A DNA stretch of 64,000 nt from Spirochaetia bacterium (GTDB lineage: Bacteria > Spirochaetota > Spirochaetia > Treponematales > Treponemataceae), in assembly GCA_900769975.1 (NCBI GenBank), contig CAAGIR010000142.1, forward strand, positions 3,869-67,868. The letters are read 5' to 3'. Positions 1-64,000 of this stretch are shown here, one piece after another. Numbering within the stretch: position 1 is the stretch's first letter; each line of letters opens with the position of its first letter. The notes beneath the pieces were generated by a model. The model saw only the letters and a list, made by a program, of their open reading frames with translations, searched no databases and was not told where the DNA came from. A program made the translations under genes and the position numbers.

Positions 1-639
1 ACTTTGACGTGCCTGAACACCATTAAAGCCACCGCCTTCCCTGTTATAAGTTCGGCCTCCATTTTGATTACCACGATTATAACCATTATTTCCGTTACGG
101 TAATTATTCTGTTTAGGCTTATCAGAAAGATTTCCAGCCTTTACATTAGGACGCACAGAATTAAGCTCAAAAGTTGATTTTTGTCTGTTGTCGGTTCGGC
201 TTTCATTTTTATTACCGTTTTTTGCACCAGAATTTAATGCTGCATTTGAATTCTGATTTGCATTATCAACATTTTTTTCCGGTTGAGACTGCACAACACC
301 ATTCGAATCATTTTGATTTTTCTGAGTCTGTTCTGCAGGCTGTTCTTTTTGTACATTACTCATATCAGATGACTGCTGTACAGGATTTTTTTCCTGTTTC
401 TGCTGCTGAGCATTGTTTTCTGAAGCAACATTATCTGATTTTTTTACACCGACATGAACTTTCTGCACGTTCTGGGAACCTTGTACATTCTGGGTGTTTT
501 GAGTATTTGTCTGATTTGGTGAAGCGTTCTTCTTTTTAATTACAATTACCTTCTTTTTTTCTGAAGTTCCAGCATTCACACTTTCAGGTTGTTTTTTGTG
601 TACTACAAATTCGGGCTTTTTTTCGTTTTCATCAGCCAT
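1..639 (-). CDS. infB: Translation initiation factor IF-2, N-terminal part (the gene continues beyond the window start)
   Basis: The minus-strand frame starts with ATG at 637-639 (MADENEKKPEF...) and stays open to position 1. It encodes a Q/N/G-rich low-complexity N-terminus typical of IF-2. It lies directly downstream of rimP-nusA, the conserved rimP-nusA-infB order. It is not in the ORF track because it has no stop inside the window. Confidence 0.6.
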   Translation of the reverse strand, partial: MADENEKKPEFVVHKKQPESVNAGTSEKKKVIVIKKKNASPNQTNTQNTQNVQGSQNVQKVHVGVKKSDNVASENNAQQQKQEKNPVQQSSDMSNVQKEQPAEQTQKNQNDSNGVVQSQPEKNVDNANQNSNAALNSGAKNGNKNESRTDNRQKSTFELNSVRPNVKAGNLSDKPKQNNYRNGNNGYNRGNQNGGRTYNREGGGFNGVQARQS

Positions 640-667
640 ATATTATCTATTTCCTTCTATTAAAATA

Positions 668-2143
668 CTACTCGTCATCCTCTGTAAATTCAAACTCAAC
701 ACCACAATTTGGACATCGAGTCATGTCAAGGGTGATTTTTGTACCACATTCAGGACAGAAATATTCTTCTTCCTCTTGTGCTTCATCTTCACTGTTTGCA
801 GATACAGAATCTTGTTCAGCACTTTCTTCAGTTTCATCTTCTACAAACTCAACATTATCATTGATAAGAGCATTAATCTTATCAAGGTCTTCTTTTGTCA
901 CACCTTCAATATTAATTGTTCCATTATCGTACGCTTCAACAAAATCTTGTATTTCTTGAATGCCGTTTTCAATTAATTTATTTGCAATTTCTTCGTCAAC
1001 ACCAGGAAGTTCTGCAACAGTAGTAATTTCATCAACTGTTTCATCAACAAAAAGACTTCTTGCATTCTGAACAGTATTAACATTAGAAAAGTCAATATCC
1101 TCTGCCTGTTCAACTGTTTTTACATCGATATTCCAGTCACAAAGTCTATTTGCAAGCCTTACATTTTGTCCCTGTTTACCGATTGCCAAAGAAAACTGAG
1201 AATCTTCAACAATTGCAAGTGCCTGACGTTTGTCTGCATCCATAATTACAACACGTTCAACCTGTGCAGGAGAAAGTGCATTTTTAATAAATTCAACAGG
1301 ATTTGAATCCCATCGCAAAACGTCGATTTTTTCGTTTAAAAGTTCTCTGATAACATTTTGAATTCGAACACCTTTTAAACCGACACACGCACCGACAGGA
1401 TCAACTTCTTCACGTTTAGAATAAACTGCAATTTTTGTACGATAACCTGCGTCACGAACAATTTTCTGGATTTCTACAGTTCCATCAGCAATTTCTGGAA
1501 CTTCTTTTTCAAGAATAGAACTAACAAGTTTTGCATCGCTTCTAGAAAGAACCAGCTGAATACCTGAATTTGTAGGTTTTACGTCTACAATCAAAGCTTT
1601 AATTCTGTCACCTTTTTCATAAACTTCAAGTTTTGACTGATATTTTAATGGCAAAACCCCTTCAACTTTTCCAGAATTACCCAAATCAATATAAATGTTT
1701 CCGTTTTTCTCTCGCTGATAATATCCGATTATGATTTCACCAACTTTATCACGATAATCATTCATTAAAGAATTTTTGTAAGTTTCGTTTAATCCCTGAT
1801 GAGCTGTCTGTTTACCAGTTGCAACAGCAGAACGGTCAAAAGATTTAGGATCTTCAAGAATATCTATCTGATCGCCTTCCTCAATATCATCCCCTGCAAG
1901 TTTTTTTGCTTCTTCCAGTTCAATTTCTTTTACTGGATCATAAACACCATCAATAATAACTTTTCTTGAATAAATTGAAACATCTGACATATCATCGTTA
2001 AATTTTACGATTGCGTTTTCATCTGTCCCATAAGTTCGTTTGTATGCAGCCTTTAATGCTCTTTCAATTGTCTGTCTTACTGAATCTTCAGAATAACCTT
2101 TTTCTGAAATCAGCTGACGGATAGCCTCTGCCATTTCTGACAT
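668..2143 (-). CDS. nusA: Transcription termination/antitermination factor NusA
   Basis: A 491-aa ORF with a NusA N-terminal domain, S1 and KH domains, and a C-terminal Cys4 zinc-ribbon tail (CPECG...CPNCG). It sits between rimP and infB. Confidence 0.9.
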   Translation of the reverse strand: MSEMAEAIRQLISEKGYSEDSVRQTIERALKAAYKRTYGTDENAIVKFNDDMSDVSIYSRKVIIDGVYDPVKEIELEEAKKLAGDDIEEGDQIDILEDPKSFDRSAVATGKQTAHQGLNETYKNSLMNDYRDKVGEIIIGYYQREKNGNIYIDLGNSGKVEGVLPLKYQSKLEVYEKGDRIKALIVDVKPTNSGIQLVLSRSDAKLVSSILEKEVPEIADGTVEIQKIVRDAGYRTKIAVYSKREEVDPVGACVGLKGVRIQNVIRELLNEKIDVLRWDSNPVEFIKNALSPAQVERVVIMDADKRQALAIVEDSQFSLAIGKQGQNVRLANRLCDWNIDVKTVEQAEDIDFSNVNTVQNARSLFVDETVDEITTVAELPGVDEEIANKLIENGIQEIQDFVEAYDNGTINIEGVTKEDLDKINALINDNVEFVEDETEESAEQDSVSANSEDEAQEEEEYFCPECGTKITLDMTRCPNCGVEFEFTEDDE

Positions 2144-2153
2144 TTCAAGCCTC

Positions 2154-2612
2154 CTATAATAAAAACTTTGCTTTTGCTATATTTTCATAAGGCACTGTGA
2201 TATCATCACTACCTTCTTTTTCCAAAGTTACTGATTTGTCATCTGCACTTTTTATTGTTCCACCAACCCAGTCATTAACGGATTTATCCCAAACCCGAAT
2301 CGTCCTTCCAGTAAAAATTGCAAATTCAGCAGCATTTTTAATGTTATGTTCAATTCCTGGTGAAGTTAATTCCATGGAAGTTTCTTCGGTTCCGAGCAAC
2401 GCTTCAAGTCTTGGCAATAAAACTCTGTGAACTTTTGCACAGTCATTTACACCAATATTTTCATTTGGATCAGAAGAACAAATCATTGCTGATATTTTTG
2501 TAATAGATTTAGCAGGAATGATTTTTAATTCAACAAGTTTAAATCCCATTCCTTCTACCAATGCGGCACATTCTTTGTAATACTTAATGTTTTTATATGA
2601 ATTATATTCCAT
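2154..2612 (-). CDS. rimP: Ribosome maturation factor RimP
   Basis: A 152-aa ORF immediately upstream of nusA, with RimP-like length and sequence character. Confidence 0.75.
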   Translation of the reverse strand: MEYNSYKNIKYYKECAALVEGMGFKLVELKIIPAKSITKISAMICSSDPNENIGVNDCAKVHRVLLPRLEALLGTEETSMELTSPGIEHNIKNAAEFAIFTGRTIRVWDKSVNDWVGGTIKSADDKSVTLEKEGSDDITVPYENIAKAKFLL

Positions 2613-2699
2613 ACTAGATTAAACAGTTTATAAACATTTATTTTTTTAATATGACAAGATTTTTTTTCCTGATTAATCAAATAAATATTTAAACATTAA

Positions 2700-2730
2700 A
2701 TAAAAAAGACCCGTGCAGGCACGAGTCTTT
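2700..2730 (-). terminator. Rho-independent terminator downstream of hisS
   Basis: Hairpin gacccgtgc/gcacgagtc at 2708-2727. On the minus strand it is followed by a T-run (A-run at 2702-2707 on the plus strand). Confidence 0.5.
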
Positions 2731-2844
2731 TAATACTAATATTAAACTGACTAAGTAAGACTATCATTTATTGTAAAAAGTGTCAATATATCTTGTAAAA
2801 TGTAAATCGCACAATTGCAAATCGCTCAAATTTTTTTTGAAAAA

Positions 2845-4083
2845 TTACTTTAATACAATTTCTCCGTCTTTTGCAACGGCAAATTTTGTAAAGCCTTGTT
2901 TTTCAAGCATGTCAAATTGCGGTCCTGCTTTTTTTGCTTTTTTGAAAATTGAAACATTGTAGTCTTTGCGCAGGGACGAGGCTTCTTCCATCACTTTTGA
3001 AAAAGAAACAGAATCATCATAAATTAATGCACATCTATCCTTTTCGCCAGGAATTTCATAATTCTGTTCCAGCAAGATACTGCAAATTCTTTCAAAACCA
3101 ATGCTGAAACCAACTGCAGGAACATTCTGCCCCGTAAATTTTCCAATTAAATTATCATAACGGCCGCCGCCACCGATTGCACCGCTAAAAAGTGGACTTG
3201 CAATTTCAAAAACGACACCAGTGTAATAACCTTGTCCACGAACAAGATTTGGACAATATTTTACGTCATATTTTCCATGTGAAATTTCTTTTGCAGTTTT
3301 AATTATATATTTTAAATCTTCTCCAATAGAAGAATCCGAACATTTTGAAATGACATTTTCAAGCGTAATTTCACCCTGCGAAATAAATTCAACAAGACTG
3401 TTTATAGCATCAGAAGGGAATTGTTTTTCTACAAGTTCATTTTTAACGCCTTCCACACCGATTTTGTCCAGTTTATCAAATGTAATGCAAACAGAATCAA
3501 TTGTCTGTGGCAAAAATCCCATAGATTCAAGCATATTTCTTAAAATGCGTCTGTCATTAATATTAATGTAAAAATCTGAAAAACCGATGGAAAGCATTGC
3601 ATTTGCTGTAACGTCTATCAACTCTACTTCAGCATTTACGCTGGAATCACCAAGGATATCGATATCGCACTGAACAAATTCACGTAACCTGCCTTTTTGC
3701 GGACGTTCTGCACGATAAACTCTGTCTGTTTGAATTACTTTAAATGGAAAAGTCAATTCATTTTTGTTTGCCGAATAAAATCTTGTAAGCGGAAGCGTTA
3801 AATCATATCGCAATCCCATATCAGACAATTCTTTTTCAGTAGGATTTTCTTTTGATAAAGCATCATTTAATTTTTCGCCACGTTTTAAAATCTTAAAGAT
3901 AAGGTTTAAATTATCGCCACCATCAGATTTATCAAGATTTTCAGAATCTTCAAGAATTGGTGTGGAAATGCGTTCAAAACCATTTGCCCTGTAAGTTTCC
4001 AAAATTTTAGACTGAACAAAATCTCGCATTCTCTGTTCCTGCGGTAAAATATCTTTTGTTCCTTTTAATGCATTTGTTTTCAT
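2845..4083 (-). CDS. hisS: Histidyl-tRNA synthetase
   Basis: Class II aaRS motifs: GTKDILP near the N-terminus; motif 2 YRAERPQKGRLREFVQ; motif 3 GGGGRYDNL; a C-terminal anticodon-binding region. HisZ cannot be fully excluded. Confidence 0.8.
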   Translation of the reverse strand: MKTNALKGTKDILPQEQRMRDFVQSKILETYRANGFERISTPILEDSENLDKSDGGDNLNLIFKILKRGEKLNDALSKENPTEKELSDMGLRYDLTLPLTRFYSANKNELTFPFKVIQTDRVYRAERPQKGRLREFVQCDIDILGDSSVNAEVELIDVTANAMLSIGFSDFYININDRRILRNMLESMGFLPQTIDSVCITFDKLDKIGVEGVKNELVEKQFPSDAINSLVEFISQGEITLENVISKCSDSSIGEDLKYIIKTAKEISHGKYDVKYCPNLVRGQGYYTGVVFEIASPLFSGAIGGGGRYDNLIGKFTGQNVPAVGFSIGFERICSILLEQNYEIPGEKDRCALIYDDSVSFSKVMEEASSLRKDYNVSIFKKAKKAGPQFDMLEKQGFTKFAVAKDGEIVLK

Positions 4084-4172
4084 ATTAATCCTTATTAAAC
4101 GTAATTATGTTATTCAATTTTTGTATTCAAACTTTTAAGCAAATTATAATCAAATATAATTAATTGTTTCTA

Positions 4173-5300
4173 TTAACATCTGCAAAAAAAATGGTCAAAT
4201 TTCACGCCTTCGCCACTTTTTACATCCTGCTTCAACTGTTTCCCAATAAACAAATCATAATACGCAGGACTTTCTCCCACAGTCAGGATTTTTTCTGTCC
4301 GCAAAATCTGAATGTCATCCTGTGTAATAAAATCACCTGCACGCAAGTTTTTCATGTAATGGAGGCTTCTGTTTGTTCGATTATAGTTATTTATTTCGGC
4401 AAAAGCAAGACGTTTTACACCGTCCCCAAGACATTTTTGAACTTTTAATTCTCCAAACTGTTCATTCATCTGCTGCAACGCACGATTTGTTCCTGTTTCT
4501 TTTCCATAATGACGGAGTGTTGCTTCTGTTTGATGCACTATATGCACCATCAAGGCAAACTGCTCTGGTTCCAATGCAACTGGATCATCAAGCCCGTCCG
4601 TCTGTCTGCTCAGCGTAATGTGTTTTTCTAGGACTTTTGCCCCGCACAAAATGCTTAAACATGGCACAAGAACTGGGTCCAGACTGTGATCGCTAACACC
4701 GCAAGGCACTCCAAAAATATTGCTTAAATTCTGTATTACTTTTAAATTGTATTCTTCTTCGGGAGCAGGATATGCCGTTATGCAATGAAGCAACTGAATT
4801 TTATCTGTCCCGAGAATCTGCAGAGCGTTTTCTATATCTGACAGTTTTGAAACTCCGCTTGAAAGAATTACAGAAACTTTTTCCTTGCTTTCACGATAAT
4901 CATGCAAATCCTGTAACATTTTAAAATGATTTAATTCAGGACTTGCAACCTTAACATAATCTGGTTCAATTTCCAGAAGTTCTTTAAGACTTTTTTGTCC
5001 GAATGGCGAACAGCAGAATTTAACTCCTTTTGAATGAGCATAATCTTTTAAAGTAAGATAAAAATCTTTATCACATTCTAATTGCTTAAATCTGTCATAT
5101 AAAGGGATTTTCCCTGTAGGTAAAGACACAAATCCTGTATCACTGTGAAGGATTTCATCTGCATAAACCCATTGGAATTTTACTGTATCGGCTCCGCTTT
5201 GAACCGCTGCATCTACCAGTTCTTTTGCTTTTTCTATAGAACCTTCGTGTGATGTTCCAATTTCTGCAATAATATTTATATCAGACATTTTCCATTCCAA
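4173..5300 (-). CDS. NeuB-family nonulosonic acid synthase (sialic, legionaminic or pseudaminic acid synthase-like) with a C-terminal SAF domain
   Basis: N-terminal IIAEIGTSHEGS...GADTVKFQ matches the NeuB TIM-barrel signature. The C-terminus is SAF/antifreeze-like. No other neu, pse or leg genes are adjacent. Confidence 0.7.
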   Translation of the reverse strand: MEWKMSDINIIAEIGTSHEGSIEKAKELVDAAVQSGADTVKFQWVYADEILHSDTGFVSLPTGKIPLYDRFKQLECDKDFYLTLKDYAHSKGVKFCCSPFGQKSLKELLEIEPDYVKVASPELNHFKMLQDLHDYRESKEKVSVILSSGVSKLSDIENALQILGTDKIQLLHCITAYPAPEEEYNLKVIQNLSNIFGVPCGVSDHSLDPVLVPCLSILCGAKVLEKHITLSRQTDGLDDPVALEPEQFALMVHIVHQTEATLRHYGKETGTNRALQQMNEQFGELKVQKCLGDGVKRLAFAEINNYNRTNRSLHYMKNLRAGDFITQDDIQILRTEKILTVGESPAYYDLFIGKQLKQDVKSGEGVKFDHFFCRC

Positions 5301-5355
5301 AAATATAAAAACTTAACGCTTAAATTAAAACGTATATTTTCACTAAAATTATTCT

Positions 5356-5727
5356 CTAATTTAAATTCATTTTATATGAATCGGACACTTTCTGTGCTTT
5401 TAATCTGTTACTGTAAACAAGAATACTAGCCGATGGTAACCATCCTTCTTCGAATAAATACCAGACTTCTTTTTTTGAATCTACAGATTTACCCTTTACT
5501 TGAAGCACGTCCCCTTTTCTGCAATGCCCTGTTACGCTCGAAGTCCATTCTTTATTTTCTTTAAATGCAACATAAGGCTCGTTTACAACTGCCCATTGAA
5601 CGTCGGGTGCTAAGGCAAGCGGTTCTCTGTTATCAAGAAAAATAATTTCATCTTCTTTTTTTGCACACGAAAAAATCAGCATGCTGAATAAAACAAGTAA
5701 TAATACATTTACGCTTTTTTTTATCAT
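5356..5727 (-). CDS. Small lipoprotein, function unknown
   Basis: Signal peptide with a lipobox (LIFSC) at the N-terminus; 123 aa. Confidence 0.45.
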   Translation of the reverse strand: MIKKSVNVLLLVLFSMLIFSCAKKEDEIIFLDNREPLALAPDVQWAVVNEPYVAFKENKEWTSSVTGHCRKGDVLQVKGKSVDSKKEVWYLFEEGWLPSASILVYSNRLKAQKVSDSYKMNLN

Positions 5728-6125
5728 TTACGACACCATTTTTTTACATCTTCATAAATTGCCCTGTCAGAATCTACAAAAAAAAGGCTTGGGATTTTAT
5801 CAATATCTTCCCATTTATATTCTGTATGTTCTGTTAGCAAAAAAGGTTTTTCCATTCCATCTTCTTTAAAATGAACTTCAAAAGCATCTAAAAAACATTC
5901 CTTGTCTTTATGAAAAAAAGTGCTGCTAGTAATATGCTCACCGACAGTAACTTCACAGCCAAATTCTTCAAGCATTTCCCTCTTTATTGCACTTTCATAA
6001 TCTTCATTGCCGTCAATTTTTCCACCTGGAAATTCCCATCTTCCCCCCATATCTCCGACATTCTGACGCTTTGCAATAAAAATTTTACCATCTCTGTAGT
6101 CTATACACGCTATCGATCTGCTCAT
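5724..6125 (-). CDS. Nudix (MutT-family) hydrolase
   Basis: Nudix box GGKIDGNEDYESAIKREMLEEFG. Overlaps the downstream lipoprotein gene by 4 nt. Confidence 0.75.
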   Translation of the reverse strand: MSRSIACIDYRDGKIFIAKRQNVGDMGGRWEFPGGKIDGNEDYESAIKREMLEEFGCEVTVGEHITSSTFFHKDKECFLDAFEVHFKEDGMEKPFLLTEHTEYKWEDIDKIPSLFFVDSDRAIYEDVKKWCRK

Positions 6126-6129
6126 AATC

Positions 6130-6705
6130 CTATCTTTTTACAACTCCTGAAAGTTCAATCTCTTTGCCATTCACTTTTACTATTGCATCAACTCTGATTA
6201 TATCAAAGTCTGTAAACTTTGTGCGAATAAATTCTTCATTTTTTTCAAAAAATACGGAATTAAAAGATTTATCGCTTACCAGATTATTTGCTTCAACTGC
6301 AAAAAAATCGACTTCAATTTTTACAGGCACAACTTCTTCATTATTTTTTTCCATTTTTTCCTGATTTTTTTTTGTCCTGAATACTTTCAAAGAAGCATAA
6401 ATCTGCTCTTCATAAGAAAAAGCCTGCAATTCAAAATTTATACCGTCAATTTTTCCATACGCCCTTGTTGCATTCATTCCTGAGTAAAACCAGGACGCCA
6501 CAACAAAAATAATCAATGCAAAAAAAATCCAGATATTCTGTTTCTGAAAAAAAATCCTTATTCCTCGCACAGGCTTCATTTTTCCATTGTAATAATCCTG
6601 TACAATTTTTGGTGCATTTGCAATACGTTCTTCGCGGTTGTAGTAAAATTTCATTTTATTTTCAGACTGTTTTTCTGAAACAATTTCTTCTACATCATCA
6701 AACAT
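6130..6705 (-). CDS. Hypothetical single-pass membrane protein
   Basis: A 191-aa ORF with one hydrophobic segment (IWIFFALIIFVVASWFY). No recognisable domain. Confidence 0.4.
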   Translation of the reverse strand: MFDDVEEIVSEKQSENKMKFYYNREERIANAPKIVQDYYNGKMKPVRGIRIFFQKQNIWIFFALIIFVVASWFYSGMNATRAYGKIDGINFELQAFSYEEQIYASLKVFRTKKNQEKMEKNNEEVVPVKIEVDFFAVEANNLVSDKSFNSVFFEKNEEFIRTKFTDFDIIRVDAIVKVNGKEIELSGVVKR

Positions 6706-6725
6706 TAATTTCGCACCTTAAAAAA

Positions 6726-7949
6726 CTAATTCTTTACGATTGCATCAATAAGACTGTCTGTCCTGTACCATACAATTCTCGCAGATGATTTTTCAACATA
6801 CAAAGCCGTTATTATTCCGTCAAGAGAAAGCGACATAGAATCGACAAACAAAATATTATTATGATCGACTTTAAACTGCCTTCGCAAAATTCTCTGACTT
6901 TCACTTTGAATCATTTCTATATTAAAGCCATTTTCAGTTTTTATGATAAAAAATTTCCATCCGTTTTTTGTAACACCAAGAAAATCATAAGGAATACGGT
7001 AAATAAGCTTACTGTAATCTGATACGACAGATTCTTCATAAGCGGGAATTACGAGAGGATCTTCATACAAGCCATTTTCTATATCAAAAGGATACAATAA
7101 AGTGCGGATAAAATTTACGCCCGACTGAACTTTTGAATCTTCATCAAAATATGTGGAATAATAATCAACATGGACATAAAGTTTATAATTTACAGGATCT
7201 GGAACAACATTTCCCAAAGAAATAAAAATTTCAGAATTATCGTTCTGACCTTTTATCAAAGGAATTGTGCTTTTTGATATGGGAATCATATATTTTAAAA
7301 AACCGTCTTTTGTATACCAGTAAACGACAGTTCCTTCTGTAGAAATACAAACAACTACAAGTTCATCTTTTGTTGTAGTAAAAATCCGCTTTATATACGG
7401 AAAAGGTGTACCGCCTGGTCCCTGCTGACCGATATATTCAATATTTGTACCGTCACGTGACATTCGCAATACAGTCTGACAATAAAGCATTGAACCGTCT
7501 TCACTCTGTTCCTGCCTGTCTTTTGGAATGGAACTGACTACGTAAATGTTTTTATTTGAATCTATTGCAATGGGCCCTGGATAATTAAACGGATAAGATA
7601 TTTCATGGCGAATGCTTTCTTCGGGGCGTTTTGAAGCTTCCAGAAGTTTTGCTGTTTCGGAATCTTCATTATAAAAAAGCGTAAGCAAATCACCGTAAGA
7701 ATTTAATTCCATTATTTTCTGCGATTCACCGTCAACAATATAAAAAAAACCATCCTGCATGGCAATTCCATAACTTACGTTTCCGACATTATTTAAATCC
7801 GTAACGCTTAGTTGGTGTGCAAATTTTCCATACTCCAGTGTAAAAAGTTGAGTTTCGCTTATTGACTGTATAGTTTCATTTTTTGAACAGGAAAAAAATC
7901 CTAAAAAAATAATTAAAATTGCCGCCACTACAAAAATATTTTTCTTCAT
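6726..7949 (-). CDS. Hypothetical lipoprotein
   Basis: The likely true start is MKKNIFVVAAILIIFLGFFSCSK at 7949, a signal peptide plus lipobox. The track ORF extends to 7988. Confidence 0.5.
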   Translation of the reverse strand: MKKNIFVVAAILIIFLGFFSCSKNETIQSISETQLFTLEYGKFAHQLSVTDLNNVGNVSYGIAMQDGFFYIVDGESQKIMELNSYGDLLTLFYNEDSETAKLLEASKRPEESIRHEISYPFNYPGPIAIDSNKNIYVVSSIPKDRQEQSEDGSMLYCQTVLRMSRDGTNIEYIGQQGPGGTPFPYIKRIFTTTKDELVVVCISTEGTVVYWYTKDGFLKYMIPISKSTIPLIKGQNDNSEIFISLGNVVPDPVNYKLYVHVDYYSTYFDEDSKVQSGVNFIRTLLYPFDIENGLYEDPLVIPAYEESVVSDYSKLIYRIPYDFLGVTKNGWKFFIIKTENGFNIEMIQSESQRILRRQFKVDHNNILFVDSMSLSLDGIITALYVEKSSARIVWYRTDSLIDAIVKN

Positions 7950-8029
7950 ACAAAAAACGATTATATAAGTTACTTTTATAAATTTCAATCAAAATTGCAT
8001 ACATATCACATACAAAAACACAGGCATTT

Positions 8030-8150
8030 TGCTGCGTTTCACTTCGCAAAACCAGGGTGTTCCGCAATTCCCTAACGGTCAGCCTCTTCCCTCGCTACGC
8101 TCAGTCCAGTGGCCGCTGTGCGTTGCTCCATACCCTTTGCCATTTTTCAT
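8030..8150. other. GC-rich, roughly 110-bp island in the divergent intergenic region; possible structured RNA of unknown class
   Basis: Local GC of about 58% against a background of about 37%. It contains GCCACTGG and GGGAAG-like motifs and short internal complementary segments. It has no ORF. Confidence 0.3.
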
Positions 8151-8239
8151 AAAAAAAACTTGCCTTAAAGCATATTTATATAGTAAATTTTATAAAAAAT
8201 GTATATAATATTTAAATCATTTTAAAAAAGGAAAACATA

Positions 8240-11074
8240 ATGTTACTAGATAAAATTCTTACTGCAATTTTCGGTTCACAAAATGACCGCGATGTAAAAG
8301 CACTTAAACCTATACTTGAAGCTGTAAATAAAAAAGAAGAATGGGCAAAATCTTTACCGGCTGAACAGTTTCCAGAACAGACAAAAAGATTTAAAGAAGA
8401 ACTTGCAGCTGGCAAAACTCTTGACGACATACTTCCAGAAGCATTTGCACTGGCACGAGAAGCAGCATATCGTGTTCGCAATGAACGTGCTTTCGATGTT
8501 CAGATTATGGGTGCTATAAACCTTCACAAAGGCAGAATTACGGAAATGAAAACTGGTGAAGGAAAAACTCTTGTTGCCGTTATTGCTTCATATCTTAATT
8601 CTCTTACATCAAAAGGTGTTCACGTTGTTACTGTAAACGATTATCTTGCAGAACGAGATGCCGACACTATGAGTCCTGTTTTTGAATATCTGGGCTGTAC
8701 AGTTGGTTCCATCCTTTCAAATATGGACAACGAAACACGAAAACTTTCATATAACTGCGATATTACTTATGGAACTAACAATGAATTTGGTTTTGATTAT
8801 CTTCGTGACAATATGAAGATTGATTTAAAAGATAAAGTTCAGCGTGGTTTTAATTATTGTATTGTAGACGAAATTGACTCCATTTTAATTGATGAAGCAA
8901 GGACTCCTCTTATTATTTCTGGTGCAGGTGAAGATGATACTTATAAATACCACGAAGTAGATAAATATGTGGGAGAATTAACAGAAGTTGCAAAAGATCC
9001 GAAAACAGGCGAATATCCTGATGAAACGATGATGACACCAGAAGAACGTGCAAAAATTGAAGGTGACTATACAATTGATGAAAAATCAAAAAGAGTTTCT
9101 TTTACAGATAAGGGTATGCTTCATATTAATGATATCCTTCACAAGCACAATCTTATCACAGGTTCACTTGAAGATGAAGAAAACTTTGAATATACGCATT
9201 ATTTTACACAGGCGTTGCGTGCGCACCTTCTTTTCCATAATGATGTAGATTATCTTGTTCGTGACGGTAAAGTTGAAATCATCGATGAATTTACCGGTCG
9301 TGTACTTGAAGGCAGACGTTATTCAGACGGACTTCACCAGGCAATTGAAGCAAAAGAACATATCAGAATTGCACAGCGCAACAGAACTATGGCAACAATT
9401 ACATTCCAGAATTTTTTCAGAATGTATGATAAACTTTCTGGTATGACTGGTACTGCTGCAACAGAAGCAGTTGAATTTAATAAAATTTACAACCTTGATG
9501 TTGTTGCAATTCCTACAAATCTTCCGGTTGCCCGTATTGATGAAAATGATGAAGTTTATCTGAATGAATCTGATAAATGGGAAGCTATTGCAAACGAAAT
9601 AAAAGAAGCTCACGAAAAAGGACAGCCTGTTCTTGTCGGTACAGTTTCTGTAGAAAAATCAGAACATCTTTCAAATCTGCTTACAAAAAAAGGCATCAGG
9701 CACGAAGTTTTGAATGCAAAAAATCATGCACGTGAAGCACTTATTATTGCAGAAGCAGGTGCAAAAGGTTCTGTTACAATTGCTACAAACATGGCAGGTC
9801 GTGGTACTGATATTAAACTGGGTGGTTCACCAGAATTTCGTGCAAGAAAACGTGCAGGAACTAATGCAACAGAAGAACAATATAAAGCAGCTCTTGCAAT
9901 TGAAAAAGAAAACTGGAAAAAAGATTACGAAGAAGTTCGCTCTCTAGGCGGTTTGTATGTAATTGGTACAGAACGTCATGAATCACGCCGTATTGACAAT
10001 CAGCTGAGAGGTCGTTCAGGCCGACAGGGAGATCCAGGACGTTCAAAATTCTATATTTCTATGGACGATGATTTGATGCGTCTGTTCGGTGGTGAACGAA
10101 TGAAAGTTATGATGCAGAGAATCGGTATGCAGCCTGGCGAACCGATTGACCATCCATGGCTTAACAAAGGAATTGAAAAAGCACAGCAGAAAGTTGAAGA
10201 CAGGAACTTTGAAATACGAAAACACCTTCTTGATTACGATGATGTTTTAAATGAACAGCGAACGGTTATCTATAATCAGCGTGACCAGATTCTTGCAGAC
10301 AGCAATTTATCTGCAAGAGTTATGAACAACGCAAAAGAAGAAGTTGAAAATCTTTTTGATTCTTATGAATATGAATCTAAACATAATAAAAATTCAACTG
10401 TTCCTCTGGCAGAATTAACCGAGGCATTGCGCAATACTTTTGGTTTACAGTTAGCACAGGAAAACCTTACAAGAGAAGGAGTTATTGCATCACTTCAAAA
10501 CGATATTACTGAAAAAGAAACTCTTGCAGGAAAAGAAAATTTGAATATGTTTATCCGCTATCAATATGTTCAGATTATCGATAAAAAATGGCTTGACCAG
10601 TTGGAAACTCTTGAAGGTTTGCGTGAAGCAGTTGCACTACGCTCTTACGGTTCAAAAAATCCATTAACAGAATATAAAATCGACGGATTTAACATTTTTG
10701 ATGAAATGCTTACTACAATCAGAGATACTGTTATGTCGAGGGTATTTAAGGTACGTATTCAACTTTCACCTGAAGCAGCTGAACAAAGAAAGAAGATGAT
10801 TGAAGCCCAGAAACAGCACATTAATAATGTAAATGCACAGCATAATGAAAGCACTTCTGGTTTTGCACAGCAAGTTACTCATTCACAAAGCCAGCAATCA
10901 GCAAGAAACAATTTTAATGGTGATATGGCACGAAGACAGGCTGTAAACAGTTCAACAAATCAGCGTTCACAAGGTGACAACATTACAGTGCGCAGAACTG
11001 CTCCAAAAGTCGGCAGAAATGATCCTTGCCCTTGCGGTAGTGGCAAAAAATATAAACAATGCTGCGGACGCTAG
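8240..11074 (+). CDS. secA: Preprotein translocase ATPase SecA
   Basis: 944 aa with a DEAD-like motor and preprotein cross-linking domain. The C-terminus has a [14 protein letters not shown] zinc-binding tail. An AAGGAAA ribosome-binding site precedes the ATG. Confidence 0.95.
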
Positions 11075-11106
11075 TTATCTAGCTATATAGAACATTAATT
11101 AAAATT

Positions 11107-11190
11107 AAAAGGGCTACCTAAAAAGTAATGTCATACTGAACTAGTTTCGTAATGACACTATAATTCATACGTTTTAGATGGCCCTTTTTT
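11107..11190. terminator. Probable bidirectional terminator between secA and lepB
   Basis: aaaagggc...gccctttttttg long-range stem with internal sub-hairpins and flanking A/T runs. Confidence 0.35.
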
Positions 11191-11235
11191 TGTCAGAAAA
11201 ATAAATTGTTGTTTTAACCCAGGAAACAGAAAAGA

Positions 11236-13005
11236 TTAAACTTTTCCCAGTCTGTCTAAAGGCCAGAATCTGAACACAGGTTTTCCGATAATATATTTTT
11301 TGTGTATATATTGCGGTTCCATCATAGAATAATATTTTACAGACATTTCATCGTCAGAAGTAAGCGGTTTTAAAATCTGTTCATAAGAATGACGCAAATC
11401 CAATGAATTAAAGCGATTGTCCCCCATCATAAAATAACAGTTTTCTGGTATGTACTGCGGATTTCCCTGTGAATCATTTGCGGGGAACAACGGCATATTT
11501 CTTTCATCAAGCAATATCTGAATATACCAGTTTAATGTTTCAGCTTTTTCAAAGTATTGCAAAATTTGACTGTCCTTGTTTAATTGTGAAAAATCTGCAC
11601 CTGAATCAAGGAGTTGTGCATAGCGAAGAACAATTTCGCCAAAAGTCATTTTTGTCATGACATTCAGCGTAAAATTTGAACGTGCATAATAATCTTGTGC
11701 ATTATCTTTATTTTCAATCCAGGAAGTCATAAATTCACTAAACCACTGTGTACCACCATTTTTATAAAGGATATTTGCCGTTATCTGCTGAACATTTTTA
11801 AACAGTTCATATTCCCATAAATCTGGTTTTGTAAAGTCACCTAAAACTTCATTTTTTGTTTCATATTTATACAATTGATTTACGATTTCTTTTGCCCTTA
11901 TTGCGGCACTTGTCAAATCATAATTTCTTCTTTCTTCTTCAAAGTCAAGCATTTTTTCATATTCAGAGGCAGATAGAGGAAACTGCTTTACTTTTGCTTT
12001 TTGTTTAGGATGTACTGCATTCAAATTCCAGGTAGCATATTTTTCATCAATTTTTGAAGGAACAAATTCATCACTGTCTTTTGTCCTAACATATAAAACG
12101 CCGTCCTGCATCACAAGCTGTTCACCAGGCAGACCTGTTATTCGTTTTACAAGAGGATCTGCTTTCATCTCTCCGTTTTCGTCTTTATTCAAATTTACTG
12201 TCATAAGTGAAAACATATAGACTAACTGCGAAGTGACTGTTTTTACTTCCGATTTTCTGTCCATATTGTAATGAGGATTTCTAAGAACAATTGTATCGCC
12301 ACGTTTATATTTTCTAAAATCTGGTAATCCTACATCTGTTAATGGGAATTTCGGTCCACAGTCAATTTTACTTACAAAAACCCTGTCTTTTATCAAAAAA
12401 GTCGGAACCATTGATTCTGAAGGAATTTCATATAACTGCAGCACAAAAATTTGGAAAATCAAGACTGTAAAAATGGACCACACAAGTGCATCAATCCAGT
12501 CAATAGCTTCAAAAATAATTTTCGCAACACCTGTAAATTTTCTTTCTTTGGGAGCAACCTTCCAGCCTTCTACAATCTGTTTATTTTTTTTTGGATAAAG
12601 TTTTCTGGAAGTGAGGAATGATAAAACAAAAATAATAAACCATAAAATAACAGTTATTGCATCATAAAAAAATGGAGTGCCGTTTTTCCCTGCCCTGCGT
12701 AAAATAAAAGTTATGAACAATACATAAGGAAGATATTCAGTAAATTTTATGACTTTGTATATCAGTCTTCCGTCTGTGTTAAATATCATTTTTATGGAAA
12801 AGTAAACTGCCACTGCAGTGTAAATAATTCCTATTGGAAAAGCCGCTAATGAAATGTCTAAAGAAAAATTAAGCAGCATTAAAGAAAAAATGGCGGCTGC
12901 ACCGAGATTTATAAAAGTAAAAATTTTATATTTTTTAAATTGATTTGTATTCATATTTATATTATACAAAAAAAATCTTCCTTGTGAAAGTATTATATAA
13001 AACAT
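11236..13005 (-). CDS. lepB: Signal peptidase I, long form with an extended N-terminal membrane domain
   Basis: Box B SESMVPTF, box D YKRGDTIVL and box E GDNRFNSLDLR, with multiple N-terminal transmembrane segments. Confidence 0.75.
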   Translation of the reverse strand: MFYIILSQGRFFLYNINMNTNQFKKYKIFTFINLGAAAIFSLMLLNFSLDISLAAFPIGIIYTAVAVYFSIKMIFNTDGRLIYKVIKFTEYLPYVLFITFILRRAGKNGTPFFYDAITVILWFIIFVLSFLTSRKLYPKKNKQIVEGWKVAPKERKFTGVAKIIFEAIDWIDALVWSIFTVLIFQIFVLQLYEIPSESMVPTFLIKDRVFVSKIDCGPKFPLTDVGLPDFRKYKRGDTIVLRNPHYNMDRKSEVKTVTSQLVYMFSLMTVNLNKDENGEMKADPLVKRITGLPGEQLVMQDGVLYVRTKDSDEFVPSKIDEKYATWNLNAVHPKQKAKVKQFPLSASEYEKMLDFEEERRNYDLTSAAIRAKEIVNQLYKYETKNEVLGDFTKPDLWEYELFKNVQQITANILYKNGGTQWFSEFMTSWIENKDNAQDYYARSNFTLNVMTKMTFGEIVLRYAQLLDSGADFSQLNKDSQILQYFEKAETLNWYIQILLDERNMPLFPANDSQGNPQYIPENCYFMMGDNRFNSLDLRHSYEQILKPLTSDDEMSVKYYSMMEPQYIHKKYIIGKPVFRFWPLDRLGKV

Positions 13006-13024
13006 TGATGTGCAATTTTATATA

Positions 13025-13744
13025 TCAGTATTTTTGAAGTTTCAGAATTTTTGCATAGATTTTTTTTATTTCTGAAGGTTTTGTATACTTTTCCCCTTTC
13101 AGATATTGAAAAGGGGCATCTGTTTCTGCAAAAACACGTTCAGGCGGAAGATTTTTGACACATTCCAACACTTTTTTATTTCCATTAAAAACCTGCTTTC
13201 CAAAACTGAAATACCCGTTTATATTCTTATTTAAAAGGGAAAATGCTTGCGAAACAGGTCCCATAAAAGAATGAAAAAGCACTTCTGGCAAAAGTGACAG
13301 TTTTTTTGCATATTCAAAAAGTTTATGATTTGCCTTTCTGCAATGAATTACAACAGGAATATTATATTTTTTGGCAAGTTCAATTTGAACGTTAAACATT
13401 TCTTCCTGTTTTACACTTAGTTCCTTGTATTCTAAAGTAAAAAAATCAAAACCAGTTTCTCCGATAAAAGAAATTTCGTTATTTACAAGAAGTTTTTCCA
13501 GAAAATTCTGGGAAAGTGAAATATTTTCGTTTGCGGCATTTTGAGGATGCATTCCGTAAGATAAAAAAATTTGATTATTTCCCGTTTCTTCAACATATTT
13601 TTTCTGAATATTCCATTCTTCAATTGAATGAGCACACGAAATCCCGCAATATTCTTTGTAAATATCAAGAATTCCTGCAGTTTTGCACTCATAAAGATGA
13701 AAATGTGCATCAAAATCGTAATTTTTTATAAATTTTTCTAACAT
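13025..13744 (-). CDS. tatD: TatD-family metal-dependent hydrolase/DNase
   Basis: N-terminal FDAHFHL metal-binding motif and TIM-barrel-like length. Confidence 0.55.
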   Translation of the reverse strand: MLEKFIKNYDFDAHFHLYECKTAGILDIYKEYCGISCAHSIEEWNIQKKYVEETGNNQIFLSYGMHPQNAANENISLSQNFLEKLLVNNEISFIGETGFDFFTLEYKELSVKQEEMFNVQIELAKKYNIPVVIHCRKANHKLFEYAKKLSLLPEVLFHSFMGPVSQAFSLLNKNINGYFSFGKQVFNGNKKVLECVKNLPPERVFAETDAPFQYLKGEKYTKPSEIKKIYAKILKLQKY

Positions 13745-13848
13745 TTTTTTTATTATAACCGATTATTTAAATAATGACATCTTAAACATTGTTTTAAAGA
13801 TGTTTTTTTTCATGTGGATTTTTTTTATTATACGGGAGGTAAGATAAT

Positions 13849-14067
13849 ATGAAAACTTACACACTTAAAAGTATTGGAAAAAACACCGACTATATGACTA
13901 TTTTACGCGAAATGGAAGACGGATTTGTAGTTAAAATTGTCAGAGATATGGACGGATATGAAGATGTAAAAACTGACTATATTTCAAGAGAACTTTTTGA
14001 CAGCTGTATTCGCACAGGATATTTAACAGAAATTACAGAAACTGTAAAAATTGCAGCTAACGCATAA
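13849..14067 (+). CDS. Small hypothetical protein (72 aa)
   Basis: A strong GGGAGG ribosome-binding site 7 nt upstream of the ATG. Acidic and soluble. Confidence 0.4.
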   Translation: MKTYTLKSIGKNTDYMTILREMEDGFVVKIVRDMDGYEDVKTDYISRELFDSCIRTGYLTEITETVKIAANA

Positions 14068-15019
14068 TTATTGATTTACTGAATTCTTGTTTTGAAATAA
14101 GCTCCAGAGCCTGTTTTATTCGTTCTTGTTTTGAAGCGGGCTCAAGCCAGTTTATTTTTACCCCTTTTTTTTCCATCATTCTAAACCAAGTCTGCTGTCT
14201 TTTTGAAAATTGTCTTATTGCAATAAAAAGTTGTTCATATAAATCTTCTTTTGATTCAATTTTCTGCTGCAGAAACAAAGAACAATATCTGTACTCCAGA
14301 CCAAGTTTTTCTAGCCGTTCCCAACTTATTCCGCTATCATGAATAGACTGCACTTCTTCAATCATGCCGTTATCAAGCCTTTCTTTTAATCTTATGCTGA
14401 TATTTTCCCATAACTGTTCACGCGGGAGCGTTGTGCCTATTATAAAAGGTTCAATTTGAGGACGATAATCTGATGTAGTATCATACCCCGCTTTTTTTGC
14501 TTCGATTATTTCTATTGCTTTAATTACACGTTCTTTTTCCTGCAAATCTGATTTTACATGCAAAACAGGCTGTTCTTTTAAAAGTCGTTCGCAAAGAATT
14601 TCAAGAGATGTTGCTTCAAGTTCCTGGTGAAGTTTTTCGTTTTCAGGTAAATTTACAAGATTATAATTGCGGATAATTGAATCCAGATACATTCCCGTTC
14701 CGCCTACAACGACAGGAAGTTTTTTTTGCAAAATTATACTGTCAAAAGCGGCATAAAAATCTTTTTGATAATCGTAAACAGTATATTCATCAGGCAAATC
14801 AATAATATCTATTAAATGATACGGAATTTTTTGTCCATCAACATTATATTCATTTAAATCTTTTCCAGAACCTATATCAAGTTTTCGATAAGTCTGGCGT
14901 GAATCAGCAGAAATAATTTCTCCACTTAAAGCATGAGCCACAGCAACTCCAACAGATGTTTTTCCAACTGCTGTAGGACCTAAAATTACAACACAATTAA
15001 AAGACACGACAAACCACAC
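14057..15019 (-). CDS. miaA: tRNA dimethylallyltransferase
   Basis: P-loop ILGPTAVGKTS followed by SADSRQTYRKLDIGSGK. Confidence 0.85.
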   Translation of the reverse strand: MWFVVSFNCVVILGPTAVGKTSVGVAVAHALSGEIISADSRQTYRKLDIGSGKDLNEYNVDGQKIPYHLIDIIDLPDEYTVYDYQKDFYAAFDSIILQKKLPVVVGGTGMYLDSIIRNYNLVNLPENEKLHQELEATSLEILCERLLKEQPVLHVKSDLQEKERVIKAIEIIEAKKAGYDTTSDYRPQIEPFIIGTTLPREQLWENISIRLKERLDNGMIEEVQSIHDSGISWERLEKLGLEYRYCSLFLQQKIESKEDLYEQLFIAIRQFSKRQQTWFRMMEKKGVKINWLEPASKQERIKQALELISKQEFSKSIIMR

Positions 15020-16259
15020 ATTTTAAATATTCAGATTTTGGATATCCAAGTAAAACAGGATGATCAGGACCCGCACCTCTTTTTTCAAGAATCTGTACAC
15101 GCTTATGACTGTCCATTGCGGCATGCATAATCATATCGCAAAACATATTGCTTTCCATAAAATAAGAACACGAACAGGTCACAAGAATGCCTCCTTCATT
15201 TAAAAGACGCATTGCACGAAGATTAATTTCTTTATATCCGCCATACGCTTTTTGAATCATCTTTGCAGATTTTGTAAATGCTGGCGGGTCTAGAATTATC
15301 ACATCAAATTTTTGATTTTCTGTTTCATATTGTTTTAATAAATCAAAAACATCAGCACATACTGCCTTCATTACTTTTTTCTGATGATTTATTTGAATGT
15401 TATGATTTACAATATCAACAGCTTCCTGAGAAATATCAACAGAAATTACCTCTTTTGCACCAGCTGATGCGGCATTCAAACCAAAAGCACCTGTATGGGT
15501 AAATGTATCGAGAACTCTTTTTCCTTTACAGAATTTGCTGATAGCCTGACGGTTAAACTTCTGGTCCAAAAAGTATCCTGTTTTCTGCCCGTTTACTAAA
15601 TCCACATTCAGTTTGATGCAGTTTTCCAAAATCGTTATTTTTCCTTCAAACTGCTTACCAATCCATCCAGAAATTAACGGCAGACCTTCTTTTTCACGCA
15701 CAGCAACATCACTTCTTTCAAAAATTCCTGCCGGCTCGCAAACTCTTTCAAGTGCCTGTAAAATTTCCTTCCTGAAAATTTCACAAGATAAAGATAAAAA
15801 CTGCACGACAAGAAAAACTTTTCCATTTTCATCACAAAAACGTTCGCAAATAAAACCTGGAATCAAATCTGCTTCTGCAAAAATAAGTCTGTAAGAATCT
15901 TCTGGCAAAAAATAATTTTTACGCAGATTATAAGCGTTGCTCACTTTTTTAAGCCAGTATTTTTCTATATCTTCAAAAATCTTATCTGCATGAATAGAAT
16001 CAAATATCCTTATGGTGATTTTCGATTTTTTATTTAAAACACCAGTTCCTAAAAATCCACCAGCTTTTGTGTACACTTCAACAACGGTGCCGTCTTTTAC
16101 AGAACATTCTGATAATTCTTCATTTTTCCATTCGCTTTTTTCATTTTCACGATATTTAAAATGCGAAATTTCATTATCAAAAACCCATGGAAACCCCTGT
16201 AATATTTCTTTTTCTTCTTTAGCTTTCAAAAAAACACGCGGAAAATTATTTGTACTCAT
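14997..16259 (-). CDS. rlmI: RlmI/RlmK-like SAM-dependent rRNA (m5C) methyltransferase with an N-terminal PUA-like domain
   Basis: PUA-like N-terminus, a SAM-binding VLDTFTHTGAFG motif and a C-terminal PPAF motif. The start is chosen at the internal MSTNNF (the track ORF extends to 16295). Confidence 0.7.
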   Translation of the reverse strand: MSTNNFPRVFLKAKEEKEILQGFPWVFDNEISHFKYRENEKSEWKNEELSECSVKDGTVVEVYTKAGGFLGTGVLNKKSKITIRIFDSIHADKIFEDIEKYWLKKVSNAYNLRKNYFLPEDSYRLIFAEADLIPGFICERFCDENGKVFLVVQFLSLSCEIFRKEILQALERVCEPAGIFERSDVAVREKEGLPLISGWIGKQFEGKITILENCIKLNVDLVNGQKTGYFLDQKFNRQAISKFCKGKRVLDTFTHTGAFGLNAASAGAKEVISVDISQEAVDIVNHNIQINHQKKVMKAVCADVFDLLKQYETENQKFDVIILDPPAFTKSAKMIQKAYGGYKEINLRAMRLLNEGGILVTCSCSYFMESNMFCDMIMHAAMDSHKRVQILEKRGAGPDHPVLLGYPKSEYLKCVVCRVF

Positions 16260-16330
16260 AAAATTTATTATATTAATTTTCCATAAAAAATCCACTAGAA
16301 TTGTTTTATTTTTTTTAATATAATGCTTTT

Positions 16331-16990
16331 ATGCTTTTTATTTTTGATATGGGTGGCGTTGTTACTTCCACTTTTGACATGCAATGTATTTTTTCAAAAT
16401 TAAATACAACAAAAGAAGATTTTTTCAGCATTTGCCATCAAAATGATGATGATATATGGTTACAGCTTCAAAAAGGAACCATCTCCACTGGCGAATTTTG
16501 GGATTCTTTTAATCGTCGTGTAAAAGCATTACAGCGAAATCTTTTTGACGGCATTTTAAAAATCGGAAAACAGGTAAAATTCAGTCAGGAAGTACAGATT
16601 CAAAATATTCCGCAGGTTGAATGTGATTTATTCCGCATTTATTTTAATCCAAAAATCATAGAACAGACAGTCCATCTCATAGAACTTTTGAAAAAAAAGC
16701 ACAGAGTTGTATGCGGTACAAACACAATTCAAAGTCATTGGGAAAATCATATGGAACGTGGGGATTATACTTTTTTTGATAAAACTTACGCTTCAAACAA
16801 AATAAACTGCATAAAACCTGATCCGCAGTTCTTTCAGTTAATTCTGGAAGCTGAAAATTTTTCTCCAGAAGAAACATTTTTTGTTGATGACAGACAGGAA
16901 AACTGTAATGCAGCACAATCGCTGGGAATAAATGTTCATCTTATGACATCACCAGAAGAATTATATAAAAGCTGGAAAAAATTCGCATAA
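16331..16990 (+). CDS. HAD-superfamily hydrolase
   Basis: Motif I FIFDMGGVV (DxG) and C-terminal FVDD motif IV. Confidence 0.6.
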   Translation: MLFIFDMGGVVTSTFDMQCIFSKLNTTKEDFFSICHQNDDDIWLQLQKGTISTGEFWDSFNRRVKALQRNLFDGILKIGKQVKFSQEVQIQNIPQVECDLFRIYFNPKIIEQTVHLIELLKKKHRVVCGTNTIQSHWENHMERGDYTFFDKTYASNKINCIKPDPQFFQLILEAENFSPEETFFVDDRQENCNAAQSLGINVHLMTSPEELYKSWKKFA

Positions 16991-17052
16991 ATTTTGTCAT
17001 TCATTTTTATTTTCTCTATTAAATATTTGTTTTTTTTGATATAATTAATTTT

Positions 17053-18240
17053 ATGACTTATTTAGCAAAACTTGGTGAGCTTACTTTAAAAGGCTCAAAC
17101 CTTCAGGAATTTGAAAACCTGCTTGTTCAGAATACAAAAAAATATCTTTCTGGTTTGAATGTAAAAATTTCACTTAGAGCAGGACGCCTTTATATTGATT
17201 GTGAAGAAAATGATTCAAATCGTGTAGAATTTTGTCTTAATCATCTTTTGGGAATTACAGGCTGGGCAAAAACTACTGTTTGCGAAAAATCTATAGAAGG
17301 AATTTCCAAAGCAGTTTTTGAACTGGCACAAAAAGAAGCTGAGCGTGGATGCAAAACATTTAAAATCGATGCCAGACGTTCTGATAAAAGTTTTCCGCTT
17401 AATTCTTACGAAATTTGCTGTGAAGCGGCAGGCGATGTTGAATCAATAATGAAAGTGGATGTTCATAATCCAGACACCATTATTTATGTTGAAGTACGTG
17501 AAAAAGTTTTTGTTTATGTTGATTCGAATTCTGGATGCAGAGGACTTCCTGTCGGTTCAAGCGGTAAAGGACTTTTACTTTTAAGCGGTGGGCTTGACTC
17601 TCCTGTGGCAGGCTACAGAATGTTGCGTCGTGGTATGAAAATTGAATGCTGCTATTTTCATTCATATCCGTACACATCAGAAGAAGCAAAGCAAAAAGTT
17701 GTTACACTTGCACAAAAATTGAGTAATTATGGAATCACCACTTATCTGAATGTTATTCCTTTTACTGACGTCCAGATGAAAATAAAGGAAAACGCTCCAC
17801 AGGCATGGACAACTTTAATGCTCCGAGTGTGCATGATGAAAACTGCAAATCGTCTTGCAAAACGATGTAAGGCAAAATGTATAATAACAGGAGAAAGCGT
17901 CGGTCAGGTTGCAAGTCAAACTATTGAAAACATGACAGTAACAGAACATTTTGCACAGCTTCCACTTTTACGTCCTCTTTGCGGGATGGATAAAGAAGAA
18001 ATCATAAAGGATTCATATTTTATCGATACTTATGAAACTTCTATTTTACCTTACGAAGACTGTTGCGTACTTTTTAGTCCGCGTCATCCAGTTTTAAGAG
18101 GAACGATAGAAGAAGCCGAAGAAATTTACAAATCTCTGGAAGTAGATGATTTAATAGAAGAATCTTTTAAAAACAGAGAAATTATTAAACTTACGGTAAA
18201 TCAGCCAGCACAAATAAAAACAGAAACAAGCGACAATTAA
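17053..18240 (+). CDS. thiI: tRNA 4-thiouridine synthase ThiI
   Basis: THUMP domain followed by the PP-loop SGGLDSPVA. Confidence 0.85.
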   Translation: MTYLAKLGELTLKGSNLQEFENLLVQNTKKYLSGLNVKISLRAGRLYIDCEENDSNRVEFCLNHLLGITGWAKTTVCEKSIEGISKAVFELAQKEAERGCKTFKIDARRSDKSFPLNSYEICCEAAGDVESIMKVDVHNPDTIIYVEVREKVFVYVDSNSGCRGLPVGSSGKGLLLLSGGLDSPVAGYRMLRRGMKIECCYFHSYPYTSEEAKQKVVTLAQKLSNYGITTYLNVIPFTDVQMKIKENAPQAWTTLMLRVCMMKTANRLAKRCKAKCIITGESVGQVASQTIENMTVTEHFAQLPLLRPLCGMDKEEIIKDSYFIDTYETSILPYEDCCVLFSPRHPVLRGTIEEAEEIYKSLEVDDLIEESFKNREIIKLTVNQPAQIKTETSDN

Positions 18241-18262
18241 AATTAATAATTTATAGATTTAT

Positions 18263-19018
18263 ATGAAAGCAGAAGAAAAACAGATAATTTATAATCTTCT
18301 CAAAACTGCAGATGCTTATAACTGCGGATATACAAGAAATATTTTTAAATCTCAACCTGTTTTTGCAGACGACATTCAAAATGACAATATTACAACTGAT
18401 GATAATAAAACTTCAAACATTCAGAACGAAGTAAAAACAGAAAATAATTCCACTTCCCTTTCTCTTGAAAAACTAAATGAAAAAATATTACGCTGTACAA
18501 GATGTCAGCTGGCACGCACAAGAAACAATGTAGTTCCGGGAATGGGTGTAAAAAATCCTCTTGTACTTGTAATTGGAGAAGCACCCGGTCATGATGAAGA
18601 TGTTAAGGGGCTGCCGTTTGTGGGAAAAGCTGGAATGTTACTGGATAAAATGCTTAATGCAATAGATTTGGACAGAAATAAAAACTGTTACATTGCAAAT
18701 GTTGTAAAATGCAGGCCGCCAGAAAACAGAAATCCGCTACCTCAGGAAATGGATGCATGTTTTTCTTTTTTACAAGCTCAAATCCACATTTTAAAGCCGA
18801 AAATGATTCTTTGTATGGGAAAAATTGCAATAGAAAAAGTTTTAAATCAAAGCATTTCCATTACACAAAGTCATGGAGTTTTTTTTGATTACAACGGAAT
18901 TCCTGTTATGCCTACTTATCATCCTAGTGCCCTTTTACGTAACAATGATTTAAAACGCCCTGCATGGGAAGATTTGAAAAAATTCAAAAAAAAATTACAG
19001 GAATTTACTGAAATATAA
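18263..19018 (+). CDS. Family-4 uracil-DNA glycosylase (Fe-S type)
   Basis: GEAPGHDEDVKGLPFVGKAGMLL motif and an upstream Cys cluster (CTRCQLAR). Confidence 0.8.
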   Translation: MKAEEKQIIYNLLKTADAYNCGYTRNIFKSQPVFADDIQNDNITTDDNKTSNIQNEVKTENNSTSLSLEKLNEKILRCTRCQLARTRNNVVPGMGVKNPLVLVIGEAPGHDEDVKGLPFVGKAGMLLDKMLNAIDLDRNKNCYIANVVKCRPPENRNPLPQEMDACFSFLQAQIHILKPKMILCMGKIAIEKVLNQSISITQSHGVFFDYNGIPVMPTYHPSALLRNNDLKRPAWEDLKKFKKKLQEFTEI

Positions 19019-19021
19019 TTT

Positions 19022-21010
19022 ATGATTTATCTGGAAATAATTTTAAATCTTCCTGTAAATCAGGGATTCACCTATTCTTATAATCCTCCTGAAAATGAAA
19101 AACCAGAATTAATTCCGCAGATTGGAAAACGTGCCGAAATTATGTTTGGGAACAAAAAAACAGAAGGATTTATCATAAACATCAGTGATACAATTCCCAA
19201 AACATGTCCTGTTGACGAAAAAAAAATCAAAAATATCCGTCGTGTCATAGATAAAGAACCGCTGTTTGGTACAGAATTAATTGAAATGGCAAAATGGATT
19301 TCGCATTATTATTTATGTACCTTAGGTGAAGCAGTTTTTTCCATGATTCCTTCTGGCAGACGTGAAACAAGTGCAGGTGGATTTGGTTTTGAAGAAGACG
19401 TATCTGACAATCAGAAAAATGAACTTTCACAGGAACAGCAAAAGGCAGTAGACGATATTTTGAAAAATCCTGCCGGGTTTCATTATATTTACGGACCTAC
19501 AGGAACTGGCAAAACCGAAGTTTTTTTATCTCTTGCACAGAAAATGCTTGATGAAGGAAAAGGTGTAATTTATCTTGTGCCAGAAATTTCGCTTACAGGT
19601 CAGGTTGTACAGGCAGTATCAAAACGATTTAAAAATACAGCAGCTGTTTTACATTCTGGATTAACACCATCTCAAAGACTTGGCGAATGGCACAGAATTA
19701 TGCATAAAGAAGCTAGAATTGTGATAGGTGCTCGTTCTGCAATTTTTGCACCCGTTCCACAACTAGGTCTTGTCATAATTGATGAAGAACACGACGGTTC
19801 ATATAAATCAGGTAATAATCCTCGTTACCATGCCAGACAAGTTGCAATGCACAGGTGTTCTGAATTAAAAATTCCGCTTGTTTTGGGGAGTGCTACTCCT
19901 TCTGTAGAAGCGTGGTACGGAATGCAAAAAGGTACGATTCACAAACATTCGCTTACAAAAAGGCTTGCTGGTGGTGAAATGCCAAAAATCTCGTGCATAG
20001 ATTTATCAAAATATCAAAATGATAAATGCATTTCACAACCTTTGGAAGATAATATCAAAAAAACACTGGATAGCGGCCATCAGGTGATTTTATTTTTAAA
20101 TAGACGAGGATTTACACATTTTTTCAGATGCAATTCCTGCGGATATGAACTTGTGTGCAAAAACTGTTCCGTTCCGCTTACCTATCATAAAAATGATAAC
20201 AGACTTCGGTGCCATTATTGCGGATGGTCTTTATATCCGCCAGAAAGCTGTCCTAAATGCGGCTCTATGGATATAGGAACCTCGGGTTTTGGTACAGAAT
20301 ATATAGAAGCAGAAACAAAGGCAAAATTTCCTAATGCAAAAATTATTCGTCTGGATACTGATGCTTTAAAAAACAAAGAGCAGCTTTTGCAATCACTGGA
20401 AGATTTTAAAAATAAAAAATACGACATAATGCTTGGAACTCAAATGGTGGCAAAAGGCTTGAATTTTCCAAATCTTCAGCTTGTGGGCGTTATTCTTGCA
20501 GATGCAGGACTTCACATGCCTGATTTTCGTGCAGGAGAAAGAACTTTTTCATTAATAACTCAAGTTGCAGGTCGTGCAGGAAGATATTTTCCAGACGGAA
20601 AAGTTATTGTTCAGACTTACAGCCCTACAAGAGAACCGGTTTTTTATGCCTGTAGAAATCAAGTGGAAGATTTTTATAATTATGAACTTCAGCAAAGACA
20701 GATGCTTGAATTTCCACCGTTTTCCAGACTTTTGCGAATAGTTTTCCGGAGTTTTGACAAAAAAATGGCATATGAAACAGCAAATGATGCGACAAAAATT
20801 TTATCACAAAACATGCCAAGGGGAGCAGAAATAATTGGTCCTGCTGAATGTCCCATAGAAAAACTGAATTCTTCGTGGCGTTATCAAATTTTATTAAAAG
20901 GAAGTTCGATTATACCATTACAGTCGGCTGCAAGAAAACTTTTGTTTGATTATTCTCACAATCAGAATGTTTATCTTGAATATGATGTGGATCCTGTAAG
21001 TCTTTTATGA
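19022..21010 (+). CDS. priA: Primosomal protein N' (replication restart helicase PriA)
   Basis: Walker A GPTGTGKT, DEEH box, and a Cys-rich zinc-binding insert (CNSCGYELVCKNC...CHYCG). Confidence 0.9.
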   Translation: MIYLEIILNLPVNQGFTYSYNPPENEKPELIPQIGKRAEIMFGNKKTEGFIINISDTIPKTCPVDEKKIKNIRRVIDKEPLFGTELIEMAKWISHYYLCTLGEAVFSMIPSGRRETSAGGFGFEEDVSDNQKNELSQEQQKAVDDILKNPAGFHYIYGPTGTGKTEVFLSLAQKMLDEGKGVIYLVPEISLTGQVVQAVSKRFKNTAAVLHSGLTPSQRLGEWHRIMHKEARIVIGARSAIFAPVPQLGLVIIDEEHDGSYKSGNNPRYHARQVAMHRCSELKIPLVLGSATPSVEAWYGMQKGTIHKHSLTKRLAGGEMPKISCIDLSKYQNDKCISQPLEDNIKKTLDSGHQVILFLNRRGFTHFFRCNSCGYELVCKNCSVPLTYHKNDNRLRCHYCGWSLYPPESCPKCGSMDIGTSGFGTEYIEAETKAKFPNAKIIRLDTDALKNKEQLLQSLEDFKNKKYDIMLGTQMVAKGLNFPNLQLVGVILADAGLHMPDFRAGERTFSLITQVAGRAGRYFPDGKVIVQTYSPTREPVFYACRNQVEDFYNYELQQRQMLEFPPFSRLLRIVFRSFDKKMAYETANDATKILSQNMPRGAEIIGPAECPIEKLNSSWRYQILLKGSSIIPLQSAARKLLFDYSHNQNVYLEYDVDPVSLL

Positions 21011-21805
21011 TTATTCGTGACGCCTTATTCCGTCGAATTTTATTTCGTACAGAAAAAGTCCCTGCGGAGGTGCTGTAACACCGGCTTTTGTTCTGTCTTT
21101 TGAAAGGAGGATTTTTTGCATTGCCTCCGAAGAAGAACCATTTTTATCCAGATTAATTAAAGTGCCCGTTATCGTTCTCACCATTTTCCATAAAAATGCG
21201 TTTGCTTCTATTTGAAAAACAAGCAGTTCATTTCCCCATATATCTTTTTGAAGAAAAAAATGAGCATCATCAATGTAGCGGTTTGTTGAAACACTTTCAT
21301 CACCACTTGCGGCAAAAGCAGCACAGTCAAGTTCACCACGAAGACATTTAGAAAGCTGGTTCAAATGCTTTAAATCTGGTTGATATTTTTTAACTTGCCA
21401 GGTAAAACGTGAATTGTTGGCAGGATTTGCTTCATTAAAAGCAATAAAATATCTATACACACGACTTGTTGCTGATTTCCTGGCATTAAAATCCTCTGGA
21501 ACTTCTTTTGCATTCAAAATCCGAATATCTGACGGTAAAAATGCATTTAAAGCACGTACAAAATTTTGAGGAGGCATGGAATCTATGGGAGTATAAAAAT
21601 TTGCAGCCTGACCAAGTGCATGCACACCGCTGTCTGTTCGCCCAGAGCCATACAAATTAATTTCACTTTTATGAATTTTATACAGGGCTTTTTCTATTTC
21701 TCCTTGAACCGTTCTGAATGCTTCTCCGCCCTTTTCATTATCCTGACGCTGCCATCCACAAAAATCGGTACCATCATAAGATATTTTCAACAAAATATTC
21801 CGCAT
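21011..21805 (-). CDS. truA: tRNA pseudouridine(38-40) synthase TruA
   Basis: Catalytic GSGRTDSGVHA motif. Confidence 0.85.
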   Translation of the reverse strand: MRNILLKISYDGTDFCGWQRQDNEKGGEAFRTVQGEIEKALYKIHKSEINLYGSGRTDSGVHALGQAANFYTPIDSMPPQNFVRALNAFLPSDIRILNAKEVPEDFNARKSATSRVYRYFIAFNEANPANNSRFTWQVKKYQPDLKHLNQLSKCLRGELDCAAFAASGDESVSTNRYIDDAHFFLQKDIWGNELLVFQIEANAFLWKMVRTITGTLINLDKNGSSSEAMQKILLSKDRTKAGVTAPPQGLFLYEIKFDGIRRHE

Positions 21806-21845
21806 ACGTATCCTTTGACACTTGTTTTGAATTTATCACGCCAAT

Positions 21846-22730
21846 TTAAAAGTTTTCATCATTCAAAAGTTTTGAAATATTATCATATAGATCTCTTGCG
21901 TGTTCAAGCAAAGGACCTGGTTTGCTTTTTGAAGATTTTCCCAATCCAAATATTCTTGCAATTGCAGTTTTAGATTCATTTAGTTTTTTAAGCCTCATCT
22001 GAATGTCTTCCTGCTGACCATATTTATATTCCAAAAGCCCGCACAAATAAATTACGCCATCCCAACCGTAATTTTTATCCATATCAGGCCCCATATTTGC
22101 CAGTGTTGAACTTTTTTCTTCTTTTGATGTTTCCACAAAAACAGACTGCTGATATAAAAACAACGCTTTGCTGTAAAACATTTTTGCAACCAGATCATAA
22201 TTATGATTTGCACAAACTTTATTTATATCTTTTGAAAGCCAGGCCAGACGCAACGCAATAATTGCCTGTTTCATTGTAGGGATAATATATGCACCGATAT
22301 CATTATATGTCATAAGTGCAAGATAATACATCGCCGCACCATCATAAACAGTTCTTTGTTTTTTTAGATTAAAATATGGAAAAATTGTTTCACAATCTTC
22401 TTTACGCTTTTGAGAATGTTCATACAATTTATCTAAATCATCAGAAGAAATTTTTTCTGTAAAATCATTCCAGAACAAGGAAGTATAACAAAACGGACAA
22501 GTTCCAATTTCATAAATTAACGGATAAACCATACCGTATTTGGCTGATGGTTCAAAATTTCTATGAAGTTCATCTGTAAGACTTCCGGCAATCATACGAC
22601 CGTTTCCGCTACGCATAATTTCACGTTCAAAACTCTTTTTACAAACGGGACAATTACATTTATCTTTTGACCAATATGAAATGCCTACAGACGTTTTTTC
22701 ATTTCCTTTATTTTTTGAAGAAGAAGCCAT
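21846..22730 (-). CDS. Conserved hypothetical zinc-ribbon protein (DUF2225-like)
   Basis: Paired CxxC motifs (CPVCKK...CPFCYT) followed by an alpha-helical C-terminal domain. The gene is embedded in the truA-acpS-cdaR-cdaA operon. Confidence 0.4.
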   Translation of the reverse strand: MASSSKNKGNEKTSVGISYWSKDKCNCPVCKKSFEREIMRSGNGRMIAGSLTDELHRNFEPSAKYGMVYPLIYEIGTCPFCYTSLFWNDFTEKISSDDLDKLYEHSQKRKEDCETIFPYFNLKKQRTVYDGAAMYYLALMTYNDIGAYIIPTMKQAIIALRLAWLSKDINKVCANHNYDLVAKMFYSKALFLYQQSVFVETSKEEKSSTLANMGPDMDKNYGWDGVIYLCGLLEYKYGQQEDIQMRLKKLNESKTAIARIFGLGKSSKSKPGPLLEHARDLYDNISKLLNDENF

Positions 22731-22756
22731 TTTTCCTCCATTTTTTACTTACAATA

Positions 22757-23134
22757 TTACATCACTTTTTCTATAATAACAAATGCTACGGCAAATTCTT
22801 TTTCGTGACTTAAAGATACAAAAAGGTTATTATCGCTGCATCGTTCCTGAAGTATTTTTTTTGCATTATTTTCGATATTTAAAATAGGTTTTCCTTCCTT
22901 ATTATTTGTAATATAAACATCTTTTAAACTAAAATCTGTAATTCCCGTTCCCAACGCTTTTGAAAATGCTTCCTTTGCTGCAAAACGTGCCGCGTAATGC
23001 TCACACTTTGCATAAATGCTTCCTTTTTCCATTATTTCATTTTCATTAAAAAAACGAGCTATAAAATCGGGATTATTTACCCATTTTTCAAAACGATTTA
23101 CTTTTGCAATATCCGTTCCGATTCCATAAATCAT
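22757..23134 (-). CDS. acpS: Holo-[acyl-carrier-protein] synthase
   Basis: MIYGIGTDIAKVNRF N-terminus characteristic of AcpS. The start is placed at the internal Met (the track ORF extends to 23170). Confidence 0.8.
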   Translation of the reverse strand: MIYGIGTDIAKVNRFEKWVNNPDFIARFFNENEIMEKGSIYAKCEHYAARFAAKEAFSKALGTGITDFSLKDVYITNNKEGKPILNIENNAKKILQERCSDNNLFVSLSHEKEFAVAFVIIEKVM

Positions 23135-23153
23135 TGTTATACCTGTTTTTCCT

Positions 23154-24263
23154 TTATTCCTGATTACCACTATTCACTGCAGGATTTTCATTTTTAAGCA
23201 TGTTGTTTACGGCACCTTCAACTTTTGACATCATCAAATCCTTGTGATTTTTATTATCGGACACATTTTCCACTGGAGTTATAGAATTATCTTCATCGTA
23301 AAGATTTTCTTCAAGTTCATTTGTCTTTTTTATTACTTTTATATTAACTTTTTCAAATGACTTACTTATCGTTTCGAACTTTTTGGGAACATTCAGTTTT
23401 ACGCTTAAAGTATAAGTACCTTCTGATTGTATTTCTGAACAATCTATGTATGCAAAATTTTCCGGCGGTTCATAAGATTCCAGGTCGGGCATTGTTCCTT
23501 TTAACAAAACATTTAACTTTGGTACGGTAGAAATAATTTCAAATTCATCAGAAAGAGTGCGAGCTTCAATGTTAATGTTTGTAATTTGTTTTTCATAATT
23601 TAAAGGTGCGATTATCACCGTTGCAGTAAAAGGAGTTTCTTCCAGAATTTCTATATTCTTTGAAGGCTTTATGTATTCAACTTCTGATTTAAATGTATTT
23701 TTCGCATTTGAAACATTAATTTTTGTTGTTTCTATGACAGTTATTTTATCCAGAACAGATTTAGCACCAGAAATCTGTAAAAAAGACGGATTCATTTCTA
23801 CAGCAGAAACGGTATAGCCATGTGCCGCATCTCCTACAACAGAAGGCGAAAATTCAACATATTTTGTTTCTTTATAATCAACTTTGATGTTTACCTGACG
23901 ATCCTTTAATTTTACTTCCAGAGGATCATATTCCATCAGTTTATCGGAAAGATTTAATTGTACAGGAATTTGATATGAACCTTTTTCTGTAATATTGTCC
24001 AGATCAACAACTGCTTCGAAATCAGAAGATACGATGGATTTTACATCGCTGTCATTTCCCCTTACAACAACGGCAACAGCAGAAGGAACAGTTCCCACAT
24101 GCATAACAAGGCCGTTTTCTATTATTTTTAAAGGGACTACGACATTTTTTTTATCAATAATTGAAGTCTGATGAAAGATATACAAAAAAATTGAAATAAT
24201 CAGACAGATGATTTTTACAGGCCAGTTATCAAGAAGCCTGCTAATTAATGATTTTTTGTTCAT
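23154..24263 (-). CDS. cdaR: YbbR-domain protein (CdaR, regulator of diadenylate cyclase CdaA)
   Basis: N-terminal transmembrane segment then repeated YbbR-like beta-rich domains. Its start overlaps the 3' end of cdaA. Confidence 0.7.
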   Translation of the reverse strand: MNKKSLISRLLDNWPVKIICLIISIFLYIFHQTSIIDKKNVVVPLKIIENGLVMHVGTVPSAVAVVVRGNDSDVKSIVSSDFEAVVDLDNITEKGSYQIPVQLNLSDKLMEYDPLEVKLKDRQVNIKVDYKETKYVEFSPSVVGDAAHGYTVSAVEMNPSFLQISGAKSVLDKITVIETTKINVSNAKNTFKSEVEYIKPSKNIEILEETPFTATVIIAPLNYEKQITNINIEARTLSDEFEIISTVPKLNVLLKGTMPDLESYEPPENFAYIDCSEIQSEGTYTLSVKLNVPKKFETISKSFEKVNIKVIKKTNELEENLYDEDNSITPVENVSDNKNHKDLMMSKVEGAVNNMLKNENPAVNSGNQE

Positions 24264-25056
24264 CTATCGTATCCTCCACAACTTTTTGCTCAGAAGTAAT
24301 TTCAAGAAGGTTTTCAAGAATTTTTCGTATTTCATCAGATGATAAATCGTAATTAAGTTTTGAATCGTAGGCAAGACTTAACGCGCCAGATTCTTCTGAA
24401 ACAACAAGAACTACAGCATCAGACACTTCTGAAAGTCCAAGGGCTGCACGGTGACGAGTTCCATACGTTTTTTTAATAGTATAATTTTCACTTACAGGCA
24501 AAAAACATCCTGCAGCTACAAGTTTACCGCCTTTTATAAAACACGCTCCATCGTGTAAAGAAGTGTCTTTTCCAAAAATTGTTATAAGCAAAGTTGAAGA
24601 AAGATCGGCATTAAGTTTTGTACCTGTCTGTATGTAATTTTCAAGCTGAGTATTCCGCATAAAAACTGCGAGCATTCCTCTTTTTTGTTTAGAAAGCATT
24701 TCAGCCGCTATTAAAACTGCATCTACATAAGTGTGTTTTGATTTTTTACCAAATGCGAACCACCCGTTTTGCCCAATTCTGATAAAAAGTTTTCGGATTT
24801 CTGGCTGGAAAATTAAAGCAAAAGCAATAACAAGCCCTGGAGCGATTAAATTTAAAAGCCAGAGTAAAGTCTGCAAATCTAAAAGTACGGCAACTCCAAA
24901 AGCAATTGCAACAATAACAAGTGCTTTGAACATCTGAACGCCATTCGTTTTTGAAATAAAATCATAGGCCTTGTATAAAATGAAAGTCATTACCGCAATA
25001 TCCAAAAGAGGCCTAATAAAATCGTATATGTGTATAAACTTGTCAAACCCAACCAT
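24241..25056 (-). CDS. cdaA: Membrane-anchored diadenylate cyclase (c-di-AMP synthase) CdaA
   Basis: Three N-terminal transmembrane helices then a DAC domain (DGA...GTRHRAALGLSEVSDAVVLVVSEESG). Confidence 0.85.
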   Translation of the reverse strand: MVGFDKFIHIYDFIRPLLDIAVMTFILYKAYDFISKTNGVQMFKALVIVAIAFGVAVLLDLQTLLWLLNLIAPGLVIAFALIFQPEIRKLFIRIGQNGWFAFGKKSKHTYVDAVLIAAEMLSKQKRGMLAVFMRNTQLENYIQTGTKLNADLSSTLLITIFGKDTSLHDGACFIKGGKLVAAGCFLPVSENYTIKKTYGTRHRAALGLSEVSDAVVLVVSEESGALSLAYDSKLNYDLSSDEIRKILENLLEITSEQKVVEDTIDEQKIIN

Positions 25057-25152
25057 ATCTATATAGTTTATCGTATTTTATAAGATTTATCACGTGTTTT
25101 TTATTCATTTTTAAAAATTTAATGTAATTTTCAGTTTAAAATTAAACTTCTA

Positions 25153-25440
25153 TAAAAATTGCACACCGCAGAAAGTTTCAACTTTCGAGGATTGCAATTG
25201 CGTTCGCGTTCTCGCGAACAGTCCAATAACAGAGTTTCCCCAGAAACTCTAAGTTAAATCAAATGGCGCCATTTCAGCCATTTGATTTATACTTCCTTAA
25301 AATTGCACACCGCAGAAAGTTTCAACTTTCGAGGATTGCAATTGCGTTCGCGTTTTCGCGAACAATTTAATAAGAGAGTTTCGTAAGAAACTCTAAGTTA
25401 AATCAAATGGCGCTATTTCAGCCATTTGATTTATACGTTG
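25153..25440. repeat. Tandem direct repeat, 2 copies of about 144 bp (about 93% identical), each carrying five palindromic or hairpin elements
   Basis: Copy 1 begins near 25155 (aaaattgcacaccgcag...) and copy 2 near 25299. Each unit contains gaaagtttcaactttc, gcaattgc, ttcgcg-N4-cgcgaa, agagttt-N6-aaactct and aaatcaaatgg-N11-ccatttgattt. Confidence 0.85.
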
Positions 25441-25448
25441 AAATTAAT

Positions 25449-25498
25449 AAAAAAAATACAAAAAAAAACACCACAGACTGATGGATTGCCTGTGGTGT
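25449..25498 (-). terminator. Rho-independent terminator of the flgE transcript
   Basis: Perfect 9-bp stem acaccacag/ctgtggtgt (25468-25498) with a 13-nt loop. On the minus strand it is followed by a T-run of at least 8, interrupted once. Confidence 0.7.
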
Positions 25499-25566
25499 CA
25501 AAAAACTTCAAAAGTATTAGACTTTATCGGTAATATTATTTTTTTATTTTGTACTGCTATTTAAGA

Positions 25567-26958
25567 TTATCGTTTCAATCCTAAAACAGTTTCAAGCAAA
25601 GTATCTGCAGTCTGAATTGTTTTTGCATTCGACTGGAAACCACGCTGTGTTACAATCATATCTGTAAGCTGTTCAGAAAGGTCAACGTTTGACATTTCCA
25701 AAGCACCAGCCATCAAAGAACCTTTTCCAGCCACCCCAGATTCGCCAATTCTTGCCATACCAGAGTTGTTTGATTCTACATAAGTGTTATCACCTTTTTT
25801 TTCAAGACCTCTGTCGTTTGCGAATGTAGCCATTGCAATCTGACCGATTGTGCGGTTTGTTCCATTTGAATAAACACCTGTAATAATTCCGCTGGAATCA
25901 ATTTTGAAATTATCAAGATAACCCATTGTATATCCATCTTGATAAAATGCTTTTGTTGTTGACTTTGAAGCCGACTGTGTAATTGTATCTTTGAAAGAAC
26001 CGATTGTTCCAAGATTTATATTTAAAGTCTGACGATAAGGATTTCCCTGTTCATCAACATTTGAATCAGAAACTGCAAAAGATGCCTGAACTACAACATT
26101 TCCTTCTGGATTTGTTACATTTCCTGCAGTATCAGTAACTGACTGCAAAGCACCATAATTGTCAAAGTTTACGATAAAAGTGTTTCCCATACCGTCTGTT
26201 GTACCAAGTCCTACTCTAGTCTGTGTATAATCAGCATTGTCAGGATCAATCTGAACTGTTGCTTCCCACTGATTAGGATTTCCAACTACACGGCGGAATG
26301 AAACAGATAGCATATGTTCGTTTCCAAAACTATCGTAAATTTTCTGTTCTGTTCCCCATGTTCCTTTGAAAATGTCATCAGCACTAGCTCCTTCAAGAAT
26401 TTCAGGAGTATTTTTATTTAAGTTACATGCAAAATTTACATTTGTCGTTTCTTTTGCAGGATCTTTCGAACCTACTGGAATAATCAAATCTTCCGGGGTT
26501 GCCGCTGTAGTAACAAGCATCTGTCCGTTAATTTCTTCTGCCATCCATCCTTGAACACGCATACCGTTTGCAGGATTAACCAGCGTTCCGTCCATATCAA
26601 GTCCAAAAGCACCGTTTCTTGTATAATAAGTTTCTTCACCATTTTTCATCACAAAAAATCCGTTACCCTGGATAGCAAGGTCAGTAGAAATACCAGTAGA
26701 CTGAAGATTTCCTTGAGTGAATACGTTGTCAATAGAAGCAACTGTCATTCCAAGACCAACTTCTTTTGGGTTTACACCGCCCAGTTCATCAGTTGGTTTT
26801 GCAGCACCGCTTAACTGCTGACTAATCATATCCTGAAAATTAACACGTCCACGTTTAAATCCGTTTGTATTAACATTTGAAATGTTATTACCAATTACGT
26901 CCATTCTTGTCTGGTGATTCTGTAATCCAGAAACTCCAGAATAAAGTGATCTCATCAT
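25567..26958 (-). CDS. flgE: Flagellar hook protein FlgE
   Basis: N-terminal [35 protein letters not shown] and C-terminal [26 protein letters not shown], the conserved terminal regions of flagellar basal body and hook proteins. 463 aa, as in Treponema FlgE. Confidence 0.95.
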
Positions 26959-26987
26959 ATATTTAGCCCTCTTTTTCCAAAATAAAA

Positions 26988-27434
26988 TTAGTTAGCGTAA
27001 ATTGCTGCTATTTTATCCATCGAATAATACATACCATTTACAAGAATCTGAGGATTGTCCCCTCGTGTTGCACCTTCCACAATTCCTGTTGTAGTTGTAT
27101 CTCCAATATTCAATTCAACTGTTTTTCCAAGAGTCGAAGCGGCTTCCGAACTGTTAATAAACGAAGCCATTTTACTAAAAGCAGAACTCATGTTTGTCAT
27201 CTGCTCCAAAGAACTGAATTGTGCCATCTGCGAAATAAATTCAGTGTTTTCCATAGGATTTGTAGGATCCTGATTTGAAAGCTGGGTAATCAACAATTTT
27301 AGAAAATCATCTTTTCCCAATTCATTGGAAGTTTTCTTCCCTTCTTTTACAAGTGTCTTGTTATAGTTGTTAACCTGGTTTTCAACTAATGCTTTGTCAC
27401 TTGCATTCATTTGTGTGTTAAGTAGTTCCATCAT
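26988..27434 (-). CDS. flgD: Flagellar hook assembly (capping) protein FlgD
   Basis: Conserved FlgD N-domain ([22 protein letters not shown]). Immediately upstream of flgE. Confidence 0.85.
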
Positions 27435-27514
27435 CTACTCCCAAAAAAATATTTGTTATATTTAAGAAAAAACGCAAAATCTTTTCTTAAATCTGCTTTT
27501 TTTATATCGTCAAA

Positions 27515-29113
27515 TTACGCAACAATGTTTACTGAATAATTTGAATATTTTTCTGCTGCATCTGCAAAATTTTCTGCTGCAGATACAGAAGCACCGTCAC
27601 CATTTGAATAAACTCTTTTTGCAAGAAGTTCTGTTCCGTCATTTTGATTTTCAAAACCAGAATTTTGAGCAAAAGATGAATTTGAATTGTTGTAAGAAAC
27701 TTCAAATCCTGCTGCATCAAATCCGTTTTTAATGAACGCTTCTCGTAAAGTTTCAGCATTATCTTTAAAAACCTGGAGTGCTTCCTTTGAAGAAACAATT
27801 ATATTTGCCGAAATAGATTTTCCATCCAAAGAAAGATGAATTTTTACATTTCCCAAATCATCAGGATGCAAGACAAGATTAATTTGTCCCTGGTCATTAT
27901 CTTTCAGGATAATATTTCCCGCTTTTACAAATTCTGGAACGCTGTTTTGAATCTGATTATTAAGCATTGCCTGGAAATTTGAACCGTTTGAACCAGCTGT
28001 CTGATTATTCAAAGAAAGAACATCAGCATTTATATTCTGATTCATTTCCATATTGATGTAAGGAACGCCTTCTTCGGAAAGTTCAAGTTTTGACATTTTA
28101 AGTTCTGCACCAAATCCATCATTTTTTGAATTTCCGTTTTCGCCGTTTTTCATTAAATCTGCATTTTTATGAGCAACACTTCGCAAATCCTGCACAGTTA
28201 TTTTGCCATTATTTGAAACAGAAAGTGCATTTTTTTCATTCTGACTCATTTCAAGCATTTTTGAAAAGTCAGATTCTTCATTGCTTTCAGAATTTCCAGA
28301 ATCAGAACCTTTTTGCAGATTTTTTTGCAAACCGTTTTGACTTACATTTTCTAGATTTTGTGCCAGCAGAATATTTTCATCAAAATTCTGATTATTTTGT
28401 TCAAAATCTTCTATATTATTTTTATTAATCAAAGATTTTGAAAGTCCTTTTTTTTCATCAGAAGTGATTTTTGAAGCATTTTCTGTTTTTTCTGCAAGAT
28501 TGCGACTGCCATTAAAAGAAATTTCATTAACTCTGTCAAAATCTCTGTCAGAAAGAACTTTGCTGTTTTTTGATGATTTTTTGTCGGACACATTTTTATC
28601 CGATTTTTTACTCAAAGAAACGTTTTCATCATTTTCAAGATTTTTATCACCATCTTGTCGAACAAAATGTACGTCATTTTTTTTGTTTTCTTCCGCGGCA
28701 AAGTCATTTTTGTTTTCATCAACTTTTTGTGAAGTTTCATCTGATGTTTTTTCTTTGTATGCTACATTTGATTCAGTTTTCTGTTTTTCGTAAAAATCAG
28801 AAACTCTTTCACTTCCAGAATTAAAAGTTTCACCACCATCAAAACTTTTTACTTCACCCGCTTCAGATTTAAATGAACTTTGAACAAAACTTTTTTCACC
28901 AAAAACATTTTTATTCAAATCAGAATTATAGGAATTAAGCATATCCATAAAAGAAACGGATTTTCCATTATTATTGCTGTTTTGAATATTGTTTTGGGAA
29001 GAAGAACCGTTCAAATTAAATGAAACGTTTTGAGAATCAAAATTAAAATTTGTAATTGTCTGATAAGACACTTGGCAAATCTCCCTAAATATTGTGACAG
29101 ATTTGCCAATCAA
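27515..29113 (-). CDS. fliK: Flagellar hook-length control protein FliK (Tap1-like)
   Basis: C-terminal Flg_hook domain (INLVLHPDDLGNVKIHLSLDGKSISANIIV) and a long low-complexity N-terminal region. Located upstream of flgD-flgE. Confidence 0.75.
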   Translation of the reverse strand: MIGKSVTIFREICQVSYQTITNFNFDSQNVSFNLNGSSSQNNIQNSNNNGKSVSFMDMLNSYNSDLNKNVFGEKSFVQSSFKSEAGEVKSFDGGETFNSGSERVSDFYEKQKTESNVAYKEKTSDETSQKVDENKNDFAAEENKKNDVHFVRQDGDKNLENDENVSLSKKSDKNVSDKKSSKNSKVLSDRDFDRVNEISFNGSRNLAEKTENASKITSDEKKGLSKSLINKNNIEDFEQNNQNFDENILLAQNLENVSQNGLQKNLQKGSDSGNSESNEESDFSKMLEMSQNEKNALSVSNNGKITVQDLRSVAHKNADLMKNGENGNSKNDGFGAELKMSKLELSEEGVPYINMEMNQNINADVLSLNNQTAGSNGSNFQAMLNNQIQNSVPEFVKAGNIILKDNDQGQINLVLHPDDLGNVKIHLSLDGKSISANIIVSSKEALQVFKDNAETLREAFIKNGFDAAGFEVSYNNSNSSFAQNSGFENQNDGTELLAKRVYSNGDGASVSAAENFADAAEKYSNYSVNIVA

Positions 29114-29117
29114 ACAA

Positions 29118-29747
29118 CTACTCCAAAGACTCTGGTTTACTTATCATCTTGCGCTGTATTTGGGCAGCCCGCTCGGATTTCATTAACGATAACCAGTACG
29201 ATCCCATTGAAGAAGAACCATTTGCCGCCGCAATTTCTTCAACCTTCCGCAGAACATCAATAACAGTTTGATCGTCCATAGCTTCCAGAATGGCAACTGC
29301 TGATTCAGGTCTCATGCCGTTTAGATTATTAGCAATCTGTTCAACATTTATATTCTTATCATCGTATTTTTTTACCGTCTGGTTAAATGTTTTTTCACGT
29401 TCTTCCTGATTTTTTTCTCGTTCTGCAAGTTCAGCCGAAACCTGTTGATTTTGCTGTTCCATCACCACGATATCCGCTTCACGCTTATCAAGTTCTTCCT
29501 GCAAAAGTAAAAGTGCTTCACGCTGCTTTAATAAACGGTCTTCATCAAGATTTGATGTAAGTAAATCAGATTGAGTAATGGTTTGTGAAGTTTGAGGTGT
29601 CTTTTTTAAAAGTTTGTATACAGGCGAAAATACCGATTTGACATGAATAACACCAAGATAATCAAACCAAAGCAATCCGCCTACTATCAAAATCAAAATG
29701 ACGATTAAGAGAAGAAAAGATTTACCAAAACTTTGTTTAAAAGACAT
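29118..29747 (-). CDS. FlbB/YlxF-like membrane-anchored flagellar protein (MgtE-N/MotE-like helical domain)
   Basis: N-terminal transmembrane helix, a coiled-coil, then a C-terminal PESAVAILEAMDDQTVIDVLRKV...AAQI motif typical of the protein encoded upstream of fliK in Bacillus and spirochete hook operons. Confidence 0.5.
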   Translation of the reverse strand: MSFKQSFGKSFLLLIVILILIVGGLLWFDYLGVIHVKSVFSPVYKLLKKTPQTSQTITQSDLLTSNLDEDRLLKQREALLLLQEELDKREADIVVMEQQNQQVSAELAEREKNQEEREKTFNQTVKKYDDKNINVEQIANNLNGMRPESAVAILEAMDDQTVIDVLRKVEEIAAANGSSSMGSYWLSLMKSERAAQIQRKMISKPESLE

Positions 29748-29819
29748 ATTTTAAATATTTTAACTTAAAAACAGATATTTTGCAATTAAAATTCAGAAAG
29801 ATGAATAAAAATCCAAATA

Positions 29820-31187
29820 TCAGTCTATTAATCCTGCAATGGCGGCACCCAGAGTAATGTCATTATCGCAAGAAACAATGTTCCAGTTAATGCCCAGCTG
29901 ATTTGTAAGGACTTCGTCAAGGTATGCATGAACACGTTCTTTTACTTTATAAGTTTTAAAGAATGTTGTTCCATCACAAAGAATACAAATCGGTTTTGAA
30001 GCATTTTTTCCTTCACCAGTTTGAATTGAACATGCAGTTAAAATTGCAGCAGAATATCTGGCAGAACGTTCAACAATTGCATTTAAAATCTGGAACATTT
30101 TGTCAGTATCTTCGCTTGTCGCTATATCACAGGCAATTTTTCCAAGTTCACAATCTTTGTTATATGGAGAATGAAGGAATTTATCCATTTGAATGAGATT
30201 AAGAACATCAAGTTTTAAAATAGCATCGGCAGTTTTTTCTGTAAACAGACCTTCTTTTGCAGCCATTTGAAGTGCAAACCAGGAAAGAGGTCCCAGATAT
30301 GCACCAGAACAAAGTTTTTCAAGCCAGAACGCACCAGGTTTTACTGTAGTTTTATCAAATTCTACATCAAAATCTGAACGGTTTACGCTTAAAAATTTGC
30401 CGCTTTCACATACCACAATCTGTTTTTTTATGCCGCAACATTCACATTCAGGCTGAAGATAAGCCGCATTCATTCCTGTTCCAAGGATAAATCCGATATA
30501 AGAAGAATATCTTTCACCTTCTGTTGCACACGCAGCACCTGCAAGAAGAGCCGCAACCGTATCATTTAACATAGAAATGCGTTTGATGGAATTCCATCCA
30601 TGCTGTTCAAGCACTTCTTTTAAACATTTTCCTACTTCGCAACCTACAACTTCTGGTGCCTTAACTTCTTTTGAAAAACCTAGAAGCACACCATCACCGT
30701 TTTCTTTTATTTCCATAGGATAAGAAAAACAGAAACCAATTCTGTCAGATTTATTTTTAAGATGTTCAAGATTTGACGCAAACTGTTCAAAAAATTCTTT
30801 ACGGGAAAGTTCTCTTTCTACGCCAGGCATTTTTGTTTTTTCCATTTCAGAAATTGAAGGCACACCATTTTCGTCAAAAGTAACAAGACATGAACGGAAA
30901 TTTGTACCGCCAGCATCGATTACGATTACAGATTTAGATTTTGCCTGTTCTGCAGGAGGATTACAAAATGTCCTAATCATATCCTGGTCAGACTTTTGCT
31001 TTTTTAAGCCTTTGTGCATATCGTCTAAAATTGCCTGAGCTACAGACAAAACATCAACATGATTTACAAAATTGTGACGAGCCAAAAAAGAACTAACTGA
31101 ACTATTCATAATAAAAAATCCTAAAAAATTATTAAATTTAAAAAATAAGGAAAATGCCTTAGATTTTATATCCTTTTTATTATACAT
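29820..31187 (-). CDS. Eukaryote-type hexokinase family protein
   Basis: VIVIDAGGTNFRSCLV matches the hexokinase phosphate-1 motif (LDLGGTNFRV). The 455-aa length fits a hexokinase two-lobe fold. Confidence 0.65.
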   Translation of the reverse strand: MYNKKDIKSKAFSLFFKFNNFLGFFIMNSSVSSFLARHNFVNHVDVLSVAQAILDDMHKGLKKQKSDQDMIRTFCNPPAEQAKSKSVIVIDAGGTNFRSCLVTFDENGVPSISEMEKTKMPGVERELSRKEFFEQFASNLEHLKNKSDRIGFCFSYPMEIKENGDGVLLGFSKEVKAPEVVGCEVGKCLKEVLEQHGWNSIKRISMLNDTVAALLAGAACATEGERYSSYIGFILGTGMNAAYLQPECECCGIKKQIVVCESGKFLSVNRSDFDVEFDKTTVKPGAFWLEKLCSGAYLGPLSWFALQMAAKEGLFTEKTADAILKLDVLNLIQMDKFLHSPYNKDCELGKIACDIATSEDTDKMFQILNAIVERSARYSAAILTACSIQTGEGKNASKPICILCDGTTFFKTYKVKERVHAYLDEVLTNQLGINWNIVSCDNDITLGAAIAGLID

Positions 31188-31226
31188 CTAATTGCAGATA
31201 ATTTCAAATAAAGGTAATATATTTTT

Positions 31227-33227
31227 ATGCTTAATCTTGAAACATTAAAAAACGAATTAAATCCGCAGCAATATAAAGCAGTAACAACCACAGACGGTGC
31301 CATTCTGATTATTGCTGGTGCTGGTTCTGGTAAAACACGTGTAATTACATTCAGAATTGCACACATGCTCGATAAAGGAATTCCACAAAGTCAGATTCTG
31401 GCATTGACTTTTACAAATAAAGCCGCAAAAGAAATGGCTGACCGTATAAAAAGTCTGACGCAAAAAAAACTTCAAAACCTTACTGTATCAACTTTTCATG
31501 CTTTTGGAGTAAAAGTTCTTCGTGCAGATATTGATAAACTGGGTTACAGGGAAAATTTTTCTATTTATGATGAAACAGACAGAGTTGCGCTTATAAAAGA
31601 ATGTGGCCGTGAATTGAAATTTTCACCAGAAGCGATGGACATCTACATGATTGGAAATTTAATTTCAAATATAAAGACTGGCCGTAAAAACTGGGATACT
31701 TCGAATGATATGTACAGACCTTTGTACGAAAGCTATCAGGAAGGGCTGAAACTTTTTAATGCTGTTGATTTTGATGACTTGATTGTACTTCCCATTAAAC
31801 TTTTTAAAGAGTATCCTGACGTTCTTGAAAGATACCGGGACCGCTACAAATACATTATGGTGGATGAATTTCAAGATACAAGTCATCAGCAATATGAATT
31901 TATGCATCTTCTGGCAGATAAAAATGTTGCTGTCGTTGGTGATGATGATCAAAGCATTTACAGCTGGCGTGGTGCCGACTATCAGAATATAATTAATTTT
32001 GAACATGATTTTGACGTTACGGAAATAAGGCTTGAACAAAATTACCGTTCAACAGGGACAATCCTCGAAGCTGCAAACGGTGTAATTTCGCACAACACAA
32101 ACCGCAAAGATAAAAAACTTTGGAGTGGAAACGGTGCTGGAAAACCAATCGAAATTTTCATGCCGGAAAACGAAAACGATGAGGCGGATTTTATTGCAGA
32201 AAGCATTTTAGGAATTGCCCACGAAGAAAACCGTAAATATGATGATTTTGGTGTTTTAATGCGCTCAAATTCACAGGGAAGATTTATAGAAGAAGCCTTT
32301 TTACAAAATAATATCCCCTACACTATGAGCGGCGGAACATCTTTTTTTGAAAGAAAAGAAATAAAAGATGTGATCAGTTATCTGAGGGTAATAGCTAATC
32401 ATGATGATGAAATTAACCTTATCAGAATAATTAACTGTCCGCGGCGTGGAATAGGACGGGCGGCAATCCAATTATTAAATGATGAAGCAAGACTGCAAGG
32501 GTGTTCTATGTGGAATGCAATGATTTCGCTCATAAAAAGACAAGATTCTCCTGCAAGCGAAATTTTAAAAGAAGATTTAAGCGAATTTATGAATATCATT
32601 GAAAACCATCGCCAAAAACTTCTAACAGGACATGGTTTATCCCAAAAAGTGCGTCAATTAATAGAAGATATTAATTACAAAGATTATCTTTTAACAGAAT
32701 ATTCCAGAAACGAAAAGGCTGTCCGCTTTAAAATGAAAAATATCGAAAGCCTTTTAAATTCTATTGAAGTGTGGGAAAATAATCCAGATAATGATAATCC
32801 GAATATTTTTAATTATTTAAACAGAATTACTTTGATGAGTCGTGACAAAGACGATGAAAATGATAAAGGAAAAGTCAACCTGATGACAATTCATGCATCA
32901 AAAGGGCTTGAATTTCCTGTTGTTTTCATCGCTGGTGCCGAAGAAGGATTGATTCCTCATGCTCGTTCTGTTGAAGAAAACAAAGGAGATGTTGAAGAAG
33001 AACGAAGGCTTTTTTATGTTGCCATCACAAGAGCAAGGGACAAACTGATTATATCATCATGCAGAAAAAGAAGGCATATGCAGATGGTAACTGAAAGCGA
33101 ACCAAGCCGATTTTTAGATGAAATTCCTGTAAATCTTGTAGAATATCACGAACCAAAAACAATCACGCTGGAAGAAACAGGCAAAATGTTTGGTGACTTT
33201 CTGGAACAATTAAAAAAACGAAATTAA
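31227..33227 (+). CDS. pcrA: UvrD/PcrA/Rep-family ATP-dependent DNA helicase
   Basis: Walker A AGAGSGKTRV, motif II VDEFQDT, and C-terminal helicase motifs. Confidence 0.9.
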   Translation: MLNLETLKNELNPQQYKAVTTTDGAILIIAGAGSGKTRVITFRIAHMLDKGIPQSQILALTFTNKAAKEMADRIKSLTQKKLQNLTVSTFHAFGVKVLRADIDKLGYRENFSIYDETDRVALIKECGRELKFSPEAMDIYMIGNLISNIKTGRKNWDTSNDMYRPLYESYQEGLKLFNAVDFDDLIVLPIKLFKEYPDVLERYRDRYKYIMVDEFQDTSHQQYEFMHLLADKNVAVVGDDDQSIYSWRGADYQNIINFEHDFDVTEIRLEQNYRSTGTILEAANGVISHNTNRKDKKLWSGNGAGKPIEIFMPENENDEADFIAESILGIAHEENRKYDDFGVLMRSNSQGRFIEEAFLQNNIPYTMSGGTSFFERKEIKDVISYLRVIANHDDEINLIRIINCPRRGIGRAAIQLLNDEARLQGCSMWNAMISLIKRQDSPASEILKEDLSEFMNIIENHRQKLLTGHGLSQKVRQLIEDINYKDYLLTEYSRNEKAVRFKMKNIESLLNSIEVWENNPDNDNPNIFNYLNRITLMSRDKDDENDKGKVNLMTIHASKGLEFPVVFIAGAEEGLIPHARSVEENKGDVEEERRLFYVAITRARDKLIISSCRKRRHMQMVTESEPSRFLDEIPVNLVEYHEPKTITLEETGKMFGDFLEQLKKRN

Positions 33228-33332
33228 AAAAAGAAAAACTGTCTTACAAACTTTTTGATTAATTAATCTGTTTATAAGGCAGTTTTTTATGACATTTTGT
33301 GTAACTTGTACAACTTGTGTAACTTTAAACAA

Positions 33333-34817
33333 TTACCGCTGATAAAGTTTTGTGTAATAACTCAGGAAATTTGAAATTTCGTTTGAAATCTGGTCGCTTG
33401 TGGCACGCCATTTCCAGTTCATTCCGACTGTTGACGGCTTATTCATTCTGGCATTTCCTCCAAGGCCAATTAAATCCTGCATGCACAAAATACACGTATT
33501 TGAAACAGAAGACATTGCTGCAAGAATCATTTCCTGAGGAAGATTTTTATCATCAGTTCGCAAATATTCTTTAGCATATTTTAAATCCCTTTCAGAACAA
33601 CTGTTCATCCAGCCTTTTAATGTATCATTATCGTGCGTTCCTGTGTAAACGACAGAGTTTTGAGTATAACTTATAGGCAAATATCCGCTTGATTCTCTTG
33701 AATCAAATGCAAATTGAAGTACTTTCATGCCGGGAAATCCTACATCTTTAAGCATCTGCCTTACTTCGTCTGTTAAAAATCCCAAATCTTCGGCGATAAT
33801 AGGAAGTTCACCATAAGTCATTTTTATTTCCTTAAACAAATCAGAACCAGGACCTTTTCTCCAGATACCATTTTTTGCTGTAGTTTCACCATATTTTATG
33901 CAGTAATATGATTCAAAACCACGAAAATGGTCTATGCGTAAGACATCGTAAATCTGCAGGCTCAATTCCAGTCGTTTTTTCCACCAGGAATAATTATCAT
34001 TTTTCATATATTCCCAGTTGTATACAGGATTTCCCCATAATTGACCGTCGGCTGAAAAACCGTCAGGAGGACAACCAGCCACTTCAATAGGTTTAAAATC
34101 TTCGGTTAAAGAAAATTGTTCCGGGTTTGACCACACATCTGCACTATCGGCGGCAACGTAAATAGGAATGTCACCAATTATTTTTATTCCGTTTTCGTTT
34201 GCATAATTTTTTAAAGCATACCACTGTTTATAAAACAGATATTGCAGCATTTTATAATAAAATATTTTTGAACTGTTATTCTTACTCCATTGAGAAAGAC
34301 TTTCCTTATCATGATGACGCAAAGAATTTTCCCAATTATCAAAAGAAACACCATTATGAGCATCTTTTATCGCCATAAAAAGTGAATAATCATTGAGCCA
34401 AAAAGCATTTCCGTCACAAAAAGCATTAAAATCTAAAGGAATGTTTTTTTCAAAATTTTTCTGAACTTTTTCAAAAATGATACGCCTGTTTACATAAAGC
34501 TTTCCGTAATCAACGCTTGTTTTGTCTTCACCCCAGGTAATATTGTCCAAATCAGAATCAGATAGATATCCCTGCTGCACTAAAATGTGTAAATCTATAA
34601 AATACGGATTTCCTGCAAATGTCGAAAAACTCTGATATGGAGAATCTCCATAACTTGTCGGACCAATTGGCAAAATCTGCCAGTAAGTTTGTGCGGATTT
34701 TTTCAAAAAATCAACAAATTTATATGCTTCTTTTCCAAAAGTTCCAATGCCAAAATCACCAGGAAGCGATGAAATGTGCATCAAAACACCGTTTGCACGT
34801 TTATTTAATGATGTCAT
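33333..34817 (-). CDS. malQ: 4-alpha-glucanotransferase (amylomaltase, GH77)
   Basis: N-terminal GVLMHISSLPGDFGIGTFG and Q/SPYQSFS signature. 494 aa. Confidence 0.85.
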   Translation of the reverse strand: MTSLNKRANGVLMHISSLPGDFGIGTFGKEAYKFVDFLKKSAQTYWQILPIGPTSYGDSPYQSFSTFAGNPYFIDLHILVQQGYLSDSDLDNITWGEDKTSVDYGKLYVNRRIIFEKVQKNFEKNIPLDFNAFCDGNAFWLNDYSLFMAIKDAHNGVSFDNWENSLRHHDKESLSQWSKNNSSKIFYYKMLQYLFYKQWYALKNYANENGIKIIGDIPIYVAADSADVWSNPEQFSLTEDFKPIEVAGCPPDGFSADGQLWGNPVYNWEYMKNDNYSWWKKRLELSLQIYDVLRIDHFRGFESYYCIKYGETTAKNGIWRKGPGSDLFKEIKMTYGELPIIAEDLGFLTDEVRQMLKDVGFPGMKVLQFAFDSRESSGYLPISYTQNSVVYTGTHDNDTLKGWMNSCSERDLKYAKEYLRTDDKNLPQEMILAAMSSVSNTCILCMQDLIGLGGNARMNKPSTVGMNWKWRATSDQISNEISNFLSYYTKLYQR

Positions 34818-34864
34818 AATAATACCTGAAAAAATAATTTGTAAAATCTGATAAAATTTAAGTT

Positions 34865-35896
34865 CTAGTTGATATTTCGAACACTTTCGCCTTCAATAAA
34901 TTCAAAAGGAACTATTTTATGACAAGCTGAAGCTTTTTTTTCGATACTGTTTAACAGTACATTTAATCCTTCGTTTGCAAGTTCTTCTTCAATCTGGCGA
35001 ATAGTCGTCAGTCTAGGACACATATAATCAGAAATTGTAAGACCGTCAAAGCCTATTACAGAAATATTGTCTGGAACTTTATACCCTAAATCTGCCAGTT
35101 GTCTGCAGGCTCCAATTGCCATCGCATCTGACATTGTAAAAATTGCAGTTATATCTGGATTTTTCATTATAAGATTTTTAACGGCTGCAGCACCGCCTTC
35201 AAATGAATATTTTGCAACTTCATAAGATTTTTCAAAATCAAAATGAATTCCACCAGAAATTAATGCTGAAAGAAAGCCTTCATAACGGGTGGAAGAAACT
35301 TCAGAATCGAGGGCACCGCCAATCACACCGATTCTTTTATGTCCGTTTTTTATCAGATAATCAGCAGAATAAAAAGCAGCCTTTAAATTATCAATACTTA
35401 CACTTGAAAGATAATCACTTTCCAACGAATCAGCTTGATTGGAAATAAGCACAGAAGGAATATGAACTTTTTCAAAATCACCCCTAAGTTTTTTTGGACT
35501 TCCCCCCAAAAATATAAATCCGACAGGTTTTTGTTCATAATTTATTCTGGCAGCGACTGCGCCCTCGTTATCATTTTCATCTAATACAACTACATTGGCA
35601 AAATATGGTAAATTTTCCATCTTTTTTTGTATTTTCTCTAAAAGACCATTCAAAAGAGTACTCGAAGCGCCTTTTACAATAATCACTATGTTTTTTCTTT
35701 CCTGCGCTTTTAACTGTCTGGCATTTGCATTCAAAACAAAACTATATTTTTCAACTACAGCCATAACTTTTTCACGAGTTTTATCGCTTACATCAGGATG
35801 ATTATTTAGAACTCTCGAAACTGTACCTATTGCACAGCCGCACTCTTTTGCAATGTCTTTTATTGTCATACTATTAACCTTTAACAGCTCCTGCAA
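34865..35896 (-). CDS. LacI-family transcriptional regulator
   Basis: N-terminal helix-turn-helix (MTIKDIAKECGCAIGTVSRVLNN) and a periplasmic-binding-protein-like sugar-binding core. The start may be the internal Met at 35869. Confidence 0.85.
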   Translation of the reverse strand: MQELLKVNSMTIKDIAKECGCAIGTVSRVLNNHPDVSDKTREKVMAVVEKYSFVLNANARQLKAQERKNIVIIVKGASSTLLNGLLEKIQKKMENLPYFANVVVLDENDNEGAVAARINYEQKPVGFIFLGGSPKKLRGDFEKVHIPSVLISNQADSLESDYLSSVSIDNLKAAFYSADYLIKNGHKRIGVIGGALDSEVSSTRYEGFLSALISGGIHFDFEKSYEVAKYSFEGGAAAVKNLIMKNPDITAIFTMSDAMAIGACRQLADLGYKVPDNISVIGFDGLTISDYMCPRLTTIRQIEEELANEGLNVLLNSIEKKASACHKIVPFEFIEGESVRNIN

Positions 35897-36725
35897 TTAC
35901 ACCTTTTATGATGTATTTTTGTGATGCTAAGTAGAATATTATAATCGGAATGATAGAAACTACAAGCATTGCCATAAATCCACCATAATCTGTTGAACCG
36001 TATGCACCTTGCATAGCAATTTGAATTGCAACAGGAATTGTTTTGTGATCTGTACCCAAAATAAGATATGGAAGCAGATAGTCATTCCAAACCCACATAG
36101 CCTGTAAAATTGCAACTGTAATTGCGGTTGGTTTTAGCATTGGAAAAACGATAAGGAAATATGTCTGCAAAGGATTGCAACCGTCAATTGTTGCGGCTTC
36201 TTCTACTTCAAGAGGAATTCCTTTTACAAATCCTGTAAACATAAATACCGAAAGTCCTGCTCCAAAACCAAGGTATACAAGGATTATTCCAAACACGTTA
36301 TCAAAATTGATAGCAGTAACTATGAATGTCATAGTATACATTACCATTTGGAAAGGTACAATCATACTAAATACAAAAATATAATAAAGTGTACTTGTTA
36401 CTTTTGATTTTACTCTAACTAGATACCATGCAGTCATAGATGTACAAACGATTATAACAAGAACCGACATTACACTAATCCAAACAGAGCGCAAAAATGA
36501 CATAAAAAAGCCCGAAACAGTAAGTCCATTAATGTAATTTTCTAAACCTACAAACATATCCCCTTTTGGCCATGCAAACGGTGTTGTAGAAACATATAGT
36601 CTTGACTTAAACGAGTTCATTAAAACAAGCAAAATCGGAAATATGAAAATTAAAGTCAACGCAATTAAAATGGCAAAAATTACAACAGATGAAACTGTTC
36701 TTTTATTTGAAATTGTATTTTCCAT
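35874..36725 (-). CDS. Sugar ABC transporter permease (MalG-like)
   Basis: Six transmembrane segments and an EAA-like loop (EAATIDGCNPLQTYFLIVFP). Confidence 0.85.
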   Translation of the reverse strand: MENTISNKRTVSSVVIFAILIALTLIFIFPILLVLMNSFKSRLYVSTTPFAWPKGDMFVGLENYINGLTVSGFFMSFLRSVWISVMSVLVIIVCTSMTAWYLVRVKSKVTSTLYYIFVFSMIVPFQMVMYTMTFIVTAINFDNVFGIILVYLGFGAGLSVFMFTGFVKGIPLEVEEAATIDGCNPLQTYFLIVFPMLKPTAITVAILQAMWVWNDYLLPYLILGTDHKTIPVAIQIAMQGAYGSTDYGGFMAMLVVSIIPIIIFYLASQKYIIKGVIAGAVKG

Positions 36726-37612
36726 TATTGTTCAATCTCCTTTTTATTTGTAAGTCTTAATTGAATAAATGCAATAATTGCAACTATGATAAAGAAAATA
36801 ACTGCTTTTGCCTGAGCCACTCCATGCCATGAAGCATTTCTGTTGTAGAAAGTTTTATAAATATTCAAAGCAAGCATTTCCGTTGTATTTTCTGGTGCAC
36901 CTGCCGTCAACGCAAGGTTCTGGTCAAACATCTTGAATGAATTAGACAGTGTAAGGAACATACAGATTGTAATTGAAGGCATAACCATTGGGATTTTTAC
37001 CTGGAACAGGATTCTGAATGGAGATGCACCGTCAATCTGTGCTGCTTCAATCAAATCTCCAGGAATATTCTGTAATCCCGCAATATAAATTACCATCATG
37101 TAACCTATTAACTGCCAGTTTGTAAGTATAACAAGTCCAAAGAACCCGTACTGAGTTTTAAAAGTAATATCTTCGCCAAAATAATGCTGTAAAACACCAT
37201 TTATTAAAAGATTCCATATATAACCAAGAACAATACCACCAATTAAATTAGGCATAAAAAATACAGACCTAAAGAAGTTTGTTCCTTTAATTCCTCTTGT
37301 AAGCAAAAGAGCCAGTGCAAAAGCAAATACATTCACAGTTACTATCGATACAATTGTAAATAATGATGTAAATCCTAATGCATGAAGAAAATCATTGTCT
37401 GCAGTAAATGCCTTAATATAATTCTTAAAACCAACAACTTCTGTAATATCAGTTACAGTTGTAAATTTTGTAAATGACAGACCAATACCCATTATAAATG
37501 GCACTACAAAGAACATAATAAAGCAAATCAAAGTAGGCAAAACGAATATTGGAAAATACTTTTTAATTGGATTATTTTCCTTTTTCATATCAGCTCCCGA
37601 AGGTTTGTCCAA
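36725..37612 (-). CDS. Sugar ABC transporter permease (MalF-like)
   Basis: Six transmembrane segments and EAAQIDGASPFRILFQVKIP. Confidence 0.85.
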   Translation of the reverse strand: MDKPSGADMKKENNPIKKYFPIFVLPTLICFIMFFVVPFIMGIGLSFTKFTTVTDITEVVGFKNYIKAFTADNDFLHALGFTSLFTIVSIVTVNVFAFALALLLTRGIKGTNFFRSVFFMPNLIGGIVLGYIWNLLINGVLQHYFGEDITFKTQYGFFGLVILTNWQLIGYMMVIYIAGLQNIPGDLIEAAQIDGASPFRILFQVKIPMVMPSITICMFLTLSNSFKMFDQNLALTAGAPENTTEMLALNIYKTFYNRNASWHGVAQAKAVIFFIIVAIIAFIQLRLTNKKEIEQ

Positions 37613-38052
37613 AAATTAAGTACACAGCATCATTTTATATACATTTCGTAATCTTTAACACCATAAAAAAGTGCAGACACCGACAATTAATTTGCCATGA
37701 CAAAACTAATTAAACAACCTTATTATATAGAAAAACTTTAAGAAAAAATACAAAGTTTTTCTTAATCCATTCTTAAAATTACATGACATACACCAAAAAA
37801 AGGCTTAATGACATCTGTTTTTAGACTAGTTCGCCTATAAAAAATATACGTTTTAACGTAGGATTATATTATTTGAATTATTAAAACAAGAACTTTTTTA
37901 CATTTTTGAAAGAACTGGAACTATTTGACTATTTTTTAATTTAATAACCGAACAGTTCCAGCATTTTTTATAACGAAAGATTAACAAAACACTTTCATTA
38001 AAGGACTGGCTAAAACTTTTTTCCAGCCAGCCCTACCAGGTAGGTTTATTTT

Positions 38053-39375
38053 TTATAAATCGCTTTCAGCAGCCCAGTCTTTGATAACACTTGCTTTTAC
38101 ATCGTCCCAAGATTTAGCACCCTGTGCATAACGAAGTAAGGAAGCACCGAAGTTATCTTTGAAAGTCTGTGATGGGAACAAAGTAAAGTTCCAAGCTACA
38201 GAAGTAATTCCAGGTTTAGACATCCATTTAGAGATTTCTACAGCCAAAGGATCAGTTGGTCTTTCATCATCAGCAAAAGTATCAAATGGAGCAATGAAAC
38301 CAAGTTTGTTTGTTACATAATCTTTTCCAGTTTTTGAAGAATACAACCAGAAGATGAAGTCAGCAGTTGCTTTCTGATCTTCCTTAGAAGCCTTTTTGTT
38401 GATACAGTAGAAGTTTTCAGTACCGATACAAAGACCCTGATCTTCTTCACCAGCAACTCCTGTGTAAATAGGAAGATATTTAACATTTTCAGCTTTTACT
38501 TTATTTCCAGAAACTCCAGAAATCTGACCCCATGCCCAGTTTCCGTTCTGAACCATTGCACATTCTTCAAGAGCGAATTCAGCCATTGAATTATCAACAG
38601 TTTTTACACCAACATTTTTTGCAGGAATTACAGAATCTGTCAAATAAAGGTCAAAAATGTTTTTGAATTCATTGCTGTATTTGAATTCGATTTTTTTAGT
38701 TGCATCAGAAGCCAAATCAATTTTGTTGTTTTTGAATTCATAGTAAATAGGAAGATTTGCAAGATGTGTCTGCCATCTCCAGTCTTCACCTGCTTTCAAA
38801 GATGTAGAAGCAAATACACCTTTAATTCCTAACGCTTCTTTGTTTGCCTGCATGTCATCTGCAACAGCTTTAAGAGCAGCAAAGTTATTTACTTCGTCCA
38901 TGCTATTATACTTAGTTGCTTTGTTTGGAAGTGCAAAATATTTGTCTGTAATTGCAGCGTTATAGATGATTCCATATCCTTCTACAACGTATGGAATACC
39001 GTAAACTTTTCCACCTGATGTTACAGCCAAAGATTTGTCTGAAAGGTGTTTGTAAAGTTCTGTGTCTGACAATTCTGCACAATAGTTTTTCCAGTTAGCA
39101 TAACCACGTGGTCCATTAATCTGGAATAAAGTTGGAGCCTGTTTTGTTGCCATTTTTGATGTAAGAGTTGATTCATAAGCATTATTAGCAGCAGTTTCTA
39201 CAATAACCTTTACGCCAGTTTCTTTTTCATAAGCATCAGCAAGTTCCTGATAAATAGAAGCTACTTCAGGCTTAAAGTTCAAATAGCGAACCTGACCTTT
39301 TTTAGATTTTTTTGCAGCAAACATAGATGTTGTAGCAATCAACAATCCACATGTTAATAAGATGATTTTTTTCAT
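38053..39375 (-). CDS. Extracellular solute-binding protein of a carbohydrate (maltodextrin-like) ABC transporter
   Basis: Signal peptide then a family-1 sugar-binding-protein fold. The gene is placed first in the operon with two permeases, a LacI regulator and malQ. Confidence 0.8.
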   Translation of the reverse strand: MKKIILLTCGLLIATTSMFAAKKSKKGQVRYLNFKPEVASIYQELADAYEKETGVKVIVETAANNAYESTLTSKMATKQAPTLFQINGPRGYANWKNYCAELSDTELYKHLSDKSLAVTSGGKVYGIPYVVEGYGIIYNAAITDKYFALPNKATKYNSMDEVNNFAALKAVADDMQANKEALGIKGVFASTSLKAGEDWRWQTHLANLPIYYEFKNNKIDLASDATKKIEFKYSNEFKNIFDLYLTDSVIPAKNVGVKTVDNSMAEFALEECAMVQNGNWAWGQISGVSGNKVKAENVKYLPIYTGVAGEEDQGLCIGTENFYCINKKASKEDQKATADFIFWLYSSKTGKDYVTNKLGFIAPFDTFADDERPTDPLAVEISKWMSKPGITSVAWNFTLFPSQTFKDNFGASLLRYAQGAKSWDDVKASVIKDWAAESDL

Positions 39376-39427
39376 TTTTTTCCTCCTGTGAAAAATAAAT
39401 CATACAATAAATTAGTTTCAATCTTTT

Positions 39428-39463
39428 GGAAACGTTTCTGATAACGTTACTGGAAACGTTTCC
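39428..39463 (-). promoter_or_regulatory. Three tandem palindromic AACGTT-core sites: GGAAACGTTTC, TAACGTTA, GGAAACGTTTCC (candidate LacI-family operators)
   Basis: Perfect palindromes at 39428-39438, 39442-39449 and 39452-39463, about 50-90 bp upstream of the binding-protein ATG. A probable -10 (tataaa, minus strand) lies just upstream of them. Confidence 0.55.
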
Positions 39464-39647
39464 ATTTATTTATACATTAACACTCTTTTTATTTAATGTC
39501 AAACATTTTTTTTAAAAAATTCTATTTTTTTTATTTTTTTTGGCTTTTTATACATTTTAGGGTAAATTTTAGTCAGAAAATGCTTTCAAAAAAGACATTA
39601 AAGCAAAAAAAAACTCCTGTTTTAGAACAGAAGCTTTATTTTTTTTA

Positions 39648-39721
39648 TGCGTCTGACAGGATTCGAACCTGCCACCTACGGATTCGAAGTCCGTTGCTCT
39701 ATCCAAATGAGCTACAGGCGC
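39648..39721 (-). tRNA. tRNA-Arg (anticodon UCG)
   Basis: Cloverleaf: acceptor GCGCCUG/CAGACGC with one C·A mismatch at 4-69. Anticodon loop CUUCGAA. T-arm GCAGGTTCGAATCCTGC. Confidence 0.85.
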
Positions 39722-39751
39722 ATTCTAAAAGGTTACATTAATGCACCTTAG

Positions 39752-39824
39752 GGTGCCTAGTCGGGATCGAACCGACGACAACCAGATCCACAATCTGGCG
39801 CTCTACCGCTGAACTATAGGCACC
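39752..39824 (-). tRNA. tRNA-His (anticodon GUG)
   Basis: G(-1) pairs with discriminator C. Acceptor GTGCCTA/TAGGCAC. Anticodon loop TTGTGGA. Confidence 0.85.
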
Positions 39825-39855
39825 GTAATTAACATTTTGACATTTCAAAATGCTA

Positions 39856-39928
39856 TGAGCCATGCAAGGATCGAACTTGCGACCCACAGATTAAGAGTCT
39901 GTTGCTCTACCTGCTGAGCTAATGGCCC
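39856..39928 (-). tRNA. tRNA-Lys (anticodon CUU)
   Basis: Acceptor GGGCCAT/ATGGCTC. Anticodon loop CTCTTAA. T-arm GTCGCAAGTTCGATCCTTGC. Confidence 0.85.
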
Positions 39929-40104
39929 ATAAATCACATAAGTGACTTAATGGAAACTATTCTAAATCAAAACCCAAAAATAATCAATAGATTAAAGCAT
40001 AATTTTCTAAACTTTTCTGCCAGAGTCATTTTTTTTACCAATAAATCAACAAAAAAAGATGAATTACACTTTTATTTCACCCTTTTTAACTATATAATAA
40101 AAAT

Positions 40105-41322
40105 ATGTATAATTCTGATAATACTTGCGAAACAATTTTTTCTGTTTCAGAAATAACCTCCGTAATAAAAGAAGTGCTGGAAACTTCATTTTCAAATATT
40201 ATAATTGAAGGAGAAATTTCCAACTGGAGGCCGAGTTCTTCTGGCCACATATATTTTACTTTAAAAGATAATAATGCTCAATTAAAAGCCGTAATATTCA
40301 GAAGTTCCGCATATAAGCTTAATTTTTCTCCAAAAGACGGTGATAAAGTTCGCTGTTACGGAAATCTAACTGTTTACGCAGCTTCGGGAAATTATCAGAT
40401 CGTCATAAATAAAATGCAATTGGCTGGAACTGGAAATATTCTGCAAATGCTTGAAGAACGGAAAAGAAAGCTTGCAGCAGAAGGACTTTTTGATTCAGAT
40501 AAAAAAAAACCGCTTCCATTGTTTCCCACAACTATTGGTGTAGTAACAAGTCCCACAGGTGCCGCTATACGTGATATTTTAAATATTGCAAAACGACGAA
40601 ATCCGAAAATCAATATAATTGTACTGCCTGCTTTGGTACAGGGGGATATTGCTTCACAAACAATTGTAAAAATGATAGAAATTGCAAATTTTTACAAGAT
40701 GTGTGATGTTCTGATTGTTGGACGAGGCGGAGGTTCTCTGGAAGATTTGCTGCCTTTTAGCGAAGAAAATGTTGTTCGGGCAGTTGCTGCTTCAAAAATA
40801 CCTGTAATAAGCGCTGTAGGGCACGAAATTGACTGGGCAATTTGTGATTATGCAGCCGATTTCAGGGCACCGACTCCTTCTGCCGCTGCAGAAATGGCAA
40901 TTCCTGTTTTATCAGATTTAAAACAAGAACTATCAACTTACAAAGAATTCTTTTATGACACTATAAATCAGCGCATCAAAAATACAAGACTTATGATAAA
41001 ATCTTTTAATCCACAATCGCTTGAAACAAAATTCAGGTCAATACAGACACCGCTTCTTTTACGATTTGACAAAGCAAAAGAAAATCTGCATGAAAATCTG
41101 CTAAACAAGATAAAAGATTACAGAAATAAAATCACAAATTATCTGACAGTTTTGGAAAATGCAAGTCCTCAGACAATTTTTGAACGAGGTTATTCAATGG
41201 TAAAAGATAAAAACGGCAATATTATACGCAATAAAAATCAGGTAGCAAAAGGCGATGAAATTTTTATCACTCTTGCAAAAGGTGAAATATCAGCAATTGT
41301 GAATACAGATGGTAGCAAATAA
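40105..41322 (+). CDS. xseA: Exodeoxyribonuclease VII large subunit
   Basis: OB-fold N-terminus (IIIEGEISNWRPSSSGHIYFTLKD) then the catalytic ExoVII_L domain. Confidence 0.85.
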   Translation: MYNSDNTCETIFSVSEITSVIKEVLETSFSNIIIEGEISNWRPSSSGHIYFTLKDNNAQLKAVIFRSSAYKLNFSPKDGDKVRCYGNLTVYAASGNYQIVINKMQLAGTGNILQMLEERKRKLAAEGLFDSDKKKPLPLFPTTIGVVTSPTGAAIRDILNIAKRRNPKINIIVLPALVQGDIASQTIVKMIEIANFYKMCDVLIVGRGGGSLEDLLPFSEENVVRAVAASKIPVISAVGHEIDWAICDYAADFRAPTPSAAAEMAIPVLSDLKQELSTYKEFFYDTINQRIKNTRLMIKSFNPQSLETKFRSIQTPLLLRFDKAKENLHENLLNKIKDYRNKITNYLTVLENASPQTIFERGYSMVKDKNGNIIRNKNQVAKGDEIFITLAKGEISAIVNTDGSK

Positions 41323-41374
41323 AAATAAATGAAAATATATGAAAATAAACAAGAATAAATATACAGGAGCAAAT

Positions 41375-41632
41375 ATGAATAATTTTGAAGAAAATCTGAA
41401 AAAACTTGAAAAAATAACAAACGATATTAAAAAAAGCGACATTTCTTTGGAAGATGCTTTAAAAAATTTTGAAGAAGGAATTAAACTGGCAGCGGGAATG
41501 GAAAAACAACTTGATAAAATTGAAGGAAAAATCCAGATTTTAATGAATGAACCGCAGCCACAGGACGAAAACAACAAACCTGTTTTAGATTCTTTTAACG
41601 ATGACAGTGAAGTTAGCGGAACAAGAAGATGA
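41375..41632 (+). CDS. xseB: Exodeoxyribonuclease VII small subunit
   Basis: MNNFEENLKKLEKI...SLEDALKNFEEGIKL is the typical XseB helical hairpin. The start is chosen at the internal Met (the track ORF extends to 41339). Confidence 0.8.
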   Translation: MNNFEENLKKLEKITNDIKKSDISLEDALKNFEEGIKLAAGMEKQLDKIEGKIQILMNEPQPQDENNKPVLDSFNDDSEVSGTRR

Positions 41633-43500
41633 GCGAAAAAAATCCTGTAAAACCACTGAATGCAGAAGTTGCAAGAAAAATTGCCGCTGGCGAAGTAATT
41701 GACAGACCAAATGCAATAATCAGGGAATTAATCGATAACAGCATAGACTCTGGTGCAAAAAGCATCACAGTTGAAATATCACAAGGTGGAATCGAAAAAA
41801 TCAGAATTATTGATGATGGCTGCGGAATGACAAAAGATGATTTATTTAATTGTGCCCGTCCTCATGCAACAAGTAAAATTTCATCAGAAGTAGATTTATT
41901 AAATCTTCACACTTTGGGATTTCGTGGAGAAGCACTTTCGTCTATTGCTGCCGTATCAAGGCTTTCTATTGCAAGCGGTGGATGGAAAATGCGTGCCAGC
42001 ATCACAGAAGATCATATTATAGAACCGTCATCTCCTGTAAATGGCACAATTGTACAATCTGAAGGCCTTTTTGAAAATTTTCCAGCCAGAAGACAATTTT
42101 TAAAACGACCTGCAACAGAAGCAATTATGTGCAAAAATACATTTATAGAAAAATCTCTTGCACATCCAGACATTTCTTTCAGGTTTATACAGGACGGAGA
42201 AATTAAACTTGATCTGCCTCCAAATCAAACTTTAAAAGACCGCTTTATTATGGCAAACGGATACACACAGGCTCCAGAACTCTTTTTTACCGTTACAAAT
42301 TCTTCCAAAAATCATGATAAAAATAACGAAGAATGGAGTTTTTCTGTAATAATCGGGGAACCAGCCGTAAGTAAGCCAAACAAAAAAGACATTTCAATTT
42401 TCACAAATGGCAGAAAAATTCAGGAATATTCGCTTGTCCAGGCCGTTGAATATGGATGCCAGGGATTTTTTCCAAATGGAACTTACCCTGTGGCTGGCGT
42501 TTTTATTCAAATAAGGCCAGATTTGGTAGATTTTAATATTCATCCTGCAAAAAAAGAAGCTCGTTTTTACGATATTTCAGATTTACATCATGGATTAAGC
42601 AGCACTTTAAAAGATTTTTTTAAACAGTATACTTTTGCAAACTTTTTAGAAGATAAACCTGCCGATGAAATAAGATTTTCTGAAACAGCACAAAATAATT
42701 TTAATTTTTATCAAAGCAATTCGCAATCTAAAAACCAAAATATTGGACAAAAAAATCCTTATTCTTCCATTCATTATAAAACTTCGGAAACTGTTTCAAA
42801 CGGACTTTCAGATTTTCGCTCAAAATATCTGGGAATTAAATCAAACAGTCAAAATCAAGATTATCAGAACAAAATGACGAGAACGCAGATTTCTGATATT
42901 GCACAACAAGCGTTAGACGAACAGACTGTTTCACCGCAAAAAGAAAACACATCTCAGGTAAAATATATCGGTTCATGCCTTGGCACTTTTCTGCTTGCCG
43001 AAAAAAACAATTGCCTTTATATAATTGACCAGCATGCTGCACACGAAAGAATTTTATTTGACAAACTGATGAATTCTCAATCAGAAAATGCAACGCAAAA
43101 CCTTTTGATTCCGTACAAAATCCACACCGAATCAAAAATCCAAGATCAGCAGCTTGAAAAACTTCAACACCGTTTGAAACAGATTGGTTTTTCCATTCAA
43201 AAAGTGAGCGAAGGTTATTGGGAAGTTACTGCAATTCCAGAACGCTGGACTGGTTCCGAATATGATTTACGCCAATATCTTTTTGTAAAACACGTCGAAC
43301 CAGAAGAAATTATACGTTCCATTGCCGCAATGACTGCATGTAAAGCGGCAGTTAAAGACGGTTATGTACTTGATGATGTGACAGCAGAAAAACTTGTATG
43401 CCAGTCTTTTACACTGCCAGATCCTCACTGTCCGCATGGAAGGCCTGTTTACACAGTAATCAGTCGCGAAAAATTGTTCGAAATGGTAAAACGCACGTAG
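41629..43500 (+). CDS. mutL: DNA mismatch repair protein MutL
   Basis: GHKL ATPase motifs (ELIDNSIDSG, DDGCGM) and a C-terminal dimerisation domain. The start overlaps the xseB stop. Confidence 0.9.
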   Translation: MSEKNPVKPLNAEVARKIAAGEVIDRPNAIIRELIDNSIDSGAKSITVEISQGGIEKIRIIDDGCGMTKDDLFNCARPHATSKISSEVDLLNLHTLGFRGEALSSIAAVSRLSIASGGWKMRASITEDHIIEPSSPVNGTIVQSEGLFENFPARRQFLKRPATEAIMCKNTFIEKSLAHPDISFRFIQDGEIKLDLPPNQTLKDRFIMANGYTQAPELFFTVTNSSKNHDKNNEEWSFSVIIGEPAVSKPNKKDISIFTNGRKIQEYSLVQAVEYGCQGFFPNGTYPVAGVFIQIRPDLVDFNIHPAKKEARFYDISDLHHGLSSTLKDFFKQYTFANFLEDKPADEIRFSETAQNNFNFYQSNSQSKNQNIGQKNPYSSIHYKTSETVSNGLSDFRSKYLGIKSNSQNQDYQNKMTRTQISDIAQQALDEQTVSPQKENTSQVKYIGSCLGTFLLAEKNNCLYIIDQHAAHERILFDKLMNSQSENATQNLLIPYKIHTESKIQDQQLEKLQHRLKQIGFSIQKVSEGYWEVTAIPERWTGSEYDLRQYLFVKHVEPEEIIRSIAAMTACKAAVKDGYVLDDVTAEKLVCQSFTLPDPHCPHGRPVYTVISREKLFEMVKRT

Positions 43501-43509
43501 TTTAAATTT

Positions 43510-45486
43510 TTATTCTGCAATACTTGCATACAATATTTCAATCAGACTTTCCACTTCTGCTTTCCTGAATTGCGGGGCATTTTTCTGCACATGCAAAAGC
43601 ATTTTTAATGATTTATCGAGTTCGCCTTTCTGCAGATAAATTTTTCCCAGATTAACAAAAGAATTCCAATCCGATTCATTTTGTTCTATCAGTTTTTCAT
43701 AAATATTCATAGCGTCATCTAAATCACCATTTTCAAGATAAGCATTTCCCAGATTACTTAAAATGCTTGAATCTGCAGTTTTTTGTGCCGCTTTTTCATA
43801 ATGAAAAATTGCCTGACTGTAATTTTTCTTGATAACGTAAGCGGTGCCGAGATTATTGTTTACTTCAAAACCATCTTTATCATTATCATAAACAGAATTC
43901 AAAAGATCAAGAACGTAATCAACATCACAATCATCTTCTTCCATAAGAATTGCACTTAAATTAATTTTTGCTTTCTCATGATTTTGATTAATTTCCATAA
44001 CTTCTCTGTATCTTTTTTTTGCTTCGGTCAGTTTGCCATTTTTTTCCAGAATTAAAGCATAATTATAAATAATATTTGATTTGTTTTTATCATCTTTTAC
44101 AAATCCTTTTTCGTCATAAGCCTGCCATGCATATTGCAAAGCGTCACCTAATTTTCCTTCTTCAAGCAACACAATAGAATAATTATATTTTGCTATTGCT
44201 GATTCTGCACTTTTTGGCCGCATTTCTATTGCTTTGTTGTAACATTCTTCTGATTTTTTATTCTGATTTGTCTGAAAGTAAAGATTTCCAAGTTCTTCAT
44301 AAATTACAGGATTGTCAGATGTTAATTCAAGCAATTGTTTATAATAATTTTCTGCTTCATCATAATTTTTTTGGCGCATATTCAGTCTGGCCATTTCCAG
44401 AATTGCCTTTTCATAATCTGGTTTTATTGTAATTGCCTCTGTATATGCTTTTTCGGCATTTTCAGTTTGATTCAATTTTAAATACGTTAGTCCCAGATTA
44501 TATTTACTCTGATAAAACTTATTGTCCAGCTGACATGCTTTTTCGAAATTAATTTTTGCTTCATTATAATTGCGTTTTAAATAATAAATTTTTCCCATAT
44601 CATAATAATACAAAGGATTCTCTTTATTTTTTTCCAACGCTTTTTTTAGTTCTTCAAGTGCGTCATCATATTTTTTGTTTAAACTTGCCTGTTTTGACAA
44701 AGCATAATGTGCAGTGTCGTTATTTTCATCAGTTTCAAGAATTTTTCTAGCTATTTCGGCCGCCTTGTTGATTTTTTCTGCTTTGTTTTGAGAATTTTCT
44801 GTCTCTTCTGCTTCATTCAAAAGTTTTTCTATTTCTTCTTTTTCTTTTTTCTGATTTTCCTGCTCTTCCAGTTCTGCCTTCTTTTTCAGTTCAGCTTGTC
44901 TCTTCTGCTCCGCTTCCCTTGCTTTCTGCTCTTCCAGTTCTGCCTTCTTTTTCAGTTCGGCTTGTCTCTTCTGCTCCGCTTCACTTGCTTTCTGCTCTTC
45001 CAGTTCAGCCTTCTTTTTCAGTTCGGCTTGTCTCTTCTGCTCCGCCTCCCTAGCCTTCTGCTCTTCCAGTTCAGCCTTCTTTTTCAGTTCAGCCTGTCTC
45101 TTCTGTTCCGCCTCCCTTGCTTTCTGCTCTTCCAGTTCTGCCTTCTTTTTCAGTTCGGCCTGCCTCTTATCTTCCGCCTCCTCCGCACGCAGTTCCGCAT
45201 CCCTTACCTTTTGCTCTTCCAGTTCAGCCTGCAATTTTTTTTCTTCTATATCATTTTGCGACAGAGATGACACTTCTTCATCATTTTTTGCCCGTTTTGA
45301 ATTGTTTGAGATGTTTTTTTCAACATAATATTTATGTCCGTTTTCGAAATTTCCGCTTTTTTGATTATTAACATTTTCACACTGCCGAAACATCATCATT
45401 AAAATCAAAAAAATTATAAAAGCGACAATCACCAGAATGAATAATTTCTTTTTTTTATTTTTGTCTGTGCCTTCCTTTTTATCCAT
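43510..45486 (-). CDS. TPR-repeat membrane-anchored protein with an internal coiled-coil tandem-repeat array
   Basis: N-terminal transmembrane segment, about six copies of a 22-aa unit (AELKKKAELEEQKAREAEQKRQ), then multiple TPR units (A-x3-Y/W-x-A pattern). Confidence 0.7.
   Translation of the reverse strand: MDKKEGTDKNKKKKLFILVIVAFIIFLILMMMFRQCENVNNQKSGNFENGHKYYVEKNISNNSKRAKNDEEVSSLSQNDIEEKKLQAELEEQKVRDAELRAEEAEDKRQAELKKKAELEEQKAREAEQKRQAELKKKAELEEQKAREAEQKRQAELKKKAELEEQKASEAEQKRQAELKKKAELEEQKAREAEQKRQAELKKKAELEEQENQKKEKEEIEKLLNEAEETENSQNKAEKINKAAEIARKILETDENNDTAHYALSKQASLNKKYDDALEELKKALEKNKENPLYYYDMGKIYYLKRNYNEAKINFEKACQLDNKFYQSKYNLGLTYLKLNQTENAEKAYTEAITIKPDYEKAILEMARLNMRQKNYDEAENYYKQLLELTSDNPVIYEELGNLYFQTNQNKKSEECYNKAIEMRPKSAESAIAKYNYSIVLLEEGKLGDALQYAWQAYDEKGFVKDDKNKSNIIYNYALILEKNGKLTEAKKRYREVMEINQNHEKAKINLSAILMEEDDCDVDYVLDLLNSVYDNDKDGFEVNNNLGTAYVIKKNYSQAIFHYEKAAQKTADSSILSNLGNAYLENGDLDDAMNIYEKLIEQNESDWNSFVNLGKIYLQKGELDKSLKMLLHVQKNAPQFRKAEVESLIEILYASIAE
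44840..45210. repeat. In-frame 66-bp tandem repeat array (about 6 units) within the TPR gene
   Basis: Near-identical 66-bp units (ctgctcttccagttc[a/t]gccttctttttcagttc[a/g]gcttgtctcttctgctccgc...). Each encodes one 22-aa coiled-coil unit. Confidence 0.85.
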
Positions 45487-46832
45487 TAATCAAGCTCTCC
45501 TTCCTGTTCATATTCAAAAATTTCTTCAGCGCCCGAACTAATATTGGTAGAATCATTTTTTTGCAGCGAATTCTGTACATCTTCCAGTAATTTTTGTCTT
45601 TTTTCGTTTTCTGCTTTCATTAATTCTTCAAATATTTCCAGGCGTTTTTGTTTTTCTTCATCTTCCTTTGCTTTTTTACGCAAATATTCTTCCTGTTCCT
45701 GACGTTTTTTCAAAAGTTTCTGTTGTTTTTCCCATTCTTCCAGTTCTTTTTGAGTCTGGATATTCAGTTTCTGCAATTCCTTTGCTTCTTCATCAGAAAG
45801 GTTTTCCCACAATCCGTCTGTTTTTTCATACAGTTCCTTATCTTTTGCAGACAAAATGTCATCTTCAATATCCTTGTTTATGTCCTGCCAGTTATTTGAA
45901 TTTTCTTTTTCATTATCATCCTCTTCTTTTACTTCCTGCTGATTATCATAATTTTCTTTATCCAGTTCTTTTTCTGCAATTTCCTGCCATGAACTGTTTT
46001 TCTTTTCACTTTCCGTTTCCTGTGACGAAGTTTTTTCCACTAATATTTCTTCCCAAGGTCTTTTAGGTTTGTCAGACTGAATTCCATCCAGATTTTTTTC
46101 CGTCACTTTCTGCCAGTTATCCGCATTTTTTTCTTCAATATCCACATCATCCAGTTCATCATCAATAATTTCCCAAACAACATCAACATTATTTTCATTT
46201 TCATCGATTGAAGGATCAATCACTTCCCACCTGGCTTTGTTTTGTTCATCTAAAAGTCTCTGTTCCTCTTTTCTGCGTTCAATTTCATTTGTAATTGCAT
46301 CAATAAGCCTTTCGATTTTTTCTTTTTGCAAAGATTCAGGATTTTTTTCCAGATATTCCAGATAATCATTTTTTGCCAGAACAAGTTTATCATTCATCAA
46401 AAGAGAATTTGCTTTATTCAATAATGCATCATAAAAATCCTTGTCATTTTTGTATGCTATGCCAAAACATTCTGCTGCTTTTTCGTATTGTTTCAACGCA
46501 AAATAAGAATTTCCTTGATTAAACGAAAGAATTTTTATATTCGTAGGTTGAGCGTTAATTCCTCTTTCAAAAGCCTCCACCGATTTTTCATATTCACCCA
46601 GTTGATAATATCCCAAACCCAGGAAATTATACGTATTTGCAAAAACCTGATTATTAAGGATTTCATTTTCCAAAACCTGGACAGCTTCTTTTGGCTTGTT
46701 TTCCTGAAAAAGTTTTTCTCCCTGCGATTGACTGAAACAATATTCACCTATAAAAACAAAAAAAATCAATAAAACGGCAATTTTATTCTTCATTGTGTAA
46801 AACCTCAAAAAAATTAAAAAAAGTATTCCCAT
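45486..46832 (-). CDS. Secreted TPR-like protein with an acidic C-terminal region carrying periodic W-[QE]-[ED]-I motifs
   Basis: Signal peptide, N-terminal TPR-like helices, then a D/E/K-rich region with recurring motifs such as WEIIDDELDD, NWQKVTEKNLD, PWEEILVEK, SWQEIAEKELD, NWQDINKDIED and LWENLSDEE. Confidence 0.6.
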   Translation of the reverse strand: MGILFLIFLRFYTMKNKIAVLLIFFVFIGEYCFSQSQGEKLFQENKPKEAVQVLENEILNNQVFANTYNFLGLGYYQLGEYEKSVEAFERGINAQPTNIKILSFNQGNSYFALKQYEKAAECFGIAYKNDKDFYDALLNKANSLLMNDKLVLAKNDYLEYLEKNPESLQKEKIERLIDAITNEIERRKEEQRLLDEQNKARWEVIDPSIDENENNVDVVWEIIDDELDDVDIEEKNADNWQKVTEKNLDGIQSDKPKRPWEEILVEKTSSQETESEKKNSSWQEIAEKELDKENYDNQQEVKEEDDNEKENSNNWQDINKDIEDDILSAKDKELYEKTDGLWENLSDEEAKELQKLNIQTQKELEEWEKQQKLLKKRQEQEEYLRKKAKEDEEKQKRLEIFEELMKAENEKRQKLLEDVQNSLQKNDSTNISSGAEEIFEYEQEGELD

Positions 46833-46950
46833 TCAAAAAAAATTCATTTAAACATTTTTATACTTTTCTTTATTATCGAAGAAAAACATCTGTTTGTTAA
46901 ACATAAAAAGTTATGTTGAATTTTACAAGATTTTGATATATCATAATAAT

Positions 46951-48012
46951 ATGAAAACTGCTAAAACTATTCGAATTTTTATTCTGATTACCATATTTTT
47001 TACTATTTTATACCTTTTTTTTGCATCAAAACCATTATCAAAAGAATATCAGTTTACCCCTGTATGGAACATAAATACTTCGTACCCTGTAGTTAAACCT
47101 TCTCAATTAAAAGAAAATCCCGTTCATTTTCATCTTGGTCAGACTATCGGTTATTTTGATTCAGAAGGAACTATTACACATTACAAATCATTTCCTTCAA
47201 AAGTTTCCATTTCAGACTATTATTATGCTGTTTACGATTCAAATGCGAACAATACTCCGTTTTATTTTCCCGACGGTAAGCAGGCTGGTACAATTAAAGC
47301 AAGCGGATATCCTTATTTTGTTGATGATATTATCTATGTAATGCTGCCAGGCGGTGCCTCTTTTGCAAAATGTGATGATGAAGGCAATGTTATCTGGCAA
47401 TATGAAGGCGTTATCCCCATTACTGCTTTTTCTGCAAAAAAAGATTTTACTGCCATAGGACTTTCTGACGGCACAATTAAAGTTTTTGAAAATAATTCAG
47501 GAACAAATATAATTAATTTTGCACCTGGTGGCAGTGATTATCCAGTTATTTTGGGATTAGACATTTCTGAAAACGGAGAATACATTGCTTCCATATCGGG
47601 TCATAATCAGCAGCGTTTTGTTTTGTCACATAAAGAAGGTTCTCAGCAGAAAATTATTTACCACACTTTTTTGCCAGTAGATTCTCCTTATCGTACTTTA
47701 ATCCATTTTTGCGATTCAAAAAAACGTGTTTATTATAATTATGATGATAAACTTGGCATTTACGATTTAAAATCAAATACAAATTCTGTTGTTCAACTCA
47801 AAAATAAAGTTATTTCTATAGAAGAAAGTAATGATTTTATTTTCCTTTTATCAAAAAAACAGAAAGAATACACTGTTTCACTTATCGAAAATACAAATAC
47901 TCTGGGTGGCAGTTTTTCTTTTGAAGCAGATACAGCATTTATTCATTCTGTTAATAATGATTTATACATTGGAAAAGATAATACCATTTCACGATTGTCA
48001 ATTACAAAATGA
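46951..48012 (+). CDS. Hypothetical membrane-anchored protein, beta-rich (possible beta-propeller)
   Basis: The start is taken at MKTAKTIRIFILITIFFTILYLFF (transmembrane segment). The remainder is beta-rich with short repeated blocks. No catalytic motif. Confidence 0.4.
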   Translation: MKTAKTIRIFILITIFFTILYLFFASKPLSKEYQFTPVWNINTSYPVVKPSQLKENPVHFHLGQTIGYFDSEGTITHYKSFPSKVSISDYYYAVYDSNANNTPFYFPDGKQAGTIKASGYPYFVDDIIYVMLPGGASFAKCDDEGNVIWQYEGVIPITAFSAKKDFTAIGLSDGTIKVFENNSGTNIINFAPGGSDYPVILGLDISENGEYIASISGHNQQRFVLSHKEGSQQKIIYHTFLPVDSPYRTLIHFCDSKKRVYYNYDDKLGIYDLKSNTNSVVQLKNKVISIEESNDFIFLLSKKQKEYTVSLIENTNTLGGSFSFEADTAFIHSVNNDLYIGKDNTISRLSITK

Positions 48013-48071
48013 TTTTCAAACTATAAAATGTAAATCAAAAAAGATACTTTTACGACTTTAGTTAAAAAAGG

Positions 48072-48944
48072 ATGTCAAATATGAAAAAAATTATCAGCAC
48101 TGTTATATCTGTTTTTTTTATGACTTTTCTATTCTGTTTTGAATGGCCTCAAGATAATATTTCGCCTGAATCGTATTCCACTTATTTTGGACAGGAACGT
48201 GGTGGTTTAATTAATAATTCTCTTGTATTTTCCGAACCATCTCAGATAAAAGCGGCAGAAAAAGGTACAATTCTTGCCATTATTCTGGAAAATTACGACG
48301 ATTCAGATTTTTTTCCATCTACTTTGGGTACAAGCGTTATTCTTTCTCACGAAGATAACCTTCAGTCTGTTTATGCAAATTTTGAAATATCATCGCTTAC
48401 ATTAAATGATCAGAATGAAACTGCTGTAGATGCAGGGACAATTTTAGGGGAAAGCGGATCATCTTCCTGGCAGGAAAACAAAGGTCACCTTGAATTCCAG
48501 ATTATCGATACAAAAAACAAATCTGCAATTAATCCAAAAGTTTTAATGCCTAGATCAGAAAAAGAAATTCCGCTTGTTTTGATGGGTATTTGTTTGGAAA
48601 ATAAAAATCACACTTTTTACGATTTAAATGTCTACAAAACTTTCCAGTCAGGGCTTTACAGAGTATATCAGAAAAAAAATGACATTGCTTCGCCTTATAA
48701 AACGACGGTAAGTATTAACGGTGTAATCGTAGATCAGATTCATTATGATACGATAATTCAAGAAAATGAAAAAATCTGTGTTTCTGGTAAAAAGAAATAT
48801 ACAAGCAAAGATATATATCCGAACGAAGATTTGCATTTGCTTGGAGAAGCAATGTTTACGCCTGGAAAAATTACATTAACGCTTGCCGAAGAAGATATTT
48901 TGGGAAATTCCAGACAATTAGTGTATAATATTACTGTAAAATAA
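48072..48944 (+). CDS. Secreted protein with a degenerate M23/LytM-like domain
   Basis: Signal peptide. GTILAII...SVILSHEDNLQSVYANF...VDAGTILGESG...HLEFQI echoes the M23 layout, but the catalytic HxxxD and HxH residues are substituted. Confidence 0.4.
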   Translation: MSNMKKIISTVISVFFMTFLFCFEWPQDNISPESYSTYFGQERGGLINNSLVFSEPSQIKAAEKGTILAIILENYDDSDFFPSTLGTSVILSHEDNLQSVYANFEISSLTLNDQNETAVDAGTILGESGSSSWQENKGHLEFQIIDTKNKSAINPKVLMPRSEKEIPLVLMGICLENKNHTFYDLNVYKTFQSGLYRVYQKKNDIASPYKTTVSINGVIVDQIHYDTIIQENEKICVSGKKKYTSKDIYPNEDLHLLGEAMFTPGKITLTLAEEDILGNSRQLVYNITVK

Positions 48945-48956
48945 TTTTTTTGATAA

Positions 48957-50732
48957 TTGCGGAGGTTAATTTTGGAACATAATATGATTTTATCAGCGTC
49001 AGGATGGAGAAAAGTTTTTGCAGTTTCTCAAAATGAACAGGATAAATCACCACAAATCAGCGAAAATGATGTAAAAATCGCTGTTACCGCAGCAAATGTT
49101 TTTTTTGATTATTTATGTGAACAGACTGGTCAGCAAATGCCTGTCATAGCGCTAGGTATAGATGCCCGCCCCACAGGTCCAGCAATTGCTGATGCGATGA
49201 TTCATGCTCTTGTAAAAAAAGGTGCAGTCATTCAATATTCTGCCGTTACTTCTGCCCCAGAAATTATGGCTTATGCAAGAAAACTCGATGGATTTATTTA
49301 TATTTCGGCAAGTCACAATCCTGTCGGACATAATGGTATAAAATTTGGACTTAATGACGGCGGTGTTTTAAATGCACAGGAAAATGCAAAACTTGTTAAA
49401 AAATTCACAAACTGTCTTAATAATGAAGATAAACTTAACGCAGATTTTACTGCCGCCTACAGCGTTCCATCTTCTGAAATCAAAAAAGTTTATGATGTAA
49501 GTGAAAGTTCAAAACATAATTCACTTTATGCCTACAAAAATTTCTTAAATGAAACAATTACTGCCGAAAATGACAAAAATTTACAGAATAATTTTTTCAC
49601 AATGCTTGACAATGCCATTACAGAACGAAAAATCGGTGTAGTTTGCGATTTTAACGGAAGTTCCAGAAAATGTTGTGTGGATAAAGAGTATTTTAATGAA
49701 CACAAAATTAATTTTTATTCTATAAATGAAAAAGAAATAGTACACGAAATTATACCAGAAGCAGAAAATCTTGTTTTTGTTGCTGCAGAAATGGAACGTC
49801 TTCAAAAAGAAGGTCACAAGGAAGTTGTTTTAGGATATATGCCAGATTGTGACGGTGACAGAGGTAACATAGTTTATTGGAATGAAAAAACGCAAAAAGC
49901 AGAAATTCTTAAAGCACAGCAGGTTTTCAGTCTTTCCGTACTTGCTGAACTTACTTATTCTATCTGGCAAAATCGTAACAAAGATGTCAAACATGCCGTT
50001 GCCGTTAATTGTCCTACATCTATGCGCATAGAAAAAATTGCTTCGTATCTTGGGGCAAAAGTTTTTCGTGCAGAAGTTGGCGAAGCAAATGTAGTTAATC
50101 TTGCAAGAGAAAAAAGAGCAGAAGGATATAATGTCCGCATTTTAGGCGAAGGTTCCAACGGAGGAACAATAACATACCCTTCTGCCGTTCGTGACCCAAT
50201 TAATACTATTTTTGCCATAATAAAATTACTTTGCATGCGTGATAAAGGACTTTTTGAATTGTGGTGCAAAAAATGCAATATTCCTTATAATCCTGATTTT
50301 ACGCTTAGTGATGTTCTGGATACAATTCCAAAATATACAACAACAGGAGTTTCTGAACCACGTGCCATTTTACATGTCAAATCTTCAAATCACGCCGAAT
50401 TAAAAAAACATTTTCAATCAGTTTTTGAATCTCAATGGAAAAATAAATCCAACGAGTTACAACAAAAATTCGGCATTTATGACTGGGAATGTGTAATTAC
50501 AAACGGAACAAAAGAAACTAGAAATGTAACAAATTTTTCACTGTCAGGTAAAGGCGGTCTTAAAATTATTTTTAAAAATCAAGACAAACAAGACATTGCT
50601 TTTATCTGGATGAGGGGAAGCGGCACAGAACCTGTTTTTAGAATCATGTGCGATGTAGAAGGTGACAATCCGCAAATGGAAAAAGAATTGCTCGAATGGG
50701 AAACACAAATGATTCAACAATCAGATTTTTAA
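48957..50732 (+). CDS. Phosphoglucomutase/phosphomannomutase family protein (alpha-D-phosphohexomutase)
   Basis: Catalytic phosphoserine loop ISASHNPVGHNGIKF. 591 aa. Confidence 0.75.
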   Translation: MRRLILEHNMILSASGWRKVFAVSQNEQDKSPQISENDVKIAVTAANVFFDYLCEQTGQQMPVIALGIDARPTGPAIADAMIHALVKKGAVIQYSAVTSAPEIMAYARKLDGFIYISASHNPVGHNGIKFGLNDGGVLNAQENAKLVKKFTNCLNNEDKLNADFTAAYSVPSSEIKKVYDVSESSKHNSLYAYKNFLNETITAENDKNLQNNFFTMLDNAITERKIGVVCDFNGSSRKCCVDKEYFNEHKINFYSINEKEIVHEIIPEAENLVFVAAEMERLQKEGHKEVVLGYMPDCDGDRGNIVYWNEKTQKAEILKAQQVFSLSVLAELTYSIWQNRNKDVKHAVAVNCPTSMRIEKIASYLGAKVFRAEVGEANVVNLAREKRAEGYNVRILGEGSNGGTITYPSAVRDPINTIFAIIKLLCMRDKGLFELWCKKCNIPYNPDFTLSDVLDTIPKYTTTGVSEPRAILHVKSSNHAELKKHFQSVFESQWKNKSNELQQKFGIYDWECVITNGTKETRNVTNFSLSGKGGLKIIFKNQDKQDIAFIWMRGSGTEPVFRIMCDVEGDNPQMEKELLEWETQMIQQSDF

Positions 50733-50826
50733 AGTAATCATTTTACAGTAAATATTTTTCAATAAAACAGTTTAAATTTATGCCTTTTTGGTGTATAAAT
50801 TATATATAATTCATTGGAGGAAATAA

Positions 50827-52572
50827 ATGGATAAAGCTGAAATTTTGAAACGTGCAAAGGAATATATTGCAGAAGAAAAAGACGAACGTTTTAGCAAAGA
50901 AATTGAAGAATTAATTGCTAAAGATGATTATAAAGAACTTGAAGACAGATTCTATCAGACACTTGAATTTGGAACAGGTGGTCTTCGTGGAATTATGGGC
51001 GGCGGTACAAATCGCATGAACACCCTTGAAATTAATAAAGCAACACAGGGACTTGCAAACTATGTTTTAAAAGCATTCCCAGAAAAAGCAAAAGACGGAA
51101 CACTCAGTGCTGTAGTTGCTTACGACAGCCGTTTGAATTCTGATGTTTTTGCAGAAGCTACAGCATTAATTTTTGCCGCAAACGGAATCAAAGCATATCT
51201 TTTTTCAGGATTACGCCCTACTCCAGAACTTTCTTTTGCAATCAGAAAACTTGGTGCACAGACAGGTGTTGTAGTTACTGCATCTCATAACCCAAGAATG
51301 TACAATGGTTATAAAGCATATTGGGATGACGGTGCTCAGGTTATTGAACCACATGACAAAGGAATAATTGACGAAGTAAACAAAGTTACAAGTGTTAAAA
51401 CAATGACAAGGACAGAAGCAATTAATTCTGGAAAACTTGTTTTGATTGATAAAGAAATTGATGAACCTTTCTGGGCAATGTGTAAAGAGCAGCTTTTCAG
51501 ACCAGAATTGATTAAAGAAAAAGCAAAAGATGTACGTATTGTTTACACACCGTTACATGGTACAGGTGCAATGCATGTTGAAAAAGTTCTCGGTGATTTA
51601 GGACTTAATGTTATTACAGTTCCACAACAGCGAGAACCAGACGGAAATTTCCCAACTGTAGAAAAACCTAATCCAGAAGAAAAACCAGCCCTTACAATGG
51701 CAGTTGAACTTGCAAAAAAAGAAAATGCAGACGGTGTTATGGCAACAGACCCAGATTCAGACCGTTTTGGAACTGCTTTCCCAGACAAAGATGGAAACTG
51801 GGTTCTTTTAAGCGGAAATCAGATGGGTGCACTTCTCATGGATTACATTCTTCTTTCACGAAAAGAATTCAACAAAATGCCTCAAAATCCTGCTTGTATC
51901 CGTTCGATTGTTACTTCACCATTTGGAGATTATATCTGTAAAAAATATGGCGTAACTATGATGGATTGTCTTACTGGTTTTAAATGGATTGCAGCAGTAG
52001 AAGCCGATTTTGAAAAAAAGGGAACTTACAATTACGTTTTCGGACTTGAAGAAAGTTATGGTTATAAAGTTGAAACATCAGTAATGGATAAAGATGGTGT
52101 TTCTGCCGCTGCGATGTGTGCAGAAATGATTCTTTACTGGCGTTCACAGGGAAAAAGCCTTCTTGAACATCTTGATGAACTTTATAAAGAATTCGGATAT
52201 TTCGAAGATCGTGCAATTTCTCAAAATTTCCCAGGCATGTCTGGTGTAGAAACAATGAAAAACATGATGTCAAATATGCGTGCAAATCCTCCTTTAACCT
52301 TAGGCGGAGAAAAAGTTCTAAAAGTTCGCGATTTGATGTGTGATGACAAACTTCCAAAAAGCAATGTTCTGCAATTCTATCTTGAAAGCGGAACAATTGT
52401 AAGTGCAAGACCTTCAGGAACAGAACCAAAAATTAAATTTTACATTAATTCTATGGTTCCAGCAGGAAACGGCACAGATGCATGGCTTTCAGAAGCAAAA
52501 GTTCAGGCAGGAAAACTTTGTGACGGTATTTCTTCTGACATTCAGAAAATAATTGATGCGTCATCAAAATAA
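50827..52572 (+). CDS. pgcA: Phosphoglucomutase (PgcA-like alpha-D-phosphohexomutase)
   Basis: TASHNPRMYNGYK active-site loop and metal-binding DPDSDR. 581 aa, as in Firmicute PgcA. A GGAGG ribosome-binding site precedes the ATG. Confidence 0.85.
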   Translation: MDKAEILKRAKEYIAEEKDERFSKEIEELIAKDDYKELEDRFYQTLEFGTGGLRGIMGGGTNRMNTLEINKATQGLANYVLKAFPEKAKDGTLSAVVAYDSRLNSDVFAEATALIFAANGIKAYLFSGLRPTPELSFAIRKLGAQTGVVVTASHNPRMYNGYKAYWDDGAQVIEPHDKGIIDEVNKVTSVKTMTRTEAINSGKLVLIDKEIDEPFWAMCKEQLFRPELIKEKAKDVRIVYTPLHGTGAMHVEKVLGDLGLNVITVPQQREPDGNFPTVEKPNPEEKPALTMAVELAKKENADGVMATDPDSDRFGTAFPDKDGNWVLLSGNQMGALLMDYILLSRKEFNKMPQNPACIRSIVTSPFGDYICKKYGVTMMDCLTGFKWIAAVEADFEKKGTYNYVFGLEESYGYKVETSVMDKDGVSAAAMCAEMILYWRSQGKSLLEHLDELYKEFGYFEDRAISQNFPGMSGVETMKNMMSNMRANPPLTLGGEKVLKVRDLMCDDKLPKSNVLQFYLESGTIVSARPSGTEPKIKFYINSMVPAGNGTDAWLSEAKVQAGKLCDGISSDIQKIIDASSK

Positions 52573-53137
52573 AAATATTTCTGATTATAAAAGACTGCGC
52601 CATCTTTTTAACAGTGGTGCAGTCTTTACTGCTTTTGACACCGAAACAACTTCTTTAACTCCGAATACTGGAAGAATTATAGAAATTGGTGCGATAAAAT
52701 TTACAAAAGACAAGGTTATAGGAAGTTGGTGCGGAATTTTTAATCCAAATCAAAAGTTGTCACCGTTTATAACAAATCTTACTCATATAACTCAGCAGAT
52801 GTTAAATTTTTCTGATTCCATAGATGTGCATCTTCCAGACTTTCTTTCATTTATTAAAGATACAGTTTTAATAGCACATAATGCACAGTTTGATATTAAT
52901 TTTTTAAAAGCTGAATGTGAAAAATCAAATCTTCCTGTAATAAAAAATCAAGTTGCCGATACACTTAAACTTTCCAGAATTATTTTTCCAGATTTTGCAC
53001 GTTACCGATTGGATTTTCTTGCCGATATGTTTTCTATCGACAAAGGTTCATCTCATCGTGCGTATGATGATGCAAAAGTCTGTATGCAATTATTTAAAAT
53101 CTGCATGGATAAAGAAAAATATCTTAAAACAAATTAA
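52553..53137 (+). CDS. DnaQ-like DEDDh 3'-5' exonuclease
   Basis: Exo I FDTETT, Exo II LIAHNAQFD, Exo III HRAYDDA. Confidence 0.75.
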   Translation: MMRHQNKNISDYKRLRHLFNSGAVFTAFDTETTSLTPNTGRIIEIGAIKFTKDKVIGSWCGIFNPNQKLSPFITNLTHITQQMLNFSDSIDVHLPDFLSFIKDTVLIAHNAQFDINFLKAECEKSNLPVIKNQVADTLKLSRIIFPDFARYRLDFLADMFSIDKGSSHRAYDDAKVCMQLFKICMDKEKYLKTN

Positions 53138-54063
53138 CTTCGAGGTGCTTTTGCCGGATCAACCGGCTGTCCATTTTGGAATACCATAAAAGTCATCTGA
53201 GGTCTTCCGCTCATTGCATCTATTCCTACAGTACCCAGAACACTTCCAGAAACAGGATATTCACCTTTTTTAACCTTTACGGAACTTAATCCTGTATAAG
53301 CATAAATAAGTCCTGTTTTTGTCTGAACAAATACCACTTGTCCAAATCCTCTGTAAACTCCGACATACATTACAGTACCTTCATGAATACAAACAACATC
53401 TTCATTTTCTTTTGCAGATAACTGAACGCCTGAAATCTTTCCTTTTACCTGTGTTATTTTCGGATTATTAACAGGCCATTTTACAGATGGATCAGCGGCA
53501 ACAGTATTACCATAAGTTCTTGAATCAGAAACTTTTTCCAACTGGCTTGGTGCTGTCTCTTTCAAAACCTGCTGTTTATCCTCGGTAGAAGTTTTTTGCG
53601 CTAGATTCTGAACATTATTATCAATTTTTATAGAATTATCATAAACTTTTAATTTTTGACCAACTTTTATTACCTGAGATGAATCCAGATCATTAATCGC
53701 AATTACATCTGCCACCGTCATATTGTTCTTTTTTGCAATACCATATAGGGTATCTCCCTTTTGAACCACATATTCCATTGTTTTTTTTGTGTTGGTAGTT
53801 TCAATTTTTTTTTGTGAAGATAAAGCGACCGCTGTCCCAATGTCAGCTTCTGGAATAATCAGTTTTTGACCTGCTTTTAATATGTCATTTTCAGAAAGAT
53901 TATTGGCTGCCCGCAATTCAGCAACAGTAATTTGATATTTTCTGCTGATTGAATATAAGGTGTCTCCTTTTTCAACTTTATAAGAAGTTTCAGCAAAGAG
54001 AAATCCACAAAAAACGAAACATAAAATAATCAATAATGAACACTTTGTTGTATACTTTTCCAT
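53134..54063 (-). CDS. Secreted LysM-domain protein (2 LysM) with a C-terminal degenerate M23/LytM domain (NlpD/EnvC-like)
   Basis: Signal peptide; two LysM repeats (YKVEKGDTLYSISRKY..., YVVQKGDTLYGIAKKN...). The C-terminal M23 fold lacks the catalytic His residues (QTKTGL in place of HGNGY; QMTFMVF in place of HLHFEV). Confidence 0.7.
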   Translation of the reverse strand: MEKYTTKCSLLIILCFVFCGFLFAETSYKVEKGDTLYSISRKYQITVAELRAANNLSENDILKAGQKLIIPEADIGTAVALSSQKKIETTNTKKTMEYVVQKGDTLYGIAKKNNMTVADVIAINDLDSSQVIKVGQKLKVYDNSIKIDNNVQNLAQKTSTEDKQQVLKETAPSQLEKVSDSRTYGNTVAADPSVKWPVNNPKITQVKGKISGVQLSAKENEDVVCIHEGTVMYVGVYRGFGQVVFVQTKTGLIYAYTGLSSVKVKKGEYPVSGSVLGTVGIDAMSGRPQMTFMVFQNGQPVDPAKAPRS

Positions 54064-54097
54064 ATATTGATTATCGGCATATTTTAGAATTTATTTA

Positions 54098-55318
54098 TTA
54101 GAAAATTACTTTCTTGTAAAAATCATTAACATTTATTCCATTTATAATTTCATTTTCTTTGTAATGATTAAGAGTCGATTCGATGCCTGTTTTCAAATGA
54201 TCAGATGTAATTCCATGTTTTATAGAAATGTCTGCTTCCATAAGTGCCGAAAAATGATCACAAATCCTTACAAGCCTTCCGTCAATCGGGTTATATTTTC
54301 CTTTATTATATTTCGAATTTAATTCTTCCCAAGTGACGATTTGAATTTGTCCGTTTTCATCCAGAATTCTGTTAGAAAATTCATCACTTGTATAATAAAT
54401 CACTTGATCTACAAAAAAATCTTCCATAAGTGGAACAAGTTCTTTACTTACAATTTCATTTTCAATTTTTTTAACAATATTCGGTAAATCATCAGTTGCC
54501 TGTTTTACAGGAGAAATAATATCACGTGTCACCGATTCAGGTAGATCATGAAAAAGTGCACTAAAAAAATTATTTACAACACGTTCTTTACACATATTTG
54601 GATTTGATTCACGTCCCAAAAGAAGAGTCATAACTGCTACATAAAAGCAATGTCCCAAAACAGAAGTTGCAGGCACCCTCGGTGTTTGATTCCACCTTGT
54701 CTGAAACCTCAATTGCTCAATTTTTAAAAGGAAATTAAACGCTTTTTGGTGTGTCATCAGTTTCTGTAAACCTTCAAATTCCAGATACGGCTGGATTTCT
54801 TCTTCAAGTTCTGTTCTTATACTTGAAAGGCGTTCTTTTTCATTTACCACAGAAAGCATTTCCAGTTCTCGAATAGTTGCAAATTTATGTGCTGCATTGT
54901 AAACACGAATGGTTTTATTTAATGATTCACCGTTTTTCTGTTTTTCTGATTTTTGATAAACATATTCAGAAAATTCTTTTAAAAGCTGTTTATCTGTAAT
55001 TAATTCAGAATATTGATTTAAAACCCATTCATTTAAGCGGCGATATTCATCTGGAAATTCTCTTTTTAACATTTGCTGTACAGGCGCTTTAATATCACAC
55101 AAGGCAATTTTTCGCAATAAATCAAAAAAAGATGCATAAATCATCCAATACCAGTCAATTTTTGAACCTTTATTTTCTTCAAATTTCCCGATAATGTATG
55201 CCAAAACCATTTTTTCACCAGCTTTATCCATTTCCACCAGTTCAAAAGGACGAATTAAATCGTTCCATCGTTGAATGGAAAAGCCTTCAAATATTTTAAA
55301 AACGAGATTTTTTTCCAT
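54098..55318 (-). CDS. Two-domain protein with a C-terminal YfbR-like HD phosphohydrolase domain
   Basis: RWNQTPRVPATSVLGHCFYVA...FFSALFHDLPESVTRDIISPVK resembles YfbR 5'-deoxynucleotidase (RW...EHS...HD..E..GD.PTP.K). The 200-aa N-terminal domain is of unknown function. Confidence 0.5.
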   Translation of the reverse strand: MEKNLVFKIFEGFSIQRWNDLIRPFELVEMDKAGEKMVLAYIIGKFEENKGSKIDWYWMIYASFFDLLRKIALCDIKAPVQQMLKREFPDEYRRLNEWVLNQYSELITDKQLLKEFSEYVYQKSEKQKNGESLNKTIRVYNAAHKFATIRELEMLSVVNEKERLSSIRTELEEEIQPYLEFEGLQKLMTHQKAFNFLLKIEQLRFQTRWNQTPRVPATSVLGHCFYVAVMTLLLGRESNPNMCKERVVNNFFSALFHDLPESVTRDIISPVKQATDDLPNIVKKIENEIVSKELVPLMEDFFVDQVIYYTSDEFSNRILDENGQIQIVTWEELNSKYNKGKYNPIDGRLVRICDHFSALMEADISIKHGITSDHLKTGIESTLNHYKENEIINGINVNDFYKKVIF

Positions 55319-55350
55319 TTTTCTGACATCACCCTACTTTTACAAAAATT

Positions 55351-56154
55351 TTAATTACTTAACCCGTTTTTATGATCAGAATCCATTTTATCTTTCCAGA
55401 CAAGAGCCTTTCTTTTAACTTCATCAGCCTGATCTGTTTTTCCTATCGCAATATAATATTTTCTTAGAGCAAGCAGATATTTTATGGCATTTCTCATATC
55501 ATCAATACGTCTTGAAGAAGTTTCATATTTATTTCTGTAAGCAGTTGCAGAATTGTTCAGCAATTTTTCTACCATCATCATATAATGGGCAGTAGTTTCA
55601 TAGTTTTCAGAAGAATGATCAAAATAATCTTTTACAGAACCGCTCATATCGATAAAGTTTTTTGCAACAGTTGCAAATCGTCCTTCCAACTCAACAAGAG
55701 AAAACTTCCATTTACTATTATCACCAAAAGCTTCTTTTAACATTGCAATGGAAAGACCAAGTTTTTTCATCAGATTATGTCTTCTCAATATTGAAAGATT
55801 TTTTATTTTTTCAAGATTTTCTGCCAATTCTGAATATTGAATGTCAATCGTATCAGTTACAATTTCTTCCAGATAAATAATTGCTTTATATAAAACTTTT
55901 CTTGTTTCATTTAATGCATCTTGATTTTTTACAAGTAGAACTTTCACAGACAAACTGTTTTGTGCCATATACAAAGATGATACATAAATCATATCTTCAC
56001 ACAACTGAAGTTTCTTGTTTTCCAAATCAATATCACCTTTATGCATTCCATTCAACATTGTTTTTTCTTTTGCAAGCAGAGCAGTAATTTTTTCTTTATA
56101 AGGAATTATGATTTCATTAAAGTGAAGGCGCATTTCTTCAGAAATTTTTGCCAT
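55351..56154 (-). CDS. Hypothetical all-alpha protein
   Basis: A 267-aa ORF with clean spacing to its neighbours. No recognisable motif. Confidence 0.35.
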   Translation of the reverse strand: MAKISEEMRLHFNEIIIPYKEKITALLAKEKTMLNGMHKGDIDLENKKLQLCEDMIYVSSLYMAQNSLSVKVLLVKNQDALNETRKVLYKAIIYLEEIVTDTIDIQYSELAENLEKIKNLSILRRHNLMKKLGLSIAMLKEAFGDNSKWKFSLVELEGRFATVAKNFIDMSGSVKDYFDHSSENYETTAHYMMMVEKLLNNSATAYRNKYETSSRRIDDMRNAIKYLLALRKYYIAIGKTDQADEVKRKALVWKDKMDSDHKNGLSN

Positions 56155-56187
56155 TTTTACCCCCGATTATCCTTCAAAATAATACTG

Positions 56188-57924
56188 TTATGAATTGCAA
56201 TACTTTGCTAAAAGTGTTCTGGCATGCTGTAATGACTGTTCTGTATCGGAATCACCAGACAACATTCTCGCTATTTCTGCAACTCTTTCTTCTCCTTCAA
56301 TTACATGAACATTTGAACTTGTAATTTCATCGGACACTGTTTTTTCAATTTTTATTTGATTATCGGCATAAACAGCAATACTTGCAAGATGTGTAATACA
56401 AAAAATCTGCCTGTTTTTAGCAAGATTTTTTAAATGCGAACCAACGGCAACAGCAACTTCTCCTCCAATTCCTGTATCAATTTCATCAAAAATTAGAGTA
56501 TCAACAAAATCTGTCTGTGCAAAAATAGTTTTTAAAGCAAGCATAACCCTGGAAAGTTCACCACCCGAAGCAATTTTTGCAAGCGGCAGTAAAGGATTTC
56601 CAGGATTTGCGCTTATCATAAATTCAATATCATCTTGACCGTAAGGCCCGCAGTTTTGCTGTAAGTTAGTTCCAGATTTTTGTTTGATGAAAACTTCAAA
56701 TTTTGTACCGTTCATTCCCAATTTTGACAAAATTTCGTTTACTTCTTTATTCAAAACCGACGCGGTTTCTTTTCTTTTTGTCGAAAGCATTTGTGCTTCA
56801 TGTAAAACTTCACGTTCCAAATTTTTGATTTCATTTTCCAGCTTATCTTTATAGTTATTTCCATCTCCATTTTCTTCTATAAAGGTTTGTGCTTTTTCAT
56901 AATATTCAAAAACTTCAGAAACAGGAGCATTTATAGACGAAGCATACTTTTTTTTCAAACTATAAATCAAAGAAAGCCTGTCTTCCACTTCCTGCAAACG
57001 ATTTTGATCAAAAACAAGCGAATTTTGATAATTCGAAAATTCATCTGCAATATCAGACATTTCATAAAACAAAGATTCAAGTCTATTTTCAAGTGGATTT
57101 ACCGATTTATCCAATTCAACTAGATGAGAACAATCCCTACGTACTCTTTTCAACAAAGAAATAACACAATTTTCATCGTCAGATATCACTTGATTAATTG
57201 ACACAATATCAGAATAAATCTTTTCATAAGACACAAGTCTTGACTGTTCTTCTTCCAATATTTCATCTTCATTCTGTTTTAATTTTGCTTCAGTAATTTC
57301 CTTCACTGCAAAAGTCATCATATCCAGGTTTCGCAATCTTTCACTGTCGGACATAGAATATTTTTCCAGTTCTTTGCGTTTACTCACAAGTTCCGAATAT
57401 TTTCTTGTAAAAGATTCTACTTCATTTAAAATTCCAGCCCTTGCATCCAGATATTTTCTATGTTCTGTTACTTTCATTAAAGACTGATGTTCATGCTGTC
57501 CATGTATATCAACAAGAAAAGCAGAAAACTGTGCCAGTTCATTTCTAGTTACAGGAGTTTCATTTATCCATGCAGCAGATTTTCCCGTATCTTTAATAAA
57601 CCTGCGTAACAATACTCTGTTATTCTCAATCTCTATATCATGAATTTTCAACCATTCACTTGCATTTACAGGTTCTTCCTCATCAAGAATATTATCCCTG
57701 ATATTTTGAGGCTCAATGTAAAAAGTACCGCTCACCGAAGCTTCTTTTTTACCAGTTCTTATCTGTGAAATCTCAGCTTTTCCACCAAGCAAAAAAGATA
57801 AAGCACCAATTAAAATAGATTTTCCAGCTCCAGTTTCACCAGATAAAACAGTAAAACCTTTTGAAAATTCCAGATAATCATAATCTATAAGAGCAAAATC
57901 TTTAATAGTTAAATCTTCAAGCAT
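56188..57924 (-). CDS. recN: DNA repair protein RecN
   Basis: Walker A GETGAGKS, a long coiled-coil, and the C-terminal signature and Walker B. Confidence 0.9.
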   Translation of the reverse strand: MLEDLTIKDFALIDYDYLEFSKGFTVLSGETGAGKSILIGALSFLLGGKAEISQIRTGKKEASVSGTFYIEPQNIRDNILDEEEPVNASEWLKIHDIEIENNRVLLRRFIKDTGKSAAWINETPVTRNELAQFSAFLVDIHGQHEHQSLMKVTEHRKYLDARAGILNEVESFTRKYSELVSKRKELEKYSMSDSERLRNLDMMTFAVKEITEAKLKQNEDEILEEEQSRLVSYEKIYSDIVSINQVISDDENCVISLLKRVRRDCSHLVELDKSVNPLENRLESLFYEMSDIADEFSNYQNSLVFDQNRLQEVEDRLSLIYSLKKKYASSINAPVSEVFEYYEKAQTFIEENGDGNNYKDKLENEIKNLEREVLHEAQMLSTKRKETASVLNKEVNEILSKLGMNGTKFEVFIKQKSGTNLQQNCGPYGQDDIEFMISANPGNPLLPLAKIASGGELSRVMLALKTIFAQTDFVDTLIFDEIDTGIGGEVAVAVGSHLKNLAKNRQIFCITHLASIAVYADNQIKIEKTVSDEITSSNVHVIEGEERVAEIARMLSGDSDTEQSLQHARTLLAKYCNS

Positions 57925-58759
57925 GAGGACCTCCAGACCAATTCAACTTTGACCGCAATGCATTATAAAACTTTTCGCTTGTAGCACAAATAAGTTTTAC
58001 TTTTTTTCCGTATTTTCTCACACAAATCACATCTTCTGATTGTAACGAAACAGCTTCCTGGCCGTCGACTGTTATACAAATTTCTTTTGCCCTGCTTTCT
58101 TCCACACTAATTGATAACTCACCTTTCGGACTCAAAACTATTGGTCTGCTAGACAAAGAAAAAGAATTTACGGGTGTCAAAACAAACGCACTCAGATTAG
58201 GATCAACAATAGGACCGCCTGCAGCAGCAGAATACGCTGTAGAACCAGTGGAAGTAGCAACAATCACCCCGTCGGATTTTAGTTTACATAATGGAACGTT
58301 ATTATATTTTACTGACAGAGAAATAGTAGAAGCACCTCTTTTTGCCGAAATTACAACATCATTCAACCCTAAAGACGAATAAACAAGTTCAGAATTTCTG
58401 AACACTTTTACATCCAGCATTGACCGTTCATCAATAAATGCATTCCCATCTAAAAACTTTTCAAGTTCACATTTCCATTCGCAAGGCTGAACAGATGCAA
58501 TAAAACCAAACTGTCCCAAATTAACAGGAAAAACAGGAATTTCATCTTCAACTGAATTTCTTGCCGCAAACAAAACTGTTCCATCGCCACCCAAAGTAAC
58601 TACAAAATCAACTGCACAAAAAGGAACATTTTTACAAAACCCATCAAAATTTAAAAACTCAGAATCAATTCCTTGATTTTCGAGAAAATTTTTAATTTCC
58701 TTTGCAAGTAACATAGATTCATCTTTGTTTACATTAATAACAATAAGAGCTTTTTTCAT
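57917..58759 (-). CDS. nadK: NAD+ kinase
   Basis: GGDGTVLFAARN motif. Overlaps the recN start, the classic nadK-recN arrangement. Confidence 0.85.
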   Translation of the reverse strand: MKKALIVINVNKDESMLLAKEIKNFLENQGIDSEFLNFDGFCKNVPFCAVDFVVTLGGDGTVLFAARNSVEDEIPVFPVNLGQFGFIASVQPCEWKCELEKFLDGNAFIDERSMLDVKVFRNSELVYSSLGLNDVVISAKRGASTISLSVKYNNVPLCKLKSDGVIVATSTGSTAYSAAAGGPIVDPNLSAFVLTPVNSFSLSSRPIVLSPKGELSISVEESRAKEICITVDGQEAVSLQSEDVICVRKYGKKVKLICATSEKFYNALRSKLNWSGGPHA

Positions 58760-58789
58760 CTGAACCTTATCTAGAAATTTTACTACCTC

Positions 58790-59842
58790 TTATGGTAAAG
58801 AACTCAAAACCTTGATTATCTTAGAGCTTTCAGCATGAGTTAATCTTGGATATAAAGGAATATGAACACAACGTAAATATAAAGACTTAGCATGAATACA
58901 TTTTTCAGATAATTCATCTTTTAAAGCAATTATCGAATTTTCATATGCCAAATTTATTTCTATATCTTTTTTTGCAGCATATTGTTTTACATCTTTATAT
59001 GAACTAGACAATACAAGCGGAAAACAACACATCGTAGAACCGTTTTCCATCTCTCTTGCAAACATTTTATGACGCCCAATAAAACATGCCTGCTGATACA
59101 TAGCAAAAAGTTCCTTACGAGTTTTTTCATTACGAGGAAATTCTTTTACCTGTACCCAAGCCAAAGCAGCATTTATATCTGGTAATAAATCAGTCAAAGG
59201 AGCTTCATCGACGTATTTTTTTAGGACAATCCACTCTCGTCTGCCAGGAGAAATCAAAACAGCACCACCGCCTGCCGTAATAACATCACGTTCTTCCAGA
59301 CCCAAAATAGAATAAACACCAAAAGTTCCAGCCATTTTTCGCTCTTGCACCGCACCGTCCTCACCAGGTATAGCAAGACCGGCACCTGCGCTTTGCGATA
59401 TATCCTCGATAATTGGCAAACCAAGCTGAACTATTTCGTTTAAATCAGGTAAAATGCCTTCAGTTTCATGCAACAATAAAAGTTTTCCACCGTCTTTCAT
59501 ACCTTCGCAGATGATTTCTTTATTAACTAAACCATTTGATTCATCTACATCCAATACTAAAGGTTCAAAACCCATAGAAACAAGAGACTGATATTGCCAC
59601 GCAGGAGCCAAAGCAGAAACCATTACTTTTGAACCACTTTCCAAACCAATTGACTGTAAAGCATATTTTAAAGCAATAGCAGGACTTCTTAAAGCAACTG
59701 CACCATCACATTTTATAAATTCTTTAATCTGAGAAATCAACTTAGCATTCAACTCGCCAGGTCCAATTTTTTCATCGACCATACAAGTCAAAACTGCATC
59801 CATTTCTTTTCTACGAATAGTTGTACTGTAAGTCTGTATCAT
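58790..59842 (-). CDS. DegT/DnrJ/EryC1-like (fold type I PLP) protein that appears to lack the Schiff-base lysine
   Basis: The N-terminal half aligns in pattern with sugar aminotransferases (ALRSPAIALKYALQSIGLESGSKVMVSALAPA...PLVLDVD...IIEDISQSAGA). The position equivalent to SFHxxK reads YSILGLEE. Confidence 0.4.
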   Translation of the reverse strand: MIQTYSTTIRRKEMDAVLTCMVDEKIGPGELNAKLISQIKEFIKCDGAVALRSPAIALKYALQSIGLESGSKVMVSALAPAWQYQSLVSMGFEPLVLDVDESNGLVNKEIICEGMKDGGKLLLLHETEGILPDLNEIVQLGLPIIEDISQSAGAGLAIPGEDGAVQERKMAGTFGVYSILGLEERDVITAGGGAVLISPGRREWIVLKKYVDEAPLTDLLPDINAALAWVQVKEFPRNEKTRKELFAMYQQACFIGRHKMFAREMENGSTMCCFPLVLSSSYKDVKQYAAKKDIEINLAYENSIIALKDELSEKCIHAKSLYLRCVHIPLYPRLTHAESSKIIKVLSSLP

Positions 59843-60327
59843 TACTGTATATCAATTATTTTTTGCAATTCTTTAGCATTAAACAGTTTTCTAGTATTCA
59901 GCATGATTAAATAACCATGATCTTCACGAATAACACCTTCGATATATTCATTACCAATGCCGCTAAGCATCTGAGGAGGCTCTTTCACATCTTCTTCTTT
60001 TACAGTAACAACTCTTTCGACTTTATCGATGATAATGCCGATTTTACTACCTTCAATATCAAGAATGATAAAACCACCTTCCATTTCTATATCTTCTGGT
60101 TTTGTAGCAGACTGAATCTTAAAACGTTTATGCAAATCAATAATAGGAATTATTTCACTTCGCAGGTTGATAATTCCTTCCACATAATAAGGAGCATTAG
60201 GAATAACACGCACATTTTGAAGTCTCACAATCTCTTTGACATCCATGATATTGACACCATATAATTCTTCACCTAGACGAAAAGTAACTAATTGAAATTG
60301 AACTTCAGCAGCCATATTTACTCCCAC
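59842..60327 (-). CDS. cheW: Chemotaxis coupling protein CheW
   Basis: CheW-domain signature FRLGEELYGVNIMDVKEIV...GIINLRSEIIPIIDL. Confidence 0.85.
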   Translation of the reverse strand: MGVNMAAEVQFQLVTFRLGEELYGVNIMDVKEIVRLQNVRVIPNAPYYVEGIINLRSEIIPIIDLHKRFKIQSATKPEDIEMEGGFIILDIEGSKIGIIIDKVERVVTVKEEDVKEPPQMLSGIGNEYIEGVIREDHGYLIMLNTRKLFNAKELQKIIDIQ

Positions 60328-60584
60328 ACCGCATAAGCGGATAAATAATAAACATTTGTTTTAGTTATCATAAGTGCAACGCACAAATCAAGTTTACTGT
60401 CTTTTTCTGGAAAATAAACTACTCAAACTAAACAACGTATAAAATAAAAACTATATACAGATAATTTTAATCCAAAAATCGAAAATTTGCAATGTTTTTT
60501 TTCTATTTCAAGAATAATTCGATATTTCTACATCAAACACCTCCAAAACTTTTCTTTAACAAAACAATCAGAATCCAACAATAA

Positions 60585-61373
60585 TCAGTCACCAATAAAA
60601 AGAGTTATTACATTCACGATTTTTATGCCGTTTTTCTTCAATATATTTGCACAACATTCAATAGTTGCACCCGTCGTACATACATCGTCAATAAGGCAAA
60701 CTTCTTCAGGCATAATACCATTAAGACATTTTAATTCAGTGAAAACTTTTTCTTCCGATTCCATATCATACGCCGAAGAAATAGTATCGAGCCTCTCTTT
60801 TCTGTTTAGTTTTTTTTGCTGTTCAGTTGAATTGCGTTTTAAAATATGAAGCGCTTTAATTCCAAAAACTTTTTCCAGATAAGTACATAATTCATCAATC
60901 TGATCCCATCCTTTTTTCTGAATTTTACCTTTTCTCGGCGGAACAGGAACTACAATTTGATATTTTAATTGTTTCAAAACTTGGTGTACAAAATATGCAA
61001 ATAACACAGAAATAGAACGATCTTCTTTTATCTTCCATCTGTAAAGTAATTCTTTATTCCACAAACGATAAGAAAAAACAGGAGTAACAGTATCAGTACG
61101 ATTTAAAATTTTTTCTTCCCTGCACTTTGAACACGTCTCTTTTGTAGAAATAAGTTTTCGTCCGCATATTTTACATCTTGGAGTATTTAAACTCTCATCA
61201 ATAGAAAAATATTTAACAATACAATTTTTACAGACAGGAAATACAAAAGTTTTCTTACCGCAAATAATACATTTTTCTCCATCATTCAAAAAAGAAAAAA
61301 AGAACCGTAGAATAAATAAAATAATCTGTTTAGTTTTGAAAATAAAATGCTTCACATAAATAATATGTACCAA
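60585..61373 (-). CDS. comF: ComF-family protein (N-terminal zinc-ribbon plus phosphoribosyltransferase domain)
   Basis: CIICGKK...CKNC...CKICGRK...CSKC double zinc finger, then a C-terminal PRT motif VCLIDDVCTTGAT. The exact start is uncertain. Confidence 0.6.
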   Translation of the reverse strand: MVHIIYVKHFIFKTKQIILFILRFFFSFLNDGEKCIICGKKTFVFPVCKNCIVKYFSIDESLNTPRCKICGRKLISTKETCSKCREEKILNRTDTVTPVFSYRLWNKELLYRWKIKEDRSISVLFAYFVHQVLKQLKYQIVVPVPPRKGKIQKKGWDQIDELCTYLEKVFGIKALHILKRNSTEQQKKLNRKERLDTISSAYDMESEEKVFTELKCLNGIMPEEVCLIDDVCTTGATIECCANILKKNGIKIVNVITLFIGD

Positions 61374-61446
61374 ACAGTATCAAAAAAGGAAATGAAATTA
61401 CAAAAAAATCAAAAAAAAATTAATTTTTTTTCAATAAATTAAGAAA

Positions 61447-64000
61447 TTATTGTCCTGAAAGTGTATTTTTCCAGCGAGAAATAGTCTGCAGTGCGTTTAA
61501 TGGTGTCATATTATTCAAATCTACAGACAAAATTTCTGATATTATTATTTCTTCATCACTGAAAAGGCCTGGAGAATGAAAATCCATTTCACTTTCTTTT
61601 TCTGGAACGACAGCAGTTTTTGCAGAAATTTCTTTTTCTTCATTCATAACTTGAATTTCGGACAAAATCTTTTTTGCACGTTCAATTACAGGCTCAGGTA
61701 TTCCAGCCAGTTTTGCAACATGAATTCCATAGGAATTTTCTGTTATGCCTTCTTTAATTTTCCGCAAAAAGACAACAGAACCGTCCTGTTCAAGTACGTC
61801 CATACATAAAAATTTAAGGCATGGATGTTCCAGACGGGAAAGTTCATGATAATGAGTTGCAAAAAAAGTCTTACATTTGACTGTATCTAAAAGATATTCA
61901 GAAACGGCTTTTGCAATTGCAAGTCCGTCCTCTGTAGATGTACCACGTCCAACTTCATCCATAATTACAAGCGATTTATTTGTGGCGGCATGCAAAATAT
62001 TGGCAGTTTCCGTCATTTCAACAAGAAAAGTAGACTCGCCCTTTGCCAGATTATCAGACGCTCCAACACGACAAAAAATCCTGTCTACAATACCAATTTT
62101 CGCACTATCAGCAGGAACAAAAGAACCTGTCTGTGCAAGAAGTGCTATCAGGGCATTCTGACGGAGGTAAGTACTTTTACCAGCCATATTCGGACCAGTT
62201 ATCAAAGCAAAAGACATACGATCATCAGTTTCTGCCGTAAGGTAAGAATTATTTGGTACAAATTCACCAATCGGCAGATGTTTTTCAACAACTGGATGAC
62301 GGCCATTTGTAACTTCAAAAACGGTAGATTCAACAATCTGGGGACAAACCCATTTATTCAAAATTGCCGCCTGTGCAAATGAATAAATAACATCAGTATT
62401 TGCAATTTCTTCCGCCACCTGTCGCAAATAAGAAACATATTTTTGAATGGATGTTCGGATTTCAACATATAAATCACGTTCAAGTTCAAGTATTTTTGTA
62501 GAAGATTCGTTTAAATCCTGTTCCAGCTGCTGCAAACGTTCTGTCGTATAACGATCTCCGTTTACAAGTGCCCTTCGCATAATAAAATGTGTCGGAACAG
62601 ATGAAAGTTTTCCTTTTGAAACTTCAATAAAATATCCTGCAGAATTATTGTATTTAATTCTTAATGTAGAAATACCTGTTTTTTGTTTTTCTTCATTTTC
62701 ATATTCTGCCAGTACATTATTAAAATTATTATTGATGTCACGCCAATGATCCAGTTCTTCTGACCAGCCTGATTTGATAATTCCGCCATCTGTAATGTTA
62801 GTGGAAGGATTATCTACTATAGAATTGGCAATCAAATCACAAATTGTCTGTGCATTTTCTGTAGAAATAAAAGAAAAATCAAAATCTATAAGATAATTTT
62901 TAATTTTTGTCCAAGCTTCTAGACTGGAACGTAAAGACTGAAGTTCTTTTGGGTGAGCTTTATCCATTGCAATGCGTGAAGCAAGCCTTTCGATATCCAA
63001 AATAGAAGACAAATCATTTTTTAATTTTTCTAAAAGCGTTCTGTTTTCTATAATTTTTTTTATTCTGACTTGTCTTTCATCAATAAGTTGTGCATTAATA
63101 AGAGGAAAAAGAAGCCAGTTTCGCAAAAGCCGTCCACCCATAGGTGTTCTTGTATAATTTACACATTCAAACAAAGTATAAGATGATGAGCCATCGCGTA
63201 TATTTTGAATTATTTCAAGATTACGAAGCGAATTGTCGTCCATAATGAGATATTCTGCATCTGAATAAACCTGAATTGAATTAATATGAGGAATGTTTGA
63301 ATTTGTTGTTTTTTCGAGATAATCAAGAAGAAAACCAGCAGGAGAGACTTCGGCAGAAGAAGGTTCCAGACCAAAGGCTTTTAAACTGGCAGTTTTAAAC
63401 TGTGAAGTAAGTTTTTTAAATGATAAATCTACCGAAAAATCCCAGTCTGGATAATAAGAAACAGAAAGATTTTGCACGGAATTAATTCCATCTTGAATTT
63501 CTTTATTCGTTTTTAATGACATTGGCAAGATTAATTCACGCGGATTTGCCCTATGTAATTCTTTTGCAAAATAGTCAGATAATTTTGACGCTGGCCACGA
63601 AGTTGCTTTAAAATTTGCCGTAGTTACATCAATAAAAGCAAAACCTACCCTGCCTTTTGTAATTGAAAGCGAAGCTAGATAATTAGCTTTTATTCCGTCT
63701 AAAAATTCGTCTTCAACCGCTGTACCAGGAGTTATGATTTCAACAACTTTTCGTTCTGCAATTCCCTTTCCGCCTTTAGGAATTTCGCCGACCTGTTCGC
63801 ATATAACGATTTTTTTTCCTAAACGAAGCAATCGTGCAATATAAACTTTTGCAGCATGAAAAGGAATGCCGCACATTTTTTGAGAAGCTCTATGTGTTAA
63901 TGTCAAATTTAACAGTCTTGATATTTCAACGGCATCGTCATCAAACATTTCATAAAAATCACCAAGCCTGAAAAACACAACTTCATTTTTATATTTTGAT
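61447..64000 (-). CDS. mutS: DNA mismatch repair protein MutS (N-terminus lies beyond the window end)
   Basis: FFRLGDFYEMFDDDA mismatch-binding-domain motif. Walker A GPNMAGKST and C-terminal helix-turn-helix. The frame is open to the window edge. Confidence 0.9.
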   Translation of the reverse strand, partial: SKYKNEVVFFRLGDFYEMFDDDAVEISRLLNLTLTHRASQKMCGIPFHAAKVYIARLLRLGKKIVICEQVGEIPKGGKGIAERKVVEIITPGTAVEDEFLDGIKANYLASLSITKGRVGFAFIDVTTANFKATSWPASKLSDYFAKELHRANPRELILPMSLKTNKEIQDGINSVQNLSVSYYPDWDFSVDLSFKKLTSQFKTASLKAFGLEPSSAEVSPAGFLLDYLEKTTNSNIPHINSIQVYSDAEYLIMDDNSLRNLEIIQNIRDGSSSYTLFECVNYTRTPMGGRLLRNWLLFPLINAQLIDERQVRIKKIIENRTLLEKLKNDLSSILDIERLASRIAMDKAHPKELQSLRSSLEAWTKIKNYLIDFDFSFISTENAQTICDLIANSIVDNPSTNITDGGIIKSGWSEELDHWRDINNNFNNVLAEYENEEKQKTGISTLRIKYNNSAGYFIEVSKGKLSSVPTHFIMRRALVNGDRYTTERLQQLEQDLNESSTKILELERDLYVEIRTSIQKYVSYLRQVAEEIANTDVIYSFAQAAILNKWVCPQIVESTVFEVTNGRHPVVEKHLPIGEFVPNNSYLTAETDDRMSFALITGPNMAGKSTYLRQNALIALLAQTGSFVPADSAKIGIVDRIFCRVGASDNLAKGESTFLVEMTETANILHAATNKSLVIMDEVGRGTSTEDGLAIAKAVSEYLLDTVKCKTFFATHYHELSRLEHPCLKFLCMDVLEQDGSVVFLRKIKEGITENSYGIHVAKLAGIPEPVIERAKKILSEIQVMNEEKEISAKTAVVPEKESEMDFHSPGLFSDEEIIISEILSVDLNNMTPLNALQTISRWKNTLSGQ

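Follow-up and report, generated by a model that had tools for sequence, protein, structure and literature searches.

What is a pair of hairpin-rich repeats doing between a flagellar hook operon and an operon for c-di-AMP synthesis? The question was raised by a 64-kb stretch of DNA (the window, by which we mean the whole stretch analyzed). An initial annotation, made from the letters alone, had described two tandem 144-bp units, about 93% identical, in the 510-bp spacer between flgE and cdaA, and had suggested that they could be a structured RNA or a set of protein-binding palindromes, with a regulatory array coupling these two operons as one option.

Layout of the flgE-cdaA spacer

The spacer covers positions 25057 to 25566 (510 nt), and the flanking genes are all on the minus strand. 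Upstream in the direction of transcription are fliK (27515 to 29113), flgD (26988 to 27434), and flgE (25567 to 26958), which closes the fliK-flgD-flgE block. Downstream are cdaA (24241 to 25056), ybbR/cdaR (23154 to 24263; Pfam YbbR), and acpS (22757 to 23170; Pfam ACPS). Pfam confirmed both neighbors named by the initial annotation, the flagellar hook protein FlgE by the domains Flg_bb_rod, LlgE_F_G_D1, FlgE_D2, and Flg_bbr_C and the diadenylate cyclase CdaA by its DAC domain. Spirochete fla operons usually continue from flgE into flbD-motA-motB, which does not follow flgE in the window.

Read in the direction of transcription, the spacer starts with the flgE intrinsic terminator (25458 to 25499, minus strand), a 12-bp stem with a 9-nt loop and then nine U (-18.7 kcal/mol, z -4.1). 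It is also present in L018, the contig of the closest relative, and was missed by a consensus terminator scan solely through that scan's loop limit of 8. The two units and an AT-rich stretch of about 95 nt come next. The ~45 nt that directly precede the cdaA ATG are kept in the window, L018, and L023, regardless of the upstream gene, and this block (25057 to 25100, minus strand; CGTGATAA..AAAATA..TAA..ATG), which is outside the repeat, is presumably the cdaA promoter region. The terminator fold and the conserved block agree with the earlier placement of the array, downstream of the flgE terminator and upstream of the likely cdaA promoter. Promoter-like sites in the spacer were no commoner than in shuffles, so we claim no promoter for the units. 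A coding role for the spacer was rejected, as the small ORFs on both strands (21 to 35 aa) are unsupported by the pattern of differences. Because the cdaA start at 25056 is without a Shine-Dalgarno sequence and a -10-like TAAACT lies only 8 nt before the ATG, the sequence leaves room for a leaderless cdaA or a true start further downstream, either of which may apply. In L018, the gene caller chose a cdaA start 27 nt downstream.

Comparison of the two units

TRF reported a single array at 25155 to 25436 (period 144, 2.0 copies, 93% matches, no indels, score 501), and a second repeat search gave an agreeing result, which bears out the tandem units described earlier. Each unit is 144 nt long, unit 1 (25151 to 25294) being proximal to cdaA and unit 2 (25295 to 25438) proximal to flgE, and the two are arranged head-to-tail with 93% identity. 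Pieces of the unit of 32 to 33 nt occur at only these two sites in 64 kb, with 0 expected from shuffles, and a filter-free covariance-model scan of the 64-kb window found just the two units and no further copies. A weak model match at 32364 to 32523 on the minus strand, inside a 666-aa ORF, was rejected as a chance match (17 bits).

The initial annotation had spoken of a tandem duplication. The head-to-tail tandem stands, and a duplication in place at flgE-cdaA is not supported by the sequences, since only 7 differences separate unit 2 from a copy in a different genome and at a different locus (L005), against 14 aligned positions at which it differs from unit 1. Unit 1 is about equidistant from all copies, and its first 4 nt deviate from the family consensus CCTT. 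Our covariance model, R1, scored unit 2 at 165.8 bits and unit 1 at 157.1 bits. All 10 differences in the 138-nt core fall in loops or linkers and none in stems, for which our own arithmetic gives a chance of ~1.7e-4 with ~58 of the 138 positions unpaired. Thus, the earlier statement that stems are kept and differences fall elsewhere held, and the stem boundaries given with it had to be redrawn.

Hairpin architecture and covariation

Instead of the five palindromes per unit listed in the initial annotation, we found four hairpin modules. Module D consists of an outer stem, AATTGCA/TGCAATT plus CC/GG, around GAAAGT-TTCA-ACTTTC; module C is GTTCGCG-N4-CGCGAAC; module B is AGAGTTTC-N4-GAAACTCT; and module A has a 13-bp stem and a 9-nt loop. 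In plus-strand coordinates, they occupy 25157 to 25199 (D), 25202 to 25219 (C), 25231 to 25250 (B), and 25255 to 25289 (A) in unit 1 and 25301 to 25343, 25346 to 25363, 25375 to 25394, and 25399 to 25433 in unit 2, and the corrected stem lengths are 6 bp (around the loop TTCA), 7, 8, and 13 bp. The supposed hairpin "gcaattgc" was rejected, since nothing is left in it to form a loop; these letters make up the 3' arm of an outer stem, AATTGCA...TGCAATT, around GAAAGT/ACTTTC.

Compared with its own shuffles, each unit folds far better on either strand (z -6.5 to -9.4). When 20 distinct copies were aligned with the model as a guide, 97.8% of cells were standard pairs, a value that falls to 30 to 45% when the partners are slid, and changes on both sides occur in 36 of 40 pairs; 0 of 500 shuffles matched the observed values for pairing and double changes. 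A MAFFT alignment with RNAalifold, which is independent of the model, returned the same four modules, and covariation was found in all four hairpins. These results support selection on the stems for intramolecular pairing of one strand, either as RNA or as single-stranded DNA, and uphold the earlier view that the stems are selected for secondary structure and are not junk. Several unpaired segments are near-fixed, namely, ACCGCAG and CGAGGATTGC in D, whose conservation was partly imposed by the search pattern, a linker ending in AATAA, AAGTTAAA, and the A loop GCGCCATTTCAGC.

On the plus strand, raw counts, which include shared ancestry and a model-fitted alignment, give 22 G-U against 10 A-C pairs, mostly in hairpin A; with nonhomologous stretches and shared ancestry removed, about 10 versus 3 independent events are left. 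Two motifs sought by eye were abandoned: a kink-turn in the internal loop of hairpin D, which is contradicted by covariation at the first stem pairs, and CsrA-type GGA motifs, with one AGGA per unit only.

Relation to Rfam TD-1 and TD-2

The initial annotation knew of no element of this architecture and named an Rfam search as a check. That search gave relatives on opposite strands, TD-1 and TD-2 of the common clan CL00124, all below the gathering thresholds. TD-1 (RF03155) matched the minus strand of unit 2 at 25295 to 25403 (55.9 bits, E 2.7e-8) and of unit 1 at 25151 to 25259 (48.1 bits), below its gathering score of 64.5 bits. The alignment runs end to end in both units (model 1 to 120 of 120) with two noncanonical pairs marked, and both units have the TD-1 architecture of three hairpins with the third nested in an outer stem. 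On the plus strand, TD-2 (RF03162) matched unit 2 at 25346 to 25426 (28.9 bits) and unit 1 at 25203 to 25291 (23.7 bits), below its gathering score of 48.7 bits, so that the two motifs overlap in antisense in both units, as they also do in L005 and L014. Across the family, copies score 35 to 56 bits with TD-1 on one strand and up to 42.5 bits with TD-2 on the other. A TD-1 match over the entire model (1 to 120) was found in every full copy tested and a TD-2 match in some; none of the copies tested reached either gathering score. No other credible Rfam family was found for the units.

Rfam places TD-1 among cis-regulatory elements and TD-2 among small RNAs. They were described with 28 and 36 representatives, respectively, in Treponema denticola only, with covariation, modular stems, and some disruptive mutations, and their function was not known in 2007 (Weinberg et al. 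2007; PMC1950547). Seven TD-1 representatives overlap reverse complements of TD-2, with two hairpins common to both (PMC1950547). A search for literature on TD-1/TD-2 after 2007 found only this paper.

Judged by sequence and predicted fold, the 144-nt unit is such a TD-1/TD-2 overlap fused into one unit, and the repeat is a diverged sister of T. denticola TD-1/TD-2 in other Treponema species. Both are multicopy and intergenic in the genus Treponema, and they share the hairpin order (B, C, D in the TD-1 sense and C, B, A in the TD-2 sense), the antisense overlap with two common hairpins, and modular, covarying stems of variable length. They differ in that all copies tested here score below both gathering thresholds, that the hosts are gut organisms (T. 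porcinum and uncultured human and animal gut Treponema) and not T. denticola, that both motifs sit in one four-hairpin unit of 144 nt which forms head-to-tail arrays, and that the hairpin D loop is UGAA, not UGAU, in most copies. One copy, L016:1883-2037, carries the T. denticola consensus inner stem and loop, GGAAAT-ATCA-ATTTCC.

Two further features lie elsewhere in the window. A tRNA cluster at 39647 to 39929 on the minus strand comprises tRNA-Arg(TCG), tRNA-His(GTG), and tRNA-Lys(CTT). A subthreshold Rfam match to RF03531 (n00280, "C. difficile sRNA included into helicase gene") at 32967 to 33068 on the plus strand, with 53.2 bits against a gathering score of 65.2, lies inside the 666-aa ORF (31227 to 33227, plus strand) and is probably conserved coding sequence.

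Dispersal through gut Treponema genomes

An identical CdaA is present on human gut metagenome contigs, and the nearest named relatives are Treponema species. Using a structure-agnostic pattern in which only the unpaired parts of module D were fixed, we found 13 loci in Treponema metagenome-assembled genomes (MAGs) from human, pig, and deer gut and in T. porcinum ATCC BAA-908. A relaxed pattern, checked on the window and on these loci, added 8 loci in metagenomes; as both patterns required D, the census is biased to copies retaining this hairpin. The 33 matches of R1 comprise 31 distinct ones. The flgE-cdaA locus is not among the 13 genome loci, and outside the repeat no metagenome locus matched the window. 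With about 20 unrelated sites between genes occupied by related copies in several genomes of gut Treponema, that of T. porcinum among them, the element cannot be called peculiar to flgE-cdaA.

The initial annotation would have given up its structural claim had the unit turned out to be dispersed as a generic repeat without structure-preserving substitutions. Both the patterns and R1 found it scattered through genomes, and the covariation among the relatives' copies is strong; the structural inference stands because the dispersed copies do carry structure-preserving substitutions.

Among the R1 matches are full units, a unit lacking B (L026), and short forms that retain either D with C or C-B-A without D, and some units have an extra mini-hairpin nested in a loop. 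In two copies from the MAG RGIG9108 (L008, 2084 to 2242, and L015, 3964 to 4123), this is a 12-nt GCAAC-NN-GTTGC, which one copy carries in its module C loop and the other in its module B loop. All copies are intergenic, either alone or in tandem, with head-to-tail arrays in L011, L027, L028, L017, L013, and L015. In L011 (4733 to 5261; T. porcinum NZ_FUWG01000004.1), a three-unit array (4733 to 5153) stops 24 nt before a tRNA gene (5177 to 5261). Copy number looks low, with 2 in the 64-kb window and at least 7 on 4 contigs in RGIG9108, the best-sampled MAG. The neighboring genes are unrelated: ruvA, rsgA, a gene for a MiaB/RimO-type radical-SAM methylthiotransferase, znuA, and a luxR-type gene. 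Relative to codirectional genes, about 9 copies are in the TD-1 sense and about 3 in the opposite sense, which is not significant (two-sided binomial p ~0.15); convergent and divergent gene settings also host copies, in both orientations.

Copies at different loci from different samples can be nearly identical (L030 and L014, 2 differences in 145), and between two genomes with 68% identity in homologous coding DNA the elements are 81 to 83% identical. These comparisons suggest that the family is either strongly constrained or recently spread. No match to the repeat was found in viral contigs, phage records, or plasmid records.

Filled and empty sites

The closest relative, L018 (CdaA 96% identical, flanking DNA 95 to 97% identical), has the same order of fliK, flgD, flgE, terminator, and cdaA with a spacer of 185 nt and no unit. 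Its empty site retains "AAAACTTGCA", a sequence similar to the 5' arm of hairpin D; the difference from the window could mean that the units were inserted at a similar-looking site or that their deletion left this sequence as a scar. Relatives with 82 to 91% CdaA identity have dxs-folP-cdaA with 20 to 151 nt from folP to cdaA and no unit, and units are absent upstream of cdaA in all of L018 to L025. Synteny breaks at this point, as cdaA follows dxs-folP in the relatives L019 to L025 and fliK-flgD-flgE with the terminator in the window and L018.

Alternative explanations

Three rival readings have to be weighed against a dispersed repeat. One is a locus-specific regulatory array, a structured leader or tandem riboswitch-like device that couples the flagellar hook operon to c-di-AMP synthesis. 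The position directly between flgE and cdaA would suit it, as would the tandem arrangement, seen in some riboswitches, and the TD-1 sense, which is that of the gene strand. However, the empty orthologous site in L018, with the same gene order, largely refutes it; other relatives have cdaA 20 nt after folP, and elsewhere the unit adjoins unrelated genes. A cis leader or tandem riboswitch should keep a conserved position upstream of orthologues and inside the transcript, and neither was found here. The units are upstream of the conserved cdaA-proximal block, hence outside the cdaA leader unless the flgE terminator is read through, and with their absence upstream of cdaA in L018 to L025 the long structured leader proposed earlier is hardly tenable either. 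We regard the coupling array as scarcely credible. If the palindromes were instead duplex DNA to which dimeric proteins bind, say a nucleoid protein or an array of repressors, their perfect dyad symmetry, the equally good folding of both strands, and the intergenic position would be expected. A sequence-specific site would stay fixed, though, and here the arms change together with their sequence free (36 of 40 pairs), and G-T pairs are tolerated. Covarying arms point to pairing within one strand and not to sequence-specific binding of duplex DNA, so the protein-binding palindromes of the initial annotation fit poorly and are very improbable.

More can be said for a functional structured RNA family, either a trans-acting small RNA from the plus strand (TD-2 sense) or a cis element of mRNAs (TD-1 sense), whose paralogous copies in each genome would be kept by selection for RNA function. 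The strong covariation in four hairpins argues for it, as do the loops and linkers conserved across species, such as GCGCCATTTCAGC in hairpin A, which are more typical of such a family than of selfish DNA. The Rfam classes of TD-1 and TD-2, the predominance of G-U over A-C pairs in the plus-strand sense, mostly in hairpin A, and the 9-to-3 bias of the TD-1 sense along neighboring genes point the same way, but the G-U counts carry shared ancestry and a model-fitted alignment, and the bias is not significant. Against it are the occurrence in both orientations and in convergent and divergent settings, the failure to find a conserved promoter or terminator signal within the unit, the shuffle-level frequency of promoter-like sites in the region, the position of the array here between the strong flgE terminator and the promoter block and hence in neither transcription unit, and a near-identical strain, L018, without units. 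On balance, we consider this reading unlikely. The units are very probably copies of a dispersed TD-type repeat, and the absence of any locus-specific regulation by them is quite probable. Our reading as a whole, a strain-variable, modular TD-1/TD-2-type repeat pair between the flgE terminator and the cdaA promoter block, is likely, and the unit appears to be locally neutral or nearly so.

Element boundaries and possible mobility

In the orientation of the model, the element starts with CCTT and ends with ACGTT. Among 16 independent copies, 13 have 5' flanks ending in TT, and 10 of those end in SSTT (CCTT, CGTT, GGTT, or GCTT). The TT of the flank and the GTT of the element end may stem from a duplication of 2 nt, reflect a preferred target, or belong to the element itself. 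In three copies, the element's own first 15 to 19 nt are repeated just after it. No terminal inverted repeats beyond the internal hairpins and no clear target-site duplication were found at these ends, and a tblastn search of 280 kb with an IS200 TnpA query, a weak test, found nothing. Integron attC sites, considered because T. denticola carries an integron, were rejected on context, given the housekeeping neighbors, both orientations, and four hairpins versus one.

Elements of the REP/RAYT type and derivatives of IS200/IS605 (PATEs) likewise carry hairpins close to either end, lack terminal inverted repeats and an obvious target duplication, insert beside a short preferred sequence (here SSTT in the left flank), and may share a strand asymmetry of wobble pairs. 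They differ in that no Y1/HUH transposase partner for this unit was found in the 280 kb searched, and REP sequences are single palindromes of 20 to 40 nt with a conserved GTAG-type head, whereas this unit has four distinct hairpins with conserved linkers. The resemblance is a lead, not membership. The BOX elements of Streptococcus pneumoniae and the enterobacterial ERIC and BIME elements (see also PMC1590033) are, like the repeat, dispersed between genes in both orientations, strain variable, and without coding capacity, and they may be cotranscribed with their neighbors. They also consist of hairpin boxes in variable module number. No sequence relationship connects them to the repeat, whose copy number is apparently much lower and which has cleaner compensatory variation, conserved loops, and regular head-to-tail arrays of whole units.

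On the preferred reading of a dispersed TD-type repeat, the pair at flgE-cdaA would be a strain-variable insertion or a strain-variable loss. The repeat would behave like REP/BIME, BOX, and ERIC elements, being nonautonomous, spreading through recognition of its folded ends, and landing beside sites that end in SSTT. If its own 3' end, CGTT, mimics the target, new copies would land head-to-tail, which would explain the arrays. Spread as single-stranded DNA by an HUH/Y1-type enzyme is a possibility that we suggest tentatively, by analogy with the elements above. Should transcription read through the flgE terminator, the hairpins of the units could act as a barrier to 3' exonucleases or as a backup terminator; in the gene sense (TD-1), the unit would end with hairpin D and UUUU, a role like that of REP, ERIC, and BOX elements.

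It is rather doubtful that TD-type elements are more than passive, be it as a genus-wide functional RNA family with the conserved A and D loops as recognition sites or as a novel class of hairpin-guided, single-strand-mobilized, nonautonomous element that targets SSTT and forms its arrays through a 3' end resembling the target. Either, if true, would give the TD-1/TD-2 motifs, orphans since 2007, a mechanism. The TD-1/TD-2 kind was already known; what is new here is the gut Treponema variant, the fusion of the motifs, and the arrays. TD-1/TD-2 are accordingly not restricted to T. denticola and belong to a wider gut Treponema family that includes the culturable T. porcinum. The clean compensatory variation, the pair of filled and empty sites, and the boundary signature offer handles on these orphan elements, and the idea of a structured RNA linking the flagellar and c-di-AMP operons is removed.

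Consequences for annotation and assembly

In annotation, such units should be masked as repeats and not taken for regulators of a particular locus, and short-read assemblies of these genomes break at them. The metagenome contigs of the window strain, L003 and L004, stop inside the array. In L001 (2623 to 2762), an identical cdaA is joined, inside unit 2, to a different upstream context (MatE, Lactamase_B, and ABC_tran), and the junction runs through a third copy, a short form of modules C and D whose loop sequence is its own. Either another strain is truly rearranged here, or the third copy gave rise to a chimeric assembly; contig ends and joins of this kind are what a multicopy repeat does to short-read assemblies. 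In another contig, L014, about 1.36 kb between two repeat copies (1937 to 3300) has no match in the otherwise 99% identical L033.

Follow-up and report, generated by a model that had tools for sequence, protein, structure and literature searches.

The 66-bp tandem repeat of the window (the whole 64,000-nt stretch of DNA analysed here) is probably an in-frame coding minisatellite that arose by tandem amplification in the charged tether of a membrane-anchored, putatively periplasmic TPR scaffold, and that behaves as a slow VNTR. A 22-codon segment within the tether would have been amplified in tandem to give the 66-bp array, and the tether would keep the TPR superhelix away from the membrane anchor. 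An alpha-helix rises by 0.15 nm per residue, and each 22-residue unit, if helical, would add about 3.3 nm. Units may be gained, lost and homogenised through unequal recombination or template switching between them, from which differences in tether length among strains and species would follow.

The refined coordinates of the gene, its protein segments and its neighbours are collected in Table 1. Pfam returned matches to TPR_1/2/8 and other TPR families over the repeat protein (E down to 5e-44), in agreement with the placement of the array, in the sequence-only reading, between an N-terminal membrane anchor and a TPR array. The AF2 model of the 658-aa protein has a mean pLDDT of 83. A Foldseek search against the PDB gave the OGT TPR superhelix as the top hit (E 3e-17) and recovered only generic TPR superhelices (OGT, SPY, Ctr9); a PDB sequence search with the tether gave no match. 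The K-rich N-terminus followed by a 19-residue hydrophobic helix corresponds to what is expected of export to the envelope or periplasm, a prediction from sequence and model, and from the N-in topology of the anchor the remainder of the protein is likely to be periplasmic.

Table 1. Positions in the window of the repeat gene, its segments and adjacent features
Feature	Position	Strand	Residues	Basis
Promoter-like site 5' of the two-gene unit	46872..46900	-		consensus match only
Upstream partner gene, 435 aa from ATG at 46793 (448 aa from 46832)	45486..46793	-		ORF list, Pfam, comparison of loci
Repeat gene, membrane-tethered TPR protein of 658 aa, predicted periplasmic	43510..45486	-		ORF, Pfam, orthologs, AF2
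N-terminal hydrophobic anchor, LFILVIVAFIIFLILMMMF, with K-rich N-terminus before it	45388..45444	-	15-33	sequence, hydropathy 3.4, AF2 helix 9-38
Low-confidence segment, probably disordered	45259..45372	-	39-76	AF2 pLDDT below 50, without secondary structure
Charged alpha-helical tether	44803..45258	-	77-228	AF2 helices 77-149 and 164-228; composition, salt-bridge and periodicity analysis
Degenerate unit 0, ELEEQKVRDAELRAEEAEDKRQ	45160..45225	-	88-109	codon register
Full units 1-4, AELKKKAELEEQKA[R/S]EAEQKRQ	45159-45094, 45093-45028, 45027-44962, 44961-44896	-	110-197	TRF and codon register
Partial fifth unit, AELKKKAELEEQ, 12 codons, 3' edge of array	44860..44895	-		TRF and codon register
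TPR superhelix, about 12 repeats	43516..44793	-	232-657	Pfam, AF2 pLDDT above 90, Foldseek
Antisense ORF, 187 aa, F/L/C/S-rich, judged spurious	44707..45270	+		ORF list, frame relation

Within the window, TRF places the array at 44860-45181 with a period of 66, 4.9 copies, 93% matches, 0% indels and a score of 532, inside the interval 44840-45210 from which an in-frame 66-bp repeat had been reported. The period is a multiple of three and the array is in frame with the ORF, so that 22-codon units follow each other head-to-tail. Counted in the codon register of the minus strand, one degenerate unit is followed by four full units and by a partial fifth of 12 codons; the array thus comprises about 4.5 near-identical units, and the earlier count of about six was too high. 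The full units share 91-97% identity without indels and are similar rather than identical, as any two differ at 2-6 of 66 nt; the degenerate unit 0 differs from them at 32-37 of 66 nt. Exact repeats of 31-47 bp (the longest being 47 bp) occur inside the array and provide a substrate for recombination. The antisense ORF does exist, as had been noted; it extends past the array and thus reflects the stop-free antisense of E/K/Q/A codons rather than repetition as such.

Eight nucleotide columns vary among the units, every one of them at codon position 3, and seven of the eight changes are synonymous (P = 6e-5 under neutrality). Purifying selection therefore acts on the amino-acid sequence of the units. 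The sequence-only reading had named divergence at synonymous positions as evidence against a variable array, and the seven synonymous sites weigh against it in this respect. The synonymous excess also bears on the view that the array came about by neutral, low-complexity expansion of a floppy linker, with length and sequence immaterial and varying by drift. The linker sequence is not conserved between species, the repeat period changes from one species to another (18, 21, 42, 45, 54 and 66 nt), and AF2 confidence in the array is low, all of which would suit such drift. However, each of the 58 complete orthologs has a charged tether, with a length bounded between 222 and 375 aa, and the charge pattern of the window tether departs from that of shuffled sequences (see below); together with the selection on the units, these observations make neutral expansion unlikely.

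The tether contains 29% E, 22% K, 16% A, 12% Q, 9% L and 7% R and no Pro or Gly, with E, K, R and D together making up 59%. Opposite charges at i+3/i+4 form 71 favourable pairs, compared to 47.8 +/- 5.3 in shuffles, and only two like-charge pairs occur at i+4. The sequence features of an ER/K single alpha-helix (SAH) are thus all present: richness in E/K/R, dense i+3/i+4 pairs, absence of helix breakers and of a hydrophobic seam, and a predicted helix. The periodicity analysis detected neither a heptad nor a hendecad hydrophobic seam in the tether. Composition and model make an ER/K-type single alpha-helix, rather than a canonical coiled coil, the most likely form of the tether. The sequence-only reading had proposed a rigid coiled-coil spacer; a helical spacer between anchor and TPR array is retained here, whereas the coiled-coil label is probably wrong.

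Alternatively, the protein could oligomerise through its tether as a canonical coiled coil of two or three strands, in the manner of the CpoB/YbgF N-terminus before its TPR domain, and the tether would then not be a monomeric spacer. A long uninterrupted helix predicted by AF2 would be compatible with this, as would the 22-residue period, which equals two hendecads, and a weak Ala/Leu stripe (L3, A7, A14, A17) at period 3.67; the periplasmic combination of a coiled coil with TPRs is moreover known from CpoB (PMC12204202). The core of the best heptad register, however, is made up of 14% large hydrophobics and 64% charged residues or Gln (50-64% across the best heptad and hendecad registers), and the Fourier power amounts to 2.5 at period 3.5 and 20 at 3.67, versus 79-153 at unrelated periods. 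The tol_pal_ybgF model, too, reaches only 40.9 bits against a cut-off of 90.1, with the match confined to the TPR part. We regard a coiled coil as having a minor share of the probability. Against the preferred reading stands the low AF2 confidence in the array, where pLDDT is 44-66 and a helix break is predicted at residues 150-163.

Copy number is the same in all 16 assemblies that span the array, which comprise 15 contigs with the exact 658-aa protein and one further locus (L007). These assemblies represent one clone, with flanking DNA 100% identical, so that their agreement is a weak test of variation; they are also consensus sequences, which conceal minority length alleles. A search for a second allele through the neighbouring genes (mutL, the upstream gene and xseB) returned only contigs that either belong to the window clone or are broken at the array. 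The expectation that copy number varies between strains or reads was accordingly not borne out in the spanning assemblies, subject to their being a single clone, and the preferred reading of a slow VNTR likewise has no copy-number variant of the window array among these 16 one-clone assemblies to draw on.

An origin of the array as a short-read assembly artefact, in which copy number has been collapsed or inflated, deserves mention in this context. Logan contigs assembled at k=31 break at both array edges, and the linkers of related species' scaffolds carry N gaps. The Logan breaks nevertheless fall where they should, exactly k-2 inside the stretch in which 31-mers cease to be unique, and the longest exact repeat (47 bp) is shorter than both k=127 and the read length. 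SPAdes (ERZ2661612, ERZ2661415) and MEGAHIT k127 (ERZ963631) assemblies agree exactly in sequence. With no exact repeat as long as k=127 and with two independent assemblers in full agreement, we exclude an assembly artefact with near certainty.

The sequence-only reading favoured a fast contingency locus, in which high-frequency expansion and contraction within populations would yield a length- or phase-variable protein as adaptive bet-hedging. Such a locus would be expected to carry units as similar as these, with 91-97% identity and exact 31-47-bp repeats; it has a precedent in the same genus in T. pallidum tp0470, whose copy number spans 4-51 and is not constant even within clones (PMC9531955, PMC10013896), and minority length alleles would be invisible in short-read consensus assemblies. 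Phase variation is nonetheless impossible here: because the unit is 22 codons, a whole-unit change keeps the frame and alters length, and expression cannot be turned off. In addition to the constant copy number in the 16 spanning assemblies, eight sites differ among the units, whereas the tp0470 units are sequence-identical in 233 strains. The mean unit-to-unit divergence of 6.6% also exceeds the flank divergence between strains (1.5-3.7%), which argues against rapid turnover. A fast contingency locus is in our estimation very unlikely. The sampled lineage has a fixed array of four full units and a partial one, a slow VNTR as opposed to a rapidly changing contingency locus.

Orthologs of the repeat protein were found in 61 Treponema genomes. 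The scan of GTDB species gave 61 Treponema loci with a best identity of 41%, the window species being apparently absent from the representatives, and a JGI metagenome scan gave only three loci, at 41% identity. Look-up of the 658-aa protein among exact-sequence clusters returned no entry, and in the homolog search with the full protein no relative exceeded 64% identity; consequently no full-length allele from a second strain was obtained. Sister-species alleles of 675, 694 and 703 aa share 94-96% nucleotide identity, and their indels all lie within the E/K linker. A second closely related pair (L071 and L072) is 91% identical in nucleotides across most of the gene, with TPR regions that are almost identical in the alignment; every indel between the two (30, 23, 11 and 5 aa) falls in the linker, and the 30-aa one corresponds to a two-unit block. 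These alignments support the spacer as the part of the protein that changes length between close relatives in the family. The proposal of a spacer variable in length is supported at the family level, by the sister-species alleles and the L071/L072 pair, although no variant of the window array itself was seen. Short-read metagenome assemblies break or are gapped systematically at these linkers, and variation in tether length is for that reason under-recorded.

A second strain of the window species (P0023, P0024) was found through the upstream protein, and both of its contigs end inside the array. Its flanks are only 1.5-3.7% different from those of the window. The units, by comparison, differ from every window unit at 8-10 of 66 nt, whereas units of one array are closer to each other (2-6 nt apart in the window array, 3 of 48 in the second-strain locus L078), and the position of unit 0 is occupied by a shorter, more regular unit. 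Judged by these sequence comparisons, the units of the second strain show concerted evolution.

The array is a GC island, with a GC content of 0.506 versus 0.338 and a GC3 of 0.56 versus 0.23 in the remainder of the gene; GC3 amounts to 0.22-0.28 in matched E/K-rich stretches and 0.21-0.23 in sister-species linkers. Codon use is skewed to match, with AAG at 68% (versus 7-9%) and CTG at 100% (versus 13-24%). Simple in-place amplification, which forms part of our preferred reading, does not predict this island. The sharpness of the island and the skewed use of AAG and CTG could be taken to mean that recombination brought the segment in from a GC-richer relative, with amplification following, and that it does not derive from the resident linker. 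No donor was found among the 61 Treponema loci, the three metagenome loci or the viral contigs: when the unit was compared by BLAST with every fetched locus, only the same-species strain matched, and the viral-contig scan gave no match. The array boundaries, moreover, line up with the linker resident in the sister species (AELEEQ/ENQK versus RLAE/ENQK, the slash marking the boundary), and GC-biased gene conversion within a recombining array would yield an identical signal. Import accordingly appears to us quite unlikely.

The repeat gene comes second in a TPR operon of two genes that is conserved across Treponema. The partner gene encodes a protein with a signal peptide, about four TPRs, an acidic region with W-[EQ]-x-[IVL] motifs and a conserved C-terminus. 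The stop codon of this partner and the start codon of the repeat gene share 1 nt (TAATG), and the pair is kept in 57 of the 63 Treponema loci. The neighbourhood contains mutL, xseAB, an ABC sugar system, the TPR partner, a beta-propeller-like protein, an M23 peptidase and PGM. Conceivably, the two-gene unit is a conserved treponemal periplasmic 'reach' system that could be the counterpart of TP0470-TP0471. An ER/K single-helix ruler would then set a tunable distance between the TPR superhelix and the membrane, and its length would be adjusted to envelope geometry or to the partner protein as repeats are gained or lost. The W-x-x-[IV] motif array of the partner would be the ligand of the TPR array, and the GC3 island a footprint of GC-biased gene conversion from ongoing recombination within the array. 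Tether length was uncorrelated with the length of the upstream protein or with its W-motif count in the 10 usable pairs, an underpowered comparison. We consider the 'reach' system a distinctly improbable elaboration; if true, the clinically used tp0470 VNTR would gain a functional explanation and a tractable gut treponeme model.

Returning to the slow coding repeat, comparison with curated families provided no assignment for the repeat protein, as every NCBIfam match lies far below its cut-off. The best was PrsT, at 121.7 bits against a cut-off of 312.2. The flagellar collar protein FlcA (36.3 against 300) and BatC (39.4 against 175, with no vWA neighbours of the kind belonging to a Bat operon) were rejected, as were PilW, LapB and MamA, whose scores are likewise below the curated cut-offs. 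The closest architectural parallels among periplasmic linkers are of a general nature. TolA domain II is an inner-membrane-anchored, largely alpha-helical linker across the periplasm (PMC12204202), and TolA resembles the window protein in its N-terminal TM anchor, long charged A/K/E-rich helical middle and C-terminal protein-binding domain in the periplasm. The C-terminal domain of the window protein is, however, a TPR superhelix and not TolA domain III, and the two are not homologs. A TolA-type force transducer was also rejected, since the TM segment LFILVIVAFIIFLILMMMF, containing neither His nor Ser, lacks the conserved Ser/His motif and no tolQR/exbBD-type motor genes lie nearby. In CpoB/YbgF, too, a helical segment for oligomerisation or spacing precedes a periplasmic TPR domain (the location being a prediction for the window protein), but CpoB has a short trimeric coiled coil and three TPRs; the window locus has no Tol-Pal context, which, with the low tol_pal_ybgF score given above, sets this candidate aside.

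The tether itself is comparable to the ER/K SAH domains of myosin VI/X, INCENP (PMC4571873) and the CAF-1 KER region (PMC10335832), with which it shares an E/K/R/Q/A-rich composition, a dense pattern of opposite charges from i to i+4 and i+3, and the lack of a hydrophobic seam. These domains are frequently mis-called as coiled coils and act as spacers or levers of defined length, a role that the tether may share. They are known mostly from eukaryotic cytoplasmic and nuclear proteins, whereas the domain here would be a predicted monomeric helix in a bacterial, putatively periplasmic tether that a recent tandem repeat at the DNA level has produced. The present case may serve as a warning that E/K-rich repeats labelled 'coiled-coil' are probably single alpha-helices.

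The coding repeats of tp0470 and arp in T. pallidum are the closest precedents for the window array. Arp (tp0433) is, like the window protein as predicted, a treponemal envelope protein with an in-frame minisatellite (unit 60 versus 66 bp), imperfect units and several unit types; in Arp, copy number varies by strain. Its units are nevertheless acidic and contain Pro and Gly, it has a C-terminal SPOR domain and neither a TPR array nor an ER/K helix, and nothing indicates homology. TP0470 is a periplasmic TPR protein with a variable helix built from a 24-bp, 8-aa EAEEARRK repeat (PMC9531955, PMC10013896, PMC2408589). A synthetic EARRKEAE x15 protein query returned nothing at 1e-10, a cut-off too strict for a query of biased composition, and no EARRKEAE-containing protein was present among the best 150 in the representative search with the upstream protein.

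The likeness to TP0470 considered here is one of architecture. Both are TPR proteins of the same genus that are secreted or periplasmic (by prediction in the window protein), and in both an in-frame tandem repeat encodes a highly charged E/A/R/K segment predicted to form one very long alpha-helix. Repeat length differs from strain to strain in TP0470 and between close relatives in the family of the window protein, short reads fail to assemble the repeat, and TP0470 adjoins another TPR-domain protein, TP0471, just as the window gene adjoins its TPR partner. The unit of 24 bp and 8 aa contrasts with 66 bp and 22 aa in the window gene, and the TP0470 units, identical in 233 strains and present in 4-51 copies that vary even within cultures, contrast with window units that have diverged at synonymous sites and are fixed at 4.5 copies in the clone. 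In TP0470 a cleaved signal peptide and a 4-TPR domain precede the repeat, whereas in the window gene the repeat comes after a membrane anchor and the 12-TPR array follows it; in this respect TP0470 is nearer to the upstream gene of the window than to the repeat gene. The coding repeats of treponemal envelope proteins, arp and tp0470 among them, serve in syphilis strain typing, and the window locus extends the comparison to uncultured human and pig gut Treponema, where a charged, repeat-built helix is set on a TPR scaffold of a genus-conserved family. A tether that acts as the length-changing module between strains would provide a comparative handle on the role of repeat length variation. For the window array the practical message is modest: the repeat is real, selected at the protein level and stable in the sampled lineage, and, set beside tp0470, it is an ordinary slow coding repeat and not a fast switch.

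The 66-bp tandem array of the repeat gene was delimited by Tandem Repeats Finder at 44860–45181 (4.9 copies, 93% matches, 0% indels, score 532), and its units follow the codon register listed in the table. An array is therefore present as the sequence-only reading had claimed, but its count of about six near-identical units falls to about 4.5, as the leading unit is too diverged to be included. The full units differ pairwise at 2–6 of 66 nt. All eight variable columns fall on the third base of a codon; an exchange of R for S is the one replacement, and the other seven are synonymous. Of the single-base changes that the unit could undergo only 19% are synonymous, so that seven of eight has P = 6e-5 under neutrality. 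Purifying selection acts on the unit peptide. The plus-strand ORF at 44707–45270, previously ascribed to repetition, does exist but reaches past the array, and is best explained as a stop-free antisense frame of E/K/Q/A codons.

Features of the repeat gene and its partner, and loci compared (nucleotide positions in the window; aa numbering of the repeat protein unless stated)
Feature	Position	Strand	Basis or remark
Repeat gene ORF, 658 aa	43510–45486	minus	ORF call
Four full 22-codon units, AELKKKAELEEQKA[R/S]EAEQKRQ, aa 110–197	45159–44896	minus	codon register
Partial fifth unit, 12 codons	44895–44860	minus	codon register
Diverged leading unit (unit 0)	45225–45160	minus	32–37 of 66 nt differ
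Missing-hairpin region	45259–45372		ortholog alignment A1, columns ~125–290
Helix	aa 9–38		AlphaFold2; holds hydrophobic segment aa 15–33 after K-rich N-terminus
Unstructured	aa 39–76		AlphaFold2
Long helix	aa 77–149 and 164–228		AlphaFold2; pLDDT 44–66 in array, low-confidence break
TPR superhelix	aa 232–657		AlphaFold2; pLDDT above 90
Upstream partner, 435 aa from ATG at 46793	45486–46793	minus	signal peptide, ~four TPRs, acidic region, conserved C-terminus
Loci, host-lineage comparison	whole window		L001, L003–L009, L091–L093, L077, L078
Loci under assembly loss of tethers	44889 and 45130 (L005, L008, L009)		L005, L008, L009; L002, L074–L076

The copy number of the array is no artefact. The longest exact repeat inside it is 47 bp, the exact 658-aa protein is present on 15 contigs, and independent assemblies, SPAdes-style (ERZ2661612, ERZ2661415) and MEGAHIT k127 (ERZ963631), agree with the window at 100% identity for up to 10 kb. 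Logan contigs (k=31) end at 44889 at one edge of the array and at 45130 at the other, in both cases exactly k-2 inside the stretch 44860–45159 where 31-mers are no longer unique. Scaffolds from three related species carry gaps of 73–100 N in or beside the linker; length variation of the tether is therefore under-recorded, and tethers are systematically dropped by public short-read assemblies.

The exact product of the upstream gene was found on 22 contigs, 15 of them with the full, identical 658-aa gene; of the rest, six break off at the array edge, whereas L007 runs through an identical array and stops downstream of it. Look-ups with mutL and xseB had the same outcome. No length variation of the array was seen in the window lineage, where all these loci show 100% identity to the window and represent one clone, a weak indication that the array is stable there. 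A second strain of the same species is represented by L077 (98.5% identity to the window over 7.6 kb) and L078 (pig gut, 96.3%), both of which stop inside the array, and the comparison concerns its readable part. This opens with AELEEQRAREAEQKRQ, AELKKKAELEEQRARESEQKRQ and AELKKKAELEEQ, its first unit having 7 aa fewer than window unit 0 and a more regular sequence. Every window unit is separated from the second-strain units by 8–10 of 66 nt, against 2–6 between units of the window array and 3 of 48 between those of L078. The second-strain array has thus been remodelled. Units are closer to their array-mates than to the units at matching positions in the other strain, a pattern of concerted evolution that shows unit turnover after the two strains separated.

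In the sister species from pig gut (62–64% amino acid identity), complete orthologs come in three lengths: 675 aa on four contigs, 694 aa on two and 703 aa on one. These alleles are 94–96% identical in DNA, and they differ in length solely through insertion or deletion of EEKRLA-type blocks within the E/K linker. Two close relatives in another clade, L071 and L072, share 91% DNA identity over most of the gene and align with almost identical TPR regions; all of their indels fall in the linker and measure 30 aa (two 15-aa units), 23, 11 and 5 aa. Linker repeats are short and degenerate in many orthologs (periods 18, 21, 42, 45 and 54 nt), the window array being the strongest. Across 58 complete orthologs the tether spans 222–375 aa (median 266), with the window at the minimum of 222 aa. 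The family tether shifts in length by gain and loss of repeats over the time in which strains diverge, and the window array participates. A length-variable spacer, as originally proposed, is borne out at the family level by the sister-species alleles and by L071 and L072, but not by the window array in the sampled clone, which is invariant. Phase variation fails because 66-bp in-frame units leave the reading frame unchanged. A fast switch was also rejected: the frame cannot change, the units have diverged by a mean of 6.6% versus 1.5–3.7% for the flanks between strains, and the clone does not vary.

Most orthologs carry an N-terminal helical hairpin (LAKTYADRGEYDRALNKLD...) and a DVDTS... segment between anchor and charged helix, both absent from the window protein and the sister species. 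Repeat amplification may partly offset the lost tether modules.

The array (recorded over 44860–45230) is a sharp compositional island. Its GC content is 0.506, compared with 0.338 for both gene and window, and peaks at 0.535 in a 200-nt profile. GC3 reaches 0.56 in the array, against 0.23 elsewhere in the gene, 0.24 over eight genes nearby, 0.22–0.28 in E/K-rich control stretches of matched composition and 0.21–0.23 in linkers of the sister species. AAG supplies 68% of array Lys codons versus 7–9% elsewhere, and GAG (37% versus 2–6%), CTG (100% versus 13–24%) and GCG (32% versus 5–7%) are similarly raised. The second-strain array is a like island (GC3 0.60). GC-biased gene conversion within a recombining array could possibly account for the island, as could selection against slippage in A-runs; import out of a GC-richer relative is also possible, and no donor sequence turned up among 61 Treponema loci, three metagenome loci or viral contigs.

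The repeats do lie between an N-terminal anchor and the TPR array, as first read. Pfam TPR families cover aa ~240–645 (E down to 5e-44), and the AlphaFold2 model, from a 12-sequence alignment, has a mean pLDDT of 83. Foldseek matches were generic TPR superhelices only, the best being the OGT TPR domain (E 3e-17). All NCBIfam matches, including PrsT, PilW, YbgF, BatC, FlcA and LapB, fell far under curated cut-offs, and the protein belongs to no named family. Because the N-terminus is positive-inside, the anchor is predicted to be N-in, with tether and TPR array in the periplasm. In most orthologs (L010–L070) a Cys directly follows the hydrophobic segment in lipobox-like contexts (IRGC, VKGC, IHSC, VRSC), and hence the family may consist of lipoproteins instead of TM-anchored proteins. 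The -1 residues are atypical in the window protein (FRQC; FRQCE, aa 33–37, 45375–45390) and the sister species (IFKC).

Residues 80–217 include neither Pro nor Gly; their composition is E 29%, K 22%, A 16%, Q 12%, L 9% and R 7%. They contain 71 favourable opposite-charge i+3/i+4 pairs versus 47.8 +/- 5.3 in shuffles, and two like-charge i+4 pairs. In the best heptad register the a/d positions are 14% large hydrophobic and 64% charged or Gln; the hendecad register permitted by the 22-residue period reaches 50% apolar only with Ala counted. Hydrophobicity power is almost absent at period 3.5 and slight at 3.67. Helices of the ER/K single alpha-helix class, such as that of INCENP, are frequently mis-called as coiled coils (PMC4571873). 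Composition, charge-pair excess and the lack of a hydrophobic seam are hallmarks of that class, and the tether, earlier labelled a coiled coil, is more likely an ER/K single alpha-helix than a canonical coiled coil. With an alpha-helical rise of 0.15 nm per residue, each unit, if helical, would add ~3.3 nm, and residues 77–228 would span roughly 20 nm.

The upstream stop and repeat-gene start share one base in TAATG (45482–45490). A genus-wide scan returned 61 Treponema loci with repeat-gene orthologs at 31–41% identity. In 57 of 63 loci (within L010–L073) the ortholog is preceded by a homolog of the upstream gene on the same strand, and mutL adjoins the pair in 53 of 63; the two genes form a conserved unit. 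The acidic region of the upstream protein (its aa ~190–335) holds five W-[EQ]-x-[IVL] motifs spaced about 20–30 aa apart, with eight Trp in total; orthologs have 0–7 motifs, often xWEKIDx. These could be short linear ligands of the neighbouring TPR array. Divergent from the pair, at 46894–48944 on the plus strand, are a gene for a 372-aa protein with only faint beta-propeller/WD40-like matches and a gene for an M23 peptidase (matching the Pfam TP_0781 family on public contigs), a neighbourhood not kept in the sister species.

Fijian human gut metagenomes (PRJNA217052) and one pig gut metagenome yielded the contigs that bear the species. Contigs from several of the Fijian runs match the window at 100% identity, and those of SRR19716440 and pig gut PRJEB11755 at 96–98.5%. 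The GTDB representatives returned do not include the window species: none of their orthologs exceeds 41% identity to the window protein, although one of the two search patterns does match that protein. The organism looks like an uncatalogued Treponema species common to humans and pigs, with one clone over several samples.

The nearest precedents in kind are the T. pallidum coding repeats of tp0470 and arp. In tp0470, sequence-identical 24-bp units number from 4 to 51 and vary within cultured clones, and its product carries, behind a signal peptide, an N-terminal TPR domain and a long charged helix built from the repeats (PMC9531955, PMC10013896, PMC2408589). TP0470 lies beside TP0471, a second TPR-domain protein. 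The likeness of this setting to the window gene pair is one of architecture only, and the best 150 representatives for the upstream protein include no EARRKEAE-containing protein. Two such relatives, P0148 and P0159, carry charged C-terminal tandem repeats of their own that echo the TP0470 architecture; units in the upstream-protein relatives include a 27-aa LAEAEAEKQRLAEQAELERKLEEAEKK in one and an 11-aa KAEEERIAAEK in another. Mechanistically, the tether is similar to eukaryotic ER/K single helices and to TolA helical domain II (PMC12204202). TolA-type membership was rejected, as the TM segment lacks the His/Ser motif and motor genes are not nearby. Whereas tp0470 units are identical and vary in number, those of the window are diverged and invariant within the clone. 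The window array is a real feature of this known kind; compared with tp0470 its repeat unit is longer and slower and sits elsewhere in a TPR protein.
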